This document shows, piece after piece, positions 1 through 64,000 of a DNA stretch of 64,000 bases (the first letter of the stretch is position 1; the number at the start of each line of letters is the position of its first letter). Under the pieces are notes generated by a model. The model made no database searches and was not told the DNA's origin. It saw nothing but the letters and a program-made list of their open reading frames with translations. Location: the NCBI GenBank assembly GCA_965248535.1, contig CBDFJR010000005.1, forward strand, positions 1,664,001 through 1,728,000, written 5' to 3'. The position numbers were made by a program, and so were the translations under genes. The DNA is from Phormidesmis sp. (lineage in GTDB: Bacteria > Cyanobacteriota > Cyanobacteriia > Leptolyngbyales > Leptolyngbyaceae).

Positions 1-115
1 AAGTAGGGCAACTTTGTCATGATAGTCATCAAGCTCGAATGGAGTCTAATGCAGTCACAACACTTCGTTTAGCCAGTAGGCATCATACCACGCAGGGGGT
101 AATAATACTTATTGT

Positions 116-1315
116 TTAGGATCGGGGACTCAGCAAAATTAGCTGCTGCTGTTGCAGCGATCGCACATTCTCCAATTCCAACGGTGCGTCCAATAGCAGA
201 TCCACGATCGGGCGCTGGGTCTTCTGATTAGCCTCACAAGCTTGCATAAATTTAAACTCTGGCTCTGTCAGATTCACAATCTGGTAGTCATAGTTAAACA
301 GACAGCGACTCTCCCAACCATCCATGCAGGGGCTACGCTCAGGAATCGCATTGAGCAGCGCTTCATCCGATGACCAATCCGCTAAAGGCAACTCGCCGCG
401 ACCTAAAAAGAATTCGTAGTGAGTGACGGTGGAGGGATCGAGTAACTCGATCAAGCGGTAGCGTTGGCGATCGCTCAAGCCTTTTGCCCGTTCAACGAGA
501 TCTGGATTTTTGCCCAACAAGCGATCGAGCGTCCACTGGCGCGGATTAGAGAAACCCAAAAACTTCAGCCCAGACGCATCAATGAGTTGAAACAGCGTCT
601 CAATGTTGTAGTCAATCTCTTGAGGATGGACATACATATCGGCAAAACATTCATCGCGCTGATTTTCCATTGACCAGCGTTCTTTTTCGCGCTGCACCAG
701 CCGATTATTTTCGGGCAATGTCTCAAAAATCTGACGACCAACGCTTACACCATCGCGATAGTCGCCTTTTTGCTTGCCTTGCAGGAGGGCGATCGCTTGC
801 TGCATTAGCCCAATTTCCCACCGCCCCAACTCTGCATAGACGAAGACGTGCATAATCCCGCCAGGGGCGAGTTTAGTGGCGAGAGATTGAACGCCGCGAA
901 TCGGATCGGGCAAGTGATGCAGCACCCCGACGCAGTTGATCAAATCAAATTTGCCGGGCAGTTGATCGGCATCATAGATGCTGAGGTGATGAAATTCTGC
1001 CCGATCGTTGACCGATCGCTGACAGCGCTCACGAGCGATCGTCAACGCCCCTGAACTCAAGTCAATGCCCGTCACCTGAGCGTGAGGATTGAGATGCACC
1101 AGATATTCGGTGCCGCAGCCCGTGCCGCAGCCCGCGTCTAAAATGCGAATATCGTGCCGTTTGGGTTTTTGTCCGGTGCAAAAATTGTAGGCTGCTGGCC
1201 AGTTCCAGCGCCAGTTATAGCCCGGCGGTGGCTCGTCGAGCAACGGCTCTGGCGGAAACGGATAGGTGTTATAAAGCGCTGCAACCGCCGCACTAATCGC
1301 TTGTGGATCTGGCAT
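116..1315 (-). CDS. Class I SAM-dependent methyltransferase
   Basis: 399 aa ORF with SAM motif ILDAGCGTG and FDLINCVGVLHH. Confidence 0.85.
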   Translation of the reverse strand: MPDPQAISAAVAALYNTYPFPPEPLLDEPPPGYNWRWNWPAAYNFCTGQKPKRHDIRILDAGCGTGCGTEYLVHLNPHAQVTGIDLSSGALTIARERCQRSVNDRAEFHHLSIYDADQLPGKFDLINCVGVLHHLPDPIRGVQSLATKLAPGGIMHVFVYAELGRWEIGLMQQAIALLQGKQKGDYRDGVSVGRQIFETLPENNRLVQREKERWSMENQRDECFADMYVHPQEIDYNIETLFQLIDASGLKFLGFSNPRQWTLDRLLGKNPDLVERAKGLSDRQRYRLIELLDPSTVTHYEFFLGRGELPLADWSSDEALLNAIPERSPCMDGWESRCLFNYDYQIVNLTEPEFKFMQACEANQKTQRPIVDLLLDAPLELENVRSLQQQQLILLSPRS

Positions 1316-1451
1316 GACACATCAAAATGACAGTAGCTTAGAAATCTAGTGTCTCATTGCTAGAGCCGTGACGTTAGACAGATTGTTGCTAAATGCTTTA
1401 AGAAGCGTTAAGTTGTACGAAGAAATATATCTTTAGAGTGAGACAACCATC

Positions 1452-1595
1452 ATGGAAAAGCAAGAAGGCAAGATCGGCTTTACCAAGTTTGCTGAGTCTT
1501 GGAACGGTCGTCTAGCCATGCTAGGCATCGCGATCGGGTTCGCCACCGAGCTAATGACGGGCAAAGGCATCTTAGAGCAACTCGGTTTGATGTAA
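1452..1595 (+). CDS. hli: High-light-inducible protein (HLIP/SCP), 47 aa; absent from the ORF track
   Basis: Hand translation MEKQEGKIGFTKFAESWNGRLAMLGIAIGFATELMTGKGILEQLGLM; contains the AExxNGRLAMLG chlorophyll-binding motif. Confidence 0.95.
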   Translation: MEKQEGKIGFTKFAESWNGRLAMLGIAIGFATELMTGKGILEQLGLM

Positions 1596-1626
1596 TTCTC
1601 ACAACTCATTTGATTAGAACCATTTG

Positions 1627-1660
1627 CCTGGAGGTCGTTGAAGAACCCTCCAGGTTTTTT
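1627..1660 (+). terminator. Intrinsic terminator after hli
   Basis: CCTGGAGG...CCTCCAGG followed by TTTTTT. Confidence 0.8.
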
Positions 1661-1669
1661 AATGAAGAC

Positions 1670-3058
1670 TCAAAACTCAACGTTCAAAGGGGTTCTAGGA
1701 AAGGGGATCACATCGCGGATGTTGCCCATTCCGGTCATGAACTGCACTAGGCGCTCAAATCCTAGCCCAAATCCTGCGTGGGGCACGGTGCCATAGCGTC
1801 GCAAATCTAGATACCACCAATAGTCTTTCAAGTCTAACCCTTGGGCTTGAATGCGGCGTTCTAAAACGTCAAGCCGCTCTTCTCGCTGGGAACCGCCGAT
1901 AATTTCGCCAATCTTGGGAGCGAGAATATCCATTGCCCGAACCGTTTTTTCGTCTTCATTCAGCCGCATATAAAAAGCTTTGATTTGAGTTGGATAGTCC
2001 GTCACAATCACAGGCTTTTTAAACAGTTCTTCGGCTAAGAATCGCTCATGTTCAGATTGCAGATCTAAGCCCCACTCGACGGGATATTCAAAGGTACGAT
2101 CGCTCTTCAGCAAAAGCTCGACCGCCTTCGTGTAGGTAACCCGCTCAAACTCATTCTGAATAATGTTTTCGGCAGTTATGAGAACGGAGTTATCGATACG
2201 ATCGTTAAAGAACTGCATATCTTCAGGGCACTTTTCTAACACATAAGAAAAAATGTATTTGAGAAATGCCTCGGCTAAATTCATGTCGCCTTCAAGGTCG
2301 CAAAACGCCATTTCTGGCTCAACCATCCAAAACTCTGCCAGGTGGCGCGACGTGTTAGAATTCTCAGCCCGAAACGTCGGCCCAAACGTGTAGACATTGC
2401 TGAAAGCCGTGGCCATAATTTCGGCTTCTAGCTGTCCGCTCACGGTCAGATAAGTGGGTTTTCCAAAAAAGTCTTTGCTATAGTCAACCGACTGATTTTC
2501 GGTCAACGGAACCTTCTTAAGATCCAAACTAGTGACGGCAAACATTTCACCTGCTCCCTCGCAGTCGCTGGCCGTCAGAATGGGCGTGTGCACCCAGATA
2601 AACCCCTGTTCTTGAAAGAATTGGTGAATCGCCATCGAGCAAGCATTGCGAACTCTAAAGACGGCTCCTAGGGTGTTGGTGCGCGATCGCAGATGCCCAA
2701 TCTCTCGCAAAAACTCAAACGAGTGGCGTTTCTTTTGCAGGGGATAGGTTTCGGGATCAGCTTCCCCATAGACCGTGACGGCATCTGCTTTGACTTCAAT
2801 GCGCTGCCCTTTGCCCAGAGACGGCACCAAAACCCCTGACACCTCCACCGATGCCCCAGTGCTGAGTTGTTTGATCGCCGACTCATAGCCAGGCAGGTCA
2901 GCATTCATCACCACTTGCAGCCCTGCCATCGACGAGCCATCGTTGACTTCAATAAACGAAAAGCCTTTTTGCTCTCGCTTAGTGCGAACCCAGCCTTTGA
3001 TGATGACTGACTCGTCAGGGTGTCCGTTACGCAGCAGTTCTGAGATCCGTCGTGTCAT
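1670..3058 (-). CDS. asnS: Asparagine--tRNA ligase
   Basis: [28 protein letters not shown] and GFGLGFERL motifs. Confidence 0.97.
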
Positions 3059-3065
3059 GGGGAGG

Positions 3066-3500
3066 TTAGGGGGCTAGGGTTTGAGGGGCGGGGCTAGGGG
3101 GGGTGGGAGCCGGATTCTTGAGGGTGTAAAAGGCAAGCGACCAGCCGACCACGATGCCCAGTCCGCTAAATCGAACGGCTTGCCAGAAAACGTCTTTAAA
3201 GCCAGCCCATGAAAATAAGCGGCTTTCTAGATTGAATTCCAGTTCGTCTAGCTGCTTTTCGAGCTTCTGTAATTCTAATTTAAGGCTAGAAGATTTGCTT
3301 TGGCGTAGCTGCGATCGTAGCGTCTGCGATCGCGCTTCTAAATCCTGTTGAAGTGTCTGATCATGCTCGATTTGGGCATATCGGTCTTTGAGGTCTTGCA
3401 GCGATCGCTCCACTTGCTCAAGCGTTTGCTCAAAGGTTAGCTCTGAGTCGTCAGCGTTGGGACGGGTCGATAAGCGATCGGGGTCGTGGGATGGCGGCAT
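3066..3500 (-). CDS. Coiled-coil hypothetical protein with C-terminal TM helix
   Basis: 144 aa; heptad-rich middle and hydrophobic C-terminal segment; ends 7 nt upstream of the asnS start. Confidence 0.75.
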
Positions 3501-3585
3501 TCAAGCGTAGTAAAGTAAAGAGGACGGGTAGACCGATTCATTTTACCCATTCCTTTCAAGCCGTGTTCTATGCCGGATTTTGTAA

Positions 3586-3885
3586 ATGACTCCATCTCAG
3601 ACAGAAGCCTCTAACCCAGCCGCTACGCGCCAGCTTTCTGAGTTTAGTGCGCTTGAGTTGGCGCAGGCATTGACCGAAAAGTTGAGCATTAACGATCGCG
3701 ATTGGCATCGACTCAAATCAAATCGGCTGGCGCGATCACGAGAACAGGCAGCCGTCGCGCTAATTTTCTTGCTAAAAGAACAGCCCGAAGAAGCGATTTT
3801 GCGACTCCAGCAGGCAGCCGGATGGTTAGATCAATCCATTTCTGCCCCACCTTGCGAACATCACGGTTCTAAAAAGCAGGGCTAG
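3586..3885 (+). CDS. Cyanobacterial hypothetical protein
   Basis: 99 aa ORF filling the gap; DWHRLK and APPCEHHG motifs. Confidence 0.7.
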   Translation: MTPSQTEASNPAATRQLSEFSALELAQALTEKLSINDRDWHRLKSNRLARSREQAAVALIFLLKEQPEEAILRLQQAAGWLDQSISAPPCEHHGSKKQG

Positions 3886-4185
3886 ATTCCTGACGGGAAC
3901 TACTTGTTCGCTTTAGCCTTGTAGTTGTCTTGAAAGTTAGTTTTGCAATATAGCCCTTCTAGCTGGGCAGAGATTTGCAAGACTGTTTCGGCAGGAGACG
4001 TGGTGACGGCTTGCGCGATCGGTTGACAAAGCAGGGTAAAAAGGCAAGAACACCCCGCTAATAAAAGTAGCTCTAATTTCTTGGTTTGCATGATTCTGTG
4101 TGAAATGATCCCTTTGCAGTCAGGGGCGTTGGTGGTGCTTTGCCAAGATAACAAAGTTTTGAGTAACTCTGACAAACCGATAGAA

Positions 4186-5106
4186 TTAGCCCAAAATTTC
4201 TTCTAGAGCGGGTTTGATGGTGGGATATTGATAGTCAAATCCATCAGATAGCGTGTGTTTGGGCAACACTTCTTGACCTTCGAGCACGACTTTAGCGCCA
4301 TCGCCCAACATCGCTTCTAGGGCAAAACTGGGCACCGGGAGCCACGAAGGACGATTCATCACTTGTCCCAATACGGTGGTCATTTCCGCCATGCGAACGG
4401 GTTTTGGAGCGGTGGCATTAAAAACGCCTTCCATCTGCGATCGCGTCAAGGCGCGCAAAATCAGACTCACCAAATCCTCTCGATGAATCCAGGAAAACCA
4501 CTGGTTGCCGCTGCCGATCGGGCCGCCTGCAAACATCTTAAAGGGTGTCAGCATTTTGCCGAGGGCACCACCCATGCCCAAGACAATTCCCAGCCTCAAG
4601 ATCACTAAGCGAACGCCGCTTTCTTTAACCTTGCTGGCTTCGGCTTCCCAAACTTGACAAATCTCGGCGAGAAAATCGCCGCCCGCCGGACTGGTTTCGT
4701 CAAAGGTGGCGGTCTCGCTGGTGCCATAAAACCCGATCGCCGACGCATTCACCAACACAGTCGGTCTAGGATTGGCTTTAGCAATGGCTTCGACCAGCTT
4801 TTGAGTCGTGATTTTGCGACTGTTCATTAACGATTGCTTGCGCTCTGGAGTCCACCGAGATTCGGCGATCGCTTCACCTGCCAGATTCACAACACCATCG
4901 CAGCCTGGGATCTGGTCTTGCCACGCGCCAGACTCTAGAGGATTGTAGGTCACAATTTCTAACTGGGGGTAGGCAGACTTTGGGAAACGCTGTTCTGCTT
5001 TTGGGGCGCTGCGAGTGAAGATGACCACTTGATGCCCTTCAGCCGTCAAGCGATCGACTAAACGACTGCCTACAAACCCGGTTGCCCCTGTGACTGCGAC
5101 TTTCAT
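4186..5106 (-). CDS. TIGR01777-family NAD-dependent epimerase/oxidoreductase
   Basis: MKVAVTGATGFVGS Rossmann motif; GSGNQWFSWIH; start placed at the ATG at 5106. Confidence 0.9.
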   Translation of the reverse strand: MKVAVTGATGFVGSRLVDRLTAEGHQVVIFTRSAPKAEQRFPKSAYPQLEIVTYNPLESGAWQDQIPGCDGVVNLAGEAIAESRWTPERKQSLMNSRKITTQKLVEAIAKANPRPTVLVNASAIGFYGTSETATFDETSPAGGDFLAEICQVWEAEASKVKESGVRLVILRLGIVLGMGGALGKMLTPFKMFAGGPIGSGNQWFSWIHREDLVSLILRALTRSQMEGVFNATAPKPVRMAEMTTVLGQVMNRPSWLPVPSFALEAMLGDGAKVVLEGQEVLPKHTLSDGFDYQYPTIKPALEEILG

Positions 5107-5231
5107 TCCCGTTCTCCCTAATTGCAATCATTCGCCTGTAACTAGCGATTCATAAAACTTAAGATTAAGTATACAAGGGAGGGCTGGCGCTTAGAAAACT
5201 GAGTCATTAGAAATGTTAAGACATCTATAAC

Positions 5232-5264
5232 AAAAAGGTACAAACCGTTAAGTTTGCACCTTTT
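5232..5264. terminator. Terminator-like hairpin downstream of pirA
   Basis: AAAAAGGTACAAAC...GTTTGCACCTTTT. Confidence 0.65.
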
Positions 5265-5308
5265 ACTAGATCCCAAACAAGAGCCAGATAAGACGGTCAG
5301 AACGTTGA

Positions 5309-5464
5309 CTACTTGATGTAGTTAGCCTCTGCTTCTAGCATCCGCAAAAGGTTTTCATCGCCTCTGTCTCTGGCGGCTTCTATCCGGCGCTGCAAGTTTT
5401 TTTGCAGATTTTCGCGGTGGGTGGCTGCGGTTTGTGTGGAGGGTTGATGACGATTTTTGTTCAT
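5309..5464 (-). CDS. pirA: PII-interacting regulator of arginine synthesis PirA (Ssr0692-like), 51 aa; absent from the ORF track
   Basis: Hand translation MNKNRHQPSTQTAATHRENLQKNLQRRIEAARDRGDENLLRMLEAEANYIK; HRENL..NL..R...AR..GDENL...LEAE pattern; NtcA box upstream. Confidence 0.85.
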   Translation of the reverse strand: MNKNRHQPSTQTAATHRENLQKNLQRRIEAARDRGDENLLRMLEAEANYIK

Positions 5465-5534
5465 TGTGGACATTTCCAAAAAAATATCTGTGCTATCTAG
5501 TTATGCCCTAATCATAACATTAAAGAGTCAGACG

Positions 5535-5548
5535 GTAGCTTAGGATAC
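5535..5548. promoter_or_regulatory. NtcA binding site
   Basis: GTA-gcttagga-TAC, exact GTA-N8-TAC, about 70 nt upstream of pirA. Confidence 0.8.
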
Positions 5549-5581
5549 CAAAATTAATGATTAGAAATATAACAAATCTTT

Positions 5582-6364
5582 ATGATTGTGACGCTATTGA
5601 GTGATTTTGGCGTGAGCGATGTCTATGGGGCGGTGATGAAAGGGGCGATCGCTCAGATTAATTCTGCCCTCACCGTGATTGATCTAACCCATCAAGTTCC
5701 GCCTCAAGACATTGCGACGGCTCGGTTTCATTGGATGAATGCTTACCCCTATTTCCCGATCGGGACGGTGCACATAGCAGTGGTCGATCCAGGAGTGGGA
5801 AGTCAGCGCCGAGCGATCGCGATTCAGCTAGAGTCGGGATTTTTGGTCACGCCTGATAATGGTTTGGCGAGTGGGGTTCTCAGTCAATATGCGGCGATCG
5901 CGGCTGTTGAGTTGACCAATTCTATTTATTGGCGCACGTCTTTGCCCAGCGCCACCTTTCACGGCCGCGACATTTTTGCGCCCGTTGGGGCCCATCTAGC
6001 TAGCGGTGTGCCGCTTCCGGCAGTGGGAACTGAAATTGATCTGAGTACGATCGTGCAGTTGCCCATCCCTGATCTGGTGCGGATGGGAAGTAATCTTCAG
6101 GGAATCGTGCAAGCGATCGACCATTTTGGCAACTTGATCACCAACATTCCAGCAATCGAAGTGGCGGGCAAGGCTTGGAGCTTGCGAGTTGGGAGTGTGG
6201 CTTACCCCAGCAAAACCAGCTACTCAGAGGGCGAACCTAGAGAAATTTTGGCTTTGGTCGGCAGTCATGGCTGGGTTGAAATTGCAGCAAATCGAGCGAG
6301 TGCTCAAGCCGTTCTAAATTTGGAGTGGGGCAGCGTCGTCTCTGTGGAGATTGAGGAAGATTAG
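5582..6364 (+). CDS. SAM hydrolase / SAM-dependent halogenase family (DUF62)
   Basis: TLLSDFG, VVDPGVGSQRR, SATFHGRDIFAP and IDHFGNLITN motifs. Confidence 0.92.
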   Translation: MIVTLLSDFGVSDVYGAVMKGAIAQINSALTVIDLTHQVPPQDIATARFHWMNAYPYFPIGTVHIAVVDPGVGSQRRAIAIQLESGFLVTPDNGLASGVLSQYAAIAAVELTNSIYWRTSLPSATFHGRDIFAPVGAHLASGVPLPAVGTEIDLSTIVQLPIPDLVRMGSNLQGIVQAIDHFGNLITNIPAIEVAGKAWSLRVGSVAYPSKTSYSEGEPREILALVGSHGWVEIAANRASAQAVLNLEWGSVVSVEIEED

Positions 6365-7173
6365 CGGCTCCCGATCGAGCTGACTAATGGCTCAAATACG
6401 GGCAACAAATCCGGTCGGCTGACCACTAAGGTCGGAAACGATCGCTGACTATAATTCTGTCCGATTTGGATGGGAAAGATCGGATCGGGTTCGAGAGGAT
6501 GCCAGACTGCGCCTGCTGCTTGCACGATCGCCCAGACTGCCGCGATATCCCAAATTTTTGGGGTGGCTTCGACTCCTCCCAGGGTTGCCCCAGCCGCAAC
6601 GGTCAAAAAACTATAGGTCGTCACTCCCAACATCCGAATCTTGGCAGGAATAGGATTTTTAAGCACTGAGATACTTCGAGCGCACACATTAAAGAAGTGA
6701 TTGCTCGTCAATGGATCTTGACTGGCGTGAATGGGCTTGCGATCAAGAAAGGCTCCGGTGGGCATCTCTAAACCGGATGAGCCTTGCCAAAACCCATGAA
6801 AGGATTGCCGCAATGGGGGAAAATGCACATATCCAAAGACCGGAGTGCCCTGATAGAGCAAGCCAAGCGAGATGCCCCAAAGCGGCAGACCTCTCGCAAA
6901 ATTGTTCGTGCCATCTAAGGGATCGACGACCCAACACCAATCTTGAGCGGGCAAAATATGTTCGGTTTCTTCCGTCAGAACGCCGTGAGCGGGGAAGGTG
7001 TGAGCGATCGCATCTCGTAGTTCCTGATCGGCCCAATGATCAGATTTAGTCACTAAACTCCCATCTGATTTTTCAGACGCTTTTGCCTGCCCATAATCCT
7101 GGAGAAGTTGTGCGCCGACTCGCTCAGTGGTCGTTTGAGTGAAGTCAAGGATTTCTGTCCAAAAGTCAGTCAT
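6361..7173 (-). CDS. Inositol monophosphatase family protein
   Basis: WVVDPLDGTNNF and WDIAA motifs. Confidence 0.9.
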   Translation of the reverse strand: MTDFWTEILDFTQTTTERVGAQLLQDYGQAKASEKSDGSLVTKSDHWADQELRDAIAHTFPAHGVLTEETEHILPAQDWCWVVDPLDGTNNFARGLPLWGISLGLLYQGTPVFGYVHFPPLRQSFHGFWQGSSGLEMPTGAFLDRKPIHASQDPLTSNHFFNVCARSISVLKNPIPAKIRMLGVTTYSFLTVAAGATLGGVEATPKIWDIAAVWAIVQAAGAVWHPLEPDPIFPIQIGQNYSQRSFPTLVVSRPDLLPVFEPLVSSIGSR

Positions 7174-7187
7174 TTACAAAGTCCACA

Positions 7188-8609
7188 TTAATCAAGTTCG
7201 GTTTCAAGGACGGCAGCGATCGCTGTTTCAGAGCTAGTTTTAAATTCTTGGACGTTGACTCGCGCCAGCAAGATCACCGCCAAGATCATACCCACTGCTT
7301 CACAAGCAAACACCAGGCTATAGGCCGGAAAGGGTTGTTGAAACAGCCGCCGACCCAAGTCAAGAATTGCGCCGCCTGCCAGGGTTGCGCTGGCTTGAGC
7401 TAAGGCTTGAGAGAGTCCCCAAGCGCCGACAAAGGTGCCTGCGGTTTCGGCAGCGGTGAGATCCAACATGAGACTGACGGCACTGTTGGTCATCACGCCC
7501 GACGCTAAACCAAACAAAACCACCGCACTTTTGAGCAAAATTTGGGTTTGGGTCGCGCCAGAAATAATCACTAACACAAAGCAAGCACTCGTGAACAGAC
7601 AGCCTAGTGCTGCCGTGCGCTGCTTGCCGAGGCGAGGCACAATCAAAAATCCACCGAGGCTCATTCCGGCGAGAACTCCATATCCCCAATATTTGTTGAG
7701 TCCGGCGCTTTCGGCGATCGTCATCCCAAACACTTCGCGAGCATAAGGCTCTAACACAGGCTGCTGTAGAAATAAACTAATCGTCATCACCAGCAAAAAC
7801 GTGAAAAAGATTCCCGTCTGGCGGCTGGCAGTCAGAACTTTAAAGGCTCTGCCTAAAGTAATTTGATCTTCTCGCTCGACCAGATGCGATCGCAAAGCAT
7901 AGCGAGAATATTTTTTCTCAATCCCAAACGTTGCCAGAAATGTGAGACCAATGACGGCGATCGGAAAAACTGTAAACAGACGATTTATGACAGGCTGCAA
8001 CGTGTTGGGGGTCAATCCGGTGAGCATTTTTTGCCCTACGATCGCGCCGATCACAATTCCCACCATCAGCATTGACCAGACAATGCCAACGACCTTCGAT
8101 CGCTGATCCTCGTCGGTGATATCCACCAGCAGCGCCATAAACGGAGTTGAACTCGCGCTGATGCACAGCCCATACATCCCAAACATCAAAGCGAGTAGTG
8201 CAGTCCAAGCTGTGCTTTGAGCCGTCCAGCCCAGAGCAGCGCTGGCACCGAGTTTCCAGACCACCTGCACCGCTAAAAATAGACAGATCGCCTGAAGCGT
8301 CATGCCGATCCAGACATAGCCCGTGCGATGATAGCCTCGAATCGGCTTTGAGTCAGACATCTGCCCAAACCAGATGCGAGCCGGAGACACAAATTGATAC
8401 ATGGCGATCGTGCCCGCAGCGATCGTGGCTGGCACCTTGAGTTCTGAGATCATCACCTGGTTAAGAACGCCCAGCGTCAGCAGTGACAACATCCCCAACC
8501 CCATCTGAAACAAGCCCAGCCGAAACATCGTGAATAAGCCCAGTTTAGGCAGAGACTTGACCTGCTCAGACGGCATCAAAGGTGGATCGGGAAAATCACG
8601 AGTCGTCAT
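7188..8609 (-). CDS. BCD-family (PucC-like) MFS transporter
   Basis: About 12 hydrophobic helices; FRLGLFQMGLG and LEPYAREVFGM. Confidence 0.85.
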   Translation of the reverse strand: MTTRDFPDPPLMPSEQVKSLPKLGLFTMFRLGLFQMGLGMLSLLTLGVLNQVMISELKVPATIAAGTIAMYQFVSPARIWFGQMSDSKPIRGYHRTGYVWIGMTLQAICLFLAVQVVWKLGASAALGWTAQSTAWTALLALMFGMYGLCISASSTPFMALLVDITDEDQRSKVVGIVWSMLMVGIVIGAIVGQKMLTGLTPNTLQPVINRLFTVFPIAVIGLTFLATFGIEKKYSRYALRSHLVEREDQITLGRAFKVLTASRQTGIFFTFLLVMTISLFLQQPVLEPYAREVFGMTIAESAGLNKYWGYGVLAGMSLGGFLIVPRLGKQRTAALGCLFTSACFVLVIISGATQTQILLKSAVVLFGLASGVMTNSAVSLMLDLTAAETAGTFVGAWGLSQALAQASATLAGGAILDLGRRLFQQPFPAYSLVFACEAVGMILAVILLARVNVQEFKTSSETAIAAVLETELD

Positions 8610-8776
8610 AGGTTTTTTAATAGATCGAGGTTATGACAGATCAGTGTCTCATTTTCAGGATAGAAGCGATCGGGCAGATTGAGAGGCGCATGAGGATTTG
8701 TAACAATTGGAGGACACGACCCTCGTGATGAATCGTTACACTAATAAACATTAAGCCCTCTAACAAAATCGGTTTT

Positions 8777-9727
8777 ATGGTTCAGTCCGTTTCTTTTGGC
8801 GCAAATCTGCCCGCAATTTCGCCCCTCGGCATCGGCACCTGGCAATGGGGCGATTCGTTGTTTTGGAGCTACGGCAAAGATTATGGCGAAGCTCAGGTGA
8901 AAGAAGCGTTTGATGCCGCGATCGCGTCTGGAGTCGATTTTTTTGATACCGCAGAAATCTATGGCTTGGGCGAGTCAGAAAAACTGTTGGGACGATTTTT
9001 AAAGCAGACCGATCGCCCCGTTCAAATCGCCACAAAATATATGCCACTACCTTGGCGATTTTCGGCAGAGTCAGTTCACGAAGCGGTGTCAGATAGCTTA
9101 AAACGACTCCAAATCGCGCAGATTTCGCTCTATCAAGTTCATATGCCCTTCGACTTTTTCATGAGCAAAAAAACCCTCATGGAGGCATTAGCTGAAGAAG
9201 TCAAGCGGGGACGAATTGCAGCGATCGGAGTTAGCAACTATTCAGCCGAGCAAATGCGCGAAGCCCACGGATACCTAGCCGCAAAAGGCGTTCCGTTAGC
9301 GGTGAATCAGGTTCGCCACTCGCTGATCACTCGTCAAATTGAGGCAAATGGAATTTTTAATACGGCTCGTGATTTGGGCGTAACTATCTTGGCCTACAGT
9401 CCATTAGCGCAGGGTTTGTTAACCGGAAAATATACCCCTGAGAATGCAGACTCGGTGACAGGCGCTCGAAAATTGGATAGTCGTTTTAGCCGTCAGGGGT
9501 TAGAAAAACTTGCTCCCGTTCTTAGCCTGCTGCGTGAAATTGGACAGAAGTATGACAAAACTTCTGCTCAAGTCGCTCTCAATTGGCTGATTACTCAGGG
9601 CAACGTGATCCCGATCCCCGGTGCTAAAAATGCTGATCAAGCTCGACAGAATGCAGGCGCTTTGGGCTGGTCACTTGATGCTGATGAGTTTGTAAAACTG
9701 GATTTAATGACCCGCGATCGCCGTTGA
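8777..9727 (+). CDS. Aldo/keto reductase
   Basis: LGIGTWQWG, FDTAEIYG, IGVSNY, AYSPLAQGLLTGKY. Confidence 0.93.
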   Translation: MVQSVSFGANLPAISPLGIGTWQWGDSLFWSYGKDYGEAQVKEAFDAAIASGVDFFDTAEIYGLGESEKLLGRFLKQTDRPVQIATKYMPLPWRFSAESVHEAVSDSLKRLQIAQISLYQVHMPFDFFMSKKTLMEALAEEVKRGRIAAIGVSNYSAEQMREAHGYLAAKGVPLAVNQVRHSLITRQIEANGIFNTARDLGVTILAYSPLAQGLLTGKYTPENADSVTGARKLDSRFSRQGLEKLAPVLSLLREIGQKYDKTSAQVALNWLITQGNVIPIPGAKNADQARQNAGALGWSLDADEFVKLDLMTRDRR

Positions 9728-9909
9728 CAAATTCATCGTTGCTCAAAAACTAGGAGAATTCTCAGTAGATTCACTCAGCCTTTAAAGTTCAAAACTTATT
9801 AAGGTTTCAGCCCTCTTTACACTCTCTCTACACAAAAACTCCGGAACAGAGAGCGCTCAACCGGAATAGTAAGTCAAGAGAGCACAACCCTGATTATTGG
9901 CTGACGCAG

Positions 9910-10284
9910 GTGTCTATGAGTGCAGTTTTAGTCGTTGACGATAGCACGATGGTTCGGGTAGTTCTGACGGAATGCCTGGAAAGCAGCGGATTTAAAGTGA
10001 TTGAAGCGATCGACGGACTGGAAGCGATCGCGCAGATTCAGACCCATCATCCTGATCTGGTGATCACGGATATCGTCATGCCCCGCATGAACGGCTACGA
10101 ACTGTGTCGCTGGATCAAGAGTGATCCCCAAGCAAAAGACATTCCTGTGATGATGTGCACCTCAAAAAACGAGGAGTTCGATCGCTATTGGGGCTTCAAA
10201 CAAGGAGCCGATGCCTACATCGCAAAACCCTATCACTCTCTAGAAATGGTTAATGCCGTCAAACATCTGCTAGCGATGGCGTAA
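9910..10284 (+). CDS. Single-domain response regulator (PilH/CheY-like)
   Basis: VVDD, TDIVMPRMNGYE and GADAYIAKP. Confidence 0.9.
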   Translation: MSMSAVLVVDDSTMVRVVLTECLESSGFKVIEAIDGLEAIAQIQTHHPDLVITDIVMPRMNGYELCRWIKSDPQAKDIPVMMCTSKNEEFDRYWGFKQGADAYIAKPYHSLEMVNAVKHLLAMA

Positions 10285-10312
10285 CGCACGATCGTCACCT
10301 CCAAGTTCAAAC

Positions 10313-10347
10313 AAAAAAGCGGGTCAAGGCATCGCCCTAACCCACTC
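10313..10347 (-). terminator. Intrinsic terminator of crhR
   Basis: Minus strand GAGTGGGTTAGGG...CCTTGACCCGC followed by TTTTTT. Confidence 0.7.
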
Positions 10348-10376
10348 ACTTTAACTATCGTTTGCTGCTATTCACA

Positions 10377-11786
10377 CTAGTTTGAATTGGCAGAAGTCTT
10401 GGCGCGCTTGACAGGCTTGGGCTTGTCAGAACCACCGCCCCCGCGAGAACGAGGCGCATCGTCCACAACCGGGTCACCCCCAGAGGTCATCCAAGAAGGA
10501 CGAGTCTTGTCATAGACCATTTGCAAAGCGGCAGCCGCGATCGCATGAGGTTCAAACTCTTCAGCTAACTGGGCCACGATCGGCAAGAATGAAGCCATCC
10601 GTTCGCCCGTCAAAGCCTCGCGCACCTGACCTTGGAGCTTATCTAAGTAACGAACTTCAATTTCGGCACGAGTCGGCACGTTGCGAATCTCTAAACGCTG
10701 ACGCACATGGTTCTCAATGTCGCGCAGTTTGCGACGATCAAGCGCGTGAACCAACGAGATTGCGGTGCCCTCTTTGCCAGCGCGCCCAGTGCGACCGATG
10801 CGGTGAACATAGCTTTCAACGCTGTCGGGCAAGTCGTAGTTGATCACATGGGTGAGATCATCGACGTGAATGCCTCGTGCGGCAATATCCGTTGCCACCA
10901 CCCAACGCACCTGACGCTGACGGAACCGCAACAGCAGCCGTTCACGCTGGGTCTGGGTGAGATCACCGTGATACTCATCTACGCTATGTCCAGCAGATTG
11001 CAGTTGACTGGTCAGTTCAGCAGCAGCGCGACGAGTCCGCACAAAGATCAGAGCCGTTTCAGGATCTTCCAACTCTAAGATGGGTTGCAGTGCCCGCGCT
11101 TTCGTCCAGCCACGGGGGATCGTATAGGCCACCTGATTAATGCGATTGGGAGCGGCTTTAGGCTGCTCGATCGTCACCGTCACAGGCGATCTTAAGAACT
11201 TCGTCACCAGCTTCCGCACCGAGGGTTCCATCGTGGCAGAAAAGAACGCGGTTTGACGCTCAACTGGAGCCTGGTTCAGAATCTTTTCAACATCCTGAAT
11301 GAAGCCCATGTTCAGCATCTCATCCGCTTCGTCTAGCACCATCCAACTCAACTGGTTAAGCTTGAGGTCACCACGGCTGAGGAGGTCGATCACTCGTCCG
11401 GGTGTGCCGACGACAATTTGCGCTCCTTTGCGGAGACGAGAAATTTGCTGATCGATCGACTGGCCACCATAGATGGCTAGAACTTGGACGCGCTTGTCGT
11501 CCACAAAAGTGCGAGCTGCCTGACATACCTGCATTGCCAACTCACGAGTTGGCGTAAGGATCAGGGCTTGCACGGCCGGGTTTTTCGGGTCAATCCGCTC
11601 CAAGATGGGCAGAGAGAAGGCGGCGGTCTTGCCTGTTCCGGTTTGAGCTTGACCCACCACATCGCGACCTGCGAGTAGGTGAGGGATGGCCTGGGCTTGA
11701 ATCGCGGTCGGGGCGGCAAAGCCTAACTCTTCTAAGTTACGAACGCGAGCTTCAGAAAGTCCAAGGCTTTGGAAAGAAAGGGTCAT
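10377..11786 (-). CDS. crhR: DEAD-box RNA helicase CrhR
   Basis: AQTGTGKT, PTRELA, DEAD, SAT and HRIGRTGRAG motifs; directly downstream of rimO. Confidence 0.9.
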   Translation of the reverse strand: MTLSFQSLGLSEARVRNLEELGFAAPTAIQAQAIPHLLAGRDVVGQAQTGTGKTAAFSLPILERIDPKNPAVQALILTPTRELAMQVCQAARTFVDDKRVQVLAIYGGQSIDQQISRLRKGAQIVVGTPGRVIDLLSRGDLKLNQLSWMVLDEADEMLNMGFIQDVEKILNQAPVERQTAFFSATMEPSVRKLVTKFLRSPVTVTIEQPKAAPNRINQVAYTIPRGWTKARALQPILELEDPETALIFVRTRRAAAELTSQLQSAGHSVDEYHGDLTQTQRERLLLRFRQRQVRWVVATDIAARGIHVDDLTHVINYDLPDSVESYVHRIGRTGRAGKEGTAISLVHALDRRKLRDIENHVRQRLEIRNVPTRAEIEVRYLDKLQGQVREALTGERMASFLPIVAQLAEEFEPHAIAAAALQMVYDKTRPSWMTSGGDPVVDDAPRSRGGGGSDKPKPVKRAKTSANSN

Positions 11787-11992
11787 TGAATGCTCCTAAT
11801 AGGTCAAAGGTCATGCGCCATCACTCGACGAGGGGATCAGGATGTCCTGAGAAAACTCAGGGGTGGTCAATCCTGCTGCTGACACTGGTCGGAAAAGGCG
11901 CGTCAGAAAAACGTCAGAAAGAGGTGAAAAAGAGGAGGTCGCAAACAGCGGCTCTTAAATCACGCTTGGTAAACCGTAACCATCGAAAAACC

Positions 11993-13348
11993 TCATCGAG
12001 TCGCCAGTAAGGATTTCTGCATTAGGTCTGCTGCGGTTGCAACGTGCCCATACAGGTCATAGACATCGGCATCGACGATCGCCACGGGCACAAGTGCCCC
12101 TAGCGATGCCTCACCCTGGACATACACCAGTCCATCCACCTCTGGCGAAAAGCGGGCAGACCGACCGACTAACTCACCCGTTTCCGGGTTTTCTTGCTCA
12201 ATCAAAACATCGACAACCTTGCCAATCTGCGATCGATTTCGTCTAAGAGAAATCGGTTGCTGAATCTGCATCAAGGCATCGCGACGGGCATCCATTACCG
12301 ATTGCGGCAACTGGTTGGGCAACTCGTAGGCAGGGGTTCCCTCTTCGGGGGAAAAGGTGAAGACCCCTACATGATCGAACTCGTGACGTTGAACAAATTG
12401 CAGCAAATGTTCAAACTGTTCATCGGTTTCACCGGGGAATCCCACGATGAAAGTGGTTCTCAGCACAGCATCGGGCAACGCTAATTTGATGCGCTCAATG
12501 ATGCCGTCGTTGACCCGACCCTGCCAGGGACGATTCATCGATCGAAGAATCTCTGGGTGAGAGTGCTGAAGGGGCAAGTCTAAATAGGGCAGAACGTTGG
12601 GCGTTTCTTGCATCGCCGCCATCACCTGGGGCGTTAAGCCCGTGGGGTAGGCATAGTGCATCCGAATCCAGGGGATGTCTACTTTGCCAAGGGCCCGGAT
12701 CAGGTCTGCCAGTCTGGGTTCCCCATAGATATCTAATCCATAGTTCGTGGTGATTTGAGAAATCAGGATAATTTCCCGAACGCCCTCTAGGGCAAGCTGG
12801 TGAGCTTCAGTGACGATGGACTCGATCGTGCGCGATCGTTGGTTTCCGCGCAAGTGGGGGATAATACAAAAGGCGCAACGATAGTCACAACCTTCTGCAA
12901 TTCTGAGATAAGCAACTCCCTCGGTGGTGGTGCGATAGCGGGGAGTCGTTTCGTCTGCAATATAGGTAGGTTCTTGAGAGACTTCGGTAACTCGCTCTCC
13001 TAACTCAGTGCGAGCAATCACATCTACAATTTTGTGATAATCGCCTGTTCCCACGAGTGCCACGGCTTCAGGAAGCTCGTCTAATAGCTGCTCCTGAAAG
13101 TGCTGCGCCATGCAGCCCGTGATCACAATTTTTTTGTTCGCTTCTGCTAGCTCTACAAGCGTCCGCACTGACTCTTCGCGTGCTGCTTGAATGAAGCTGC
13201 ACGTATTGACGATTACATAATCTGCGAGTTCATCGTTTGCGTCAACCTCGTAGCCTGCTTGCACTAACAAACCCAGCATGTGCTCGGTGTCAATTCTGTT
13301 TTTTTCGCAGCCTAAATGAGAGATGGCAATAGTTGGCTTGTTGCCCAT
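11993..13348 (-). CDS. rimO: Ribosomal protein S12 methylthiotransferase
   Basis: LGCEKNRID, radical [12 protein letters not shown]-terminal TRAM-like region. Confidence 0.95.
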
Positions 13349-13668
13349 GAAAAACCTGATGGAATGGATAACGAAAGGTCAGTGTCGGTTTAAACCGTAG
13401 CGATCGTCGGTGCGATGGCTCTTTCCCTCGCTTCCCATCCAAAGAGCCAGATGCTTAATGGATACAGATACTCGCAATCGCTTTGCTGTCTTGATCTCAA
13501 TAATAGCGCAAAATCTAGAAATATTACGTTCTGTTAAACAGATTCTTTTTCGATCAGCCAGGGGAAATAGATTGAGGCTTCCGCTGCTCTGAATTTTGCG
13601 CCTTTCCAAGCTTAACCCCTGAACAGACGCACCCTACTCTTTCTCTCTATCCTTTTACACTTCTTAAT

Positions 13669-15102
13669 TTATCTAACCGAGAACGCTTCGCTAAATTTCT
13701 TGGTCACAGGCTCAAGCAAAAAGCTCAGAATTGATTTCTTGCGGGTCACAATCTCAGCGGCTCCCGTCATGCCAGGAGTCAGTTCAACATCTCGACCGCG
13801 GACGCTAATGGCACTTTTGTTGAGCCGAATCTTAGCCAGGAAGACCGGGCCCATCGTGCGACCGTTTTCATCTTTCTCGACGACAGCATCGGGGCTGATC
13901 TGAAGCACTTCGCCCTCGATCACGCCGAACTCTTGATAGGGAAAGGTGGCCAATTTAATTTTCGCATTCATGCCGGGACGAATGAAGCCAATATCTTGAT
14001 TAGGCACTTTGACTTCTAGAACCAGATCTTGATTTTTAGGCGAGATTGAAAGTAACTCTTCACCCTGCTGCACGGGGCCTTGAGTCACCTTAATGTTGTA
14101 GACCGTTCCATCAAAGGGCGCGGTGACAGTTTCTTTATCTGACTGCTGCTTTTTAGCGATCGCGATCTCGCCACTCTTTTTAATCAACTCTTCACGGCGT
14201 TGATTGAGTTGAGTGAGAATCTCACCCTGACGCTGCGGAGCCAAGCCCTGAGCCGTGCTTTTGGCTGAGTTAAACGCTTGCTGGGCTTGACGAATTCGAT
14301 CTTGCTGGGCTTGAGCTTCTTTGACCAGAGACGTGATTTTGTCTTCTGCATCGTTGATCTGGTTGTTAGCATTCGTGACCTGATCAACCGCGTTGAGATA
14401 GTCTAATCGGGGAACAGCATTGCTAGCAATCAGGGTGTGAAGACTTTTCTCGCGCTCTTGAGCCGTGGCGAGGTTGGCTTTGGCATTTTTTAGCGTCGTC
14501 TGAGCATTCAAAAGATTTTCTTGATATCGCTCTAGGCGGGTTTGCGCTTCGTTAATGGTCGCGATTTGCCGATTGGCTTCGGCGACTGCCCCGGCTTGCT
14601 TTTCGGTGAATTCTCGCTGGCGCGCATTCAATAACTGATCTTGAAGAGGATTTCCGCCTGAGACCGTTTGCCCTCGACTCTCTGCTTCTAGACGATTGAC
14701 ATCTTCTTGAATCTTTTGGGCATCTTTTTCTAAACTCGCGACATTGGTTTCGCTAGCTCCCGGATCGATTTCGACCAAAACCTGTCCCTTTTTGACGACG
14801 CTGCCTGTTTTGACTTTGGTTTGGGAGACGCTGCCGACCCCCAAAGCTCGAATCGGTCGCACTTCGGTTGAGGGAACCGTTTTGCCTTGGGTGATCGCCA
14901 CTTCATCAATTTGGCTAAAGTGCGCCCAAGAGATCGTGCCGATCACAATCACGCTAACCGTGCCTGCCAGGATGCGGGTGTAGAGGGGCGGCAACTCTTG
15001 AACGGCTTTGCCAAGCTCAAACGAAAGCGAATCTTCAGGGTTGGCAAGCTGCTGTTTGACTTGCTGAGACTGAGCAGGAGTGGAAGAAAGAGAAACGCGC
15101 AT
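13669..15102 (-). CDS. HlyD-family periplasmic adaptor
   Basis: N-terminal TM helix, long coiled coil, APFDGTV and TPGMTGAAEI. Confidence 0.9.
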   Translation of the reverse strand: MRVSLSSTPAQSQQVKQQLANPEDSLSFELGKAVQELPPLYTRILAGTVSVIVIGTISWAHFSQIDEVAITQGKTVPSTEVRPIRALGVGSVSQTKVKTGSVVKKGQVLVEIDPGASETNVASLEKDAQKIQEDVNRLEAESRGQTVSGGNPLQDQLLNARQREFTEKQAGAVAEANRQIATINEAQTRLERYQENLLNAQTTLKNAKANLATAQEREKSLHTLIASNAVPRLDYLNAVDQVTNANNQINDAEDKITSLVKEAQAQQDRIRQAQQAFNSAKSTAQGLAPQRQGEILTQLNQRREELIKKSGEIAIAKKQQSDKETVTAPFDGTVYNIKVTQGPVQQGEELLSISPKNQDLVLEVKVPNQDIGFIRPGMNAKIKLATFPYQEFGVIEGEVLQISPDAVVEKDENGRTMGPVFLAKIRLNKSAISVRGRDVELTPGMTGAAEIVTRKKSILSFLLEPVTKKFSEAFSVR

Positions 15103-15268
15103 AAGTCTTTCGTTGTTCGGGGGCAGAGATCAAGAGTCAACCGTATACTGGCTTTAACGATAGTCGATCGGACTGGGAATCTATCAGGGGCTACAGTAAT
15201 GTAATGAGATTTGAATAACCCTTAAGCAAGGCGACGATCGGCGACACGGCGCTTAAGATAGCTCCAGA

Positions 15269-15580
15269 ATGCCCACCTCTGTCAAGGGTGACACATCTGT
15301 GTTTCAACTTCTTTATCCGCTGGTTCATACCATCCAACCGTTTTTGGTGCCCATTTGCTTTGTGGTTGCTTGGTTGTTTGTGATTCTCACCGTCTGGAGT
15401 TTGGTTTCAACGGTGTTTGACGGGTTAGGCAGAGCTAGACAGATGCACCAAATTCCTTGTGCAACCTGTCAATATTTTACGGGTGATTATGTGCTGAAGT
15501 GCACCGTTCACCCCTCGATCGCGCTCTCCGAAGAAGCGATTCACTGCCCTGATTATCACCCTAATCCTCATCTCTATTAG
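15269..15580 (+). CDS. Membrane protein with Cys-rich C-terminus
   Basis: TM segment plus MHQIPCATC..C..HP..C; true start may be the GTG near 15299. Confidence 0.75.
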   Translation: MPTSVKGDTSVFQLLYPLVHTIQPFLVPICFVVAWLFVILTVWSLVSTVFDGLGRARQMHQIPCATCQYFTGDYVLKCTVHPSIALSEEAIHCPDYHPNPHLY

Positions 15581-15628
15581 GATTCTCTATTAGGATTTTA
15601 GAGAAGAATTTAGAATTGTGGAGATCGT

Positions 15629-15994
15629 GTGATGTTGGTGCAAAAACTCAGTCATTGTCCAGAGTTTGTGGCCGGAGACGGGACGCTGCTGCGCGAATTG
15701 TTTCACCCTGACAAGCAGTCGCTGGATTTGAGATATAGCTTGGCGCAGGCGATCGTGCCAGTCGGAAAAACCTCGATTCCCCACGCGCTAGCCACGTCTG
15801 AGGTTTACTATATTCTCGCGGGTGAGGGAGAAATGCACATTTACAACGAAACCCAGACCGTAGGAACCGGGGATGCCATTTATATTCCGCCGGGGGCAAC
15901 ACAGTTTATCCGTAACAGTGGCGATGAGCCGCTGGTTTTTATCTGTATTGTTGATCCTGCTTGGCGCAAGGAAGACGAGACGGTCTACCCGTGA
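15629..15994 (+). CDS. Cupin domain protein
   Basis: EVYYILAGEG and GDAIYIPPG. Confidence 0.88.
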   Translation: MMLVQKLSHCPEFVAGDGTLLRELFHPDKQSLDLRYSLAQAIVPVGKTSIPHALATSEVYYILAGEGEMHIYNETQTVGTGDAIYIPPGATQFIRNSGDEPLVFICIVDPAWRKEDETVYP

Positions 15995-16037
15995 ACGATC
16001 GTAGGGTGAAGACGTTAATCTCCACCCCAGACGATCG

Positions 16038-16352
16038 TTAGTCTGGGTTTGACTCTGGGTAGTGACGCTTAGGAAGCTGTTCGGCTTCAGGGCAATCGTC
16101 TGAAACCAGAGGATCGACATTTCCTTTCGGCACAGAGGCAAGCTTTTGAGTAACTGCCCCAATGCTTTCTAGACGCACCATCTCTTCCCAAGAGCAGTTT
16201 TCGTCATCTTCTTCGGTCTCATAACGCAACGTGACTAGATCGCCTTCGATATCTAGAATCTTGGCACGCTCAATCCAGCGTTGCTGATCCCGCAAGAAAA
16301 TCCAGACTTCTCGACCATCGCAACAGAGTTGATAGATCTTGCGGTGTAGCAT
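16038..16352 (-). CDS. Conserved cyanobacterial hypothetical protein (DUF6679-like, from recall)
   Basis: 104 aa with an AGGAG RBS; beta-rich N-terminal part. Confidence 0.8.
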   Translation of the reverse strand: MLHRKIYQLCCDGREVWIFLRDQQRWIERAKILDIEGDLVTLRYETEEDDENCSWEEMVRLESIGAVTQKLASVPKGNVDPLVSDDCPEAEQLPKRHYPESNPD

Positions 16353-16927
16353 ATATTGCTTCTCCTGAGCAAATGACTCTTAAAACTGCACATTGAAACT
16401 GCGCTTCCCTAGACGTGAGGGTGACAATGTTCTTCAAACCTGGCAAGGAAGCCCTAAGTCTCCTTGATGGATGCACCAGGCTAAATTTTTCTGCTGAAAG
16501 AGAATCACTGGCTTTGGTACAAACTTTCTACTCATGTTAACAGGCTAACGTCAGAGAGGACAGGGGAGGTTCTAACCAAGGGGTGCTTTGACGGGGGATC
16601 ACAAGAAAGTCTGCCCAGTTAAAAGGAGAGTTGCGATCGCCATCATTTATTGAAAGTCAGAAAAGGTTAACGTAGCTCAATTTAATAACGTGCAGGGGGT
16701 GAATCAAAAGAGCAACGGTTGGTCAGACGGGTGAAAAGCACAGGCAGATCGGCATCGGTCAAAAGCTTGAGGGGGGGCATTGATGACAACCATTATGCAA
16801 AGCGTTCCCATGGGTTTGTGAGCCTTTCAAGGTCTTGCTAAGTTAACTGCCTTTAAGTATCGAATTGTACCAACTATTCTAGCCATTGTTAAGCAGAGTG
16901 ACTAAATGAATTGACGAATTTTGAAAT

Positions 16928-18469
16928 CTAAGGAAGCCAGCGGGGATGAAAGCCGGGCATGGGTAGGGCTTCAGGCTGAACTTTAGCGGTTAAATTGCCG
17001 TTGAGGGGCAAAAGCCAGAGACGACTATTGGCGACTGATTTGCCGTCGGGCGATCGGGCTTCTCCATCCGTCTGATCAAAGAGCAGCGCTAACCCATCGG
17101 GGGCCAGGCTCACTTGAATATCTCGCTGTTTGGGCAGCAGCACCATGGGGTGCAGGGCCTTGTCTGGGCCGCCTGGGGTCACGGCAGTTTTGAGGTCGAT
17201 CGCAGCTAGATAGGGCTGTTCTTGATAGGTGGCACCCGGCAAAAGATTAGTCAGCAGACAGTAAAGAATTTGCTCGGTGGGGTCAAACTGAGCGCTAACG
17301 ATCGAGCCTGTGGTTTTAAAGATTTCTTTGGGGTCTCCTTGATTAGTGACGAGAAACAGCGATCGGGTGTAATCGGTGTTGAATTTGACCATGGCAGCGC
17401 TAGAGCCATCTTTAGAGAAACTCAGCACCGTGCCAAACTTGGGTAAAAAGTCTAGCGGGTCAGCTTGGGGTCGCAGGGGAATGAGGGCGAGTCCTTGGCC
17501 TTGGGCGATCGCGAGGGATGAACTGTCAGGCGTAATTAAAAACTCACCTCCGGGCTGCTTGTTGTCTAGCGGCTGGGGCGCAGAGCCTGGGCGGAGCATC
17601 CACGGGCCAAAATCATTGGGGTTTTTGCGGTTGACGCGCTGCACGACGATCACATTTCCATCAGCCGATAGATCAAATTTGAGATTTTGATAATCTTGAT
17701 TGTCTAGAACACGATCGATTTGCCCAGAGGCTTGACTAGGCGAGGGTTTAACTGAGTTAAAGAAATCCCAATCAGACTTTTGAACGTCAGTGGGTTGGGC
17801 TGGAGCTTCAATCGAGAGTCCGGTTGTCACGGTGTAAAGCTGTTGATCGACTAACGTCTGGGCGGGATTGGCACGATCGAGAGCAGAAAAAAGAATGCGA
17901 TCGCTTTGGGCATAGGGTTTAAAGTCCATGACCACCAGATTTTGGGGAGTCAGGATTTTTTTCTCTTGCTTGGTCAAGTTGAAGAGCATCAACCGCCCCG
18001 CTTCGTCGCCGTCAACCCCTATGTAGGCAAAAGACCGATCGCGGCTCTGAAAGTTGCCAATAAAGGGCTGAAGGCTGGCGCGGTCAGCCCCCTCTTGAGC
18101 AAACCGATCTTGGGCATTTTGCAGCTTCACCTTGAAGGACGTGCCGTAGGGCGCAGGCGCATTCAGGGTATAGGCCATTCGTCGCCCGGCCCAGCTAGTC
18201 TTTCCGGGCAGAGACGGCTCGATTTGCAGGTTTTGCTCAACGCTGGGGTGATCCATCGGGCGGCTAAACGTCAGCACAAACGCACTGTCGTCTGAGCCAA
18301 CTTGCTTGTTTTGCCAATTAAAATCACGGACTCGTGGGGCACTGCGATCGCCGCTTAACAACAGCAGCCCAATCACCACGCTCAAAATTGCCATGACAAA
18401 CAGCGCGGCACGATCGAGCGGTTGAAAAAACTGCCTAGACGGAGCGGTGGGCGTAGGTTGCATAGTCAA
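16928..18469 (-). CDS. Membrane-anchored protein with Ig-like and beta-propeller-like regions
   Basis: N-terminal TM, LTFSRPMD Ig-like motif, repeated SxDG turns. Confidence 0.75.
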   Translation of the reverse strand: MTMQPTPTAPSRQFFQPLDRAALFVMAILSVVIGLLLLSGDRSAPRVRDFNWQNKQVGSDDSAFVLTFSRPMDHPSVEQNLQIEPSLPGKTSWAGRRMAYTLNAPAPYGTSFKVKLQNAQDRFAQEGADRASLQPFIGNFQSRDRSFAYIGVDGDEAGRLMLFNLTKQEKKILTPQNLVVMDFKPYAQSDRILFSALDRANPAQTLVDQQLYTVTTGLSIEAPAQPTDVQKSDWDFFNSVKPSPSQASGQIDRVLDNQDYQNLKFDLSADGNVIVVQRVNRKNPNDFGPWMLRPGSAPQPLDNKQPGGEFLITPDSSSLAIAQGQGLALIPLRPQADPLDFLPKFGTVLSFSKDGSSAAMVKFNTDYTRSLFLVTNQGDPKEIFKTTGSIVSAQFDPTEQILYCLLTNLLPGATYQEQPYLAAIDLKTAVTPGGPDKALHPMVLLPKQRDIQVSLAPDGLALLFDQTDGEARSPDGKSVANSRLWLLPLNGNLTAKVQPEALPMPGFHPRWLP

Positions 18470-18502
18470 TTTTGATCAAAGGCTTAAGCATTTCAGTCTA
18501 GA

Positions 18503-18718
18503 TTACTGCAAATCGTTGGCGGGCAGAGTTAACCCCAATCGCTGCTGAAGCGCGTGAATCACCTCTTCGCTGGTCTGGGGGTCTAAAATTCTTAAATCTT
18601 CTTCGGTGTAATTCATCAAATCACCGATCGTTTGAATTTGAGTGCGTTTGAGGGAGCCAAGAGCCTTCATTGAAAGCTGAAGATCTTCAATGGGCTGGCG
18701 ATCGAGCGCGTTGTTCAT
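18503..18718 (-). CDS. Stand-alone RNA polymerase alpha-CTD-like protein (71 aa)
   Basis: PIEDLQLSMKALGSLKRTQIQTIGDL resembles the RpoA C-terminal domain; start placed at the ATG at 18718. Confidence 0.8.
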   Translation of the reverse strand: MNNALDRQPIEDLQLSMKALGSLKRTQIQTIGDLMNYTEEDLRILDPQTSEEVIHALQQRLGLTLPANDLQ

Positions 18719-18918
18719 AGCTCTAAAGATTAAGTGATAAGAGTTTTGAATTCTAGGAGAGAACCCTGCTGAAAAAAGGACTGGCTTGATCTCGCCCATC
18801 GCATATTTAATCACTCAACTTGATTGTCCTCAAGCTTATGCGGGAACTCTAGAGATTAATCGCGCTCCACAAAGCGAGTCAGCAAGCCCCCTTTGAACTT
18901 GTTCTAAGAGATCTGCTC

Positions 18919-19584
18919 ATGAATTTAGAGTCCAACGCGCCAGAGCTTTCTAACCCTTCAGCGCACAAAATTTTATCCCTAGAGTCTCAAGAGCGCCCGA
19001 TCGTAGAAGTTGCGAAGCAAGCCTTTTGGAGTGATCAAGAGTCGGATCATGATGAGAGCATTCCTGCTAAGGCGCAAACCTTGTTACTCAACGGTAGACC
19101 CATTCCTGAAGCTGATTTTCCGCGTTTATCGTCTCCAGAGAGAAAGCTGAAATACGTTCAAGGGGTCGCGCAGTCGGGGCAAGTTTATTTGCTCACCAAT
19201 CTGCTGCAAGACCAATCCCAAACGCTCTTTCAGTCTCAAACCGTCTGGACGATCGGACGACATCGTGGGGCTGCCCTGTCTCTCAGCGATCGTAAACTGT
19301 CTCGCCGCCACGCCGTGATTCTCCACGATGCAGAAGGATTTTATCTGATCGATCTCAATAGCCTAAACGGCTCGTATGTAAACGGCGATCGGGTGCAGCA
19401 GCGTCATCTTTTGGGCGATGGCGATCGGGTGTGTTTAGGCAGCGTCGAGTTTTTCTTTTTCGTCAGTCAACAGAGACACTCTTTAGAGCCGATTCACCCA
19501 GAAGTGCTGTCTCGCCTACACAATCTAAAGTCGCGCTCTACGTCGTTTGCTGACTATTCAGACGAACAGCAAAAGAAGATTTAA
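18919..19584 (+). CDS. FHA domain protein
   Basis: WTIGR, LSRRHA and DLNSLNGSYVNG. Confidence 0.9.
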   Translation: MNLESNAPELSNPSAHKILSLESQERPIVEVAKQAFWSDQESDHDESIPAKAQTLLLNGRPIPEADFPRLSSPERKLKYVQGVAQSGQVYLLTNLLQDQSQTLFQSQTVWTIGRHRGAALSLSDRKLSRRHAVILHDAEGFYLIDLNSLNGSYVNGDRVQQRHLLGDGDRVCLGSVEFFFFVSQQRHSLEPIHPEVLSRLHNLKSRSTSFADYSDEQQKKI

Positions 19585-19592
19585 ACAAGACG

Positions 19593-19625
19593 CTGTAGAG
19601 ACGCTTTGTGAGAACCTCTCTACAG
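19593..19625. repeat. GTAG-type REP-like palindrome between convergent genes
   Basis: CTGTAGAGACG...CTCTCTACAG. Confidence 0.55.
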
Positions 19626-19660
19626 ATTAGCCAACTAGGACAGGAGATAGAAAGCGATCG

Positions 19661-20680
19661 CTAGATCAGCAGCGGGCGGAAGCCATGCTTCACCGAGGCC
19701 TCACCAATTTGCTCCATCTTTTCAACCGTGATGTGGTTGCGCCCCCACGAAAAGTTGGTGTGCCATTTCTCAAACTCCAGCAGCATCGACTCAGCGAAAC
19801 AGGCAAACAACTGGCGAGCGGGCACGTCCATGTTAACGATGCTCATAATCCGCCAGTCGATGTCGAGCGAGTGTTCTACAATGCCACCATTGAGAACGTG
19901 CACCCCCTCATGCTGCACCTTTGTGCCCAGGTTTTTAGGATAGCCGCCATCAATCAGCAAACAGGGCTGCTTAAGAACTGCCGGATTGATCTCAACCCCT
20001 TTGGGCATACTGGCAACCCAGACAATAATGTCTGCTTGGGGCAGGGCTTCTTCTAGCCCCATAATTTTGCCGCGACCGAGTTCGGCTTGCAGATTTTGCA
20101 GGCGTTCTTGGTTGCGAGCAATAAGCAGCAGTTCGGCCACGTCGGTGCGTTTGTCTAGCCAACGGCAAACTGCGCTGCCGATGTCGCCCGTTGCCCCACA
20201 GACTGCAACCGTAGCTTCTGACAGGTTGATCCCCAATTGTTGAGCAGCTTGCTCGACTTGACGGCAGATAATATAGGCTGTGTGGGTGTTGCCCGTGGTA
20301 AATCGCTCAAACTCCAGCATGACATTGCGGACTTGGCGAATCTGACTCAAATTGAAGTTTTCAAAAATAATTGATGAAAAGCCGCCTAGGGCGGTGATGT
20401 TAATGCCGTGTTTTTGGGCGTGGGCCATCGCATTGATAATTTTGCGAGTGGCGGCCTTGATTCGGCGGGTTGCTAGCATTTCGGGCAGGAAACAAGACTC
20501 GACGTATCGGCCTTCGATCGTTTGCCCAGTAATACTGGTAACGGTGATGTTATCCACAATCTGCGGAGGAGCGCTGCACCAAAAATCCAACCCTTGGTCG
20601 GCGTATTCGGGATAGCCCAACTCTCTAGCGACTGATTGAGCGTGCTCTAGACTCGTGAGATGACCAATTAAACCAAACAT
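19661..20680 (-). CDS. aar: Long-chain acyl-ACP reductase
   Basis: Begins [25 protein letters not shown]; lies downstream of ado. Confidence 0.95.
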
Positions 20681-20896
20681 CGACAAATATATAGGTAGCC
20701 TACGGGTAAGGCTGAGATGAAGTGGATATTGAAGAAGGTTTCTGACTTCAAGAGTCAGAGGGTTTGAAACTGTGAATTCAGCGCTGTCGGTGGCTTGCGA
20801 TGATAGTGGGCACGGCAATGCCATGCCCTCACCCAAACCTCGACTTTAGTAATTCCCAATTTTTAGGCTCTGTCTAACCCTTGAAACCTGAAACGT

Positions 20897-21592
20897 TTAG
20901 ACGGTTGCTAACCCGTAGGCTGACATTCGCATGATGTCGCGGGTGGTGAACCCAATGTTGCTGAGAGCCTCGCCGTATTGGATCATGAAATCTTCGACCA
21001 GGGCTTCGCGCTCCATGCCAAGAACTTTGGCATCGACATCAACCTGGTTGAGCATCTTCCAAACGATCGGGAGATTGGCGCGGTTGGCTTCTTCAAGCTC
21101 GGCTTTTGAGGTTTCAAAGTTGGCTTTGAGCCACTCTTCGCCAAAATTGAGGTGCAGGTATTCATCTTTGACAACCCCTTCGGTGATCTTGCGGGCGAAG
21201 TCATCGGCGACGGGGATATAGATGTTGTAGGCGGCGATCGCAAAGCACTCAATGATCAAAGACTGAATCAGCAGGCAGGTGACAATCTTATTTTCTGCTG
21301 CCGCCGTTTGAAAATTCTCGTGTAGCGGAGAGAAAAACTGACGGGCAAACTCCATATCTGGAGTCACTTTAAGATTGCGACCACAGGCTTCAAACCCTTT
21401 TTTGTGACGGCTCTCCATTTTTGCCAAGCCGACGAGTTGGTCTTTTTGGTCAGGAATCAGCCCGCCCAAGCTGTGATAGTTTTCGTGGGCTTCTTGCTCG
21501 CCCTCAATCACGATCGCGTTGATGCGGCTATAAGCGTCTTTATAGGTTTCGCTCTGGAAGTCAATGTCTTGAATCGCCTCAAGTTGGGGCAT
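20897..21592 (-). CDS. ado: Aldehyde-deformylating oxygenase
   Basis: [19 protein letters not shown] and di-iron ExxH motifs. Confidence 0.97.
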
Positions 21593-21866
21593 AAAACAGT
21601 AGTCTCCTGGTCATGAATACGTCGTCACAGATCGATCCGGGCTTTGAAATTGAGGAAAAGGGGTCGCTCAACGGGTTGAACGTCTAATCTACACTTTACC
21701 GTCTCTCGTCAAGGATGAAGATGAGAATCATTAAATTCTGCTCCATTTTGTACGGTTGGGGGCTAAAATGCCAGATTCTTAGTTCTGTGTCATTCAGCGT
21801 TAGTGTAGCCTGTGCAGATATCGTTTTTCTAGAGAGAAGTGGTCTATCTATCCTCTACTGAGCAGA

Positions 21867-22721
21867 ATGCCCAAAAAAAGTTCCGATCGTCAGTCTCCCA
21901 ATTCTCAGTCGAGTTCTAGATCTCAATTCTACGATCGGGATAAAATTCTTCAGGGACTCAGTCTGATTTTGCTGATCATCGGCGCAGGGGTGGTGCTGTT
22001 GCCCTTGGGCATTGTGATCCAAACGTCCCTAACCTCAGCCCAAGGCAACTGGTCTCTAGAAAATTATCGGCAGGCCTGGCAGCGCGGCGGTTTTCTGCTG
22101 GCGTTTGCCAATTCGACCTTTGTGGCGCTGGCGGTGACGGCATTGCAGATTTTTACCTCAGCGTTGGCGGGTTATGCGCTGGCTCGGCTGACATTTCGCG
22201 GCAAGCAAGCGCTGTTGCTGATTATTTTGACGACCCTAGTGATTCCGTTTCAGATTTTGGTGATCCCAATTTTTCTGGTGCTGAAATGGGGACATCTGAT
22301 CAACACTTACGGAGCGTTGATTTTGCCCACGGCGGTGAACGGGTTTGGAATTTTTCTGCTGAGGCAGTTTTTTCAGACGATTCCGATCGAGCTTGAAGAA
22401 GCCGCGATGCTCGACGGTGCCGATCGCTTACAAATTCTCTGGCGGGTGATGCTGCCGCTAGCGCGCCCTGCCTTAGTGACCCTATTTTTATTCACGTTTA
22501 TCGGGGAGTGGAATGATCTGTTTAAGCCCCTGGTGTTTACGACGCGCCCAGAATTGCAAACCGTGCAGTTAGCGTTAGCCGGATTTCAAGAACAGTTTAC
22601 CAATGATTGGAAGCTGATGATGGCGGCAGTTGTGATTGCTACGACTCCGGTAATCGGGTTATTTTTGTTGGGCCAGCGGCAGTTAATTCGCGGCATTGCA
22701 ACCACTGGAATCAAGAACTAG
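21867..22721 (+). CDS. Carbohydrate ABC transporter permease
   Basis: EAA motif ELEEAAMLDGA; multiple TM helices. Confidence 0.92.
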   Translation: MPKKSSDRQSPNSQSSSRSQFYDRDKILQGLSLILLIIGAGVVLLPLGIVIQTSLTSAQGNWSLENYRQAWQRGGFLLAFANSTFVALAVTALQIFTSALAGYALARLTFRGKQALLLIILTTLVIPFQILVIPIFLVLKWGHLINTYGALILPTAVNGFGIFLLRQFFQTIPIELEEAAMLDGADRLQILWRVMLPLARPALVTLFLFTFIGEWNDLFKPLVFTTRPELQTVQLALAGFQEQFTNDWKLMMAAVVIATTPVIGLFLLGQRQLIRGIATTGIKN

Positions 22722-22745
22722 TGGGTAATGTTGATGCAGAAACCT

Positions 22746-23738
22746 CTATTTAGAAAGATTGGGTTCTACAACATTAGGAAAGCTCTCAAAGTTACGCCGT
22801 ACCCAATCCATTCCCACTTCATTGTTGAGTTTGATTTTCTGAGGTGTATTGGGATAAATTTTGCTCAAAATATCTGCATCTTGATCGACGACGACCTTGC
22901 CGAAGTTCAAATAGGTGTTGCCAAATAGCTTGAAAGCAGGATGCGTGACTTGACCAAACAGCAAAATGTAAGTCCGAGTGCGATTCTCAGCTTCTGGTAC
23001 AAAGATATGACACTGAGCAGCTTTCCCCAACGGCATCTCTGTGCGAAAAATCACTAGGCAAGGGAAGTGATTTTCTAAGTGCGCTTTGAGGAGGCTGGGG
23101 AGCAGGAATAGATCCGGTTTTCTGAGTTTTTCCACCAAACTGTAGGGAGCCGTGGGCATATCATAAAACGCCTGAGACCGATGTCCCTCGTCAATGAATT
23201 GATGAAATTCCACATGGGTGATGCGAAACAACTCCCGATGCGTGCCATTTTGATGATTGTAGTCGTGCATATTCAGCAGCATGGTCAACAGATCGGTCTG
23301 GATGCTGCGATCGGCGGTGTGCCCAACAAAGTAGTAAGTCTTTGCAATTTCATTCAGCACAGTGGGAATCGGAATTTTGGGTTCACAGCCGCCATAAGAC
23401 CAGATAAAATCGCCTTGAATGGTTAATTCTAAAGGTTGCAGTTGAGGTAATGTTTTCTTGCCCGATCCAGGTAAAACGGTGCAGCCCGACGCATCAAACG
23501 CCAAAGCATGAAACGGGCAAGCAACCTGACTTGTGCCATCGCTTTGGACTTCGCACCAGCCCTCTGAGAGCATTGCGCCCATGTGGGGACAGGCATTGGG
23601 TAGAGCCTGAATGGCTCCCGTCCCATCTTTCCACATCACATAGTCAGTGCCGTATAGGGAAATTTTTCGCGGTTGGTTGATGTTCAACATAGATTTGTGC
23701 GCCAACAACCAGGGTGCGCCAGGAAGCATGGACTGCAT
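22746..23738 (-). CDS. Rieske [2Fe-2S] non-heme iron oxygenase
   Basis: CPHMG...CPFH Rieske ligands and DYNHQNGTH; start inferred at MQSMLPG. Confidence 0.88.
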   Translation of the reverse strand: MQSMLPGAPWLLAHKSMLNINQPRKISLYGTDYVMWKDGTGAIQALPNACPHMGAMLSEGWCEVQSDGTSQVACPFHALAFDASGCTVLPGSGKKTLPQLQPLELTIQGDFIWSYGGCEPKIPIPTVLNEIAKTYYFVGHTADRSIQTDLLTMLLNMHDYNHQNGTHRELFRITHVEFHQFIDEGHRSQAFYDMPTAPYSLVEKLRKPDLFLLPSLLKAHLENHFPCLVIFRTEMPLGKAAQCHIFVPEAENRTRTYILLFGQVTHPAFKLFGNTYLNFGKVVVDQDADILSKIYPNTPQKIKLNNEVGMDWVRRNFESFPNVVEPNLSK

Positions 23739-23760
23739 AGGGTTCTCCAGAGGGGATAGA

Positions 23761-23790
23761 ATTGTGAGAAATCCGTCGTGTTTCCACAAT
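23761..23790. promoter_or_regulatory. Putative TetR operator in the divergent promoter
   Basis: ATTGTG(A)GAAA...TTTCCACAAT imperfect inverted repeat. Confidence 0.55.
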
Positions 23791-24600
23791 ATGACAGAAG
23801 ATTCATGTTCGTCAAGCGCCCAGTCCTTCGGTTTGCGTCGCCAGCCCAGACAACAGCGAGGTAAAGAACGGGTTGAAAAAATTCTTGATGCGGCGGCGGC
23901 AGTGTTTGATGAGATTGGGTATGACACGGCGACTACCCATTTGATTGCGGCAAAAGCGGGGACAGCGATCGGGTCTCTCTATCAGTTTTTTCCCGATAAA
24001 GCTGCCATTTTTAATGCGATGGAATTGCGCCACACAGAGCGGGTCAAGATGATGTGGGCCCAGGCAAACACATCTGCTATTGTGCAGTTACCCCTGCGTC
24101 AGATGATCCATGCACTGACGATCGCTGTAGCAGATTTGTTTGCCCAGCCCGTTTCACGAGTCGTGTTTGTGCAGTTCTATACGGCGCGCCAGATCTTTCA
24201 GTCGATCGACGACAGCATGACGCAAGAAGCGATCAATTTTATCGCTAGTCTCTTAATGCAGAGAAATTCGGCTCTCGGCGAACCCCAGTGCAACTTGTTA
24301 GCAGAAGTCTGTGTCCATAGCAGCAATGCGGTGATGTTGGCTGCCTTGCGTAACCCTAATCCGCAGCATCACCATCAGTTGACTGAGCAGATCGAGGATT
24401 TGTTAGTGTCATATTTAGAGCCGCACGTTGGGGACAATCTGTTTGACAATGTAATGAAAGTAATGAAATGTCCCCACTGTCGATCGCAATCAACATCCAA
24501 AAACGGCTATCGTCGAGGAAAGCAGTGTTATCGCTGTAAGGATTGCGGGCGGCAGTTTGTAGAGAGTGGCAATCTAGCTAGGGCAAAAAGTTCTCCATAA
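23791..24600 (+). CDS. TetR regulator with C-terminal IS1-like zinc ribbon
   Basis: ILDAAAAVFDEIGYDTATTHLIAAKAGTAIGSLYQFF; C-terminal CPHC...KNG..RGKQCYRCKDCGRQF. Confidence 0.88.
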   Translation: MTEDSCSSSAQSFGLRRQPRQQRGKERVEKILDAAAAVFDEIGYDTATTHLIAAKAGTAIGSLYQFFPDKAAIFNAMELRHTERVKMMWAQANTSAIVQLPLRQMIHALTIAVADLFAQPVSRVVFVQFYTARQIFQSIDDSMTQEAINFIASLLMQRNSALGEPQCNLLAEVCVHSSNAVMLAALRNPNPQHHHQLTEQIEDLLVSYLEPHVGDNLFDNVMKVMKCPHCRSQSTSKNGYRRGKQCYRCKDCGRQFVESGNLARAKSSP

Positions 24601-24617
24601 AACTCAAATTTCATCCT

Positions 24618-24860
24618 ATGAGAAAGTTAGGGATTGGCTTGATATTAGTGTCGTTTTTGCCCTGGATTATGGTGGCGGTTTTGCCTTTTTTGGCCCTCTC
24701 GATCGCTCAAAAAGCAGTGCTCATCCCTGTGCTGATCGGCAGTGCTGAGGTGATATTTTGGGTCGGAATTTTGATCGTGGGCAAAGAGGTGGCTGAACGA
24801 TATCGACGCTGGTTGAATCCGCGTTATCTATGGGAGAGGATTCGGCGACGAGATCGCTAA
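24618..24860 (+). CDS. Small two-TM membrane protein
   Basis: 80 aa, hydrophobic; EVIFWVGILIVGKE. Confidence 0.75.
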   Translation: MRKLGIGLILVSFLPWIMVAVLPFLALSIAQKAVLIPVLIGSAEVIFWVGILIVGKEVAERYRRWLNPRYLWERIRRRDR

Positions 24861-24875
24861 CTCAATGAGGGTGAA

Positions 24876-25952
24876 TCATTCCCAGGTGCCCACGTCAGAC
24901 GCTTCTTGATCGTCATCTAACTTTAGGCGAATGGTGCGCGAAAAGCCTTCACCTTTGGGGTCACCAAGACAGAACTCGATCGAGTGACTGGTCAATCCAT
25001 CCAAGCAGCTTAATAGCGTTCTCAGATGAGGAGAACTGGCTCCGGTGTCGAGATAAACCCGTTCGGATAGGGTGTTGATGCGCTTCCAAGTCGTGTAGAG
25101 TTTGGCGATCGCTTGCTCTAACTGCGCGGCTTGGCTGACTAATTCTGCGGTGGAATTTAAACAGCCCAGCCGCAGCGCTTCTTCGAGAGCTAGTTCTAAA
25201 TCTAAAGACTCGTTGCTTAAGGCTTGCACTTGAGTAGCCGCTTCTAGATAGCGACTCAAATAGCGGGCCTCTGACGTGACCTGTTTGAGCGTATCAACAT
25301 CGGGATTTTGAGCCACCGTGTCTCTAATTGAGACCTGATGAGACTGAGGAAGTTTTTCTAACTGCCGGACTAGCGGCGCTAAATAGCGAGTCGGAATCGT
25401 TTGATCGGCCGCTTTTTCGCGCACTTCGACAGGCAGCAGATCTGAGGTCATGGCAGTCCAGTCATCAGAGAGTTGCCGAACTTCTCGCCGCGTGATGCGA
25501 TCGCCCTTTCTCGCCGTGTCGCCAATCATCTGCTGCACTTCAGGCGCGGCTTGAGCCGTCTCGACAAACGCCCGCTTAGTAAACTGATTTACGTCTTCAG
25601 GCTCTAAGCAGCCGCTCTCAAGCAGCGTGTCGGCACTGTTGGCTAACTCGATCAGGTTATAAGCCTGACTTTTGCTGATTTCGCGATCTTTAAGCCAGTT
25701 GAGAAACCCAACACCTCGACCTTCGCCGCGCTTTTTTTCACGATCGCGCACCGTTTTGAGAATGCGCCCGCGCCAGATATCGGTTTGCAAATCAAAGCGA
25801 TCGCACACCTGCCACGCCGTCTCAATCTGCTGCTGAAAGTCAAGATCTAAAATCTTCTCGTCTTCGGGGTCGGGTAGCTGAAAACCGAGATCTAAAAATG
25901 GCTCTGAGGCAGATGGGGCAAGATTTGTCAGAGATTGAGGCGCTTGAACCAT
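24876..25952 (-). CDS. Conserved cyanobacterial hypothetical protein
   Basis: 358 aa ORF; CDRFDLQTDIWRGRIL. Confidence 0.8.
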   Translation of the reverse strand: MVQAPQSLTNLAPSASEPFLDLGFQLPDPEDEKILDLDFQQQIETAWQVCDRFDLQTDIWRGRILKTVRDREKKRGEGRGVGFLNWLKDREISKSQAYNLIELANSADTLLESGCLEPEDVNQFTKRAFVETAQAAPEVQQMIGDTARKGDRITRREVRQLSDDWTAMTSDLLPVEVREKAADQTIPTRYLAPLVRQLEKLPQSHQVSIRDTVAQNPDVDTLKQVTSEARYLSRYLEAATQVQALSNESLDLELALEEALRLGCLNSTAELVSQAAQLEQAIAKLYTTWKRINTLSERVYLDTGASSPHLRTLLSCLDGLTSHSIEFCLGDPKGEGFSRTIRLKLDDDQEASDVGTWE

Positions 25953-25979
25953 CGGGACGTTTTAATAACAGCCGAACTA

Positions 25980-26453
25980 TTATTGCACGATCGCTTTCCA
26001 CACTAGCCCGATCACAAAAACGCTTAAAGCTGCAATGCTAACAACTAACAATAAAAATCCGAACAGCAATAGCAGTACAAATCCTTGGTCAGCTTTTTTC
26101 TGATGTTGGGGTGAATCGAGATGCGCTTCTAACAATCGCACATTTTTGCTGTTGGCTTTCCAGGTGACATCTAACAAATCTCCGGCAACCGGAACAGAAC
26201 CCGCTACTGTGTCGAAGACTAAATTAGACACCATCCGCGTCACGGTCGATCGGGGCAACCCCAGTCGAGCCGCTTCCCACACAATGTAGACCGAAAACGC
26301 CGCCATGACTAAATCTCCGCCACCGGGAAGCAAGCCCACGATCGGGTCAATTCCGACTCTAAACGAGGTGCCAGGAATGGCGATCGCGTTGTCTAAAAGA
26401 TGAGCCAGCGATCGTAGTCGTTGCAGTGAAGCCGCTTTAGAATCGGGTTGCAT
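25980..26453 (-). CDS. DUF4112 family membrane protein
   Basis: LLDNAIAIPGTSFRVGIDPIVGLLPGGGD. Confidence 0.9.
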   Translation of the reverse strand: MQPDSKAASLQRLRSLAHLLDNAIAIPGTSFRVGIDPIVGLLPGGGDLVMAAFSVYIVWEAARLGLPRSTVTRMVSNLVFDTVAGSVPVAGDLLDVTWKANSKNVRLLEAHLDSPQHQKKADQGFVLLLLFGFLLLVVSIAALSVFVIGLVWKAIVQ

Positions 26454-26616
26454 AGATGCTCAAAAAACAAGTCGCTCTCAGCATAGAGGAAGTTAGAGCG
26501 ATCGGGCAGTTTGATATTAGAATCTATCCCTGAATTGCATTATTTACTTGATTTAGACCTGCTCTGAAAATCCATCTTCAAAGCAGATCTATTGACGACT
26601 CCCTAACCCCAACTCC

Positions 26617-26988
26617 CTACAGTTGAATGGTTGTTTTGTTGGATACCTCCTCTACTTGAATTAACGAACCACTACCCAGAACAATGTTGAACTTCATTAA
26701 AGAACGTTCAACCTGATAACCAGGCAACACTCGAACAATCTGATACTCTGTGGTCAAATCACTCGTGCCATCCCACTTGAGAAACGCCAGTTGATTAGAC
26801 GCAATCTCACTCAGTTCTGAGACGAACTCTTCAATGCTATCGCTAACATTCACGAGAATGCCAGACGGCACAAAGAGATAACGCTCTTGTAAATCCAAAA
26901 CCACACTCACCCGATAACGCTTTTCGATTGAGCATCGCAACTCAACCGTAAACGAAATCGAGCTAGGCACGATCGTCCTAACTGCCAT
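26617..26988 (-). CDS. Hypothetical protein, 123 aa
   Basis: ORF with a GAGG RBS upstream; no recognisable motif. Confidence 0.65.
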   Translation of the reverse strand: MAVRTIVPSSISFTVELRCSIEKRYRVSVVLDLQERYLFVPSGILVNVSDSIEEFVSELSEIASNQLAFLKWDGTSDLTTEYQIVRVLPGYQVERSLMKFNIVLGSGSLIQVEEVSNKTTIQL

Positions 26989-27028
26989 AGTTTTTGTCCT
27001 CTTAGTTAAGTTAAAGAGGACAAAAACT
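26989..27028 (-). promoter_or_regulatory. Perfect 15-bp hairpin occluding the RBS of the 26988 gene
   Basis: AGTTTTTGTCCTCTT-N10-AAGAGGACAAAAACT directly abuts the ATG. Confidence 0.7.
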
Positions 27029-27106
27029 CTGATGGCTCAGAAATTCGGTTGGGGTGAAACCTGTATGCAGGATCTTGATTCCAGCCTTTCAAGATCCCAT
27101 AGCAAA

Positions 27107-27240
27107 GCCGACGGTGTACAATCATGAACGCCTCCTGAGTTACTGACTCTAACTAGGGATGGAAGACCTCGGAGTCTGATTTGGACGATCAGGCTTCGGG
27201 GCACAACTCCATCACTGCGGTGTATTCTACAGGAGTTTTT
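27107..27240 (-). ncRNA. 6S RNA (SsrS/SsaA)-like structured element with the 5' closing strand absent or degenerate
   Basis: Nested stems CTCCTG/CAGGAG, GATGGA/TCCATC and a 14-bp inner stem; minus-strand motifs CACCGCA..GATGGAG..TCTTCCATCCCTAG..CAGTAAC..GGCGTTCA..CACCGTCGG resemble cyanobacterial 6S RNA as I recall it. Confidence 0.5.
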
Positions 27241-27441
27241 TGATTTTTGGAATAGTGAGGTTTTTGGGGGAGGGAAGCGATCGGGTTTTGGGGAAGAGAG
27301 GGGAGCGATCGTAAATTCTCCCTGATTTATGTTCCAGTCGAGCAACGGCAGGGATGCGATCGACTCAGCGCCATGACTGATTCATCGGGACGAGACAATT
27401 TACTTTTGGCTCCCTTAGAATCGAAAAACCTGAGTGCCATT

Positions 27442-27560
27442 CCGTATAATTACCCGAAAGTGGAGAGTTATCCTGTGAGAATTCAGGATGATTCCTAAAA
27501 AAATGGGAGTTATCCGGTTTCCATACGGCATAATTTCTCTGAGAGAGGCATTTATCCTGT
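27442..27560. repeat. Three imperfect palindromic units with a 42-bp period
   Basis: TTATCC at 27468, 27510 and 27552; unit 2 is CAGGATGATTCC...GGAGTTATCCGG. Confidence 0.7.
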
Positions 27561-28347
27561 TTGATAGGAGTTCAAACGGCAGAAATAGTTAGACCGTTAT
27601 GCACACCATTTGATGCAGTATCTCCGACAAGCATAATTTGCTCAATTCGGATATTTCTTCGATCACGAGTTGCTTGACTGCAAAGCCTAGAGTTGAACCA
27701 ACCGAACATTCCTCAACGGCATCTCACTTTCTATTGAGCAAACGGAAGGATTCAACTTGTAAAGGTCAGTGGTGAACTTGGCTGGCAAGAGCAGTCATAA
27801 ATTTGAAAGAAGCATTCGCAAAGCTGATGTGACAGCGATCGCTACGCCGACTTATCATTTGGTCAAATTACGCATTTGTAGCTTATAACTTGTCCAAGCA
27901 AAGATACTTCAGAAAATTTCTTAGAGAAGTGACCAAATTTATTCCTATTAAGGAATTAACGTAGGTGACGGGTCGCATAGGATTTCTGAAAGCGGTGCTC
28001 CGTCAGTTACAACTTTAGCGCGAATGCCGAGTTCTTCGATTTATCTGTGGCTTATTGAGATGGCTGAGTTCCTGTGCTTAATAATGAATTGGCAATGAAA
28101 CTCTGGCGAAGCTTGCGAAGCATAGATGCGGTTGATGGTTTGTCGAGCAACGCATAACAAAACCCCAATGCGTTAGAGCCGGAGACCGATGCGAGAGGGT
28201 TTCAATTACGAGCGTTATTGCTAAAATTTTCACTACTTTCATCTCCAATTGACTTCTCAGTCGAAAACAGTAATCTTGGATTAAGAGGGGAGCTTAGAGA
28301 TAATATGTCGCCGCTAACCTTTGGTACACTCTTGAACTATCTGTTAG

Positions 28348-28689
28348 TTGCCGCCAGCCCGAGATACTTTAGTTGATATAATCAATTACTTCGGTCTTTT
28401 AGAGCGCTTTTATCTTAATTACCAGTCAAGCATGAACAGCTTTTAGACAACGCTCAATCCGAAACGGGAAGATGTAATCAACGGTGCAGCAGACATAATC
28501 GAAATTGCAACTCAAGATCAGAGACTCAGAACGGTTTTCAATTCCATCTATAATTTTGAATTAAGTTGCCATTTCATCCATACGCACATTGTAAGAGAGA
28601 ATTTTATGATTGATAGTCGTAGTTCGCGCCGACTTATCTATGCTTACGACGGGTCGATGAGATTTATGACAAGTGCGTCCTCAAGTTGA
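28348..28689 (+). pseudogene. Decayed cassette ORF
   Basis: One frame reads LPPARDTLVDIINYFGLLERFYLNYQSSMNSF*TTLNPKREDVINGAADIIEIATQ...SSS* with an internal TAG. Confidence 0.4.
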
Positions 28690-28985
28690 GGAAGGCAATC
28701 ACAGGCACCGATCGTGGCGAGATCATTGAAACCGGAATTGACGATAGATGGTGGCAGTCTTCGTTGATGCTCAGCCTTGGGTGATTCGGTGGGAGGTGAC
28801 AGGTAGCCGCAGCTTGAGGAAGCTTCCGCAATGAGGATTTAAATCCGTCCGCGAATCGCCGAGTTCTTCTATCCTTCTTTCATCATTATGAGATGCACTT
28901 GGCTTTGGCATTCTGCTGACTGTCGAAGCGTTGGGCGCGAAGCGAGGGTTCGGTTGAACTGTACAAAGACGAGCAACGCAGAACA

Positions 28986-29091
28986 AGATAACAACCCGAT
29001 TGGATGGCGGCTTCACTGTTGAGTCAGTTGATCTGGGTCGAGGCTGCAAAAATCAGACGGTTTACAAAGCCGCTCAATCGGAACGTTAGGT
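28986..29091 (+). repeat. attC-like site
   Basis: AGATAAC-AACCCG-ATTGGA..GCGGC...GCCGCTCAAT-CGGAAC-GTTAGGT. Confidence 0.75.
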
Positions 29092-29181
29092 CGCTTGTCT
29101 TCTTACTAAGGCATTCAATGAGGCTATGCATAGCTCTGCCATTTCATTTTCAAAGTTGACGTTTAGATAGGTGCAGGGTCT

Positions 29182-29706
29182 ATGAGATGTCCTAAGTGTG
29201 GTTATGATAATTCGCCTGAAGGTACACAGGATGGTAAATGTGACGAGTGCGGGCATCCTCTGTTTGCTGAAGGTGAGAGTTTAAGTCCTCAAACTAATGA
29301 TTCAATCGGCGACAGCATAGTTAGTGCTTCCACTGGTAAGCGAATTGTTAATTTTATCGGAGATCTAATGATTTCTAGATTTATCGTAGTGGCACTATAT
29401 ATGGTTCCCGCTAATTCAGGGGGCATAAGTTCTTCAGTAAAAGAGCCGGGTGGAAATTTTTTGTTCAATATTCTCATATTATTTTTGTATTATTTCTTAT
29501 GTGAAGCAAGATTTCAACGGACACCAGTGAAATTTATTACGCGGACAAAAGTCGTTATGAAAGATGGTTCAAAGCCTAGTGAAGGTTCAATAGCGTTAAG
29601 AACACTCATCAGGTTTGTGCCATTCATAATCTTTTCCATGTCTTCCTACGGGACTTGGTGGCATGATCAATGGACAAATACCCGTGTGGTAGACAGTAAA
29701 GGATAG
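29182..29706 (+). CDS. RDD-family membrane protein with N-terminal zinc ribbon (cassette gene)
   Basis: CPKC...CDECG; ASTGKRIVNFIGD, RTLIRFVP and WHDQWTNTRVV. Confidence 0.85.
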   Translation: MRCPKCGYDNSPEGTQDGKCDECGHPLFAEGESLSPQTNDSIGDSIVSASTGKRIVNFIGDLMISRFIVVALYMVPANSGGISSSVKEPGGNFLFNILILFLYYFLCEARFQRTPVKFITRTKVVMKDGSKPSEGSIALRTLIRFVPFIIFSMSSYGTWWHDQWTNTRVVDSKG

Positions 29707-29757
29707 GAAAACGGATTGGTGTAAAGTTGAGAGTCCTGGTCTGAGTATGTTGTCGCG

Positions 29758-29843
29758 GTCTGACAACCGCACTGCACCGGAATGTATGATACGGTCGGTT
29801 AATTGCAAAGGTAATCTGCATCCGGTGAGCGCGAACGTTATGC
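29758..29843 (+). repeat. attC-like site (R'' core reads GAC instead of AAC)
   Basis: GTCTGAC-AACCGC-ACTGCACCGGA...TCCGGTGAGC-GCGAAC-GTTATGC. Confidence 0.75.
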
Positions 29844-29910
29844 CGCTTATATCGTCCAGGGGCATTGCTGATTTCCAAAATCTAGAAAATTATTAGCAGG
29901 AGAAGAGTTC

Positions 29911-30147
29911 ATGTCATCTTTCAAGCTTGAATCTATGAAAAATGGGGATAACTTGTCCTTAACTAGCACAATGATGTATCCAGGAGTCACAGATCTTCAT
30001 GTTCACAAACACGAAAAAGGTCTGACGCTTACCATGGTGTACAAAGGTGAGAAGGAACACCTTCCACTTGATAGATACATGCCAGCAGCAGAGTCTAAAG
30101 AAACTGTTGACCATATGTACAAGAAACTTCAACAAAAGTACGGCTAA
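29911..30147 (+). CDS. Hypothetical cassette protein, 78 aa
   Basis: AGGAG RBS; first ORF after the attC-like site. Confidence 0.7.
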   Translation: MSSFKLESMKNGDNLSLTSTMMYPGVTDLHVHKHEKGLTLTMVYKGEKEHLPLDRYMPAAESKETVDHMYKKLQQKYG

Positions 30148-30282
30148 GTTCTTTTTTCATTCCAAGACTTGGAGAGGTGTGATCGCCCTATCAAGAGTAA
30201 TTGCCCCTCTAACAATCGTTCACCAAACTTTAGATTTGCTCAAAATCAAATCGGTGTAGCCAGTGGTACAATCATACCCATT

Positions 30283-31065
30283 ATGTATGACGATACCTGC
30301 CGATTCCTTGCCGAGCACTTCTCCGCCGACTTTGCCAGTTGGCTGCTGGGAAAATCTGTCACCTTGACAGAACTTCAGCCCTCCGAACTCTCCCTTGACC
30401 CAATTCGCGCCGATGCCCTGATTTTCCTAGAGTCGGACGAAGAAACTTTGCATATCGAGTTTCAAACGCTTCCCAAAGATAATATTCCATTCCGTATTCT
30501 AGATTATCGTGTGCGAGGCTACCGGAGAGATCCGACTAAACCGATGCGCCAAATTGTAATTTATCTGAAGCAGACTGCATCGCCGTTGGTTTATCAAACC
30601 AGTTTTACAATGGAGCGCACCTGCCATGAGTTTGAGGTGATTCGCTTGTGGGAGCAGCCTGCATCACTCTTTCTAGAATATCCTGGACTGATTCCTTTTG
30701 CGGCTTTAGGGCAAAGTGCAGATGCAGAGGAAACGCTACGCCAAGCCGCTCAAAGAGTGGATCAGATCACTGATCCCCAAATTCAAGCGAATCTGATGGC
30801 GGCATCCGGGATTTTAGCTGGGTTAAAATTAGAACAGGAAGTAATTTATCGTTTATTGCGGAGGGACATCATGCAAGAATCCACTGTTTATCGTTCGATC
30901 CTGGCAGAAGGTGAGACAAAAGGCGAAGAAAAAAAACAGCGAGAGATTGCCACTAATTTTTTACGAGATGGTTTATCGGTCGAAACTGTTGCCCGTGGTA
31001 CAGGGTTATCGATCGAGGAAGTTCAACAGCTTCAGCAGCAATTGAACGAGTCTCCGCAAAATTAG
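30283..31065 (+). CDS. Rpn-family recombination-promoting nuclease/putative transposase (PD-(D/E)XK)
   Basis: MYDDTCRFLAE, IRADALIFL, HIEFQT, MQESTVY..I..EG and C-terminal IATNFL..GLS.E.VA..TGLS. Confidence 0.9.
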   Translation: MYDDTCRFLAEHFSADFASWLLGKSVTLTELQPSELSLDPIRADALIFLESDEETLHIEFQTLPKDNIPFRILDYRVRGYRRDPTKPMRQIVIYLKQTASPLVYQTSFTMERTCHEFEVIRLWEQPASLFLEYPGLIPFAALGQSADAEETLRQAAQRVDQITDPQIQANLMAASGILAGLKLEQEVIYRLLRRDIMQESTVYRSILAEGETKGEEKKQREIATNFLRDGLSVETVARGTGLSIEEVQQLQQQLNESPQN

Positions 31066-31086
31066 GGCTGGTCGGTGTAGTGAGCG

Positions 31087-31173
31087 GCATAACAACCCGA
31101 TTGGAGCGGATCGACAAAGTTAGTTGGTCATGTGGCAAAAAATACTCGCAGCCGCTCAATCGGAACGTTATTT
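31087..31173 (+). repeat. attC-like site
   Basis: GCATAAC-AACCCG-ATTGGAGCGG...CCGCTCAAT-CGGAAC-GTTATTT with one extrahelical base. Confidence 0.8.
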
Positions 31174-31464
31174 GTAGAGCAACCACAAATCGCAAAGTGG
31201 GCAGTTTAATTTGATGTTAGATTGCAATACTACGCAGAGAAAACTGATTGATGGCAGGGTTGCATCGAAGCTACAGAAGTATATAACTTTAGCTATCTGT
31301 GGCTATTGATAGTTGGCGATCGCTCAGAAGATTGATCAAAAAGCTTATGGTCTCAGGTTTAGTCCAACTGTTAGTGATCGCCCGTGCCTTGATTGCTGCA
31401 CGCACTCTTTAGTGCGATCGCTCCACACCCGCTAGAATTAAGTCTCTATCGGTTTTAAAAGTCT

Positions 31465-32721
31465 TTGTTATCTCAACCGTTAAAAGTCGTCGTGATTGGC
31501 GGAGGAGCGGCGGGCTTCTTTGGCGCGATCGCCTGTGCTCAAACCAACCGCAGCGCTGACGTGACCCTGCTCGAAGCGAGTCGTCAACCGCTCACCAAAG
31601 TGCTCGTGTCGGGGGGCGGACGCTGCAATGTCACCCACGCCTGTTTTGATCCAGCAATTCTGGTGCAGAACTATCCCAGAGGGGGAAAAGCGCTGCGGGG
31701 TGCCTTTAGTCAGTTTCAGGCAAAAGATACGGTCGAGTGGTTTACGGCACGCAACGTGAAGCTGAAAACTGAGGCAGACGGGCGAATGTTTCCGATTACT
31801 GACAATTCTGCCACGATCGCTCATTGTCTCATTCAACAAGCGCAGGATGCTGGAATCAACGTTTGTCTGGGAGCCAGCGTTAAATCTGTGATTAAAAAAG
31901 ACAACGCTTTTGAGATTGAGTTGCGATCGGGCGACATTCTCACCGCCGATCGCTTGTTAATCGCGACGGGCAACAGTCCCCAAGGGTATCAGATTGCTAG
32001 AGAGTTGGGGCACACGATCGAGCCGACTGCCCCGTCTTTGTTCACCTTTAATGTCAGCGACGATCGCTTAGAAGATCTGTCGGGTATTGCTGTCGATCCG
32101 GTGCGGTTGAGGTTGCAGGTTGGCGACACCAAGTTAGAGCAAACTGGGGCGCTGTTGGTGACACACTGGGGTTTGAGCGGCCCTGCGGTGTTGAAGCTGT
32201 CGGCGTGGGGTGCTAGGGTTTTGCACGAACAGCGCTATCAAGCTACGTTAGTAATTAACTGGTTGCCTAAACAAAATCCAGAAGCCCTACGACAAGAATT
32301 GTTGGCAGTCAAATCGCAGTTGCCGAGACGAGCGATCGCCTCCAGTTGTCCCGTGCTGTTGCCTCGTCGGTTGTGGGAAAAACTCACGACTACAGTAGGG
32401 ATTCAAAAAGAAACTCGTTGGGCAGAGCTTTCAAATAAAACGCTCAATCTGCTGATTCAAGAACTGACCCAGGGCAAATATCGCATCAATGGCAAAGGGG
32501 TATTTAAAGAAGAGTTTGTCACCTGTGGCGGCGTAAATCTTAAAGAAGTCGATTTCAAAACGATGGAGAGTCGCTGCTGTTTAGGACTATATTTGGCGGG
32601 CGAAGTGTTAGACATTGATGGAGTCACAGGCGGGTTCAACTTTCAGAGCGCTTGGACGACGGGCTATATTGCAGGGCAAGCGATCGGTAAGCCCCTTTTA
32701 ACAGAACTCGCAGACCAATGA
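31465..32721 (+). CDS. HI0933/YhiN-family flavoprotein oxidoreductase
   Basis: GGGAAG, SGGGRCNVT and GGFNFQSAWTTG. Confidence 0.92.
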   Translation: MLSQPLKVVVIGGGAAGFFGAIACAQTNRSADVTLLEASRQPLTKVLVSGGGRCNVTHACFDPAILVQNYPRGGKALRGAFSQFQAKDTVEWFTARNVKLKTEADGRMFPITDNSATIAHCLIQQAQDAGINVCLGASVKSVIKKDNAFEIELRSGDILTADRLLIATGNSPQGYQIARELGHTIEPTAPSLFTFNVSDDRLEDLSGIAVDPVRLRLQVGDTKLEQTGALLVTHWGLSGPAVLKLSAWGARVLHEQRYQATLVINWLPKQNPEALRQELLAVKSQLPRRAIASSCPVLLPRRLWEKLTTTVGIQKETRWAELSNKTLNLLIQELTQGKYRINGKGVFKEEFVTCGGVNLKEVDFKTMESRCCLGLYLAGEVLDIDGVTGGFNFQSAWTTGYIAGQAIGKPLLTELADQ

Positions 32722-32780
32722 TCGCGATTTGGCTTGAGTGCGATATCCTGAGATCTAATGTTTTCAGGGTCAAGTCTGCT

Positions 32781-33014
32781 ATGGCAAGACGCAAAGTGGT
32801 TCTATCGAGTCAAGCGATCGCGACCTTGCACGATCGAGTGTCGCTGATCGAGGTTGCTACGCCGCTGTTGCTCGACACCCTGATGTCTAACCCCCGAACT
32901 GCGCCATTTATTGTGACGCGCTTAGACGATCTGACAGCGATCGTGGCCCCCGGCAAGCTCGACGAACTGTTAGACCGTCTCAAAAAGTTGGGGCAACTTC
33001 CCAAAGTGCTGTAG
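32781..33014 (+). CDS. Small protein resembling the C-terminal module of the downstream helicase-associated protein
   Basis: 77 aa from the ATG at 32781; ends 10 nt before the next gene. Confidence 0.65.
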   Translation: MARRKVVLSSQAIATLHDRVSLIEVATPLLLDTLMSNPRTAPFIVTRLDDLTAIVAPGKLDELLDRLKKLGQLPKVL

Positions 33015-33024
33015 TGAGGTAAGG

Positions 33025-35238
33025 ATGGTTTCTGTGCAATTTGATAGCCACCTAAGTCAACTGGCGCAGCCCATTGTTCAAGACATGGCCAAGTCTTGGG
33101 GGTCTCGCGACAGACAAGCGTCTAAAAGTCAGGGCATTGCGGCGATTACTCGCGGGCTAAAAGATCCTAAGCAGATTCAGCAACTCATCGCAGGGCTACA
33201 GCCTTATGTGCGGCTGGCTTTAGAACTCGCTAAAGCCCAAGATGGCAAGGTTTCGGTTCGCTCGGTGATGCTCACGGCAGCGCTTTTAGGCGTTGAGCAG
33301 CCTGATCTCAAAAATAAATTTGGCAATGAAGCGATCGCTTACTCCCATGAGTTGATTCGCAGTGGTGTTTTCATTGCGACGACTCATTCCACTGACGGCT
33401 ATTATGGCTATGGGCTAAATTTTGAGTATCTGATCTCAGATGAACGAATTCTGGCGCAGGTGAGTGAGCCGAGCTTTCCAACGCTAGAGCTTGGAGAAAC
33501 CGCCGCTCCAAAGGTTTCTTCTTATCGTCGCCCTGCTAGTGTCGTGATGACCATTTTGGGCTTTTTGCAGGCACTCTCTGGGCTAGGTGGGCTTAAACTT
33601 ACCAAGTCGGGCATTCCTCAAGTCAACAGTCTCCGTAAGCTCGTGAAGGCGCTGCGCTGGCAAGAAGACGGCACAGAAATTGATGGATTTTGGTTTCCGC
33701 AACCGACGATCGCGCTGACGGCAGCGAGTGTCTATGCGGGCATTTTGACCACCAATGCTGACGACACTCAGCTAGAGTTGGCAGCCCCGATCGAAGCCTT
33801 TGCCAATCGTCCTTACCCCATTCAAATAGGTCAACTGTTGATGGGGTTGAGCGTCACGGCTGAATGGAAGGAATGGTCTGCCAGCAAGTTTTTTGATAGC
33901 AGCAGCTACGCTGAGGCGCGGCAGATTTTATTGTTGGTGTTGAAGTTGTTGCCGTCTCATCAATCGGGCTGGTTTAGCCTAGATGATTTAGAAAAGTTTC
34001 TGTTCGATCGCATCGGCGATCGCTTCTCGCTGACTGGGTTTATTCCCTCCCAGTTTCGGGCGGCGGGGGTCGATCCTGACGAGAGCGCTAAACGCTGGAG
34101 AGATCAGCGACGCAAAGACTGGCTGCAACGCGAAAAACATTGGTTTCGCTATGCCTTATCAACGTGGCTATATCTGCTGGGCATTGTTGAATTGGGATGG
34201 GATTCGCAGTCCAAATCCTCTAATCAAAATGAAGCGATCGTTAGTTTTAGAGTCACCGAGTTAGGGCAAATGATTTTGCATCCTGACTTGGCTGCATCGT
34301 TTGTTGAAATAGATCCGCAGCCTGCGTGGATTGTGCAGCCTAACTTTGAGATTCTAGTCTATATCGATGAAGTCGCCCCGTCGCAGATGATCTTTCTCGA
34401 TCGCTATGCCGATCGGCTTGACATTCAGCAACACACTGCCCACTATCGCCTGACTCGTGAGTCTGTTTATCGAGGGTTAGAGCGCGGCGGGTCGCTAGAG
34501 GAGTTTATCACCGCCCTGCGATCGGGAGCAAAGGTTGCGGTGCCGCAAAATGTGGAAATCGATCTTCAGCAATGGGGAGGCTTGCGAGAACAACTTACCT
34601 TGCGGCGCGAAACGCAAATGATTGAGTTTGCAGATCATCAAGCGATGCAAACAGCAATCGATCGGGGATTGAGCGGCAAAATTCTGGGCGATCGCTTTTT
34701 GCGAATTGATCAGATCACCCCAGATATTGAATCGTTAATCAAACAAAGAATTTACTACGATCAGCCGCTCGTTCGCTGCTTAAAAATTAGTGAAACCGGA
34801 ACGGTAACCCAAATAAAAACAGTCAAAGATCTTTTTTTGGAACCGCAGCTAGAGCGCTGGATGGAAAAACATTCAGACAAAACTTGGGCACTCACTCAAG
34901 CTAGCGTTGCTAAAGCGGCTCAAGCGGGCAACAAAGCCAGTGATATTCTCGACTTTCTAGAAGCTAGACGCACCGAGGAATTGCCGCCCTTGCTGAAGGT
35001 GGCGTTAACGGCCTGGGCAGGTCGCCCACCCGCGCTAGAGATGGCAGAAATTGTCGTTGTGCGCTGCACCAATTGGGAGGTTTTTGACGCGATCGCCCGC
35101 AGTGAGTTGCTGCGATCGCGCTTTGTTGCCCGACTGTCTCCCGATTTATTGCTGGTCGATCGGAGTCAACTTAAAAAGCTGAAACAAGATTTAGCGTGGT
35201 TGGGTCTTCAGCCGCTTGAGCAGTTGCAAATGGACTAA
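33025..35238 (+). CDS. Helicase-associated domain protein (Helicase_C_3-like, XPB-partner type)
   Basis: WIVQPNFEILV..YRLTRESVYRGLE.G..VPQNV...LQQWG, plus a second copy WALTQASV..ILDFLE...LPPLL..ALTAWAG. Confidence 0.8.
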   Translation: MVSVQFDSHLSQLAQPIVQDMAKSWGSRDRQASKSQGIAAITRGLKDPKQIQQLIAGLQPYVRLALELAKAQDGKVSVRSVMLTAALLGVEQPDLKNKFGNEAIAYSHELIRSGVFIATTHSTDGYYGYGLNFEYLISDERILAQVSEPSFPTLELGETAAPKVSSYRRPASVVMTILGFLQALSGLGGLKLTKSGIPQVNSLRKLVKALRWQEDGTEIDGFWFPQPTIALTAASVYAGILTTNADDTQLELAAPIEAFANRPYPIQIGQLLMGLSVTAEWKEWSASKFFDSSSYAEARQILLLVLKLLPSHQSGWFSLDDLEKFLFDRIGDRFSLTGFIPSQFRAAGVDPDESAKRWRDQRRKDWLQREKHWFRYALSTWLYLLGIVELGWDSQSKSSNQNEAIVSFRVTELGQMILHPDLAASFVEIDPQPAWIVQPNFEILVYIDEVAPSQMIFLDRYADRLDIQQHTAHYRLTRESVYRGLERGGSLEEFITALRSGAKVAVPQNVEIDLQQWGGLREQLTLRRETQMIEFADHQAMQTAIDRGLSGKILGDRFLRIDQITPDIESLIKQRIYYDQPLVRCLKISETGTVTQIKTVKDLFLEPQLERWMEKHSDKTWALTQASVAKAAQAGNKASDILDFLEARRTEELPPLLKVALTAWAGRPPALEMAEIVVVRCTNWEVFDAIARSELLRSRFVARLSPDLLLVDRSQLKKLKQDLAWLGLQPLEQLQMD

Positions 35239-35325
35239 ATTAACGTCAATTCGGTCAAGAAAAACCGCAACTCTAGGGAATGTCAAGTCCAGACTATCGG
35301 TTTTATTGAATTCCTATTCCTTACA

Positions 35326-36363
35326 TCAGGGATTCAAAAGGCTCTGTGCTCTGCGAATCATCTGGGCAACTTCTTGATTGGTGTCTATGCTCAAGATTTG
35401 CATCTCTGGATGCTGTTGGCTGAATACGCGAAAAACTTCATCTGAAAATGCCTGCCCGATCGCGTCTACACCCGCAAAATCGAAGACCACTACTTTAAAC
35501 TTATCCACGCCAGCTAGTAACCTTTTGGCTTGAGAACGGGATACTAATCTTTCATCACCATACTGAGCTAGACGAACAGGCACGATCGTTTTTGTAAACG
35601 CATAGTCATCCCCCGATGAAAACTGATCAAATATCTGTTTAGACGTTCTTGATGTATTGTTGTCGAGTTTCATGAAAACGGCTGTTCCAGACTGTGCCTT
35701 ATGGCTCTCTAGAATCCAATCTTCTGCTTTGTTAAACTCATGGGAGAAATAGACATTTCCAGAGAGAATTGCGAAGGCATCAAACATTCGGGACGTGAAA
35801 AATATGCCATGCCCACTGTGACGTTCTGGGTCAGTGGTAAGTTTTCCCTTGGCTAATTCAAGCACCGCATGGCGCTCATCATGCAGATGTAACTCCTTCT
35901 GAATTTTCTTAAAAATTCCTTCTCCGTTATCACAAATAATAATTTGCGTAGTGAGGGCTGTTTTCTTAACTTGAATGACGACCTCTGTGCCCGATGAGTG
36001 ATCTATGGCGTTGTTTAGCATCTCAGTGAACCCATAAACCCAGATGTCTCGGACGTTATCGGGCAAATTGGTCACTAGCGGTTTGAGGTCGGAATCCCAA
36101 ACAATATCTTCCTCCAGATTACTCGTTAGCGGATAGGTTTTTATCAGTTCAACCGACGCTTCTAATTGATAGCTTCTATTTTTTGTGGAACCTTTAGCCA
36201 CAATTGCTTTTTGCTCAATTAAGCGTTGAATATGTTTGTTGACTGCCTGCCGAGTAATGCCAAAATTTTGAGTCGTCAAAGCAACAACATCCTGCGGATG
36301 ATCGTCTATGTTCGCCAAGATAAACTGACGAATTTGTTCACCACGCTTACGAACTTTGATCAC
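35326..36363 (-). CDS. wHTH + HATPase + STAS-like (DUF4325) protein
   Basis: FGITRQAVNKHIQRL, EMLNNAIDHS..DNGEGI..GHGIFF and SRSQAKR..DFAGVDAIGQAFSDEVF. Confidence 0.85.
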   Translation of the reverse strand: MIKVRKRGEQIRQFILANIDDHPQDVVALTTQNFGITRQAVNKHIQRLIEQKAIVAKGSTKNRSYQLEASVELIKTYPLTSNLEEDIVWDSDLKPLVTNLPDNVRDIWVYGFTEMLNNAIDHSSGTEVVIQVKKTALTTQIIICDNGEGIFKKIQKELHLHDERHAVLELAKGKLTTDPERHSGHGIFFTSRMFDAFAILSGNVYFSHEFNKAEDWILESHKAQSGTAVFMKLDNNTSRTSKQIFDQFSSGDDYAFTKTIVPVRLAQYGDERLVSRSQAKRLLAGVDKFKVVVFDFAGVDAIGQAFSDEVFRVFSQQHPEMQILSIDTNQEVAQMIRRAQSLLNP

Positions 36364-36369
36364 GGGTTT

Positions 36370-36436
36370 TTACGATTTTAGATATGTCAACTTCTCTTTT
36401 TTATTGTCAACCTTACGATTTTAATTGTCAACCTTA
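36370..36436. promoter_or_regulatory. Triple direct-repeat operator
   Basis: TGTCAAC at 36385, 36405 and 36426; TTACGATTTTA at 36370 and 36413. Confidence 0.65.
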
Positions 36437-36514
36437 TGAGATTAAGCCCGATCGCAGATTGGCATAGCAGAGCCACGTCCTTCTATCGAACTCACGTTTA
36501 TTTAATCCGCGATC

Positions 36515-37030
36515 CTAGGATTCTAAATACTTCTCGTAGCCCACTGCGTCTAGCCTAGTTTGCTTCTCCATGACCTGATCGGCGAGGGTTTGACGATAGT
36601 GCAGCACTTGCGCCAGCAGATCAGGATTGTGACTCGCCAAAATCTGCACCGCCAACAAACCCGCATTGGTAGCGTTTCCGATCGCCACCGTGGCCACCGG
36701 AATTCCGGCAGGCATTTGCACGATCGAATAGAGAGAATCCACGCCTTGCAGGTGCCGACTCGCCACAGGCACCCCAATCACAGGCAGCGGCGTTAAAGCA
36801 GCCACCATTCCCGGCAAGTGGGCCGCGCCGCCTGCGCCCGCGATAATCACTTTAATGCCGCGCAGATGAGCCTGTTTGGCATAATCCACCATGCGATCGG
36901 GGGTGCGATGGGCAGACACGATCGCCACTTCGCAAGGCACGTCGAATTGTTTGCAGACGGCGATCGCGCCCTGCATAGTAGGCAGATCTGAGTCGCTGCC
37001 CATAATAATTCCGATCAGGGGTTGAGTCAT
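36515..37030 (-). CDS. purE: N5-CAIR mutase
   Basis: MGSDSD, SAHRTP and [10 protein letters not shown]. Confidence 0.97.
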
Positions 37031-37033
37031 GGG

Positions 37034-38587
37034 CTAGTCGTTGTCGTCTTTGACGCTTTTGATAATGCGAGCCAGATCCATCTTTTCATCAACAGCGATG
37101 CGAGTGGGCGAACCGCTAATAATCCGCTCAAAGTTGCGGAACGAATCTTTGATATCCGGGCCTTGAGCGCTGATCGTATATTCACGAATGCCCTTATCAT
37201 GCCAAGAACCGCGCATTTTAAAGACGTTGAGCGCCCGCGACATCTCACCGCGAATCTCAACATATTGCAGCATGATAATCGTGTCAGTGATCGTCGAAAT
37301 ATGAGAGTCGGTGATCGAATGCGATCCCATAAACTGATCGGTCGTGTTGGTGAAAAATCCTGTGATTTCTTCTTGTTTGGCAAAGCCCGTCACCCCAATC
37401 ACAAACTGCCGAAAGGCGTTGTTGCTCACGCCGCGAGCTAGGGCAGAAAGCGAATCGATCGCAATCCGCGATGGCTTAAATTCGGCAATTTCTGACTTGA
37501 TAATCTGCAAATGGTCTTCTAGCCCTGCCGACTCAGGATAGGCGCAGATGATTTTGAGCAAGCCTTTTTGCTCTAAATCCTCAAAGTCGATGCCCCACGA
37601 GTAAGCGTTGCGAGAGAGTTGAGCGCGAGACTCTTCATAGGCAAATAGGATGGCCCGATCGCCCCTCTGACACGCCTCCTGCAAAAATTTGCTGACCAGC
37701 AGAGTTTTTCCGGTTCCGGTTGCCCCCGTGGTGAGAATGATCGAGTCTTTAAAGAATCCCCCACCGCACATGGTATCCAGCGTGGTCACGCCCGATGAGA
37801 CGCGAACATTGGACGATCGCTGAGTCAGGCGCATCGCCCCCAGCGGGAAAATATTGATCCCCTGATTGGTGATCGTGAAGGGATATTCACCCTTCATGTG
37901 GGTGGTGCCGCGCAGTTTGAGCACTTCGACCGTTCTTCTGCGCCGCTCACCTTCTAAAACGTTTCGCACAATCACCACGTTGTCAGAGACAAACTCTTCT
38001 ACGCCAAACCGGGCAACTGGGCCATATTCATCAATGCGCTCGGTGGTCATAATTGTGGTGGCACCCACCTGTTTGAGCCGCGCCACTAGCCGAAAAATCT
38101 CTCGCCGCACGACCCCCGCCGCCTCATATTGCTGAAACACAGCCGTCACCGAGTCGATCGACACTCGCCGCGCCTTATATTTGCGAATCGCGTACTGAAT
38201 TCGCTCAATCAGGGCAGAAAGATCAAAGTTGCCGACGACATCTTGACCTTCGGGATCGGGCGATGCGTCGAGAATAAACAGCTTGCCTTCGTCGATAAAC
38301 TTCTGAAGATCCCACCCGAAGCTCAAGGCATTTTTGATGATGTCTGCGGGCGATTCTTCAAAGGTGACAAAGATGCCTGGCTCGTCAAACTGCGTGATCC
38401 CGTTATAGAGAAACTGGGCTGCAAACAGAGTTTTTCCAGTCCCAGATGTGCCGCTGATCAGCGTCGTGCGGCCGATGGGCAGCCCACCGTGACTGATGTC
38501 GTCAAAGCCCTCAATCAGGGTACGAATTTTTTGAACGCTTGACAGGTCTACTTGATTGCGTGATTCGCTTTGATTCGTTGGATTCAT
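37034..38587 (-). CDS. kaiC: Circadian clock protein KaiC
   Basis: Two P-loops (GTSGTGKT, GATGTGKT) and the DSHISTITD phosphorylation site. Confidence 0.98.
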   Translation of the reverse strand: MNPTNQSESRNQVDLSSVQKIRTLIEGFDDISHGGLPIGRTTLISGTSGTGKTLFAAQFLYNGITQFDEPGIFVTFEESPADIIKNALSFGWDLQKFIDEGKLFILDASPDPEGQDVVGNFDLSALIERIQYAIRKYKARRVSIDSVTAVFQQYEAAGVVRREIFRLVARLKQVGATTIMTTERIDEYGPVARFGVEEFVSDNVVIVRNVLEGERRRRTVEVLKLRGTTHMKGEYPFTITNQGINIFPLGAMRLTQRSSNVRVSSGVTTLDTMCGGGFFKDSIILTTGATGTGKTLLVSKFLQEACQRGDRAILFAYEESRAQLSRNAYSWGIDFEDLEQKGLLKIICAYPESAGLEDHLQIIKSEIAEFKPSRIAIDSLSALARGVSNNAFRQFVIGVTGFAKQEEITGFFTNTTDQFMGSHSITDSHISTITDTIIMLQYVEIRGEMSRALNVFKMRGSWHDKGIREYTISAQGPDIKDSFRNFERIISGSPTRIAVDEKMDLARIIKSVKDDND

Positions 38588-38661
38588 AAAAATTGTTTTT
38601 CAAACTGGAGTAACTCTCTAAAGCTGAGGGCAACTCCGCTAACTTTGTTTATCTCTTTTTG

Positions 38662-39243
38662 CGGAATACCCCATCCGTCTATGCGGCGGGGATGGATAGC
38701 AACGGGGCGACAGCCCCAGTCTCTTAGGGCAATGAACGCAGAAATTCGCGCACAATGTCTGTCTTGGTTCGTTTTGTCTTCTTGGCATAGCGCTCAAGCT
38801 TTTTCATCTCTTCCTCCGGGACTCGAGTTGTTTCTCAGCCATGCTGTGTACTCATGTGGTACACTCATTCTAGTGGACAAGGTAATCAACCACTTAAAAA
38901 ACCTTGCTGTCGAGAGACACGCTGAACCTTGAAAATTGAATCTATGCGGTTCTACTGCATTTTTCTAGACTCCCCCTCGCAGTAGGTAAAAGATTCAGAG
39001 GAGCTAGACAAACAGCATTTTGGGGCATATCTGCTTCAAACTTAAACAGGACTTGCGGCGCTCAGTGCTGGAGGAGGGTTTCCCGACCTAGGCAACTGAG
39101 TAAGAAGCGCAAATAGGGTAGGGCATACCCGAATTAACGCTTGGGGAGAATCCCACCTCTGGGCCAGAGACTGCAAGGACTCTAGTTTAAGTGGTTTCGT
39201 TGAGCCAAGAATCCCCATCCGCCTAGGCGGGGGGGAGTGTCAA
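38662..39243 (+). mobile_element. Internally deleted IS200/IS605 (TnpB-type) element between kaiB and kaiC
   Basis: Left hairpin GAATACCCCATCCG..CGGGGATGGA; right end AGAATCCCCATCCGCCTAGGCGGGGGGGAGTGTCAA; no intact tnpA or tnpB. Confidence 0.8.
38724..38842 (-). pseudogene. Frameshifted ribbon-helix-helix (CopG-like) gene within the IS
   Basis: MAEKQL, then a frame change, then RVPEEEMKKLERYAKKTKRTKTDIVREFLRSLP*. Confidence 0.65.
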
Positions 39244-39263
39244 GTCGTGAGATCGGGAATTTT

Positions 39264-39578
39264 CTAACCATCAATTTCCTCTTCGCGGAGTTCTTCATAG
39301 AGAAGATCAAGCCCGATTAAGACTTTTTCACGATCGGAGAGGTCACCAATAATTTTCCGAACTGGGGGGGGCAAAATTTTGGCCAGCGTCGGTGTAGCTA
39401 AGATCTTATCCTCTTCGGCCAACTGCGGATTTTTGAGCACGTCAATCACTTTCAGCGCATAGACCCCTTGAAACTCTTTTTCTAAGATATTGTTCAACGT
39501 CTTGAGGGCCCGAATCGAGTTGGGCGTGTTTCCGGCAACATAGAGCTTGAGAACGTAGGTTTTCTTTAGTGGACTCAT
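39264..39578 (-). CDS. kaiB: Circadian clock protein KaiB
   Basis: [14 protein letters not shown] and [23 protein letters not shown]. Confidence 0.98.
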
Positions 39579-39619
39579 AATTTAGCTGTGAGCGATGAGC
39601 GATCGGCAACTCGCAAATT

Positions 39620-40543
39620 TTAAGCCTCTCTGGGAATCGATCGACGATACATTTCACACAGATGCGCGATCGTATCAATGAGAGTCAATCGATAGTCGAG
39701 CAAAATTTCTTCACTGCGCCCCTCTAATTTTAGCTGTTTAGCAAATTCATCCATCAACTCCATGTGGGTTTCGACGATTTGAGCGACGGGGATATCGGCA
39801 AAGAAAATCGTATTCACAAAATCGTCAATTTTCTGATTCAAACCACTATCATCGACAAAATAACTGAGCACGATGACTCGATAATGATCGCGCAGTTGCG
39901 CTAAAAGCTGTTCTCGTTCAGCGTGGGGCAGATAGCGCAAAAACGTTTTAGGGTTGCGCTTGTAATAGACTCCTAAATAGCCCAAACGCTCTTTTAGCTT
40001 CTCGGTCAACCGTCGCTGATGCAGCAGCAAAAAGTTTTGGGTGCTCAGGTCAGTGGTTAGATCTGGTTTAGAAGACGCATTGGGCAGACGGCAAGAGGGC
40101 GAGAGATTGAGAAACTCGTCGATCGCGTCATCGACAAACTCAGCTATCTCCTCCAGTTTGTCGAGCGCTAATCGAACTTCGGCTGAATGATAGAGAAAGA
40201 TTAGCTGCGCTTCTAGATCAGCGACTCCAGAGACAGGGGTTGAGGTTGCGTCTAAAATAACGGTCGGCAGCAGCGTCGCCTGGTTGTGAAGCCAGGCAAT
40301 CAGAGCAGGCAACTGAGGGCCGTCTTGCAAGATTAAACAGTCAAGCCGCTGGCTCTGTTGCTCAACTAGCAAAAAAAATGCCTCTTTAGACTCTGGCATG
40401 ACAACGGTGTAGCGATCTTCTTGAGGGGTGCCGGGGACATCATGGCTCAGGGCTTGCTGCACCGAGCGCGCCAACTCCCTCGAGTTGAGAAAAACGCAAA
40501 CAAAGAGCTTGGACTGCTGAAGGTTAGAAAGTGAGGCTGTCAA
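39620..40543 (-). CDS. kaiA: Circadian clock protein KaiA (start uncertain; frame open to 40624)
   Basis: KLKERLGYLGVYYKRNP and LLDYRLTLIDTIAHLCEMYRRSIPRE. Confidence 0.95.
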   Translation of the reverse strand: MTASLSNLQQSKLFVCVFLNSRELARSVQQALSHDVPGTPQEDRYTVVMPESKEAFFLLVEQQSQRLDCLILQDGPQLPALIAWLHNQATLLPTVILDATSTPVSGVADLEAQLIFLYHSAEVRLALDKLEEIAEFVDDAIDEFLNLSPSCRLPNASSKPDLTTDLSTQNFLLLHQRRLTEKLKERLGYLGVYYKRNPKTFLRYLPHAEREQLLAQLRDHYRVIVLSYFVDDSGLNQKIDDFVNTIFFADIPVAQIVETHMELMDEFAKQLKLEGRSEEILLDYRLTLIDTIAHLCEMYRRSIPREA

Positions 40544-40971
40544 GGCTAAATAGACCCACGGGATGAAAAAGACGGTGAAGTGATCTGCTGACGGGATCGA
40601 GCGCGATCGTAGAGTTGAACCCAAGTCTCTAGGAGGTCAAGAATCTTTATAGCAGGATTTTTGATCAACTTTAATATTTATTTAACAATACGGCGTTTTG
40701 TTAACAATCGTTACAAGATACGAATTTAAAACGGTGAGCAATGCAGCAACTAGACTCGGCACCTTTATGATTTAAGTTCTCATATTCGGGTTTGTTGCTG
40801 TTTATTTCAGCCTTGCAATAATTCAGCTTTTCCTAAAACCTGCCTTATAAAATAGAATCTCAAATCCGGTTTTTCTTTCCCGCTTCGATGTCAGCACAGA
40901 ACTGTCGAATCATTGGTCTATAGGCATTCGGTGCTGTTTTTCGGTCTATCTCACAGTTCGGCGGGTATTTC

Positions 40972-43900
40972 ATGGCGATGCACAATGCTTCCCTTAGAGA
41001 CTTTCTTGAATCGGTGCCGATCTGTCCTCAGACCGCTACGCTAGCGATCGCCGCAGAGATTTTGGGCGAGAGCGTTTGTGGTCGCTTAGTTGTGGTTAAT
41101 CGGCAGCAATATCCGATCGGGCTAATTCACGCTCACAGGCTGATGTCCCTGCTGGCAGCCCACAGCAAAACTGCGGCAACGGTTCTAAAAAAATCCCTGT
41201 CTGAGATGGGTTCCTCGCTGATCGAGCCACTGCCCACCCTGCTGATCGATCAAACTTTAGACGAATGTAAGCTGAGTTTTCAAGATAACTCCCAGCGATT
41301 TTGGGCCGTAGCCGATGGCGATCGTCATTTCACGGGTCTAGTTGATAGTCGCTGTGTTCTAAAGCTCATGGAGATTGCCCTGAGACCAGAACTACCCCAA
41401 GAGCCAGATCTGTCATCCCCCAGCCCTGATCAGCCAGCCACCTTTCCCACCGAAGCTGATCACTTACTCAAACAGCAGCTACGGGTGCAGATTGCCAAGC
41501 TGCGATTTGCGTCTCGGCGCTCAGATGGGCTACCGCTTCAGCCTCAAGCCACACCGCCACTGGCAGCGCCTGAGCCATCGCCTGCCGCCATTCAGTCACT
41601 CATGCAGGTTTTAGAACGGTTGCCCATGCCCATGATGCTGCAATCTAACACGGGGCGAGTTGTGGCTGAAAACACATTTTGGCAGCAGCAGTTTGCTGAG
41701 TTGGCCGACCCCGATTGGGTGCAGCATGATGCCGATGCCGTTTTAGAGTTTGCTACCCACTCTAAGCCGCCGACCCGATCGCCTGACTCTGCTTGGAACC
41801 CCTCAGCCGAGTCTCCGATCGATGTCTCAGTCACCAGCTTTTGTCGCCTCGGCTCAACCTCTAACACCTGCATTTGCGTCTGCCCGCTCAAAAATGGGCA
41901 AGAGCGCATCTTGCATCTGATCAAAATCCCGATCGGCACTGTCTCGTCTCAGACAGAATTTGATCTGACGGCTGGGTGGCGATCGCCCACTCAGCACCCC
42001 AATCTAAAATCGCGGGAATCTCAGCGAAACTGTCCGACTGACGCTTATCTAACCACTGTAGAAACCGAGCTAGAAGCGGGAGTGTCATGTCCACTGCCCT
42101 TGCTCGAAGAAAGCCTCTGGCTCGTTTTGGCTCAAGATGTCACCGAGCAGCAGCAGATCGCGAGAGAATTGGCGGCCAAAAATGCTGACCTCGTGCAGCT
42201 TAATCGCCTCAAAGATGAGTTTCTAGCCTGCATTAGCCATGAGTTGAGAACGCCACTCACCGCAGTTTTAGGCTTATCGAGTCTGCTGAAAGATCAGCTT
42301 TCAGGCACGATGAACGAGCGACAGATTCGCTATGCTCAACTGATTCACCGCAGCGGGCGGCACTTGATGACGATCGTCAATGACATTCTTGACCTGACCC
42401 GCATGGAGACGGGCCAATTAGAGATCACGTTAGAACCCGTAACCATTGAGACTGTCTGCAATCGAGCCTTTGAGCAGGCGCAGCAGTCGCGCCTCGAAGA
42501 AGCCAAACCCGAAGCCGGACAGGAACTGCCCTCTGCGCCGCCCACCTTTACCTTAGAGATTGAGCCAGGTCTGGCAACGCTGATCGCCGATGAGACGCGG
42601 CTGCGGCAAATGCTGCTCAACCTGCTTTCAAATGCCCTAAAGTTCACCAATGCGGGCGGCAAAATTGGGCTGCGGGTCAGCCTTTGGGACGGCTGGATCG
42701 CCTTCACCGTGTGGGACACCGGGATCGGAATTCCGGCTGAAAAACAGCATTTGATCTTTCAAAAATTTCAGCAGCTAGAAAACCCGCTGACGAGACGGTT
42801 TGAAGGCACCGGGCTAGGGCTGGTGCTCACCCAACGTCTGGCCCGGCTGCATGGCGGCGATGTCACCTTCGTCTCAAAGGAACACCAAGGCAGTCAGTTC
42901 ACGCTGCTGTTGCCGCCCACTCACCCCCAGTCTGCGATCGACCACTCTGATGAATCGGTCATGTTTCCTCCGATTTCTCGCCTCTCGCCCCACAATCGTC
43001 TCGTGCTGGTGGTCGAAGCCGTGGTGCGCTCGATTGAGCATCTCTCTGAGCAGTTAAGTGACCTGGGCTATCGGGTGATTATTGCCCGATCGGGCACCGA
43101 GGCCGTCGAGAAAGCGCGCCGACTTCAGCCCTGCACGATTTTGCTCAACCCGCTGTTGCCTGCGCTGTCGGGCTGGGATGTGCTGACCCTGCTCAAAGCC
43201 GACCCACAAACAAGGCACATTCCCGTGACGGTAATGGCAACGAGGGGCGATCGTGAGCAGGCCACTCGCCATCACGCCGATGGGTTTCTCAGCTTGCCGA
43301 TCACCAATCAATCTCTCAAGCAAATGCTAGATCAGGTCGAAGACTTGACTCTAACTCAAGCGACCGAGGCGATCGGCGAGAGTTTAGTGATTTTGCGGTT
43401 AAGCCCGATTCGCTATGGTGAGCAGACTCCGGCGGCTGCAAAAGCCACGATCGACCTCAATCACCTCTTACACAGCCGCAACTGTCGGGTCTTAGAAGCC
43501 GATGATCTAGAGCAGGCCGAGCTATTGGCCCAAGTCTGGAAACCGCACGTCGTGTTGCTAGATGCAGCGATGCCTGACCCGATCGCCTATCTCAGACATT
43601 TATCTGAGCAGACCTTTCTTGCGTCTTTGCCCTTGGTCACCCTAGATCAAGCTACGACTCAAGCCGCCAATCAAATTCATGGGCTGTCGGTCTTTCCGTG
43701 TTTAGCGCCCTTGGTTGAGCCATCGACCTCAGGAAAATTGGAGCCTTCAGCCCTCTTGCAGGTGATTCAAGTCGCGGCGGGCTTTGCGTGGCAACCGTTG
43801 GTGATGGCGATCGACCCGGCAGATTTGGCTGAAGCACTTAAGGGCAACGCTCTAGAACCGCCTAAAGAATCGGAATGGCTATCAGCGATGATGCACTATG

Positions 43901-44220
43901 TGCAGGCGGCAGGGTTTAGGGGCACGATCGGGCGATCGTGGGCAGAGGTCGCTCAAAAGCTGCGATCAGAAAATGTAGACTTGATTCTATTCTATTGGCA
44001 CGATGCAGTGCCTCAAGGCGCTACTTTAGAGGGGTTAGCTATGCTCAAATCTCTGGTCAGCGATCCCCCCATTCTGGTGCTCGATCATCGGTCTGCGGCG
44101 CAAGAAAATGCCAATCAGCAGGCGGTCTCAGCCCTATTGCACAAAATGGCAGTTCCTGTAACACTGCACTCACCCTCAATAGAGGAGTTATTGAGTCAGA
44201 TCAATCAAATTTTGACCTGA
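40972..44220 (+). CDS. Hybrid histidine kinase (CBS-like N-terminus, HisKA, HATPase, several receiver-like domains)
   Basis: SHELRTPL, NLLSNALKFT, DTGIGI and GTGLGL; divergent from kaiA. Confidence 0.9.
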   Translation: MAMHNASLRDFLESVPICPQTATLAIAAEILGESVCGRLVVVNRQQYPIGLIHAHRLMSLLAAHSKTAATVLKKSLSEMGSSLIEPLPTLLIDQTLDECKLSFQDNSQRFWAVADGDRHFTGLVDSRCVLKLMEIALRPELPQEPDLSSPSPDQPATFPTEADHLLKQQLRVQIAKLRFASRRSDGLPLQPQATPPLAAPEPSPAAIQSLMQVLERLPMPMMLQSNTGRVVAENTFWQQQFAELADPDWVQHDADAVLEFATHSKPPTRSPDSAWNPSAESPIDVSVTSFCRLGSTSNTCICVCPLKNGQERILHLIKIPIGTVSSQTEFDLTAGWRSPTQHPNLKSRESQRNCPTDAYLTTVETELEAGVSCPLPLLEESLWLVLAQDVTEQQQIARELAAKNADLVQLNRLKDEFLACISHELRTPLTAVLGLSSLLKDQLSGTMNERQIRYAQLIHRSGRHLMTIVNDILDLTRMETGQLEITLEPVTIETVCNRAFEQAQQSRLEEAKPEAGQELPSAPPTFTLEIEPGLATLIADETRLRQMLLNLLSNALKFTNAGGKIGLRVSLWDGWIAFTVWDTGIGIPAEKQHLIFQKFQQLENPLTRRFEGTGLGLVLTQRLARLHGGDVTFVSKEHQGSQFTLLLPPTHPQSAIDHSDESVMFPPISRLSPHNRLVLVVEAVVRSIEHLSEQLSDLGYRVIIARSGTEAVEKARRLQPCTILLNPLLPALSGWDVLTLLKADPQTRHIPVTVMATRGDREQATRHHADGFLSLPITNQSLKQMLDQVEDLTLTQATEAIGESLVILRLSPIRYGEQTPAAAKATIDLNHLLHSRNCRVLEADDLEQAELLAQVWKPHVVLLDAAMPDPIAYLRHLSEQTFLASLPLVTLDQATTQAANQIHGLSVFPCLAPLVEPSTSGKLEPSALLQVIQVAAGFAWQPLVMAIDPADLAEALKGNALEPPKESEWLSAMMHYVQAAGFRGTIGRSWAEVAQKLRSENVDLILFYWHDAVPQGATLEGLAMLKSLVSDPPILVLDHRSAAQENANQQAVSALLHKMAVPVTLHSPSIEELLSQINQILT

Positions 44221-44415
44221 CCCATTTGACCCCTGATCTCTGGTTATCTCTGTAAATCAAAAGAATCGACCTATCAGTTTGTAAGCATTCAAACATCGGT
44301 TAACCCTGAGGTGATGAGATCTTGATTTAGGCTGAAACTCTCAGGATCTATCTGCCCAAACCAGTTTAAATTTAATTCCAGAAACCCCTACGCTCTCCTA
44401 GACAAGATTGACTTC

Positions 44416-46680
44416 ATGACTTTAGAAATAATTGAGCTTGATGGCAGGAAATTTGCCCCCGCCGATCAGTTGCCTCTTTCAGAATGGGCGTGTGTTCTCA
44501 ACGAGCGTCCGCAGCCTGTGCTCACGCTCAAAGACGATGATATGTTTCTGCTGACCGACACCTTTGGCAACATTGGTGGCTCTGCCGATGATGGTCGCAA
44601 CAGCAGCATGGGGCTATTTTGCAACGACACCCGCTTTTTGAGTCGTTTAGAATTGCAAATTGATGGACGATCGCCCATTCTTTTAAGCAGCACGGCTGAA
44701 AAGGGGTTTGCGCTCTCAGTGCTGTGCACCAATCCCCGGTTAGATGAAAAAGTCTCTGCCGAAAACATTGGCATCAAACGAGAACTCGTCCTCAACGGTG
44801 GCTTATTTGAGGAAATCGAGATCGCCAACTACAGCACCGAAGCCGTCAGTTTTGAACTCAGCGTAAGCTTTGATGCCGACTTTATTGACCTATTTGAGGT
44901 GAGAGGCTTCGATCGCACCCAGCGCGGTCAGCTTCTGCGGCAATTGCCCCACGATCTCGCCAGCCCCGATCTTGACCCAGAGCACCGCTCGACTTCACGG
45001 GTCTCTGAGGGCAGCCCTGTGGAACTCGTGCTGGCTTATTTAGGTCTAGATAATGCCCTGTTAGAATCGCGCATTCAGTTTCTTCACCATCAGCCTGACT
45101 TTCTCAAGGGCTATACGGCGGTGTGGCATCTTCAGCTAGAGTCTCATGAAACCAAAACTCTCAGCTATCGATTGCAGATGTTGAGCAACGGGCGATCGGT
45201 GTCTAACGTCGATGCGCCCCGCACCCTGGGACAAGCCAAAGCCGCAGAAGTGATGGAAGAGCAGACCTGGCAGCAGCAGGTGACTCAGATTCGCTCTGAC
45301 AAAAACACGTTTAATCGCGTGGTCGAGCGGGCCGAACAGGATGTCTATTTATTGCGGCAGACCTTTGGCAAGGGCAAAGCGCTCTCAGCCGGGGTGCCGT
45401 GGTTTTCGACGCTGTTTGGTCGAGACTCGATCATTGCGGCTTCTCAAACGCTGTTGCTCGACCCGCAAATTGCCCGCGAGACGCTGACGATCTTGGCTTA
45501 TTATCAGGGCAAAGTTGAAGACGAATGGCGCGAAGAGCAGCCGGGCAAAATCTTGCACGAGATTCGCTTTGGGGAGATGGCGCGCTGTCAGGAGATTCCC
45601 CACACGCCCTATTACGGCACGGTGGATGCTACGCCGCTCTGGCTGATGCTCTATGCAGAATATTTTTCTTGGACTGCCGATTATGAAACCCTCGATCGCT
45701 TGTGGGGAAATGCGATCGCCGCGATGGATTGGGTCGATCGCAATCTCAAAGCAACCGGATATCTCAGCTATGCCCGCAAATCAAAACGCGGCCTCGATAA
45801 CCAGGGCTGGAAGGACTCTGGCAACTGCATCGTCAACCGCAAAGGGCAACTGGCCCTGGGCGCGATTACACTCTGCGAAGTGCAGGGCTATGTCTATTCG
45901 GCAAAGGTGCGGCTGAGTCAGATTGCTCGCATGAAAAAGCGTATTGATCTCGCCGATCGCTGGGAAGAAGAAGCCAGAGATCTCAAGATTCGGTTTAATC
46001 GCGATTTTTGGATGGATGACCAAGATTTTTGTGCCTTGGCGCTCGATGGAGAAGGCAAGCACGTAGACAGCATCACCTCCAATCCGGGTCACTGTCTCAA
46101 CTTGGGCATTTTTACGCCTGAGAGAGCCTATAGTGTCGCCGAACGGCTGCGCGCTCCCGATATGTTTAACGGCTGGGGCATTCGCACCCTCAGCAAGTCG
46201 TCACCAGCCTATAACCCGATGGGCTATCACATTGGCTCAGTTTGGCCCCACGATAACTCGATGATTGCGATCGGGCTGCGGTCTCTCGGGCTGGTCGATC
46301 AGGCGTTAGAACTGTGCAAAGGGCTGCTCGACATGACGCGATCGCAGTCTTATCAGCGCCCGCCAGAGTTGTTTTGTGGCTACGATCGCACCGACGATAA
46401 TGAGCCTGTTCAATATCCAGTGGCGTGTTCGCCGCAGGCTTGGGCAACGGGCAGCATTTTTCAACTTGTTCACATGATTGTGAATTTAGTGCCGGATGCG
46501 CCCGGCAACAATCTGCGAATTATCGATCCAGCGTTGCCTGAGTCGATTAATTATCTAGGGTTGCGAAATTTGCGAGTTGGCTCGACGCTGCTGGATCTGG
46601 AGTTTGAGCGATCGGGTTCATCAACGGCCTGTCGGGTCTCTAAAAAACGGGGTAATTTGCGAGTGGTGATCGAAGCCTAA
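44416..46680 (+). CDS. Amylo-alpha-1,6-glucosidase (glycogen-debranching family)
   Basis: AGVPWFSTLFGRDS, NQGWKDS, YHIGSVWPHDN and CSPQAWA. Confidence 0.92.
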   Translation: MTLEIIELDGRKFAPADQLPLSEWACVLNERPQPVLTLKDDDMFLLTDTFGNIGGSADDGRNSSMGLFCNDTRFLSRLELQIDGRSPILLSSTAEKGFALSVLCTNPRLDEKVSAENIGIKRELVLNGGLFEEIEIANYSTEAVSFELSVSFDADFIDLFEVRGFDRTQRGQLLRQLPHDLASPDLDPEHRSTSRVSEGSPVELVLAYLGLDNALLESRIQFLHHQPDFLKGYTAVWHLQLESHETKTLSYRLQMLSNGRSVSNVDAPRTLGQAKAAEVMEEQTWQQQVTQIRSDKNTFNRVVERAEQDVYLLRQTFGKGKALSAGVPWFSTLFGRDSIIAASQTLLLDPQIARETLTILAYYQGKVEDEWREEQPGKILHEIRFGEMARCQEIPHTPYYGTVDATPLWLMLYAEYFSWTADYETLDRLWGNAIAAMDWVDRNLKATGYLSYARKSKRGLDNQGWKDSGNCIVNRKGQLALGAITLCEVQGYVYSAKVRLSQIARMKKRIDLADRWEEEARDLKIRFNRDFWMDDQDFCALALDGEGKHVDSITSNPGHCLNLGIFTPERAYSVAERLRAPDMFNGWGIRTLSKSSPAYNPMGYHIGSVWPHDNSMIAIGLRSLGLVDQALELCKGLLDMTRSQSYQRPPELFCGYDRTDDNEPVQYPVACSPQAWATGSIFQLVHMIVNLVPDAPGNNLRIIDPALPESINYLGLRNLRVGSTLLDLEFERSGSSTACRVSKKRGNLRVVIEA

Positions 46681-46686
46681 AGGTCG

Positions 46687-46736
46687 AGATCCCCGACTTC
46701 TCGGAGAAGTCGGGGATCTTGAGAAGTCGGGGATCT
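46687..46736. repeat. REP-like palindrome plus an extra half copy
   Basis: AGATCCCCGACTTCT-cgg-AGAAGTCGGGGATCT-tg-AGAAGTCGGGGATCT. Confidence 0.8.
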
Positions 46737-46739
46737 GGT

Positions 46740-47834
46740 TCAAGATTTTATATTTTTCAGGGCCACGGTGCGATTTTGGAGGGCGATCGCGTCGTCTGGT
46801 TTGAGCGCTAGCACTTTGTCGTAGCTGCTTACCGCTTCTGCAAATCGCTTCAGGCTAACTAAAATGCTGCCGCGATTGTTCCAGGCACGAAAATCGTGGG
46901 GTTTGAGAGCTAGGGCGCGATCGTAGCTGACGATCGCTTCTTCGAGCCGACCCAGCAGTTTAAGCGCCACGCCTCGGTTATACCAAGCTTCATAGTAGCT
47001 GGGGTTTAGCTGCACAGCCTGATCAAACTGGGCGATCGCGTCGTCATGATCGCCGAGCTTCATGCAAGAACAAGCCTGGTTGTACCAAGCGGCCGCGTGA
47101 TCGGGCTGCCACCGCAAAACTTCTTGATAGCTCTCGATCGCGGCTTCGTGGCGATTGAGATATTTGAACGCGATGCCGCGATAAAACCAGATATCCGCAT
47201 CTTCTTCGTCAATGGCTAACGCTTTGTCATAGCTGGCAATGGCGGCTTCATAGTCTGCCAAATAGAGCAGAGCATGACCGCGATTGATCAGCGCATCTTG
47301 ATAATCGGGGCGCAGGTCTAACGCTTGATTGAAATGGGTGACCGCCCCTTCATAGCGCTGAGTGGCAAAGAGCGTCACACCCTGCATACACCAAGCATCA
47401 GCAAACTTGGGCATCTGCTCTAAGGCTTTGCCAAACTGGGCGATCGCGTCGTCATAGCGTTTGGCTGCAAACAGCGCTAACCCGTGGCTATAGAGCGCGT
47501 GAGGATATTCAGGTTGCAGGGCTAATAGTTGCTCAAAACTGGCGATCGCCGTCTCAAAATCTTGAGACACATAGGCGGCCCACCCGCGTCCATAGTGGAG
47601 ATCTGGAGCGTCGGGGTGATGCGCGATCGCCCCTTCAAAGCATGAAACGGCAGCTGTGTGTTGACCCAAACTGATCAAGACACAGCCCTTTTCGCTGAGA
47701 GCCTCATAAAAGTCTGGCTGCCGAGAAATCGCTTTGTCTAAGTAGCCGATCGCCGATGCATAATCTCCGACCTGGCTAAAGTTTAATCCTTCTTGAAAGA
47801 GGCTGGCGGCGGTAGCGGGTTCGGTCTGCATCAT
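46740..47834 (-). CDS. TPR repeat protein
   Basis: About ten 34-aa repeats such as AWYNRGVAL..LGRLEEAI..YDRAL; start inferred at MMQTE. Confidence 0.9.
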   Translation of the reverse strand: MMQTEPATAASLFQEGLNFSQVGDYASAIGYLDKAISRQPDFYEALSEKGCVLISLGQHTAAVSCFEGAIAHHPDAPDLHYGRGWAAYVSQDFETAIASFEQLLALQPEYPHALYSHGLALFAAKRYDDAIAQFGKALEQMPKFADAWCMQGVTLFATQRYEGAVTHFNQALDLRPDYQDALINRGHALLYLADYEAAIASYDKALAIDEEDADIWFYRGIAFKYLNRHEAAIESYQEVLRWQPDHAAAWYNQACSCMKLGDHDDAIAQFDQAVQLNPSYYEAWYNRGVALKLLGRLEEAIVSYDRALALKPHDFRAWNNRGSILVSLKRFAEAVSSYDKVLALKPDDAIALQNRTVALKNIKS

Positions 47835-47933
47835 AGGGGCTTCAATCGGGCCGTCCGGCACTAAAAATCTGGGCTTGCATTCTTTACCCAAAATACCCAG
47901 ATTGAGCCTGACGATTGATATTTTCAGTCTGAT

Positions 47934-49511
47934 TTAATGCACAGGTGCGCCGCCTGTCACTTTCGCTTTCTTGAGAAAGAGCACGGCACCGCCACTGATC
48001 AGCAGCGCACAGGCGATCAGAAAAAAGCAGTCATTAAAGGCCATCACCGAGGCCTCGCGGTGAACTGTATCCCCGATCGCCGCGATCGCTTGATTTTGAG
48101 CCGTTGCTAAATCAGATCCTCGACTGACAAAAAACTGCGTATAGCGATTGAGCGATTCTTGAGTTGCGGGGCTAAAGACAGAAACGGCTTCGCCCAGGCG
48201 ATTGGAGTGAAACTGTTCCCGATTGGTTAGCAGAGTCGCGATCGCGGCGATGCCAAACGATCCGCCCAAATTTCGCATCATGTTAAACAAACCAGATGCC
48301 GACCCCGCTTGAGAAGGCGGCAAACCTGCGGTGGCGATCGAGGAAATGGGCACCATAATCAAGGGTTGCCCCATCGCCCGCACTAGCTGTGACCAACGCA
48401 ATTGATCGATCCCCGATTGATTGGTCAACTCAGAGTTCATAAAACAGCTAGCTGCAAATAAACTGATGCCGACCCCGACCAAGATTCGCACGTCAATGCG
48501 CTGCATGAGTTTAGGCACAAACGGAATCAGAAACAGTTGTGGAAAGCCAGCCCACATTAAGACTTCGCCAATCTGCATGGCACTGTAGTTTTGAATCTGA
48601 CCCAGATAGAGCGGCAGAATATAGACTGAGCCATAGAGTCCTAACCCTAGGGACACATTGATCACACTGGCTAACCCAAAGTTTCGTCCTTGCAGCAGTC
48701 GCAGGTTGATAAACGGTTTTTTTCGCCGTAGCTCGATCCAAAAAAACATCGCCAAAAAAATCGAAGCCACGATCGCTAGCTGGGCAATCAGATTAGAGCT
48801 AAACCAATCTTTGCGGCTGCCTTCTTCGAGCACAACTTGCAGTGACCCCAGCCCGATCGCCATGGCCACAATGCCGCCCCAGTCTCCTTGTTTGAAGAGG
48901 TTTAGCTGCATAGGACGGGCTTCGATCGCATACCAAACTCCCGCGACCAGCATCAATCCAGGAACGATATTGAGATAAAAGACATAATGCCAGCTAAAGT
49001 TTTCAGTTAACCAACCGCCAAACGTTGGCCCGATCGAAGGTGCAAATGTGGCGGTGATTGCAAATAACGCCAGTCCAATCGACTGTTTAGACGAAGGCAG
49101 TGTCGTCAACAGCACCGTAAACGCCATCGGAATCAACACCCCTCCAGTAAACCCCTGAAAGGCGCGAAACACAATCATCGAGGGCAGATTCCAGGCTGAT
49201 GCACAGCACACTGAGAAGAACACAAAGAGAATCGCATTCACTAAGAGATAGCGACGAGTTGAAAAAACTTGTGACAACCAGCCTGTTAATGGAATCACAA
49301 CAATTTCGGCAACCAGATAAGAAGTCGAGATCCACGAGCCTTCTTCAAGGGTTGCCCCCAGCGCAGCTTGAATATCTCGCAGAGAGGAGTTTGTAATTTG
49401 AATATCCAACACGGCCATAAACGCCCCTAGCATGGTGGCGAAAACGCCGATCCAAGTTTTAAGTGGGACGCGATCGGAGTCTGGCTGAGACAGGGCAGAA
49501 GAGCTTGTCAC
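47934..49511 (-). CDS. DHA2 (EmrB/QacA) MFS efflux permease
   Basis: GAFMAVLDIQI, WISTSYL and GLFNMMRNLGGSFG. Confidence 0.92.
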   Translation of the reverse strand: MTSSSALSQPDSDRVPLKTWIGVFATMLGAFMAVLDIQITNSSLRDIQAALGATLEEGSWISTSYLVAEIVVIPLTGWLSQVFSTRRYLLVNAILFVFFSVCCASAWNLPSMIVFRAFQGFTGGVLIPMAFTVLLTTLPSSKQSIGLALFAITATFAPSIGPTFGGWLTENFSWHYVFYLNIVPGLMLVAGVWYAIEARPMQLNLFKQGDWGGIVAMAIGLGSLQVVLEEGSRKDWFSSNLIAQLAIVASIFLAMFFWIELRRKKPFINLRLLQGRNFGLASVINVSLGLGLYGSVYILPLYLGQIQNYSAMQIGEVLMWAGFPQLFLIPFVPKLMQRIDVRILVGVGISLFAASCFMNSELTNQSGIDQLRWSQLVRAMGQPLIMVPISSIATAGLPPSQAGSASGLFNMMRNLGGSFGIAAIATLLTNREQFHSNRLGEAVSVFSPATQESLNRYTQFFVSRGSDLATAQNQAIAAIGDTVHREASVMAFNDCFFLIACALLISGGAVLFLKKAKVTGGAPVH

Positions 49512-49522
49512 AAAAACCTCCC

Positions 49523-50806
49523 TTAATTAACGTGGTGCTCAGGTAATAAACCCATCCGATCGTAGATGGGCAAAACAGATCGACGCAGCGCCGGAAGCTG
49601 TCGAGAAAAATAGATCGAGGCAGCGATGCAGATCACGCCACTGATCACCAGCGTGTAGGGAGCACCAATGCGACTAGCCAGACTGCCCGCAAACAGATTG
49701 CCAAAGGTCGCCATGCTGACAAACGCGATCGTATACAAGCTCAATACTCGTCCTCGCTTGTCTTCTTCGACGATCGTCTGCAAAATCGTGTTGCTCGAAG
49801 TGGATTGGAGAATTAAGCTGCCGCCCAGCACAAACATCGCCAGCAGCGAGAGCCAAAGCACCTTAGACAAGGCAAAAGCAATCAGAGCCACTCCAAAAGC
49901 GGTGGGCGCGATCGCGATGATTTTTCCTAGACCCACGATCGTGCGGCGCGAACTCAGATAAACCGCAGACACCAAAGCCCCAAAGCCAGACGATGCCATC
50001 AAAAATCCTAAGGTTTGCGGCCCGCCGTGAAGAATGTTGGTGGCAAAAATCGGCGCTAACACGGTGTAGGGCATTCCGACCAAGCTCACCAACGCCATCA
50101 GCAGCAAAATCGCTCGAATCGGCGGAAACCCAAACGCATAGCCAAAGCCCTCTTTGAGCCTGTGCAAAACCGTGTCGGCTGGGTCGAGCAGCGCCATCTT
50201 GCGGGGATGGATTCGCATCGCCAACAGTCCGATAATTACGGCAATGTAGCTCACGCCATCGATTAAAAAGCACGTAGAGGTGCCGACAGCGGCAATCACC
50301 AAGCCCGCGATCGCGGGCCCAATCAACCGCGCCCCGCTAAACAGTGAAGAATTCAGCGCGATCGCATTGCTCAAATTTTCTCGGCGCTCAACCAACTCAA
50401 CCACAAAGGTTTGGCGAGTCGGCATATCGATCGCATTCACGCAGCCCTGAAACACACTCAGGGCAACGATATGCCAAATGTGAATCGTGCCGCTAAAGGC
50501 CAGCGCCGCCAGCACCAATGACTGCATCATCGACAAAATTTGAGTCACGATCAAAATGCGGTGACGATTTAGGCGATCGACCAACACCCCCGCAAACGGA
50601 CTCAGCAAAAAATTGGGCACCTGTTGAGCAAACCCGACCACGCCCAACATCAGTGCTGAATTAGTCAGGCTATAAACCAGCCAGATCACCGCCGTTTGCG
50701 TCATCCAAGTGCCGATCAGAGAGATTCCCTGTCCGGCAAAAAACAGTCGATAGTTGCGAGATGAGAAAGCGCGGAAAACGGGTGTGATTCTCTCCGTGAT
50801 AGTCAT
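49523..50806 (-). CDS. MFS transporter
   Basis: RNYRLFFAGQGISLIGTWM and NAIALNS. Confidence 0.9.
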   Translation of the reverse strand: MTITERITPVFRAFSSRNYRLFFAGQGISLIGTWMTQTAVIWLVYSLTNSALMLGVVGFAQQVPNFLLSPFAGVLVDRLNRHRILIVTQILSMMQSLVLAALAFSGTIHIWHIVALSVFQGCVNAIDMPTRQTFVVELVERRENLSNAIALNSSLFSGARLIGPAIAGLVIAAVGTSTCFLIDGVSYIAVIIGLLAMRIHPRKMALLDPADTVLHRLKEGFGYAFGFPPIRAILLLMALVSLVGMPYTVLAPIFATNILHGGPQTLGFLMASSGFGALVSAVYLSSRRTIVGLGKIIAIAPTAFGVALIAFALSKVLWLSLLAMFVLGGSLILQSTSSNTILQTIVEEDKRGRVLSLYTIAFVSMATFGNLFAGSLASRIGAPYTLVISGVICIAASIYFSRQLPALRRSVLPIYDRMGLLPEHHVN

Positions 50807-50897
50807 AGCGATCGCTGCTCAGTAAACATTTAGCAATACTTCAGTGTTCAAGGTCTTCTCCCTGAGCAATACCCTCTGAGGAAGGAGATTGAGCCAG

Positions 50898-50949
50898 AAA
50901 AAAGGGTGAAGATCTATGCGTCTAGCGATCGCGGATCTTCACCCTTTTT
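50898..50949. terminator. Bidirectional terminator-like hairpin inside the efflux cluster
   Basis: AAAAAAGGGTGAAGATC...GATCTTCACCCTTTTT. Confidence 0.75.
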
Positions 50950-50957
50950 AATCAGAA

Positions 50958-52348
50958 TTACTGCACGGTTACGGTCACTTCGGCAGACATACCTGGCGTG
51001 ATAAACGACTCATAGCCACGAACGCTGTCGGCATCCAGCGTCACCTTAACCGGAACTCGCTGCACAACTTTTGTAAAGTTGCCCGTCGCATTATCGGGAG
51101 GCAAGAGCGCAAACGAAGCTCCCGACGCAGGCGATAAACTCTCAAGATGTCCTTTAAAAATCTTGCCCGGAAACGAGTCTAGCTTGACCTCAGCCACCTG
51201 TCCCGGACGCATTTTTTCTAGCTGCGTCTCTTTAAAGTTAGCCGTTAGCCAATACTGGTTATCGACGATCGCCAGCAGTGGCGTGCCGGGCTGAACCGAC
51301 TGACCAACCTGCACGGTTTTGCGACCCACCCGACCTGCAACCGGAGCCGTGATGTTGGTGTAAGAAAGCTGTAGCGCCGCATTTTTAAGGGCAACTTGTG
51401 CCTGATTAATCGCCGCCTGCGCCGTCTGATAATCGCTGCGGCTAACCGTGGTTTGCACATTTTTAGCCTGCGCTTCTTGCACCCCACCCTGCGAAGAACT
51501 CAACCCAGCTTGCGCCGTCGCCACGCCCTGTTGAGCTTGGGCCAATTTCGCCTGAGCCTGAGTCACGCCTTGATTGGCTGCCGCTTTCTGAGCACTTGCT
51601 ACTGAAAAAGCCTGTTGAGCCGTGTCTAGATCGCGACGAGCGATCGCGCCAGATTGATAAAGATCCTGAAAGCGGCTTAGGTCAGTCTGAGCTTTTTTTA
51701 GGTTGGCATCGGTCTGAGCCACTTGAGCCTGCGCTTGAGGAATGCCCGATTGAGCTTCGGCCACTTGAGCTTGGGCGCTAGCGATCGCTGCCACTGCGCT
51801 GCCGATTCCCCCTTGAGCCTGGGTGTTGGCAGCCTGGGCGTTTTGAGCCGCCAGAGTCAATATTCACCTGAGCCGTGGTTGCCTTGCGCCGAGCCGACTC
51901 TAGATCCGCCTGAGCTTGCTGGAGCTTAATTTGATAATCACGGGGATCAAGTTTGATCAGAGACTGCCCAGCGCTGACGGTCTGGTTATCATCAACTAAC
52001 ACCTGATCAACTGTGCCCGCCAAACGCGAACTGATGGAGTGAATGTTGCCCGTCACCGTCGCGTTGTCGGTCGATTGGTGAGTCGAGGCAAATTGCCAAT
52101 AGTGATAGCCAAAGCCACCCGCCACGATCGCTCCTCCCAAACCTACCCCAGCTAAAATCGCTTTGAGGGGTCTTTTGCGAGGGGCCGCAGGGCGCTTCAG
52201 TTTCAGGAGCCACCGGACGATCGACCACGATCGCAGTTTCGGCAACCGGGGCTTTTTCCAACACGATCGTGGGCAAGTTGGACAGATCAGTGGTCTCTGG
52301 AGTGATTGGTTTATGACCGTTGCTAGTTTGAGTGCGAATGCCTTTCAT
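50958..52348 (-). pseudogene. EmrA/HlyD-family adaptor broken by two +1 frameshifts (pseudogene or assembly error)
   Basis: Three ORF pieces join as ...ETEAP|AAPRKRP...QVNI|TLAAQ...LPPDNATGNFTKVVQRVPV; shifts near 52190 and 51858. Confidence 0.8.
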
Positions 52349-52419
52349 GAGAATGACGTTCCTGGGTTGTAGACGAGGGTTAAAAGGGTTGATCTTAAAA
52401 AGTCGGGAGTTAAAACTTT

Positions 52420-52483
52420 TACTTAGCGCTCTAAATATCTCACTACAAACAGAGTAACATACTCTTATTTAGAGTGCGTAGTA
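52420..52483. promoter_or_regulatory. Two 18-bp pseudo-palindromic operator boxes
   Basis: TACTTAGCGCTCTAAATA and TATTTAGAGTGCGTAGTA, inverted relative to each other, upstream of the efflux genes. Confidence 0.55.
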
Positions 52484-52699
52484 CTTTAGACGGAAATCCC
52501 CCTGACCTTGTAGAGCTTCCCGTATCGGCTCACACAAAGAGTTCCCTCCCACGGCTCAATCTCACTCGACTGGTTCCCCCGATCGGATGACCCCGCTAAT
52601 TTTCTTTACCCATCACAATAAGGAAATGCCGTTACATTATTCTGAAGATTAGGGTTATACCCATTTCGGATGCAATTGCGACTGATCGTTCAATCTGAC

Positions 52700-52756
52700 G
52701 GGGCACGGCATGCCATGCCCCTACGCTTTTTGTACGGGCATGGCACTGCCGTGCCC
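52700..52756. repeat. Inverted doublet of GTAG-type REP elements
   Basis: GGGGCACGGCATGCCATGCCCCTAC and GTACGGGCATGGCACTGCCGTGCCC. Confidence 0.75.
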
Positions 52757-52857
52757 TCGTGCGGATCTGTCGCATTCACAAATCGTCACTCCTTAATCAC
52801 CGCTTGAATAATGACCTAAGCAATCTTGTTAAAACATCGCCCCTAGAGACTCAACCA

Positions 52858-54048
52858 ATGGATGGGAATCAAATAGTTCAGCCCGTCAGTGATCTGCAAA
52901 TTCAGCTTCAGCAGCTACAGCAAACGATCGCCTGCTTGCCTCAGACCGAGGAGCAATCAACTCATCTCAATCACCTGTTTCAGAATTTTTTGAGTCGGCT
53001 GCAAAAAATTGAGGCATCAGACCGTTCACCCGGTGAGCAGACCTTAAGAGCAAGCGAAGAAAAATGGCGCGCCCTCAGCGCATGTTCGCCAGTCGGCATT
53101 TTTACCTGCGATGTCAGCGGACACTTTACCTACACCAATCCTCGCTGCCACGAAATCGGCGGCTTCACTCTAGAAGCCAGTCTAGGAGATGGGTTGGCTA
53201 CGGGGATTCATGCTGAAGACCGCGATCGCGTCATCTCTCAGTGGTGTCACCAAGCTCAAACCGGGCAACCCCACGCCGATGAATTTCGCTTGGTCAACCC
53301 TGAAGGCGATGTGCGGTGGGTGCAGGTGAGAACGGCCCCGATCGTCTCTAGCGACGGCACCGTCGCTGGTCACACAGGCACCCTCGAAGACATCACCAAG
53401 CAAAAGCAAGCCGAAGAGCAAATAAAAGCCTCTTTGAGAGAGAAAGAAGCGCTTCTAAAAGAGATTCATCATCGCGTCAAGAACAATTTGCAGATTATTT
53501 CTAGCCTGATTTATCTCCAGGCACAGCGCATCGATGATCCTAGAGTGCGGCAAATCTTTGAAGACAGCCAAAGCCGAATTAGCTCAATGGCCTTAGTTCA
53601 CGATCATCTCTATCGATCGCAGTGTTTATCTAGAATTAATTTGTCAGAATATATTCAAACCCTGACAGCAAGCCTTTTTTATACCTACCGACTTCAGTCT
53701 GATGGGGTGCAGTTAAACGTAGCGGTTGACGATAACGTCTTGGTGAGTTTAGACAGAGCGATTCCCTGTGGTTTAGTGCTGAATGAATTGATGACCAACG
53801 CCCTCAAGCATGGCTTTTCAAACGGCACAACAGGCGAAATTGTCGTCACTTTAAAAAAACCGTTGACTAATCAAATTCAGTTAACCGTTGAAAACGACGG
53901 AAATGATCTACCAGAGCCATTTGAACTCAAAACGATTCAATCAATGGGGTTGCGACTTGTACACGGGCTTGTCAGCCAATTACAAGGGCATTTTGAACTA
54001 GACAAAACCGATAAAACTCGCTTTAAAGTCACGTTTAATGATTTCTGA
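52858..54048 (+). CDS. PAS domain HisKA_2-type sensor kinase
   Basis: PAS with [32 protein letters not shown]; start inferred at MDGNQ. Confidence 0.9.
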
Positions 54049-54324
54049 ATAGCCCTACAATGCTCTAAGCAGATTAGCGATCGCACCTCTCTAATCTGTT
54101 GTTAATCTCCCCTTAAATACTCTGAGGGGAAGTTTCTATAGGGCTGATGTCATCATGGGTCAGTCTTGATCCTCAATTGCACCTATCGCCTGATTTCACT
54201 GCACGCGCCGAAGTAGTCTGATCACTTCCCAAATTTAGCCCCTCATTTCATTAAATTTAGTGAAATGGGTTAGCTAATCGTGGAATTAAACGGTTAGAAA
54301 CTGCCACACCATAAATCTGCGAGC

Positions 54325-55656
54325 ATGGCAACAATATTAGTGGTTGAGGATGAAAGCGTAGTCGCGTGGCATGTGCAAGAAGCGTTGCATAAGTTAGGCC
54401 ACGAAGTGATTAAAATTGCCACAACGGGCCGAGAGGCGATTCAACTGGCGGCTCAAACCCGACCGCACTTGGTGTTGATGGACATTCGATTACAAGGCGA
54501 TGTAGATGGGGTTGCTGCCGCAGAAAATATCTACTTTCAGTTAGATATCCCTGTGGTTTATCTGACGGCCCATGCTGATGAACAAACGCTGCAACGGGCC
54601 ACCGAAACGTCTCCTTTTGGGTATCTCGTCAAGCCTTTTCAAGAGGCAGAACTGCAAGCAACCATCAAGATCGCGCTCCAACGACACCAATTAGAACAAG
54701 CCCTAAAAGACACGCAGCAGTGGTATGCGACGACATTGATTAGCATTGGAGATGCGACGATCGCCACCGACGTTGATGGTCTGGTCACCTTTATGAATCC
54801 CACCGCCGAAATTCTCACGGGCTGGAACCAAGAGCAGGCCCTCGGAGCATTCATCACGCAGATTTTAGACTTTATAGACGAAAAAACGAGAAAGCCGATC
54901 GAGAATCCTTTATTAGCGGCCATGTGTCAAGGCGACACAGTGACGCTGCCCCAAGGCTCGCTGCTGCGCGCTAGAGACGGCATCGAACGCCCGATCGGAG
55001 ACAGCGCCTCCCCGATCCGCAATCGAGATGGGCTGATCATCGGTGGCGTGATGGTGTTTCAAGATATGAGCGATCGCCGCCGCGTTGAGGCCAATTTACA
55101 GCAGCAAAACCAATGGTTAGCGCACAGTCAAGACCAGTTAACGCTTCAGCTATGCCAGCGCAATGAGCAGCTTCAGCAGGCGATTTCCTGCACGCAATTG
55201 CTGCAACGGGTTTTAGAGCAGTCTCACGAGACGACCGATCGGCTACAAGTGTTGCAACTGACGCTCAAAGAGTTAGGGCAGACCTTAGAGGCAGATTATT
55301 GCTGGGCAACGTTGCACAACAAAGACTCTACGATCGCGACGGTGGTCTGTGATCAGGTGGGTCAAGAAACCGCGCTTCCAGTGGCTCTAGTCGGCAGCCA
55401 GACTGAGCTACAGAGTTTTTCTAGCTTTTATTTGCGGCTGTTTCAGCACCAGTGCTGGGTTGACCCTAGCCCAGACTTGCTGCCACCGATCTATCGATCG
55501 CTGCTCGGCTCAACGACGCAAATGCTGATCTGCCCGATTCAAGCCGAGGGGCGAGTAATTGGAGAAATCGGCCTTGTGGTGCCAGGAAAACCCGTTTGGT
55601 CACGGCTTCAGGCAGAGCTAGTGGCCCAAGTGGTGAGTCAAGCGGCGATCGTGTAG
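54325..55656 (+). CDS. REC-PAS-GAF response regulator
   Basis: ILVVEDE, LMDIRL and YLVKPF; PAS FMNPTAEILTGW; GAF-like C-terminus. Confidence 0.85.
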   Translation: MATILVVEDESVVAWHVQEALHKLGHEVIKIATTGREAIQLAAQTRPHLVLMDIRLQGDVDGVAAAENIYFQLDIPVVYLTAHADEQTLQRATETSPFGYLVKPFQEAELQATIKIALQRHQLEQALKDTQQWYATTLISIGDATIATDVDGLVTFMNPTAEILTGWNQEQALGAFITQILDFIDEKTRKPIENPLLAAMCQGDTVTLPQGSLLRARDGIERPIGDSASPIRNRDGLIIGGVMVFQDMSDRRRVEANLQQQNQWLAHSQDQLTLQLCQRNEQLQQAISCTQLLQRVLEQSHETTDRLQVLQLTLKELGQTLEADYCWATLHNKDSTIATVVCDQVGQETALPVALVGSQTELQSFSSFYLRLFQHQCWVDPSPDLLPPIYRSLLGSTTQMLICPIQAEGRVIGEIGLVVPGKPVWSRLQAELVAQVVSQAAIV

Positions 55657-55739
55657 CCAGTTCGATGCAATCTTCCACAGCAGTTGTCAGCCGGGAAGCC
55701 CTCACCGAACCGACTTTAAAGAAGATCAGACTGATCTCA

Positions 55740-56912
55740 TTAATATTCTGGCACCGCAGCATCAACCTCTTGGCTCCAGGCAGTGATCCCGCCTTTCACA
55801 TTGGTGCCTTCAATGCCAGCCTCTTTGAGAATGGCCAAGGCTTTTGCTGATCGTCCGCCCAGCTTGCAGTGAGCGATCAGCTTGTGACCTTTGAGCAACT
55901 CTTTGACTTTTGCGACTCCGCTGCCGTTTTCAATATCGGGCAACGGCACCAACACAGAACCCGGAATGCGCGCAATCTCATACTCATTAGGATTTCGCAC
56001 ATCTAGCAGCACATAGTCATTTGTGCCACTGTCGATTAACTGCTTCAACTCTTGCACTGTCATTTCTGCCATGCCTGCACGCTCCTTTTCTTCGGCTGCT
56101 TTTGCTTGCGGAATGCCACAAAACTCTTCATAGTCGATCAGCGTCTCAATCACCGGGCGCACGGGGTTGGGTCGCAGCTTTAGCTCACGAAACTTCATTT
56201 CTAGCGCATTGTATAGCAGCAATCGCCCGCTTAAGGTGTTGCCCTGCCCCAGAATAATCTTGATCGCCTCGGTCGCTTGAATCGTGCCGATAATGCCGCA
56301 CAAAACGCCTAGCACGCCGCCTTCTGCACAGGAGGGCACGAGTCCGGGGGGTGGGGGTTCGGGATACAAGTCGCGATAGTTGGGCCCTCCTTCATAGTTG
56401 AAGACGGTTGCCTGGCCTTCAAATCTAAAGATAGAGCCATAAACGTTGGGTTTGCCCAACAAAACGCAGACATCGTTGACCAAATAGCGAGTCGGGAAGT
56501 TGTCGGTGCCGTCAATCACAAGGTCATAGGGTTCGGCGATCGCCAAAGCATTTTCAGCACTTAGCCGCGTCTCATGGAGATCAACCTGACAGGTCGGATT
56601 GATTTCTAGAATGCGGTGTTTGGCTGATTCGATCTTAGGTTTATCGACCCAAGACACGCCGTGAATAATTTGGCGATGCAAATTAGACATATCTACTACG
56701 TCAAAATCGACGATGCCGATACGCCCGATGCCTGCGGCCGCAAGATAGAGCAACAGGGGTGAGCCAAGTCCGCCTGTGCCGACGCAGAGCACGCTGGCAG
56801 CTTTGAGGCGTTTTTGTCCGTCTAGCCCGACTTCTGGCAAGATGACGTGCCGAGAATAACGAGCGTATTCGTCTTTTGATAACTGGATGTCGTCCAGATT
56901 GGGGTTCAGCAT
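55740..56912 (-). CDS. moeB: MoeB/MoeZ adenylyltransferase with rhodanese domain
   Basis: RYSRH, GTGGLG, DGTDNF, SCAEGG and HCKLGGRS. Confidence 0.93.
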   Translation of the reverse strand: MLNPNLDDIQLSKDEYARYSRHVILPEVGLDGQKRLKAASVLCVGTGGLGSPLLLYLAAAGIGRIGIVDFDVVDMSNLHRQIIHGVSWVDKPKIESAKHRILEINPTCQVDLHETRLSAENALAIAEPYDLVIDGTDNFPTRYLVNDVCVLLGKPNVYGSIFRFEGQATVFNYEGGPNYRDLYPEPPPPGLVPSCAEGGVLGVLCGIIGTIQATEAIKIILGQGNTLSGRLLLYNALEMKFRELKLRPNPVRPVIETLIDYEEFCGIPQAKAAEEKERAGMAEMTVQELKQLIDSGTNDYVLLDVRNPNEYEIARIPGSVLVPLPDIENGSGVAKVKELLKGHKLIAHCKLGGRSAKALAILKEAGIEGTNVKGGITAWSQEVDAAVPEY

Positions 56913-56999
56913 GGCGGTGTGATTAAGACAGGTTCGATCGGAGAGATTTAAACTCAGGCTTCAAACAGGGTAACGGGGAACGGGTTGTTGTGGAACTGA

Positions 57000-57509
57000 T
57001 CACCCATTACCCATGCTCATTCGCTCCCCGCTTTGGGTGGGCATCTCGGCAGCCGACAACTGCAAAATCTTTTCTGGCTGAAACTGATGATGAGCATCTA
57101 AGCGCCAACTACGCCCGTCGATCGTGACTCCTTTTTTAACCGACACAATCACATAGGAGTAGTGTTGCCAGGCAAGCTGACGATCGCACTCTGAGGGCAC
57201 AGCAGGCTGATCGGGGTGGGAGTGATAAATGCCGACAATTTCTAGGTGGCGATCGCGCCCTTCTCGCATGGCGGTGAGCATTGATTGAGGGGCAATCTCA
57301 TAGCGGCGGGTTTTGCCAAACGATTTGACGGGTGCGATCGTGGCTTCAGCACTCCAGGCATTTTCGGTTGGTTTGACGACTACGATCGTGGTGCCTGTGG
57401 AGTCAACCGTTCCCAATAGCAAACCGCAGCACTCTTCTGGGTAGGTGCTTTCGGCATGGGCGGCGATCGTTTGAAGGTGGTGAGCGTCGAGTTTAAGAAC
57501 CACAAGCAA
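57000..57509 (-). CDS. M67/JAB (Mov34/MPN) metallopeptidase
   Basis: PEECCGLL and YHSHP...PS..D. Confidence 0.92.
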   Translation of the reverse strand: MLVVLKLDAHHLQTIAAHAESTYPEECCGLLLGTVDSTGTTIVVVKPTENAWSAEATIAPVKSFGKTRRYEIAPQSMLTAMREGRDRHLEIVGIYHSHPDQPAVPSECDRQLAWQHYSYVIVSVKKGVTIDGRSWRLDAHHQFQPEKILQLSAAEMPTQSGERMSMGNG

Positions 57510-57813
57510 GGCTGGAGATTGAACCAGTCTTCTATTCTATGACACGATCGCGCCAGCAGCGATTACGGAGTTATAAAGAGACCTGCGATCGGGCTTTAAG
57601 TTGGGAAAACAGGCGTTGGCCAAACAGGCTCACGATACCCACTTGGTTGCTGCAATGCTCCTTCACGAGATTCTACAAATCTTGACATTTGACGTTCAAG
57701 ACTTTTAAAGATTTGCCGAGATTGCAGTCATTAATCCAAGACTGCTGTAAGCCGTGTTGAATCTTGTCCTTAACCGCTAAGATCGCACTAAAACTAGCTT
57801 TTTAGCCAAAACC

Positions 57814-58488
57814 ATGAGGCGAGTGGACACGATCGTAGCCGGAGTGCTCTTAGGCATGGGATTGCCGACTAGTTTTGTGTGCATTTGGAATCTGGTTCAG
57901 CCGAGTGATTCTCTCACCGAAGCGGCGCGATCGCTAAACATTGCCGCGCTGATCTTTTATGGAATTTTGCCCATCGCGATCGGCAGTTGGTTTGCCTTCA
58001 ACAGCACTCGTCAACGTCAAAAATCAGAGCGCGATCGCTTGCAGAAAACCTTTTTCAACCTATTGCGCGAAGCGAACGGAACGATTAACGTTTTGCGCTT
58101 TGCAATGGAAGCGAATATCAGTGGTGTCGAAGCAAAAGCTTTTTTAGATGAGCGGGCAAAAGAATTTAATGCTGCGTTTAATGTCAGCGAAGAAGGTCGA
58201 GTTTTCTATTACTTTGATGGCGAGTTAAACTCACCTATTCTCAGCCCGATCGCGAGTGAAGAAACCTACGATGTTGTCTTAGAGTATGTGCCCCCTCGCA
58301 CTCGCCAAGATGTAATGAGCGTGATTCAACACCTCACAGGGTGGGATGAAAAACAGACGAGACAAGTGATTAAAGGCAGTCGCGCTAGCCCGATCACGAT
58401 CGCTGAAAATGTCACAATATCGACGGCTAGACAGTTTCGTCATCAGCTAGAGTCGGTCGGTGCTCGTGTTTTGATTGTGTTGAGATAG
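57814..58488 (+). CDS. Membrane protein with C-terminal L7/L12-like domain
   Basis: Two TM helices; YDVVLE..IQHLTGW....LESVGARV. Confidence 0.7.
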   Translation: MRRVDTIVAGVLLGMGLPTSFVCIWNLVQPSDSLTEAARSLNIAALIFYGILPIAIGSWFAFNSTRQRQKSERDRLQKTFFNLLREANGTINVLRFAMEANISGVEAKAFLDERAKEFNAAFNVSEEGRVFYYFDGELNSPILSPIASEETYDVVLEYVPPRTRQDVMSVIQHLTGWDEKQTRQVIKGSRASPITIAENVTISTARQFRHQLESVGARVLIVLR

Positions 58489-58502
58489 GGTTAAAAAATT
58501 TT

Positions 58503-58886
58503 ATGATGACGAGACTTTTTTTGACGATCGCGGCTCTACTCGGCGGGTCAGCCGTTGGGTTTGGGGCGTTTGCTGCCCACGCCTTAAAAGAGCGACTGAG
58601 TGAGCGATCGCTAGAGATTTTTGAAACCGCCGCCCGCTATCAGATGTATCACGCACTGGCGCTGCTGTTAGTTGGCGTGTTGATGACGCGATCAACCACA
58701 GAATCGCCCTTTCTAACGGCCTCTGGTTTGGCGTTTATCATCGGCGTTGTGCTTTTTTGCGGCAGTTTGTATGCCCTGAGCTTTTTGGGCATCAAATGGC
58801 TGGGAGCGGTTGCGCCGCTGGGCGGGTTGGCTTTGATAATTGGCTGGGTCTTGATCGCGATCGCCGCTTGGAATTACAAGTTGTGA
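58503..58886 (+). CDS. DUF423 family membrane protein
   Basis: GAFAAH, YQMYHALAL, FCGSLY and APLGG. Confidence 0.92.
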   Translation: MMTRLFLTIAALLGGSAVGFGAFAAHALKERLSERSLEIFETAARYQMYHALALLLVGVLMTRSTTESPFLTASGLAFIIGVVLFCGSLYALSFLGIKWLGAVAPLGGLALIIGWVLIAIAAWNYKL

Positions 58887-59377
58887 ATCGCTCCAAACTC
58901 TTCTTAAAACTTAGCATCACTGCGTTCTTGATTTCAATCATTTTGGGGATTGGGGGAATCACGATCGCCGACCTGGGTGAGTTAGTTCACTTCAACTGTC
59001 GCCCTCACCCTGGCAAAGTGATCTGTGAACTCACTAACGAGCCGCTAATAGGCACTCTGAACACCCTTTATCTTGCTAAATCTGACCTAATTAAGACTAA
59101 CGTGCAGACGGAATCGAGCGTTTATGGTGATCCCGTTGCTCGATTGGCCTTAATCACAAAAGCACACGGCGAGATTCCGTTTACCCGCCATGGGTCGAAA
59201 ACTGCCAATGCTCAACTCTTTGCCCAACGTGACCAGATTGACCGATTTATCACGACTCCGCAAGCCAAAATCTTGAGTGCGCGAACCCATCGACCCTGGC
59301 AGCTTTGGGCTTTTTTAGTCGGCTTGGGAATCGTGAGTGGAACGTTTGGGAGAATGCTCTGGTTATCAAAGTCTTAA
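58883..59377 (+). CDS. Hypothetical membrane protein
   Basis: GTG start overlapping the previous stop; TM helices at both ends. Confidence 0.6.
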   Translation: MNRSKLFLKLSITAFLISIILGIGGITIADLGELVHFNCRPHPGKVICELTNEPLIGTLNTLYLAKSDLIKTNVQTESSVYGDPVARLALITKAHGEIPFTRHGSKTANAQLFAQRDQIDRFITTPQAKILSARTHRPWQLWAFLVGLGIVSGTFGRMLWLSKS

Positions 59378-59466
59378 TAAAACTAACTCGCCAACGACAA
59401 CGCGAATCAGAAAAATGACTTCAGCCTAAGATTGCTAGAATTAAGTCAAGAAATCAGGAAAAAAGA

Positions 59467-59721
59467 ATGAACCAGATATTAAAAGTTTTGAGTGCAATCT
59501 CTCCTCAACATCGACATCAGATCTTAGAGGAAGCTCGGCAGCAAAGGAGTGTCAATTCCACGTTGTTCAAGCCAGATGGTTCTGCTCGTTCTTGCTCAAC
59601 CTGCTCTTATCTCATGCTCGGAGTCAAATTCGGTGAGCCAAATACTTGCAATGCCTTCCATCGTCCGACCGATAACCTTTGTGTCTCGATCGAGTGTCCC
59701 GACTGGGAGTTAAAAGGGTGA
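59467..59721 (+). CDS. Small Cys-rich hypothetical protein
   Basis: AGGA RBS; CSTC...C...C...CPDW. Confidence 0.55.
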   Translation: MNQILKVLSAISPQHRHQILEEARQQRSVNSTLFKPDGSARSCSTCSYLMLGVKFGEPNTCNAFHRPTDNLCVSIECPDWELKG

Positions 59722-59791
59722 CGAGATTTAAGAGGGGTGAGCCGCAAACGATGGGAGGGTCGCACCTTTACGACACTGACTAATCTTGCTA

Positions 59792-60340
59792 TCAAACTGG
59801 TTTAAACTTCGACATAAACTGTATCCATGAGTTCACCTTGCCACCCGTAATATTTAGAATTGGAATGCTGTAAGTTTTAGAAGGACAGGCTCTGCCTCCA
59901 CGAGAACACTCAACCGTTGTAGTTTCTGCTTTTCCAGATCCGTAGGCGATCGCGATATCGTTGGCTAAATCACAGCTAATCTCAAAAGTGCCAATACGTG
60001 TACGACCTCCTCCATTTTTGTCATAAATCCAGTTGTAGCCTGTTCGCTGCGGCTCCGTCTGGCAAAGGTGCTGAGTAACTTCAAACATCTTGGCAACATG
60101 GACATCATAAAGTTTGAGTTTCCCGCCATAGGCTGGACGACTAACATCTTTATCTGGCACATCTAAGAAAAAGGTTTCGCTGTCTGACCAGTGAATCGTC
60201 ATCGGAAGCTCGGTATTTTGTGCTACCGTCTGTTGGCTGAAACCAGCAAGCGAGATTATTGTTCCCATAACAACTAAGCCAAACAGATTACTCAAATTTG
60301 CCTTAGTTGACCCCGATCGAGTTTCAGATTTGTTGGACAT
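59792..60340 (-). CDS. Hypothetical exported protein
   Basis: Signal-like hydrophobic N-terminus; 182 aa. Confidence 0.7.
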   Translation of the reverse strand: MSNKSETRSGSTKANLSNLFGLVVMGTIISLAGFSQQTVAQNTELPMTIHWSDSETFFLDVPDKDVSRPAYGGKLKLYDVHVAKMFEVTQHLCQTEPQRTGYNWIYDKNGGGRTRIGTFEISCDLANDIAIAYGSGKAETTTVECSRGGRACPSKTYSIPILNITGGKVNSWIQFMSKFKPV

Positions 60341-60555
60341 GAATATCGTGCCTTTAGCTTATTTTGAAAAATCTTGTTTATCACTCAGTTCTCACAACTG
60401 GCTAGTCGGTCTAGCTCAGTGCTGAACCCGAATAGAAGCATCCCGCTAATCCTTCCATATAATCTCTCAAGAAAGGGTTACCGGGCAGAAACTTTAGAAT
60501 TCTTATAAGTGAAAATACGGCTCTTCCTGTACTTTAAGAAACCTAATCTACGGCA

Positions 60556-60888
60556 TCACTCTTCACCTTCCCCTAGAACAAGAATGCGATCGTCCCAGCA
60601 GCAATACCCTTCACAGTTGCGACAACTGCGAATACAACCCGTTTCTACATAGCGCTGTCCATGCTTTCTTAGGGTGGGATAAGCCAGCAAATATAGCGGA
60701 ATTCCTGTCAGCTTCCAAACCAACCGACCCAAGGAATGCAACACATCCCAGGCTTCCTCGAAGCTGGGTTCTGCAATAAACTCTTTCAGTTCTGCCGTGA
60801 ATGCGACCCATTGAGAGCGAATTGTTGGCGGATGACAGCGATCGTATATTGCCATTCCAACTCGGTAGTGCTTAAGGATCTCGAACAT
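60556..60888 (-). CDS. Hypothetical protein
   Basis: 110 aa; EEAWDVLHS and a Cys-rich tail. Confidence 0.65.
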   Translation of the reverse strand: MFEILKHYRVGMAIYDRCHPPTIRSQWVAFTAELKEFIAEPSFEEAWDVLHSLGRLVWKLTGIPLYLLAYPTLRKHGQRYVETGCIRSCRNCEGYCCWDDRILVLGEGEE

Positions 60889-60934
60889 TTAATCGTCAAT
60901 TCCGATCGCTGCTTTGATACCCACATATATAAAT

Positions 60935-61144
60935 TCAAGATTTCTCGACATCAGAAATCTGCTTGCCAGTCGGTGGGCGCTCGATCTCGCCCTCGCTGTA
61001 GCCTAAATCATAAAAACTAGCTGCGCTGGGATCGTGCTCTGGTGGACGCTTTGATTGACCTGCCCAAGCATCTTCTTTGCCACGATCGAACCACTCCTGA
61101 TTAGATTGTGAGGAATCATTATCACTCATTAGAGTTACGTCCAA
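60935..61144 (-). CDS. Small hypothetical protein
   Basis: WFDRGKEDAW..YDLGYSEG; true start may be the ATG at 61129. Confidence 0.6.
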   Translation of the reverse strand: MDVTLMSDNDSSQSNQEWFDRGKEDAWAGQSKRPPEHDPSAASFYDLGYSEGEIERPPTGKQISDVEKS

Positions 61145-61198
61145 AGGGTTTCTAACAGTCTAATTCTGGGCAAACGTTTGATGTATCGTTCTAACGGC

Positions 61199-61396
61199 TC
61201 AACCATCTGGAAACTGCCAACAGGCGATGTACTCTACACGGTTACTGCCGCAGACACAGGCTTCAGGTTTAGACGCAACCCACTCATAGTCGCACTCTCG
61301 ACAGTGGCAGAAAATATTGTGTCGATTGGCTTCCTCTAGGCTTTGCTGCCAGTCGTGTAGCTCTGTAGGCGTGAATTGAGGTTGATTGTCTGGCAT
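61199..61396 (-). CDS. Small zinc-ribbon hypothetical protein
   Basis: FCHCRECDYEW...CVCGS...ACWQFPDG. Confidence 0.7.
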   Translation of the reverse strand: MPDNQPQFTPTELHDWQQSLEEANRHNIFCHCRECDYEWVASKPEACVCGSNRVEYIACWQFPDG

Positions 61397-61532
61397 GGTT
61401 GTAGGGGTTGCAAAAGTGTTTCACGATCGTTCTCTCTACCGTCAAGAATCTCTCGAAAGTCAACCTCAATAAATCACCCCCTAAATTTAGATTCTTGTGG
61501 CACGATCGGGAAACAAATCTTCATTAACTTAA

Positions 61533-62321
61533 ATGTGCCGTCTTTTAGGCTACCTTGGTTCGCCCATTCAACTCGATCGGCTGCTCTATAAGCCTGAGCA
61601 TTCTCTAGTCGTGCAGAGCTATCAGCCTCGCGAAATGACCGCAGGATTGCTCAACGCCGATGGGTTTGGGGTTGGTTGGTATCATCCTCACCGTCAAACC
61701 GAACCCTTTGTCTATAAAAATACGCTGCCGATCTGGAACGATGTCAACCTGCCCAGCCTGAGCCGATATATCGAGTCAGGCTGCACGCTGGCAACGGTTC
61801 GCAGTGCGACAGCCGGGCTTGCCGTCGATCTGAGCAACTGCCAGCCGTTTCAGCATTCTCACCTGTTAGGAATGCACAATGGCTTTATCGAAAACTTTCG
61901 GCAGACGCTATATCGACCGATCTGCGATCGTCTCAGCGACACCGCCTATCAACTAATCAAAGGCTCGACCGATTCTGAGCATATTTTTGCCCTGTTTGTC
62001 GATGAGCTAATCTCTAATCCTAATCTCAGCTTGGCCCAAGCTTTGCGGCGCACACTCACTATATTGACAGAGCTAGCAGAGAAACATCAAACTTCGTTTT
62101 CAGCCAATCTGATGGTCACCGATGGACATCAAATCGTTGCGTCTCGATTTGCGAGTCATACGCCCGTTCCGACTCTTTATTGGCTGCGAGACGATTTGAC
62201 TCTGCCTGATGCTGTTGTGATTGCCTCTGAGCCTCTATTTTCTGGTGACTGGAATCTATTGCCCGATCGTAGCCTTCTTACCGTTCAAGATGACTTTAAC
62301 CTTCAAGTCCAACCGCTCTAA
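61533..62321 (+). CDS. egtC: Ergothioneine biosynthesis Ntn amidohydrolase EgtC
   Basis: MCRLLGY, NADGFGVGWY, HNG and GSTDSE; clustered with egtB and egtD. Confidence 0.92.
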   Translation: MCRLLGYLGSPIQLDRLLYKPEHSLVVQSYQPREMTAGLLNADGFGVGWYHPHRQTEPFVYKNTLPIWNDVNLPSLSRYIESGCTLATVRSATAGLAVDLSNCQPFQHSHLLGMHNGFIENFRQTLYRPICDRLSDTAYQLIKGSTDSEHIFALFVDELISNPNLSLAQALRRTLTILTELAEKHQTSFSANLMVTDGHQIVASRFASHTPVPTLYWLRDDLTLPDAVVIASEPLFSGDWNLLPDRSLLTVQDDFNLQVQPL

Positions 62322-63583
62322 TCTCATCGATCGCAGACAGCTAATGGCCGACTGGATGCACGACTGCCGCACCGCAACCCTAGCGATTTTCGACGGCATG
62401 GATCAAGAAACGTTTTGCCATCAACCCCATGCTGATTTCAGTCCGGTGGGCTGGCATTTGGGACACATTGCCTACACTGAGGCGCTTTGGCTGCTGCAAC
62501 AGTGTGCTGGCGATCGTCCTTTGTTTCCTCACTATCACCGATTATTTGCTCAAGATGGAATGCCCAAGGGCGATCGCGTCAAGCTGCCTCCCGATCTCAG
62601 ACATTTATGATTATCTCCAAGTCGTCAGAGCCAGAGTTTTTGACTATTTGCAAATCGCACCTCTAGACCAACAAGAACGGCTCTGGCGATGGATTTTGCA
62701 ACACGAGAGTCAACACTGTGAGACGATCGCGCTAATTTTAGAATTACAAAAAAAGAAATCTGAAATCTCGCGTTCTCAATCAAATTTTGAATCTCAAGCT
62801 GCAACGATGGTTTGCATCCCTAGTGGATATTTTGAACAAGGAAACGAATCGCTCGACGCATTGGATAATGAGCGCCCCGTGCATCAAGTTTATTTAGAGA
62901 GTTATTGGATCGATCGCACCCCTGTAACAAACGCAGCCTACCGATCGTTTATCCACTCCAATGGCTATCAAGATCGGCGCTGGTGGTCATCAGAGGGTTG
63001 GCAATGGCTGCAAGCAAACCCGGTGACGCAGCCGCTCTATTGGCGAGACGATCCGGACTATGCTCATCATCCCGTCTGCGGAGTCAGCTACTACGAAGCC
63101 GAAGCCTATGCTCAATTTGTCGGACAGCGCCTGCCCACCGAGTCAGAATGGGAAAAAGCCGCCAGTTGGAACCCGATCGCTCACACCCGATCGCGCTATA
63201 GCTGGGGAAATCAGTTTCCCGATGCGACTCGCTGCAACTATGGTCATGGGCGAGGAACAACGACACCCGTCGATCGCTACGCTGCCAATCTTGCAGGCTG
63301 CTACGACCTGATCGGCAACGTTTGGGAATGGACGGCAACTTGGTTCGATCGCTATGCCGGGTTTGAGAGCTATCCTTACCCAGGCTATTCTCAGGTCTAT
63401 TTTGATGGAGAACATCGAGTGCTCAAGGGCGGCAGTTGGGCCACTCGTCCCTGGGCGATGCGGTGTGCCTTCCGCAACTGGTATCACCCTCACATGAGGC
63501 AAATGCTGTCGGGGTTTCGCTGTGTGAGCGATGTTGAGCCACCCGTCTCAACGGCTACTGTCGTTAAAGATTCTGTCTTGTGA
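62290..63583 (+). CDS. egtB: EgtB-like sulfoxide synthase, frameshifted (+1) near 62590
   Basis: DinB-like WHLGH in one frame; HESQHCE and FGE-sulfatase GNVWEW in the next; joins as KLPP|ISDIYDYL. Confidence 0.85.
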
Positions 63584-63655
63584 GAGAGTTACAGAGTTTG
63601 ATTGAGCAAGCGTTAATCAAAAGCGGAAACGTGCGAGGAAATTAGGGAAAGAGCT

Positions 63656-64000
63656 ATGTCAACGTTTCAATCCACCGGGCAGAAAGTTTCTGCCCACCAA
63701 CCTAAGCAGCTAATCTATTCGTCAGAAGGGCGGTTGCAGATCGAGCATCTGATCAATCCTGCTCAACCTTCAGACGAAGAACTGCATCCCGGAAATGATG
63801 TCGTTAGGGGCTTGAGTCAGCAGCCCAAGACGCTGCCACCGCGATATTTTTATGACGATCGTGGCTCTCAACTGTTTGAGCAAATTTGCGATCTGCCAGA
63901 CTATTATCTGACGCGCACCGAAACTGAGATTTTGCAGGCGTGCGCCCCGACGATCGCTGAGATCACCGGCCCTTGCGAGCTAATAGAATTGGGAAGCGGT
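63656..64000 (+). CDS. egtD: L-histidine N-alpha-methyltransferase EgtD (runs off the window)
   Basis: Hand translation ...[44 protein letters not shown]. Confidence 0.92.

Follow-up and report, generated by a model that had tools for sequence, protein, structure and literature searches.

Clusters of attC sites that lack an integron integrase are on record as CALINs (Cury, 2016; PMC4889954). The same survey lists loss of intI among the origins of CALINs, allows for excision by a distant integrase, and reports C-terminal intI pseudogene remnants near only 15 of 279 CALINs. A second point of reference is the chromosomal superintegron of Vibrio cholerae with its VCR sites, described as a single large array with a homogeneous attC family and cassettes of mostly unknown genes (PMC2727003; PMC5027507). 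With respect to Cyanobacteria, the chromosomal attC sites of the phylum have been characterized as a recognizable taxon-specific class (Ghaly et al., 2021; PMC8352920).

The array analyzed here lies in a 64-kb stretch of Phormidesmis sp. DNA, the whole of which is referred to below as the window, and counts as a CALIN by the definition of Cury (2016), an integrase-less cassette array being an already known kind of element. It resembles the CALINs of that survey in its occurrence in a replicon-rich genome that also carries complete integrons and in the mostly unknown function of its cassettes, but differs from those described there in that its origin is readable from an N-terminal intI stub together with both flanks, and in that the same integrase-less head occurs many times per genome. 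With the V. cholerae superintegron, as described in the cited work, it shares a chromosomal location, a homogeneous attC family, cassettes mostly of unknown genes, long variable terminal structures (the sites here are 86-106 nt), and extrahelical bases on the R''-L'' arm with a bottom-strand G after AAC, whereas no integrase is present at the array and many small arrays take the place of one large array. As an object, the array is ordinary, given that the phylum is already known to have integrons and its own taxon-specific class of attC sites. Its value lies in being a clean, dated example of the origin of a CALIN, clean because both flanks and the integrase stub survive and the intact gene is kept in a relative.

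Organization of the array

The reading that we favor, with a probability of roughly 0.78, is that the region summarized in Table 1 is a chromosomal integron minus intI, consisting of a platform and four cassettes that are probably served in trans. An integron that lost intI is indicated because the array keeps an attI-type site, the first 19 codons of intI as a 5' stub, and the 3' flank of the integrase gene. Three intact attC sites and one decayed site, designated below by their first positions, set the cassette boundaries. A CALIN comprises at least two attC sites on one strand with no intI nearby; here, three plus-strand sites, all with E ≤2.9e-7, lie within 2.2 kb, and both genomic matches to the integron integrase model TIGR02249 are on contig C2, the window being on contig C5. 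In a complete integron, intI stands beside attI and the cassettes, and here a deletion between window positions 27253 and 27329 has removed the intI frame. An initial annotation made from the sequence of the window had noted the lack of a tyrosine recombinase, and indeed none of the six genomic PF00589 matches falls inside it.

Downstream of the last cassette, homology to four relatives (G002, G003, G006, and G007) restarts at 31415-31427. The initial annotation had suggested that the DUF4112-HI0933 interval be compared in relatives, and this comparison revealed an empty site in G003 and G006, both of the same genus, where the gap is ~140 bp and holds no attC match at E<0.25. In G001, G002, and G007, there is no DUF4112 homologue within ~1.7-11 kb upstream of HI0933, which makes these genomes uninformative on the empty site. 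A flanking 9-mer is common to both insertion ends, with 27 of 110 mismatched control pairs sharing a word as long or longer, and a search for a flanking direct repeat at 10 other arrays gave nothing consistent. The flanking repeat of the window is noted solely for its gapped extension and its match to the empty site.

Table 1. Features of the array and of the two integrase genes (window positions unless a contig is named)
Feature	Position	Strand	Remarks
Four-cassette integron array with platform remnant	26590-31173
Repeat X1	26590-27253	-	Conserved 3' flank of integron integrase gene; blastn vs own genome
orf123	26617-26988	-	123-aa gene, ~300-340 bp downstream of intI in this genus
Junction	27254-27328		75 bp replacing ~930 bp of intI present in G004:C1009
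intI stub	27329-27386	-	First 19 codons of intI, in-frame stop; nucleotide alignment to L025:1225-1281
attI-type region (repeat X2)	27387-27595	+	Ends in junction G↓TTAGACC at 27588
Cassette 1	27596-28220	+	Starts with R' box GTTATGC, ends in decayed attC 28152-28220
Cassette 2	28214-29091	+	Ends in attC 28986-29091
Cassette 3	29085-29843	+	Ends in attC 29758-29843
Cassette 3 ORF	29182-29706		174 aa
Cassette 4	29837-31173	+	Ends in attC 31087-31173
orf78 (cassette 4)	29911-30147
Rpn-family gene (cassette 4)	30169-31065
Unique tail	31174-31426		Last attC to resumed homology with relatives; no second copy in genome (blastn)
IntI-A	C2:161487-162425		Intact integron integrase
IntI-B	C2:1131581-1132513		Intact integron integrase

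Integrases, cassettes, and possible mobilization in trans

A genome search for an IntI-like integrase, also suggested by the initial annotation, recovered two genes above the TIGR02249 cut-off, IntI-A and IntI-B, whose products could act in trans. Both are stop-free and cover nearly all of the 315 model positions (1-313 and 4-314), with scores of 467.9 and 466 bits; the cut-off, 265 bits, is exceeded in none of 14 control genomes. IntI-B is 54% identical to the class 3 integrase IntI3. Members of the attC family of the window adjoin both genes (five after IntI-B, two after IntI-A), and two X-headed arrays begin with the same cassette as integron B.

Given the distant integrases and the shared attC family, mobilization of the array cassettes in trans is plausible. 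The bottom (minus) strand of the attC sites folds into a hairpin, made up of the R box, the L box, and a central spacer and bearing two extrahelical bases, which an integron integrase cuts at G↓TT. IntI-A or IntI-B could thereby excise the array cassettes via attC x attC recombination, and the excised cassettes might be reinserted at the attI sites of these two integrases. Fresh insertion at the attI of the array itself would need the cognate, G004-type integrase, which is 55-57% identical to IntI-A and IntI-B; attI sites are described as recognized by the cognate integrase only (PMC2095811). This mate of the attI was not found in the genome, both IntI of which are of the other kind. If the two remaining integrases do service all arrays, the genus would offer a natural setting in which to study the trans-mobilization of CALIN cassettes, which has been proposed and rarely shown.

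As for the cargo, cassette 1 contains no ORF of at least 60 aa (six-frame translation, ORF list), and translation of cassette 2 yields no credible ORF; the latter cassette includes a conserved 90-nt motif (28647-28736) that is present in 7 of 40 relatives, with 13 occurrences in all. The cassette 3 product combines a zinc-ribbon-like N-terminus with an RDD domain (PF06271, E 2.6e-9, 37.9 bits). Cassette 4 carries orf78, which belongs to no family, followed by a gene for an Rpn-family recombination-promoting nuclease/putative transposase (TIGR01784, 72.9 bits, cut-off 52.1).

The decayed attC, the GAC box at 29758, and the ORF-less cassettes 1 and 2 fit an ageing array, as expected. They could also be taken as signs of an inert relic, on whose cassettes the distant integrases are inactive and in which there is only decay. 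In addition to one decayed attC (E 4.7; folding z +0.53), the altered R'' box at 29758, and two of four cassettes without ORFs, the missing cognate integrase and the modest folding-energy z scores of the bottom strands of the intact sites (-2.1, -1.7, and -1.4) are consistent with this possibility. We nevertheless consider it unlikely, since in three sites neither extrahelical base is lost, the 6 bp of stem between the two persist, and the L box still pairs in full; since 15 of 17 platforms have an intact orf123 that is under purifying selection (see below); and since cassette 3 in another sample adjoins a different attC arm, the change falling at the R' box. The last observation comes from a contig in the public runs X1 and X2 (not to be confused with the repeats of the same names) that is otherwise identical to cassette 3, carries a different arm at 29005-29083, and returns to identity from 29084, at the R' box; because it starts at 28991, this contig is not placeable at the present locus. 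Neither excision nor circles were seen in the two runs, which consist of assembled contigs, where such rare events would not show, and joints with sides under 30 letters or with multi-copy depth were left out of the comparison. The runs have no cover at 27608-28612, a gap that is uninformative in contigs.

The platform and the integrase remnant

The reading of the array as an integron that lost intI is best followed by comparison with contig C1009 of G004, from the same genus, in which the order is repeat X1, intact intI (439.9 bits), repeat X2, compared with repeat X1, 75 bp, intI stub, repeat X2 in the window. Homology to this stretch (L025) ends at window position 27253 (L025:293) and restarts at 27329 (L025:1225), the intI frame occupying L025:325-1281 on the minus strand. 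The counterpart of window 26962-27253 sits directly 3' of the intact intI, and that of repeat X2 directly 5' of it. The stub translates as MNQSWR, a stop, and VDRIPAVARLEH, compared with MNQPLRLVDQIRAVARLEH in the intact G004 integrase. It came to light only when the nucleotides were aligned with the G004 contig; tblastn of IntI-B on window 26400-27700 returned nothing below E 1.7. In the genome itself, repeat X1 is found at 17-18 loci with 81-94% identity (blastn), and one of its copies touches the stop codon of IntI-B at C2:1131579.

The attI-type region contains three GTTATCC/TTTATCC words at 27467, 27509, and 27551, with a spacing of 42 nt (read off the sequence). All nine genomic copies of repeat X2 are common up to GGCAGAAATAGTAG↓TTA and are followed by different DNA in each case, the divergence starting from the fifth base past the G; the window copy is 3 nt short. 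A promoter scan of 26400-31500 gave 13 sites vs 8.6 +/- 3.0 in shuffles and, given this lack of enrichment, the candidates within the attI region (27421-27450 and 27561-27589) are leads only.

The genome contains about 18 integrase-less platforms, the present array included. Most platform copies have one shared integrase deletion, an intact neighboring gene, and different cassettes. This points to a genus with a multi-copy integron platform.

The neighboring gene, orf123, is present in all eight genomes of the genus and in none of the 33 other genomes searched. Wherever intI survives, orf123 lies ~300 bp downstream of it, and it is on the same strand in G000 integron B, G002:C58, G002:C38, G003:C123, and G006:C13. 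Fifteen of the 17 copies in the genome are intact and, as judged from codon comparison, under purifying selection, with 321 synonymous and 147 non-synonymous codon changes relative to the window copy. The product has no Pfam or NCBIfam family, and a whole-library phmmer search yielded 14 clusters only. Its structure is predicted with a pLDDT of 88; a Foldseek search of the model against the PDB gave no match at E ≤0.001, and the best Z score from VIA-align against 48,161 chains was 4.7, below the level that is meaningful for this tool.

Because each platform carries its own cassettes, the platforms together could be regarded as a distributed bank. In the fullest version of this idea, the genus would maintain the integrase-less heads as such a bank, with 4 to 21 copies per genome of a platform made up of an attI-type site, an intI stub, and an intact orf123. 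One or two master integrases would serve the bank, with orf123 acting as an accessory factor of the integron, and the platform could itself move into further chromosomal sites. We put this forward tentatively and regard it, taken as a whole, as doubtful.

The platform also bears on another route by which the array could have formed, namely off-target capture, in which a distant integrase inserted the cassettes singly at an attG-type site that was never a platform. Such a route has been proposed for CALINs (PMC4889954; 10.1101/2022.09.11.507474), and distant integrases are encoded in the genome. However, the order of the attI-type region, the stub, and the 3' flank of intI matches that around the intI of G004:C1009 and, moreover, the same head precedes 12 of the 18 X loci with attC downstream, which makes off-target capture highly improbable.

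The attC sites

The initial annotation had delineated the three palindromic sites with their boxes and interpreted them as attC sites bounding integron cassettes. The sequence and a structural scan confirm the positions and boxes, and the interpretation is supported. Ten attC-like sites from elsewhere in the genome, of which three adjoin integron integrases, were used to build a covariance model (R2) that was run over the 64 kb on both strands with no filters. The top plus-strand matches were exactly the three intact sites, at 31087 (73.3 bits, E 4.9e-17), 29758 (58.0 bits, E 5.2e-13), and 28986 (36.1 bits, E 2.9e-7), followed by a match of 13 bits (E 0.33). The decayed site (28142-28228 in the covariance scans) did not reach significance, at 8.1 bits (E 6.1) and 8.6 bits (E 4.7), and shuffled sequences fold as well as its bottom strand; only the left half (GCATAAC and CCCCAATGC) is recognizable by eye.

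With respect to geometry, the R' box is GTT in all three intact sites, and the R'' box is AAC in two and GAC at 29758, which we count as agreement with the core-site pattern R'' RYYYAAC / R' GTTRRRY. The complementarity between R' and R'' that had been read off the sequence is correct (7/7, 5/7, 4/7, and 7/7 from the first cassette to the last), but GCATAAC/GTTATGC is the commonest box in the sites of this genome, so that perfect matches alone are weak evidence. The extra bases, too, were correctly recognized, one unmatched G per site with an additional TG in 28986. A second conserved unmatched base, an A located 6 bp further in, had been missed: columns 30 and 37 of alignment A1 hold the unmatched G, 6 bp of stem, and then the unmatched A (a bottom-strand T), which is the arrangement of extrahelical bases described for attC sites (PMC5027507).

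Of 40 sites, 32 have the unmatched G at position 17/18. The first extrahelical base is thus a bottom-strand C (top-strand G) at position 17, compared with the bottom-strand G at position 16 that is usual according to PMC5027507; because the same source says "usually", we treat the C at position 17 as a variant and not as grounds for exclusion. If the box borders are drawn in the classical way, each arm has a spacer of 6 nt, of which the inner 3 nt are paired, and only AAC opposite AAC is unpaired. This also sets the sites apart from the VCRs as described, which have the first extrahelical base at 16, compared with 17 and only 3 nt per arm unpaired here. The initial annotation considered a spacer of 6 rather than 5 nt to be atypical. 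What holds of this is a true one-base shift of the first extrahelical base; the spacing itself is within the five to six bases given as usual (PMC5027507) and belongs to a class-wide family.

The shift is apparent against two canonical attC sites, those of the class 1/3 cassettes blaGES-5 and aacA4 on plasmid LC735978.1. These are alike in their R'' RYYYAAC and R' GTTRRRY boxes and in having two unmatched left-arm bases separated by a 6-bp stem, the second being a top-strand A. They differ in an R''-L'' spacer of 5 nt that is wholly unpaired and in the first unmatched base, a top-strand C at position 16 as opposed to a top-strand G here. The cyanobacterial model assigns them only 14.4 and 9.1 bits, respectively.

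The imperfect palindrome is conserved in structure, not in sequence. In 13 aligned sites, standard pairs fill 86.4% of 286 cells vs 72.7 +/- 1.6 in shuffles (0 of 500 reach it) and 24.8-38.3% in a partner-sliding control, and 14 of 22 pairs show double changes; choosing these sites by motif likeness favors pairing, not covariation. RNAalifold likewise found compensatory changes in 11 of 15 pairs. That the palindromes are REP-like repeats or terminators mimicking attC is a negligible prospect: although Rfam, which may be without an attC family, gave no match in the window at gathering thresholds, and a first crude AAC...GTT palindrome scan, which missed the sites of the window at its threshold and was replaced by the covariance models, counted 47 genome-wide vs 67 for a CAA...TTG control, the plus strand scores 86 bits vs 22 for the minus strand, the unmatched bases are asymmetric and conserved, the arrays adjoin integron integrases, 7 of 40 sites carry a group II intron 5' end at R'', as known for attC-homing introns, and a terminator scan of 26400-31500 gave none.

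The family has about 40 sites in this genome and, with a second covariance model (R1), was seen in 40 of 41 related genomes from 17 families of the class, in likeness to the cyanobacterial attC model as described by Ghaly et al. (2021; PMC8352920). Its presence in these relatives and beside true integrases in the same genome speaks against the earlier suggestion of a lineage-specific cassette system. Furthermore, of the three exact genomic occurrences of the 18-mer CCGCTCAATCGGAACGTT, two are in the window and the third lies 1.5 kb from IntI-B.

A cassette platform that has lost its integrase

The four-cassette array (26590-31173) is headed by a repeat of 26584-27589, here repeat X, which a blastn search of 26000-31700 against the same genome recovered at 18 loci with 81-94% identity, attC sites following on the same strand at 12 of them. 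Repeat X has a left part, X1 (26590-27282), which bears orf123 and corresponds to the 3' flank of an integron integrase gene (intI), and a right part, X2. All nine X2-bearing copies end in ...GGCAGAAATAGTAG/TTA (slash, junction) and part ways at the fifth base following the G (GGT, CAC, GCT, GCC, TAC, GAC, GAC, TGC); the window copy, 3 nt short, reads AATAG/TTAGACC and then GTTATGC at 27596. Given that a conserved site thus gives way to differing DNA from G/TT onward, we take the end of X2 to be an attI-type site.

The order X1, intI stub, X2 matches that around an intact intI in a relative of the same genus (contig G004:C1009), and the array is thus an integron in which a deletion removed everything in the integrase gene from codon 20 through its stop. 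Where the window has 75 bp, the relative has about 930 bp of intI; the stub (27329-27386, minus strand) translates as MNQSWR*VDRIPAVARLEH, to be set against MNQPLRLVDQIRAVARLEH of the intact protein, and one X1 copy reaches to within two bases of the stop codon that ends IntI-B, one of the two intact integrases of this genome. The same integrase-less X occurs in a further relative (G003:C1; 78% identity over 987 nt), and another (G002:C37) carries a different intI deletion that left a 45-residue C-terminal remnant.

Such an array of integrase-less cassettes is an already known type of element: Cury et al. (2016; PMC4889954) define CALIN, report integrons in Cyanobacteria, count intI loss among the origins of CALIN and suggest excision in trans. 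These origins are restated in a review (PMC8618304), and Ghaly et al. (2021; PMC8352920) built an attC model specific to Cyanobacteria. A limited search of the literature, confined to main texts, found no published account of an integrase-less platform that is present in many copies and has a conserved gene downstream.

Several smaller features of the platform were observed. Within the attI-type region, GTTATCC/TTTATCC words recur at a spacing of exactly 42 nt (27467, 27509 and 27551); they are kept in the G004 contig and are candidate integrase-binding repeats. The 11-mer GTCGAGCAACG lies in the intI stub (27337-27347) and forms the left flank of two attC sites (28142-28152 and, with one mismatch, 28968-28978); the flank CAAGCAACGCATAAC is common to other attC sites. 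A hairpin, GTTAGGGAG-(about 22 nt)-CTCCCTAAC, opens at least 7 of 17 X copies just past the orf123 stop (e.g., G000:C2:1130860-1130910) and could be a terminator or the end of a mobile unit; in the window copy, truncated at 26590, only its right half remains.

Coordinates of array sites, integrase loci and variant attC sites (G000, the genome studied; other G numbers, relatives; C, contig)
Feature	Location	Strand	Remark
attC sites of the array	window 28986-29091; 29758-29843; 31087-31173		
Decayed attC site of the array	window 28152-28220		
X1 counterpart	G004:C1009 (L025, 1488 bp), 1-293		window 26962-27253, 87%
Intact intI	G004:C1009, 325-1281	minus	439.9 bits; 55% identical to IntI-B
X2 counterpart	G004:C1009, 1225-1481		window 27329-27587, 73%
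attC with replaced R''	G000:C2:1133905, 1136848, 1672925, 156765; G000:C5:45598, 793548, 932945		replaced by ...GGGCGTACAC/AAC
intI with orf123 downstream	G000 integron B; G002:C58; G002:C38; G003:C123; G006:C13		exception: G000 integron A

Structure of the attC sites

The site descriptions of the initial annotation agree with the sequence of 27000-32000. At 31087 the sequence is GCATAAC-AAC-CCGATT-G-GAGCGG-A ... CCGCTC-AATCGG-AAC-GTTATTT; that at 28986 differs from it by an additional TG, and the 29758 site reads GTCTGAC-AAC-CGCACT-G-CACCGG-A ... CCGGTG-AGCGCG-AAC-GTTATGC. The R'/R'' complementarities reported earlier are likewise correct (7/7, 5/7, 4/7 and 7/7), the perfect matches carrying little weight by themselves because GCATAAC/GTTATGC is the commonest box among the sites of this genome.

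Ten like sites were gathered from the same genome outside the window, three of them beside integron integrases, and combined with the three sites of the window in one alignment. In it the L box was paired by RNAalifold, with compensatory changes in 11 of 15 pairs. Over the full R-box and L-box structure, standard pairs made up 86.4% of 286 cells, against 72.7 +/- 1.6% in shuffled alignments (the observed value was reached in 0 of 500) and 24.8-38.3% when the partners were slid; choosing the sites for motif likeness inflates this pairing though not the covariation, and both sides had changed in 14 of 22 pairs. Scores at the window sites under a covariance model that includes them (R1) are high by construction, and a second model (R2) was therefore made from the ten outside sites only. 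Run on the entire window, both strands, with filters off, R2 gave 73.3, 58.0 and 36.1 bits for the three window sites; its next-best plus-strand match reached 13 bits (E 0.33). The degenerate site did not exceed 8.6 bits (E 4.7), nor did its bottom strand fold better than shuffles (z +0.53). The 31087 site scored 86 bits on the plus strand versus 22 bits on the minus strand; its asymmetry is therefore real.

The initial annotation had regarded an R''-L'' spacer of 6 rather than 5 nt as atypical. According to published accounts of the R''-L'' arm (PMC5027507; see also PMC2727003), the first extrahelical base, usually G on the bottom strand, stands at position 16, a conserved T at position 23 or 24 forms the last one, and IntI1 requires a 6-bp stem between them. 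Two canonical sites of a class 3 integron plasmid (blaGES-5 and aacA4) both have a 7-nt R''; behind it come a spacer of 5 nt, three base pairs and, at position 16, an unmatched C. Six base pairs come next in both, and in blaGES-5 an unmatched A after these, the aacA4 site being read only through the 6 bp. In 32 of 40 attC sites of the present genome, by comparison, an unmatched G stands at position 17 (or 17/18 within GG), with 6 bp behind it and then an unmatched A, the bottom-strand T at 24. The shift of one base is thus real, and the letter at the first extra base is the complement of the canonical one (G versus C). All other features of the architecture are canonical, among them the G that comes after AAC in the bottom strand. 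Sites of the R1 type were present in 40 of 41 relatives, spread over 17 families of the class with up to 78 per genome, and integron integrases above the cut-off in 24 of the 41; the geometry is therefore not special to the array. The canonical sites scored only 14.4 and 9.1 bits with R1, yet these were its two best matches in that plasmid locus.

Integrases and attC sites across the genome

As the initial annotation held, the window contains no tyrosine recombinase: none of the six PF00589 matches of the genome falls there. The window occupies contig C5:1664001-1728000. The genome-wide search for an IntI-like integrase yielded two intact ones, IntI-A and IntI-B, both on contig C2, as stop-free frames scoring 467.9 and 466 bits with the integron integrase profile TIGR02249 (cut-off 265 bits, exceeded in 0 of 14 control genomes). 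They are 68% identical to each other as proteins; IntI-B shares 54% identity with class 3 IntI3 and 68% with a plasmid-borne integrase of Kovacikia minuta. Some 180 bp up to the attI junction GTTATGCCGC are identical in the two loci (G000:C2:1132760-1132945 and C2:161060-161245), which, with the proteins only 68% identical, suggests that the attI region was recently converted or exchanged.

With 150 of 986 candidates scored, R1 gave at least 50 genomic matches at E<=1, of which at least 40, including 13 seeds, lay on the array strand with E no higher than about 1e-3. Five attC sites follow IntI-B and two follow IntI-A; in the 40-site set, 30 lie at most 12 kb downstream of a repeat X copy, 2 beside IntI-A and 8 elsewhere. 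In seven of the 40, none of them in the window, the R'' box is replaced by a common sequence (...GGGCGTACAC/AAC). In integron B this sequence belongs to a group II intron, of which it forms the 5' end; the intron lies on the opposite strand (minus; L029:3936-4308 and L029:6879-7251) and is matched twice each by RF02001 (127.8 bits) and RF01998 (63.7 bits) of Rfam.

Presence in relatives and mobility

Comparison of the DUF4112-HI0933 interval, proposed earlier as a check, showed the two genes about 140 bp apart in relatives G003 and G006. Homology to the window ends at 26486 and restarts at 31423-31427, so that about 4.9 kb (X, cassettes and a 250-bp tail) is present in the window and absent from both; R1 found nothing better than E 0.25 at these two loci. 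Three other relatives (G001, G002, G007), with other DNA upstream of HI0933, are uninformative. An imperfect direct repeat (GGGCAGTTT..GATRTTAGAWT) flanks the extra DNA at 26503-26523 and 31197-31222 and resembles the empty-site sequence of G003 and G006; its exact 9-mer is no longer than in controls, and nothing similar was found at other arrays.

Signs of mobility are the attI-type junction with nine different continuations, the presence/absence polymorphism in the genus, and a first-cassette type common to integron B and two X-headed arrays. Contigs from two sequencing runs of one study (X1 and X2, unrelated to the parts of repeat X) are identical to the window over 26465-26674, 29763-30345 and 30399-31577. 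From 28991 onward, a 774-nt contig of run X1 and a 721-nt contig of run X2 have all listed differences at 29005-29083, within the attC arm, and are identical from 29084 (the R' box) on, bar one change at 29652 in run X1. Such a pattern would be expected were cassette 3 preceded by another cassette there; the contigs begin at 28991 and may derive from another locus.

Cassettes of the array may be excised by IntI-A or IntI-B. As an attI site needs its cognate integrase while attC sites are shared among integrases (PMC2095811), one would expect the excised cassettes to re-enter where integrons A and B have their attI, and not to be captured at this array.

Cassette contents and orf123

Translation of cassettes 1 and 2 gave no credible ORF. 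Cassette 3 encodes a 174-aa RDD-family protein (PF06271), and cassette 4 a 78-aa protein without family and an Rpn-family nuclease/putative transposase (TIGR01784, 72.9 bits), whose gene has relatives adjoining intI remnants or attC sites in G018:C93, G006:C13 and G002:C105. A 90-nt stretch of cassette 2 without usable frame (28647-28736) has counterparts, 77-86% identical, at 13 places among 7 of 40 relatives and at two more loci of this genome (C5:200975 and C5:1397216); candidates for its nature are a small repeat, an RNA and a gene fragment.

The 123-codon frame orf123, on the minus strand of X1, is intact in 15 of 17 genomic copies, and the 321 synonymous versus 147 non-synonymous codon changes relative to the window copy point to purifying selection. 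All eight genomes of the genus have it, with 4-21 matches apiece, whereas none of 33 other relatives searched does. In five of six assessable cases in the genus, two further intI genes at contig ends in G004 lying outside this count, it stands about 300-340 bp downstream of a complete intI on the same strand. Its 413 near relatives are, where named, hypothetical proteins in Phormidesmis records, and a whole-library search gave only 14 clusters; no Pfam or NCBIfam family matched, and structural comparison of a confident model (pLDDT 88) returned no convincing match. Residues 65-119 match eight repeated stretches of a 2642-aa protein (P0128), and residues 19-100 five stretches of a 394-aa protein (P0134); these multiple matches suggest that the C-terminal half may be a domain also found as tandem repeats.
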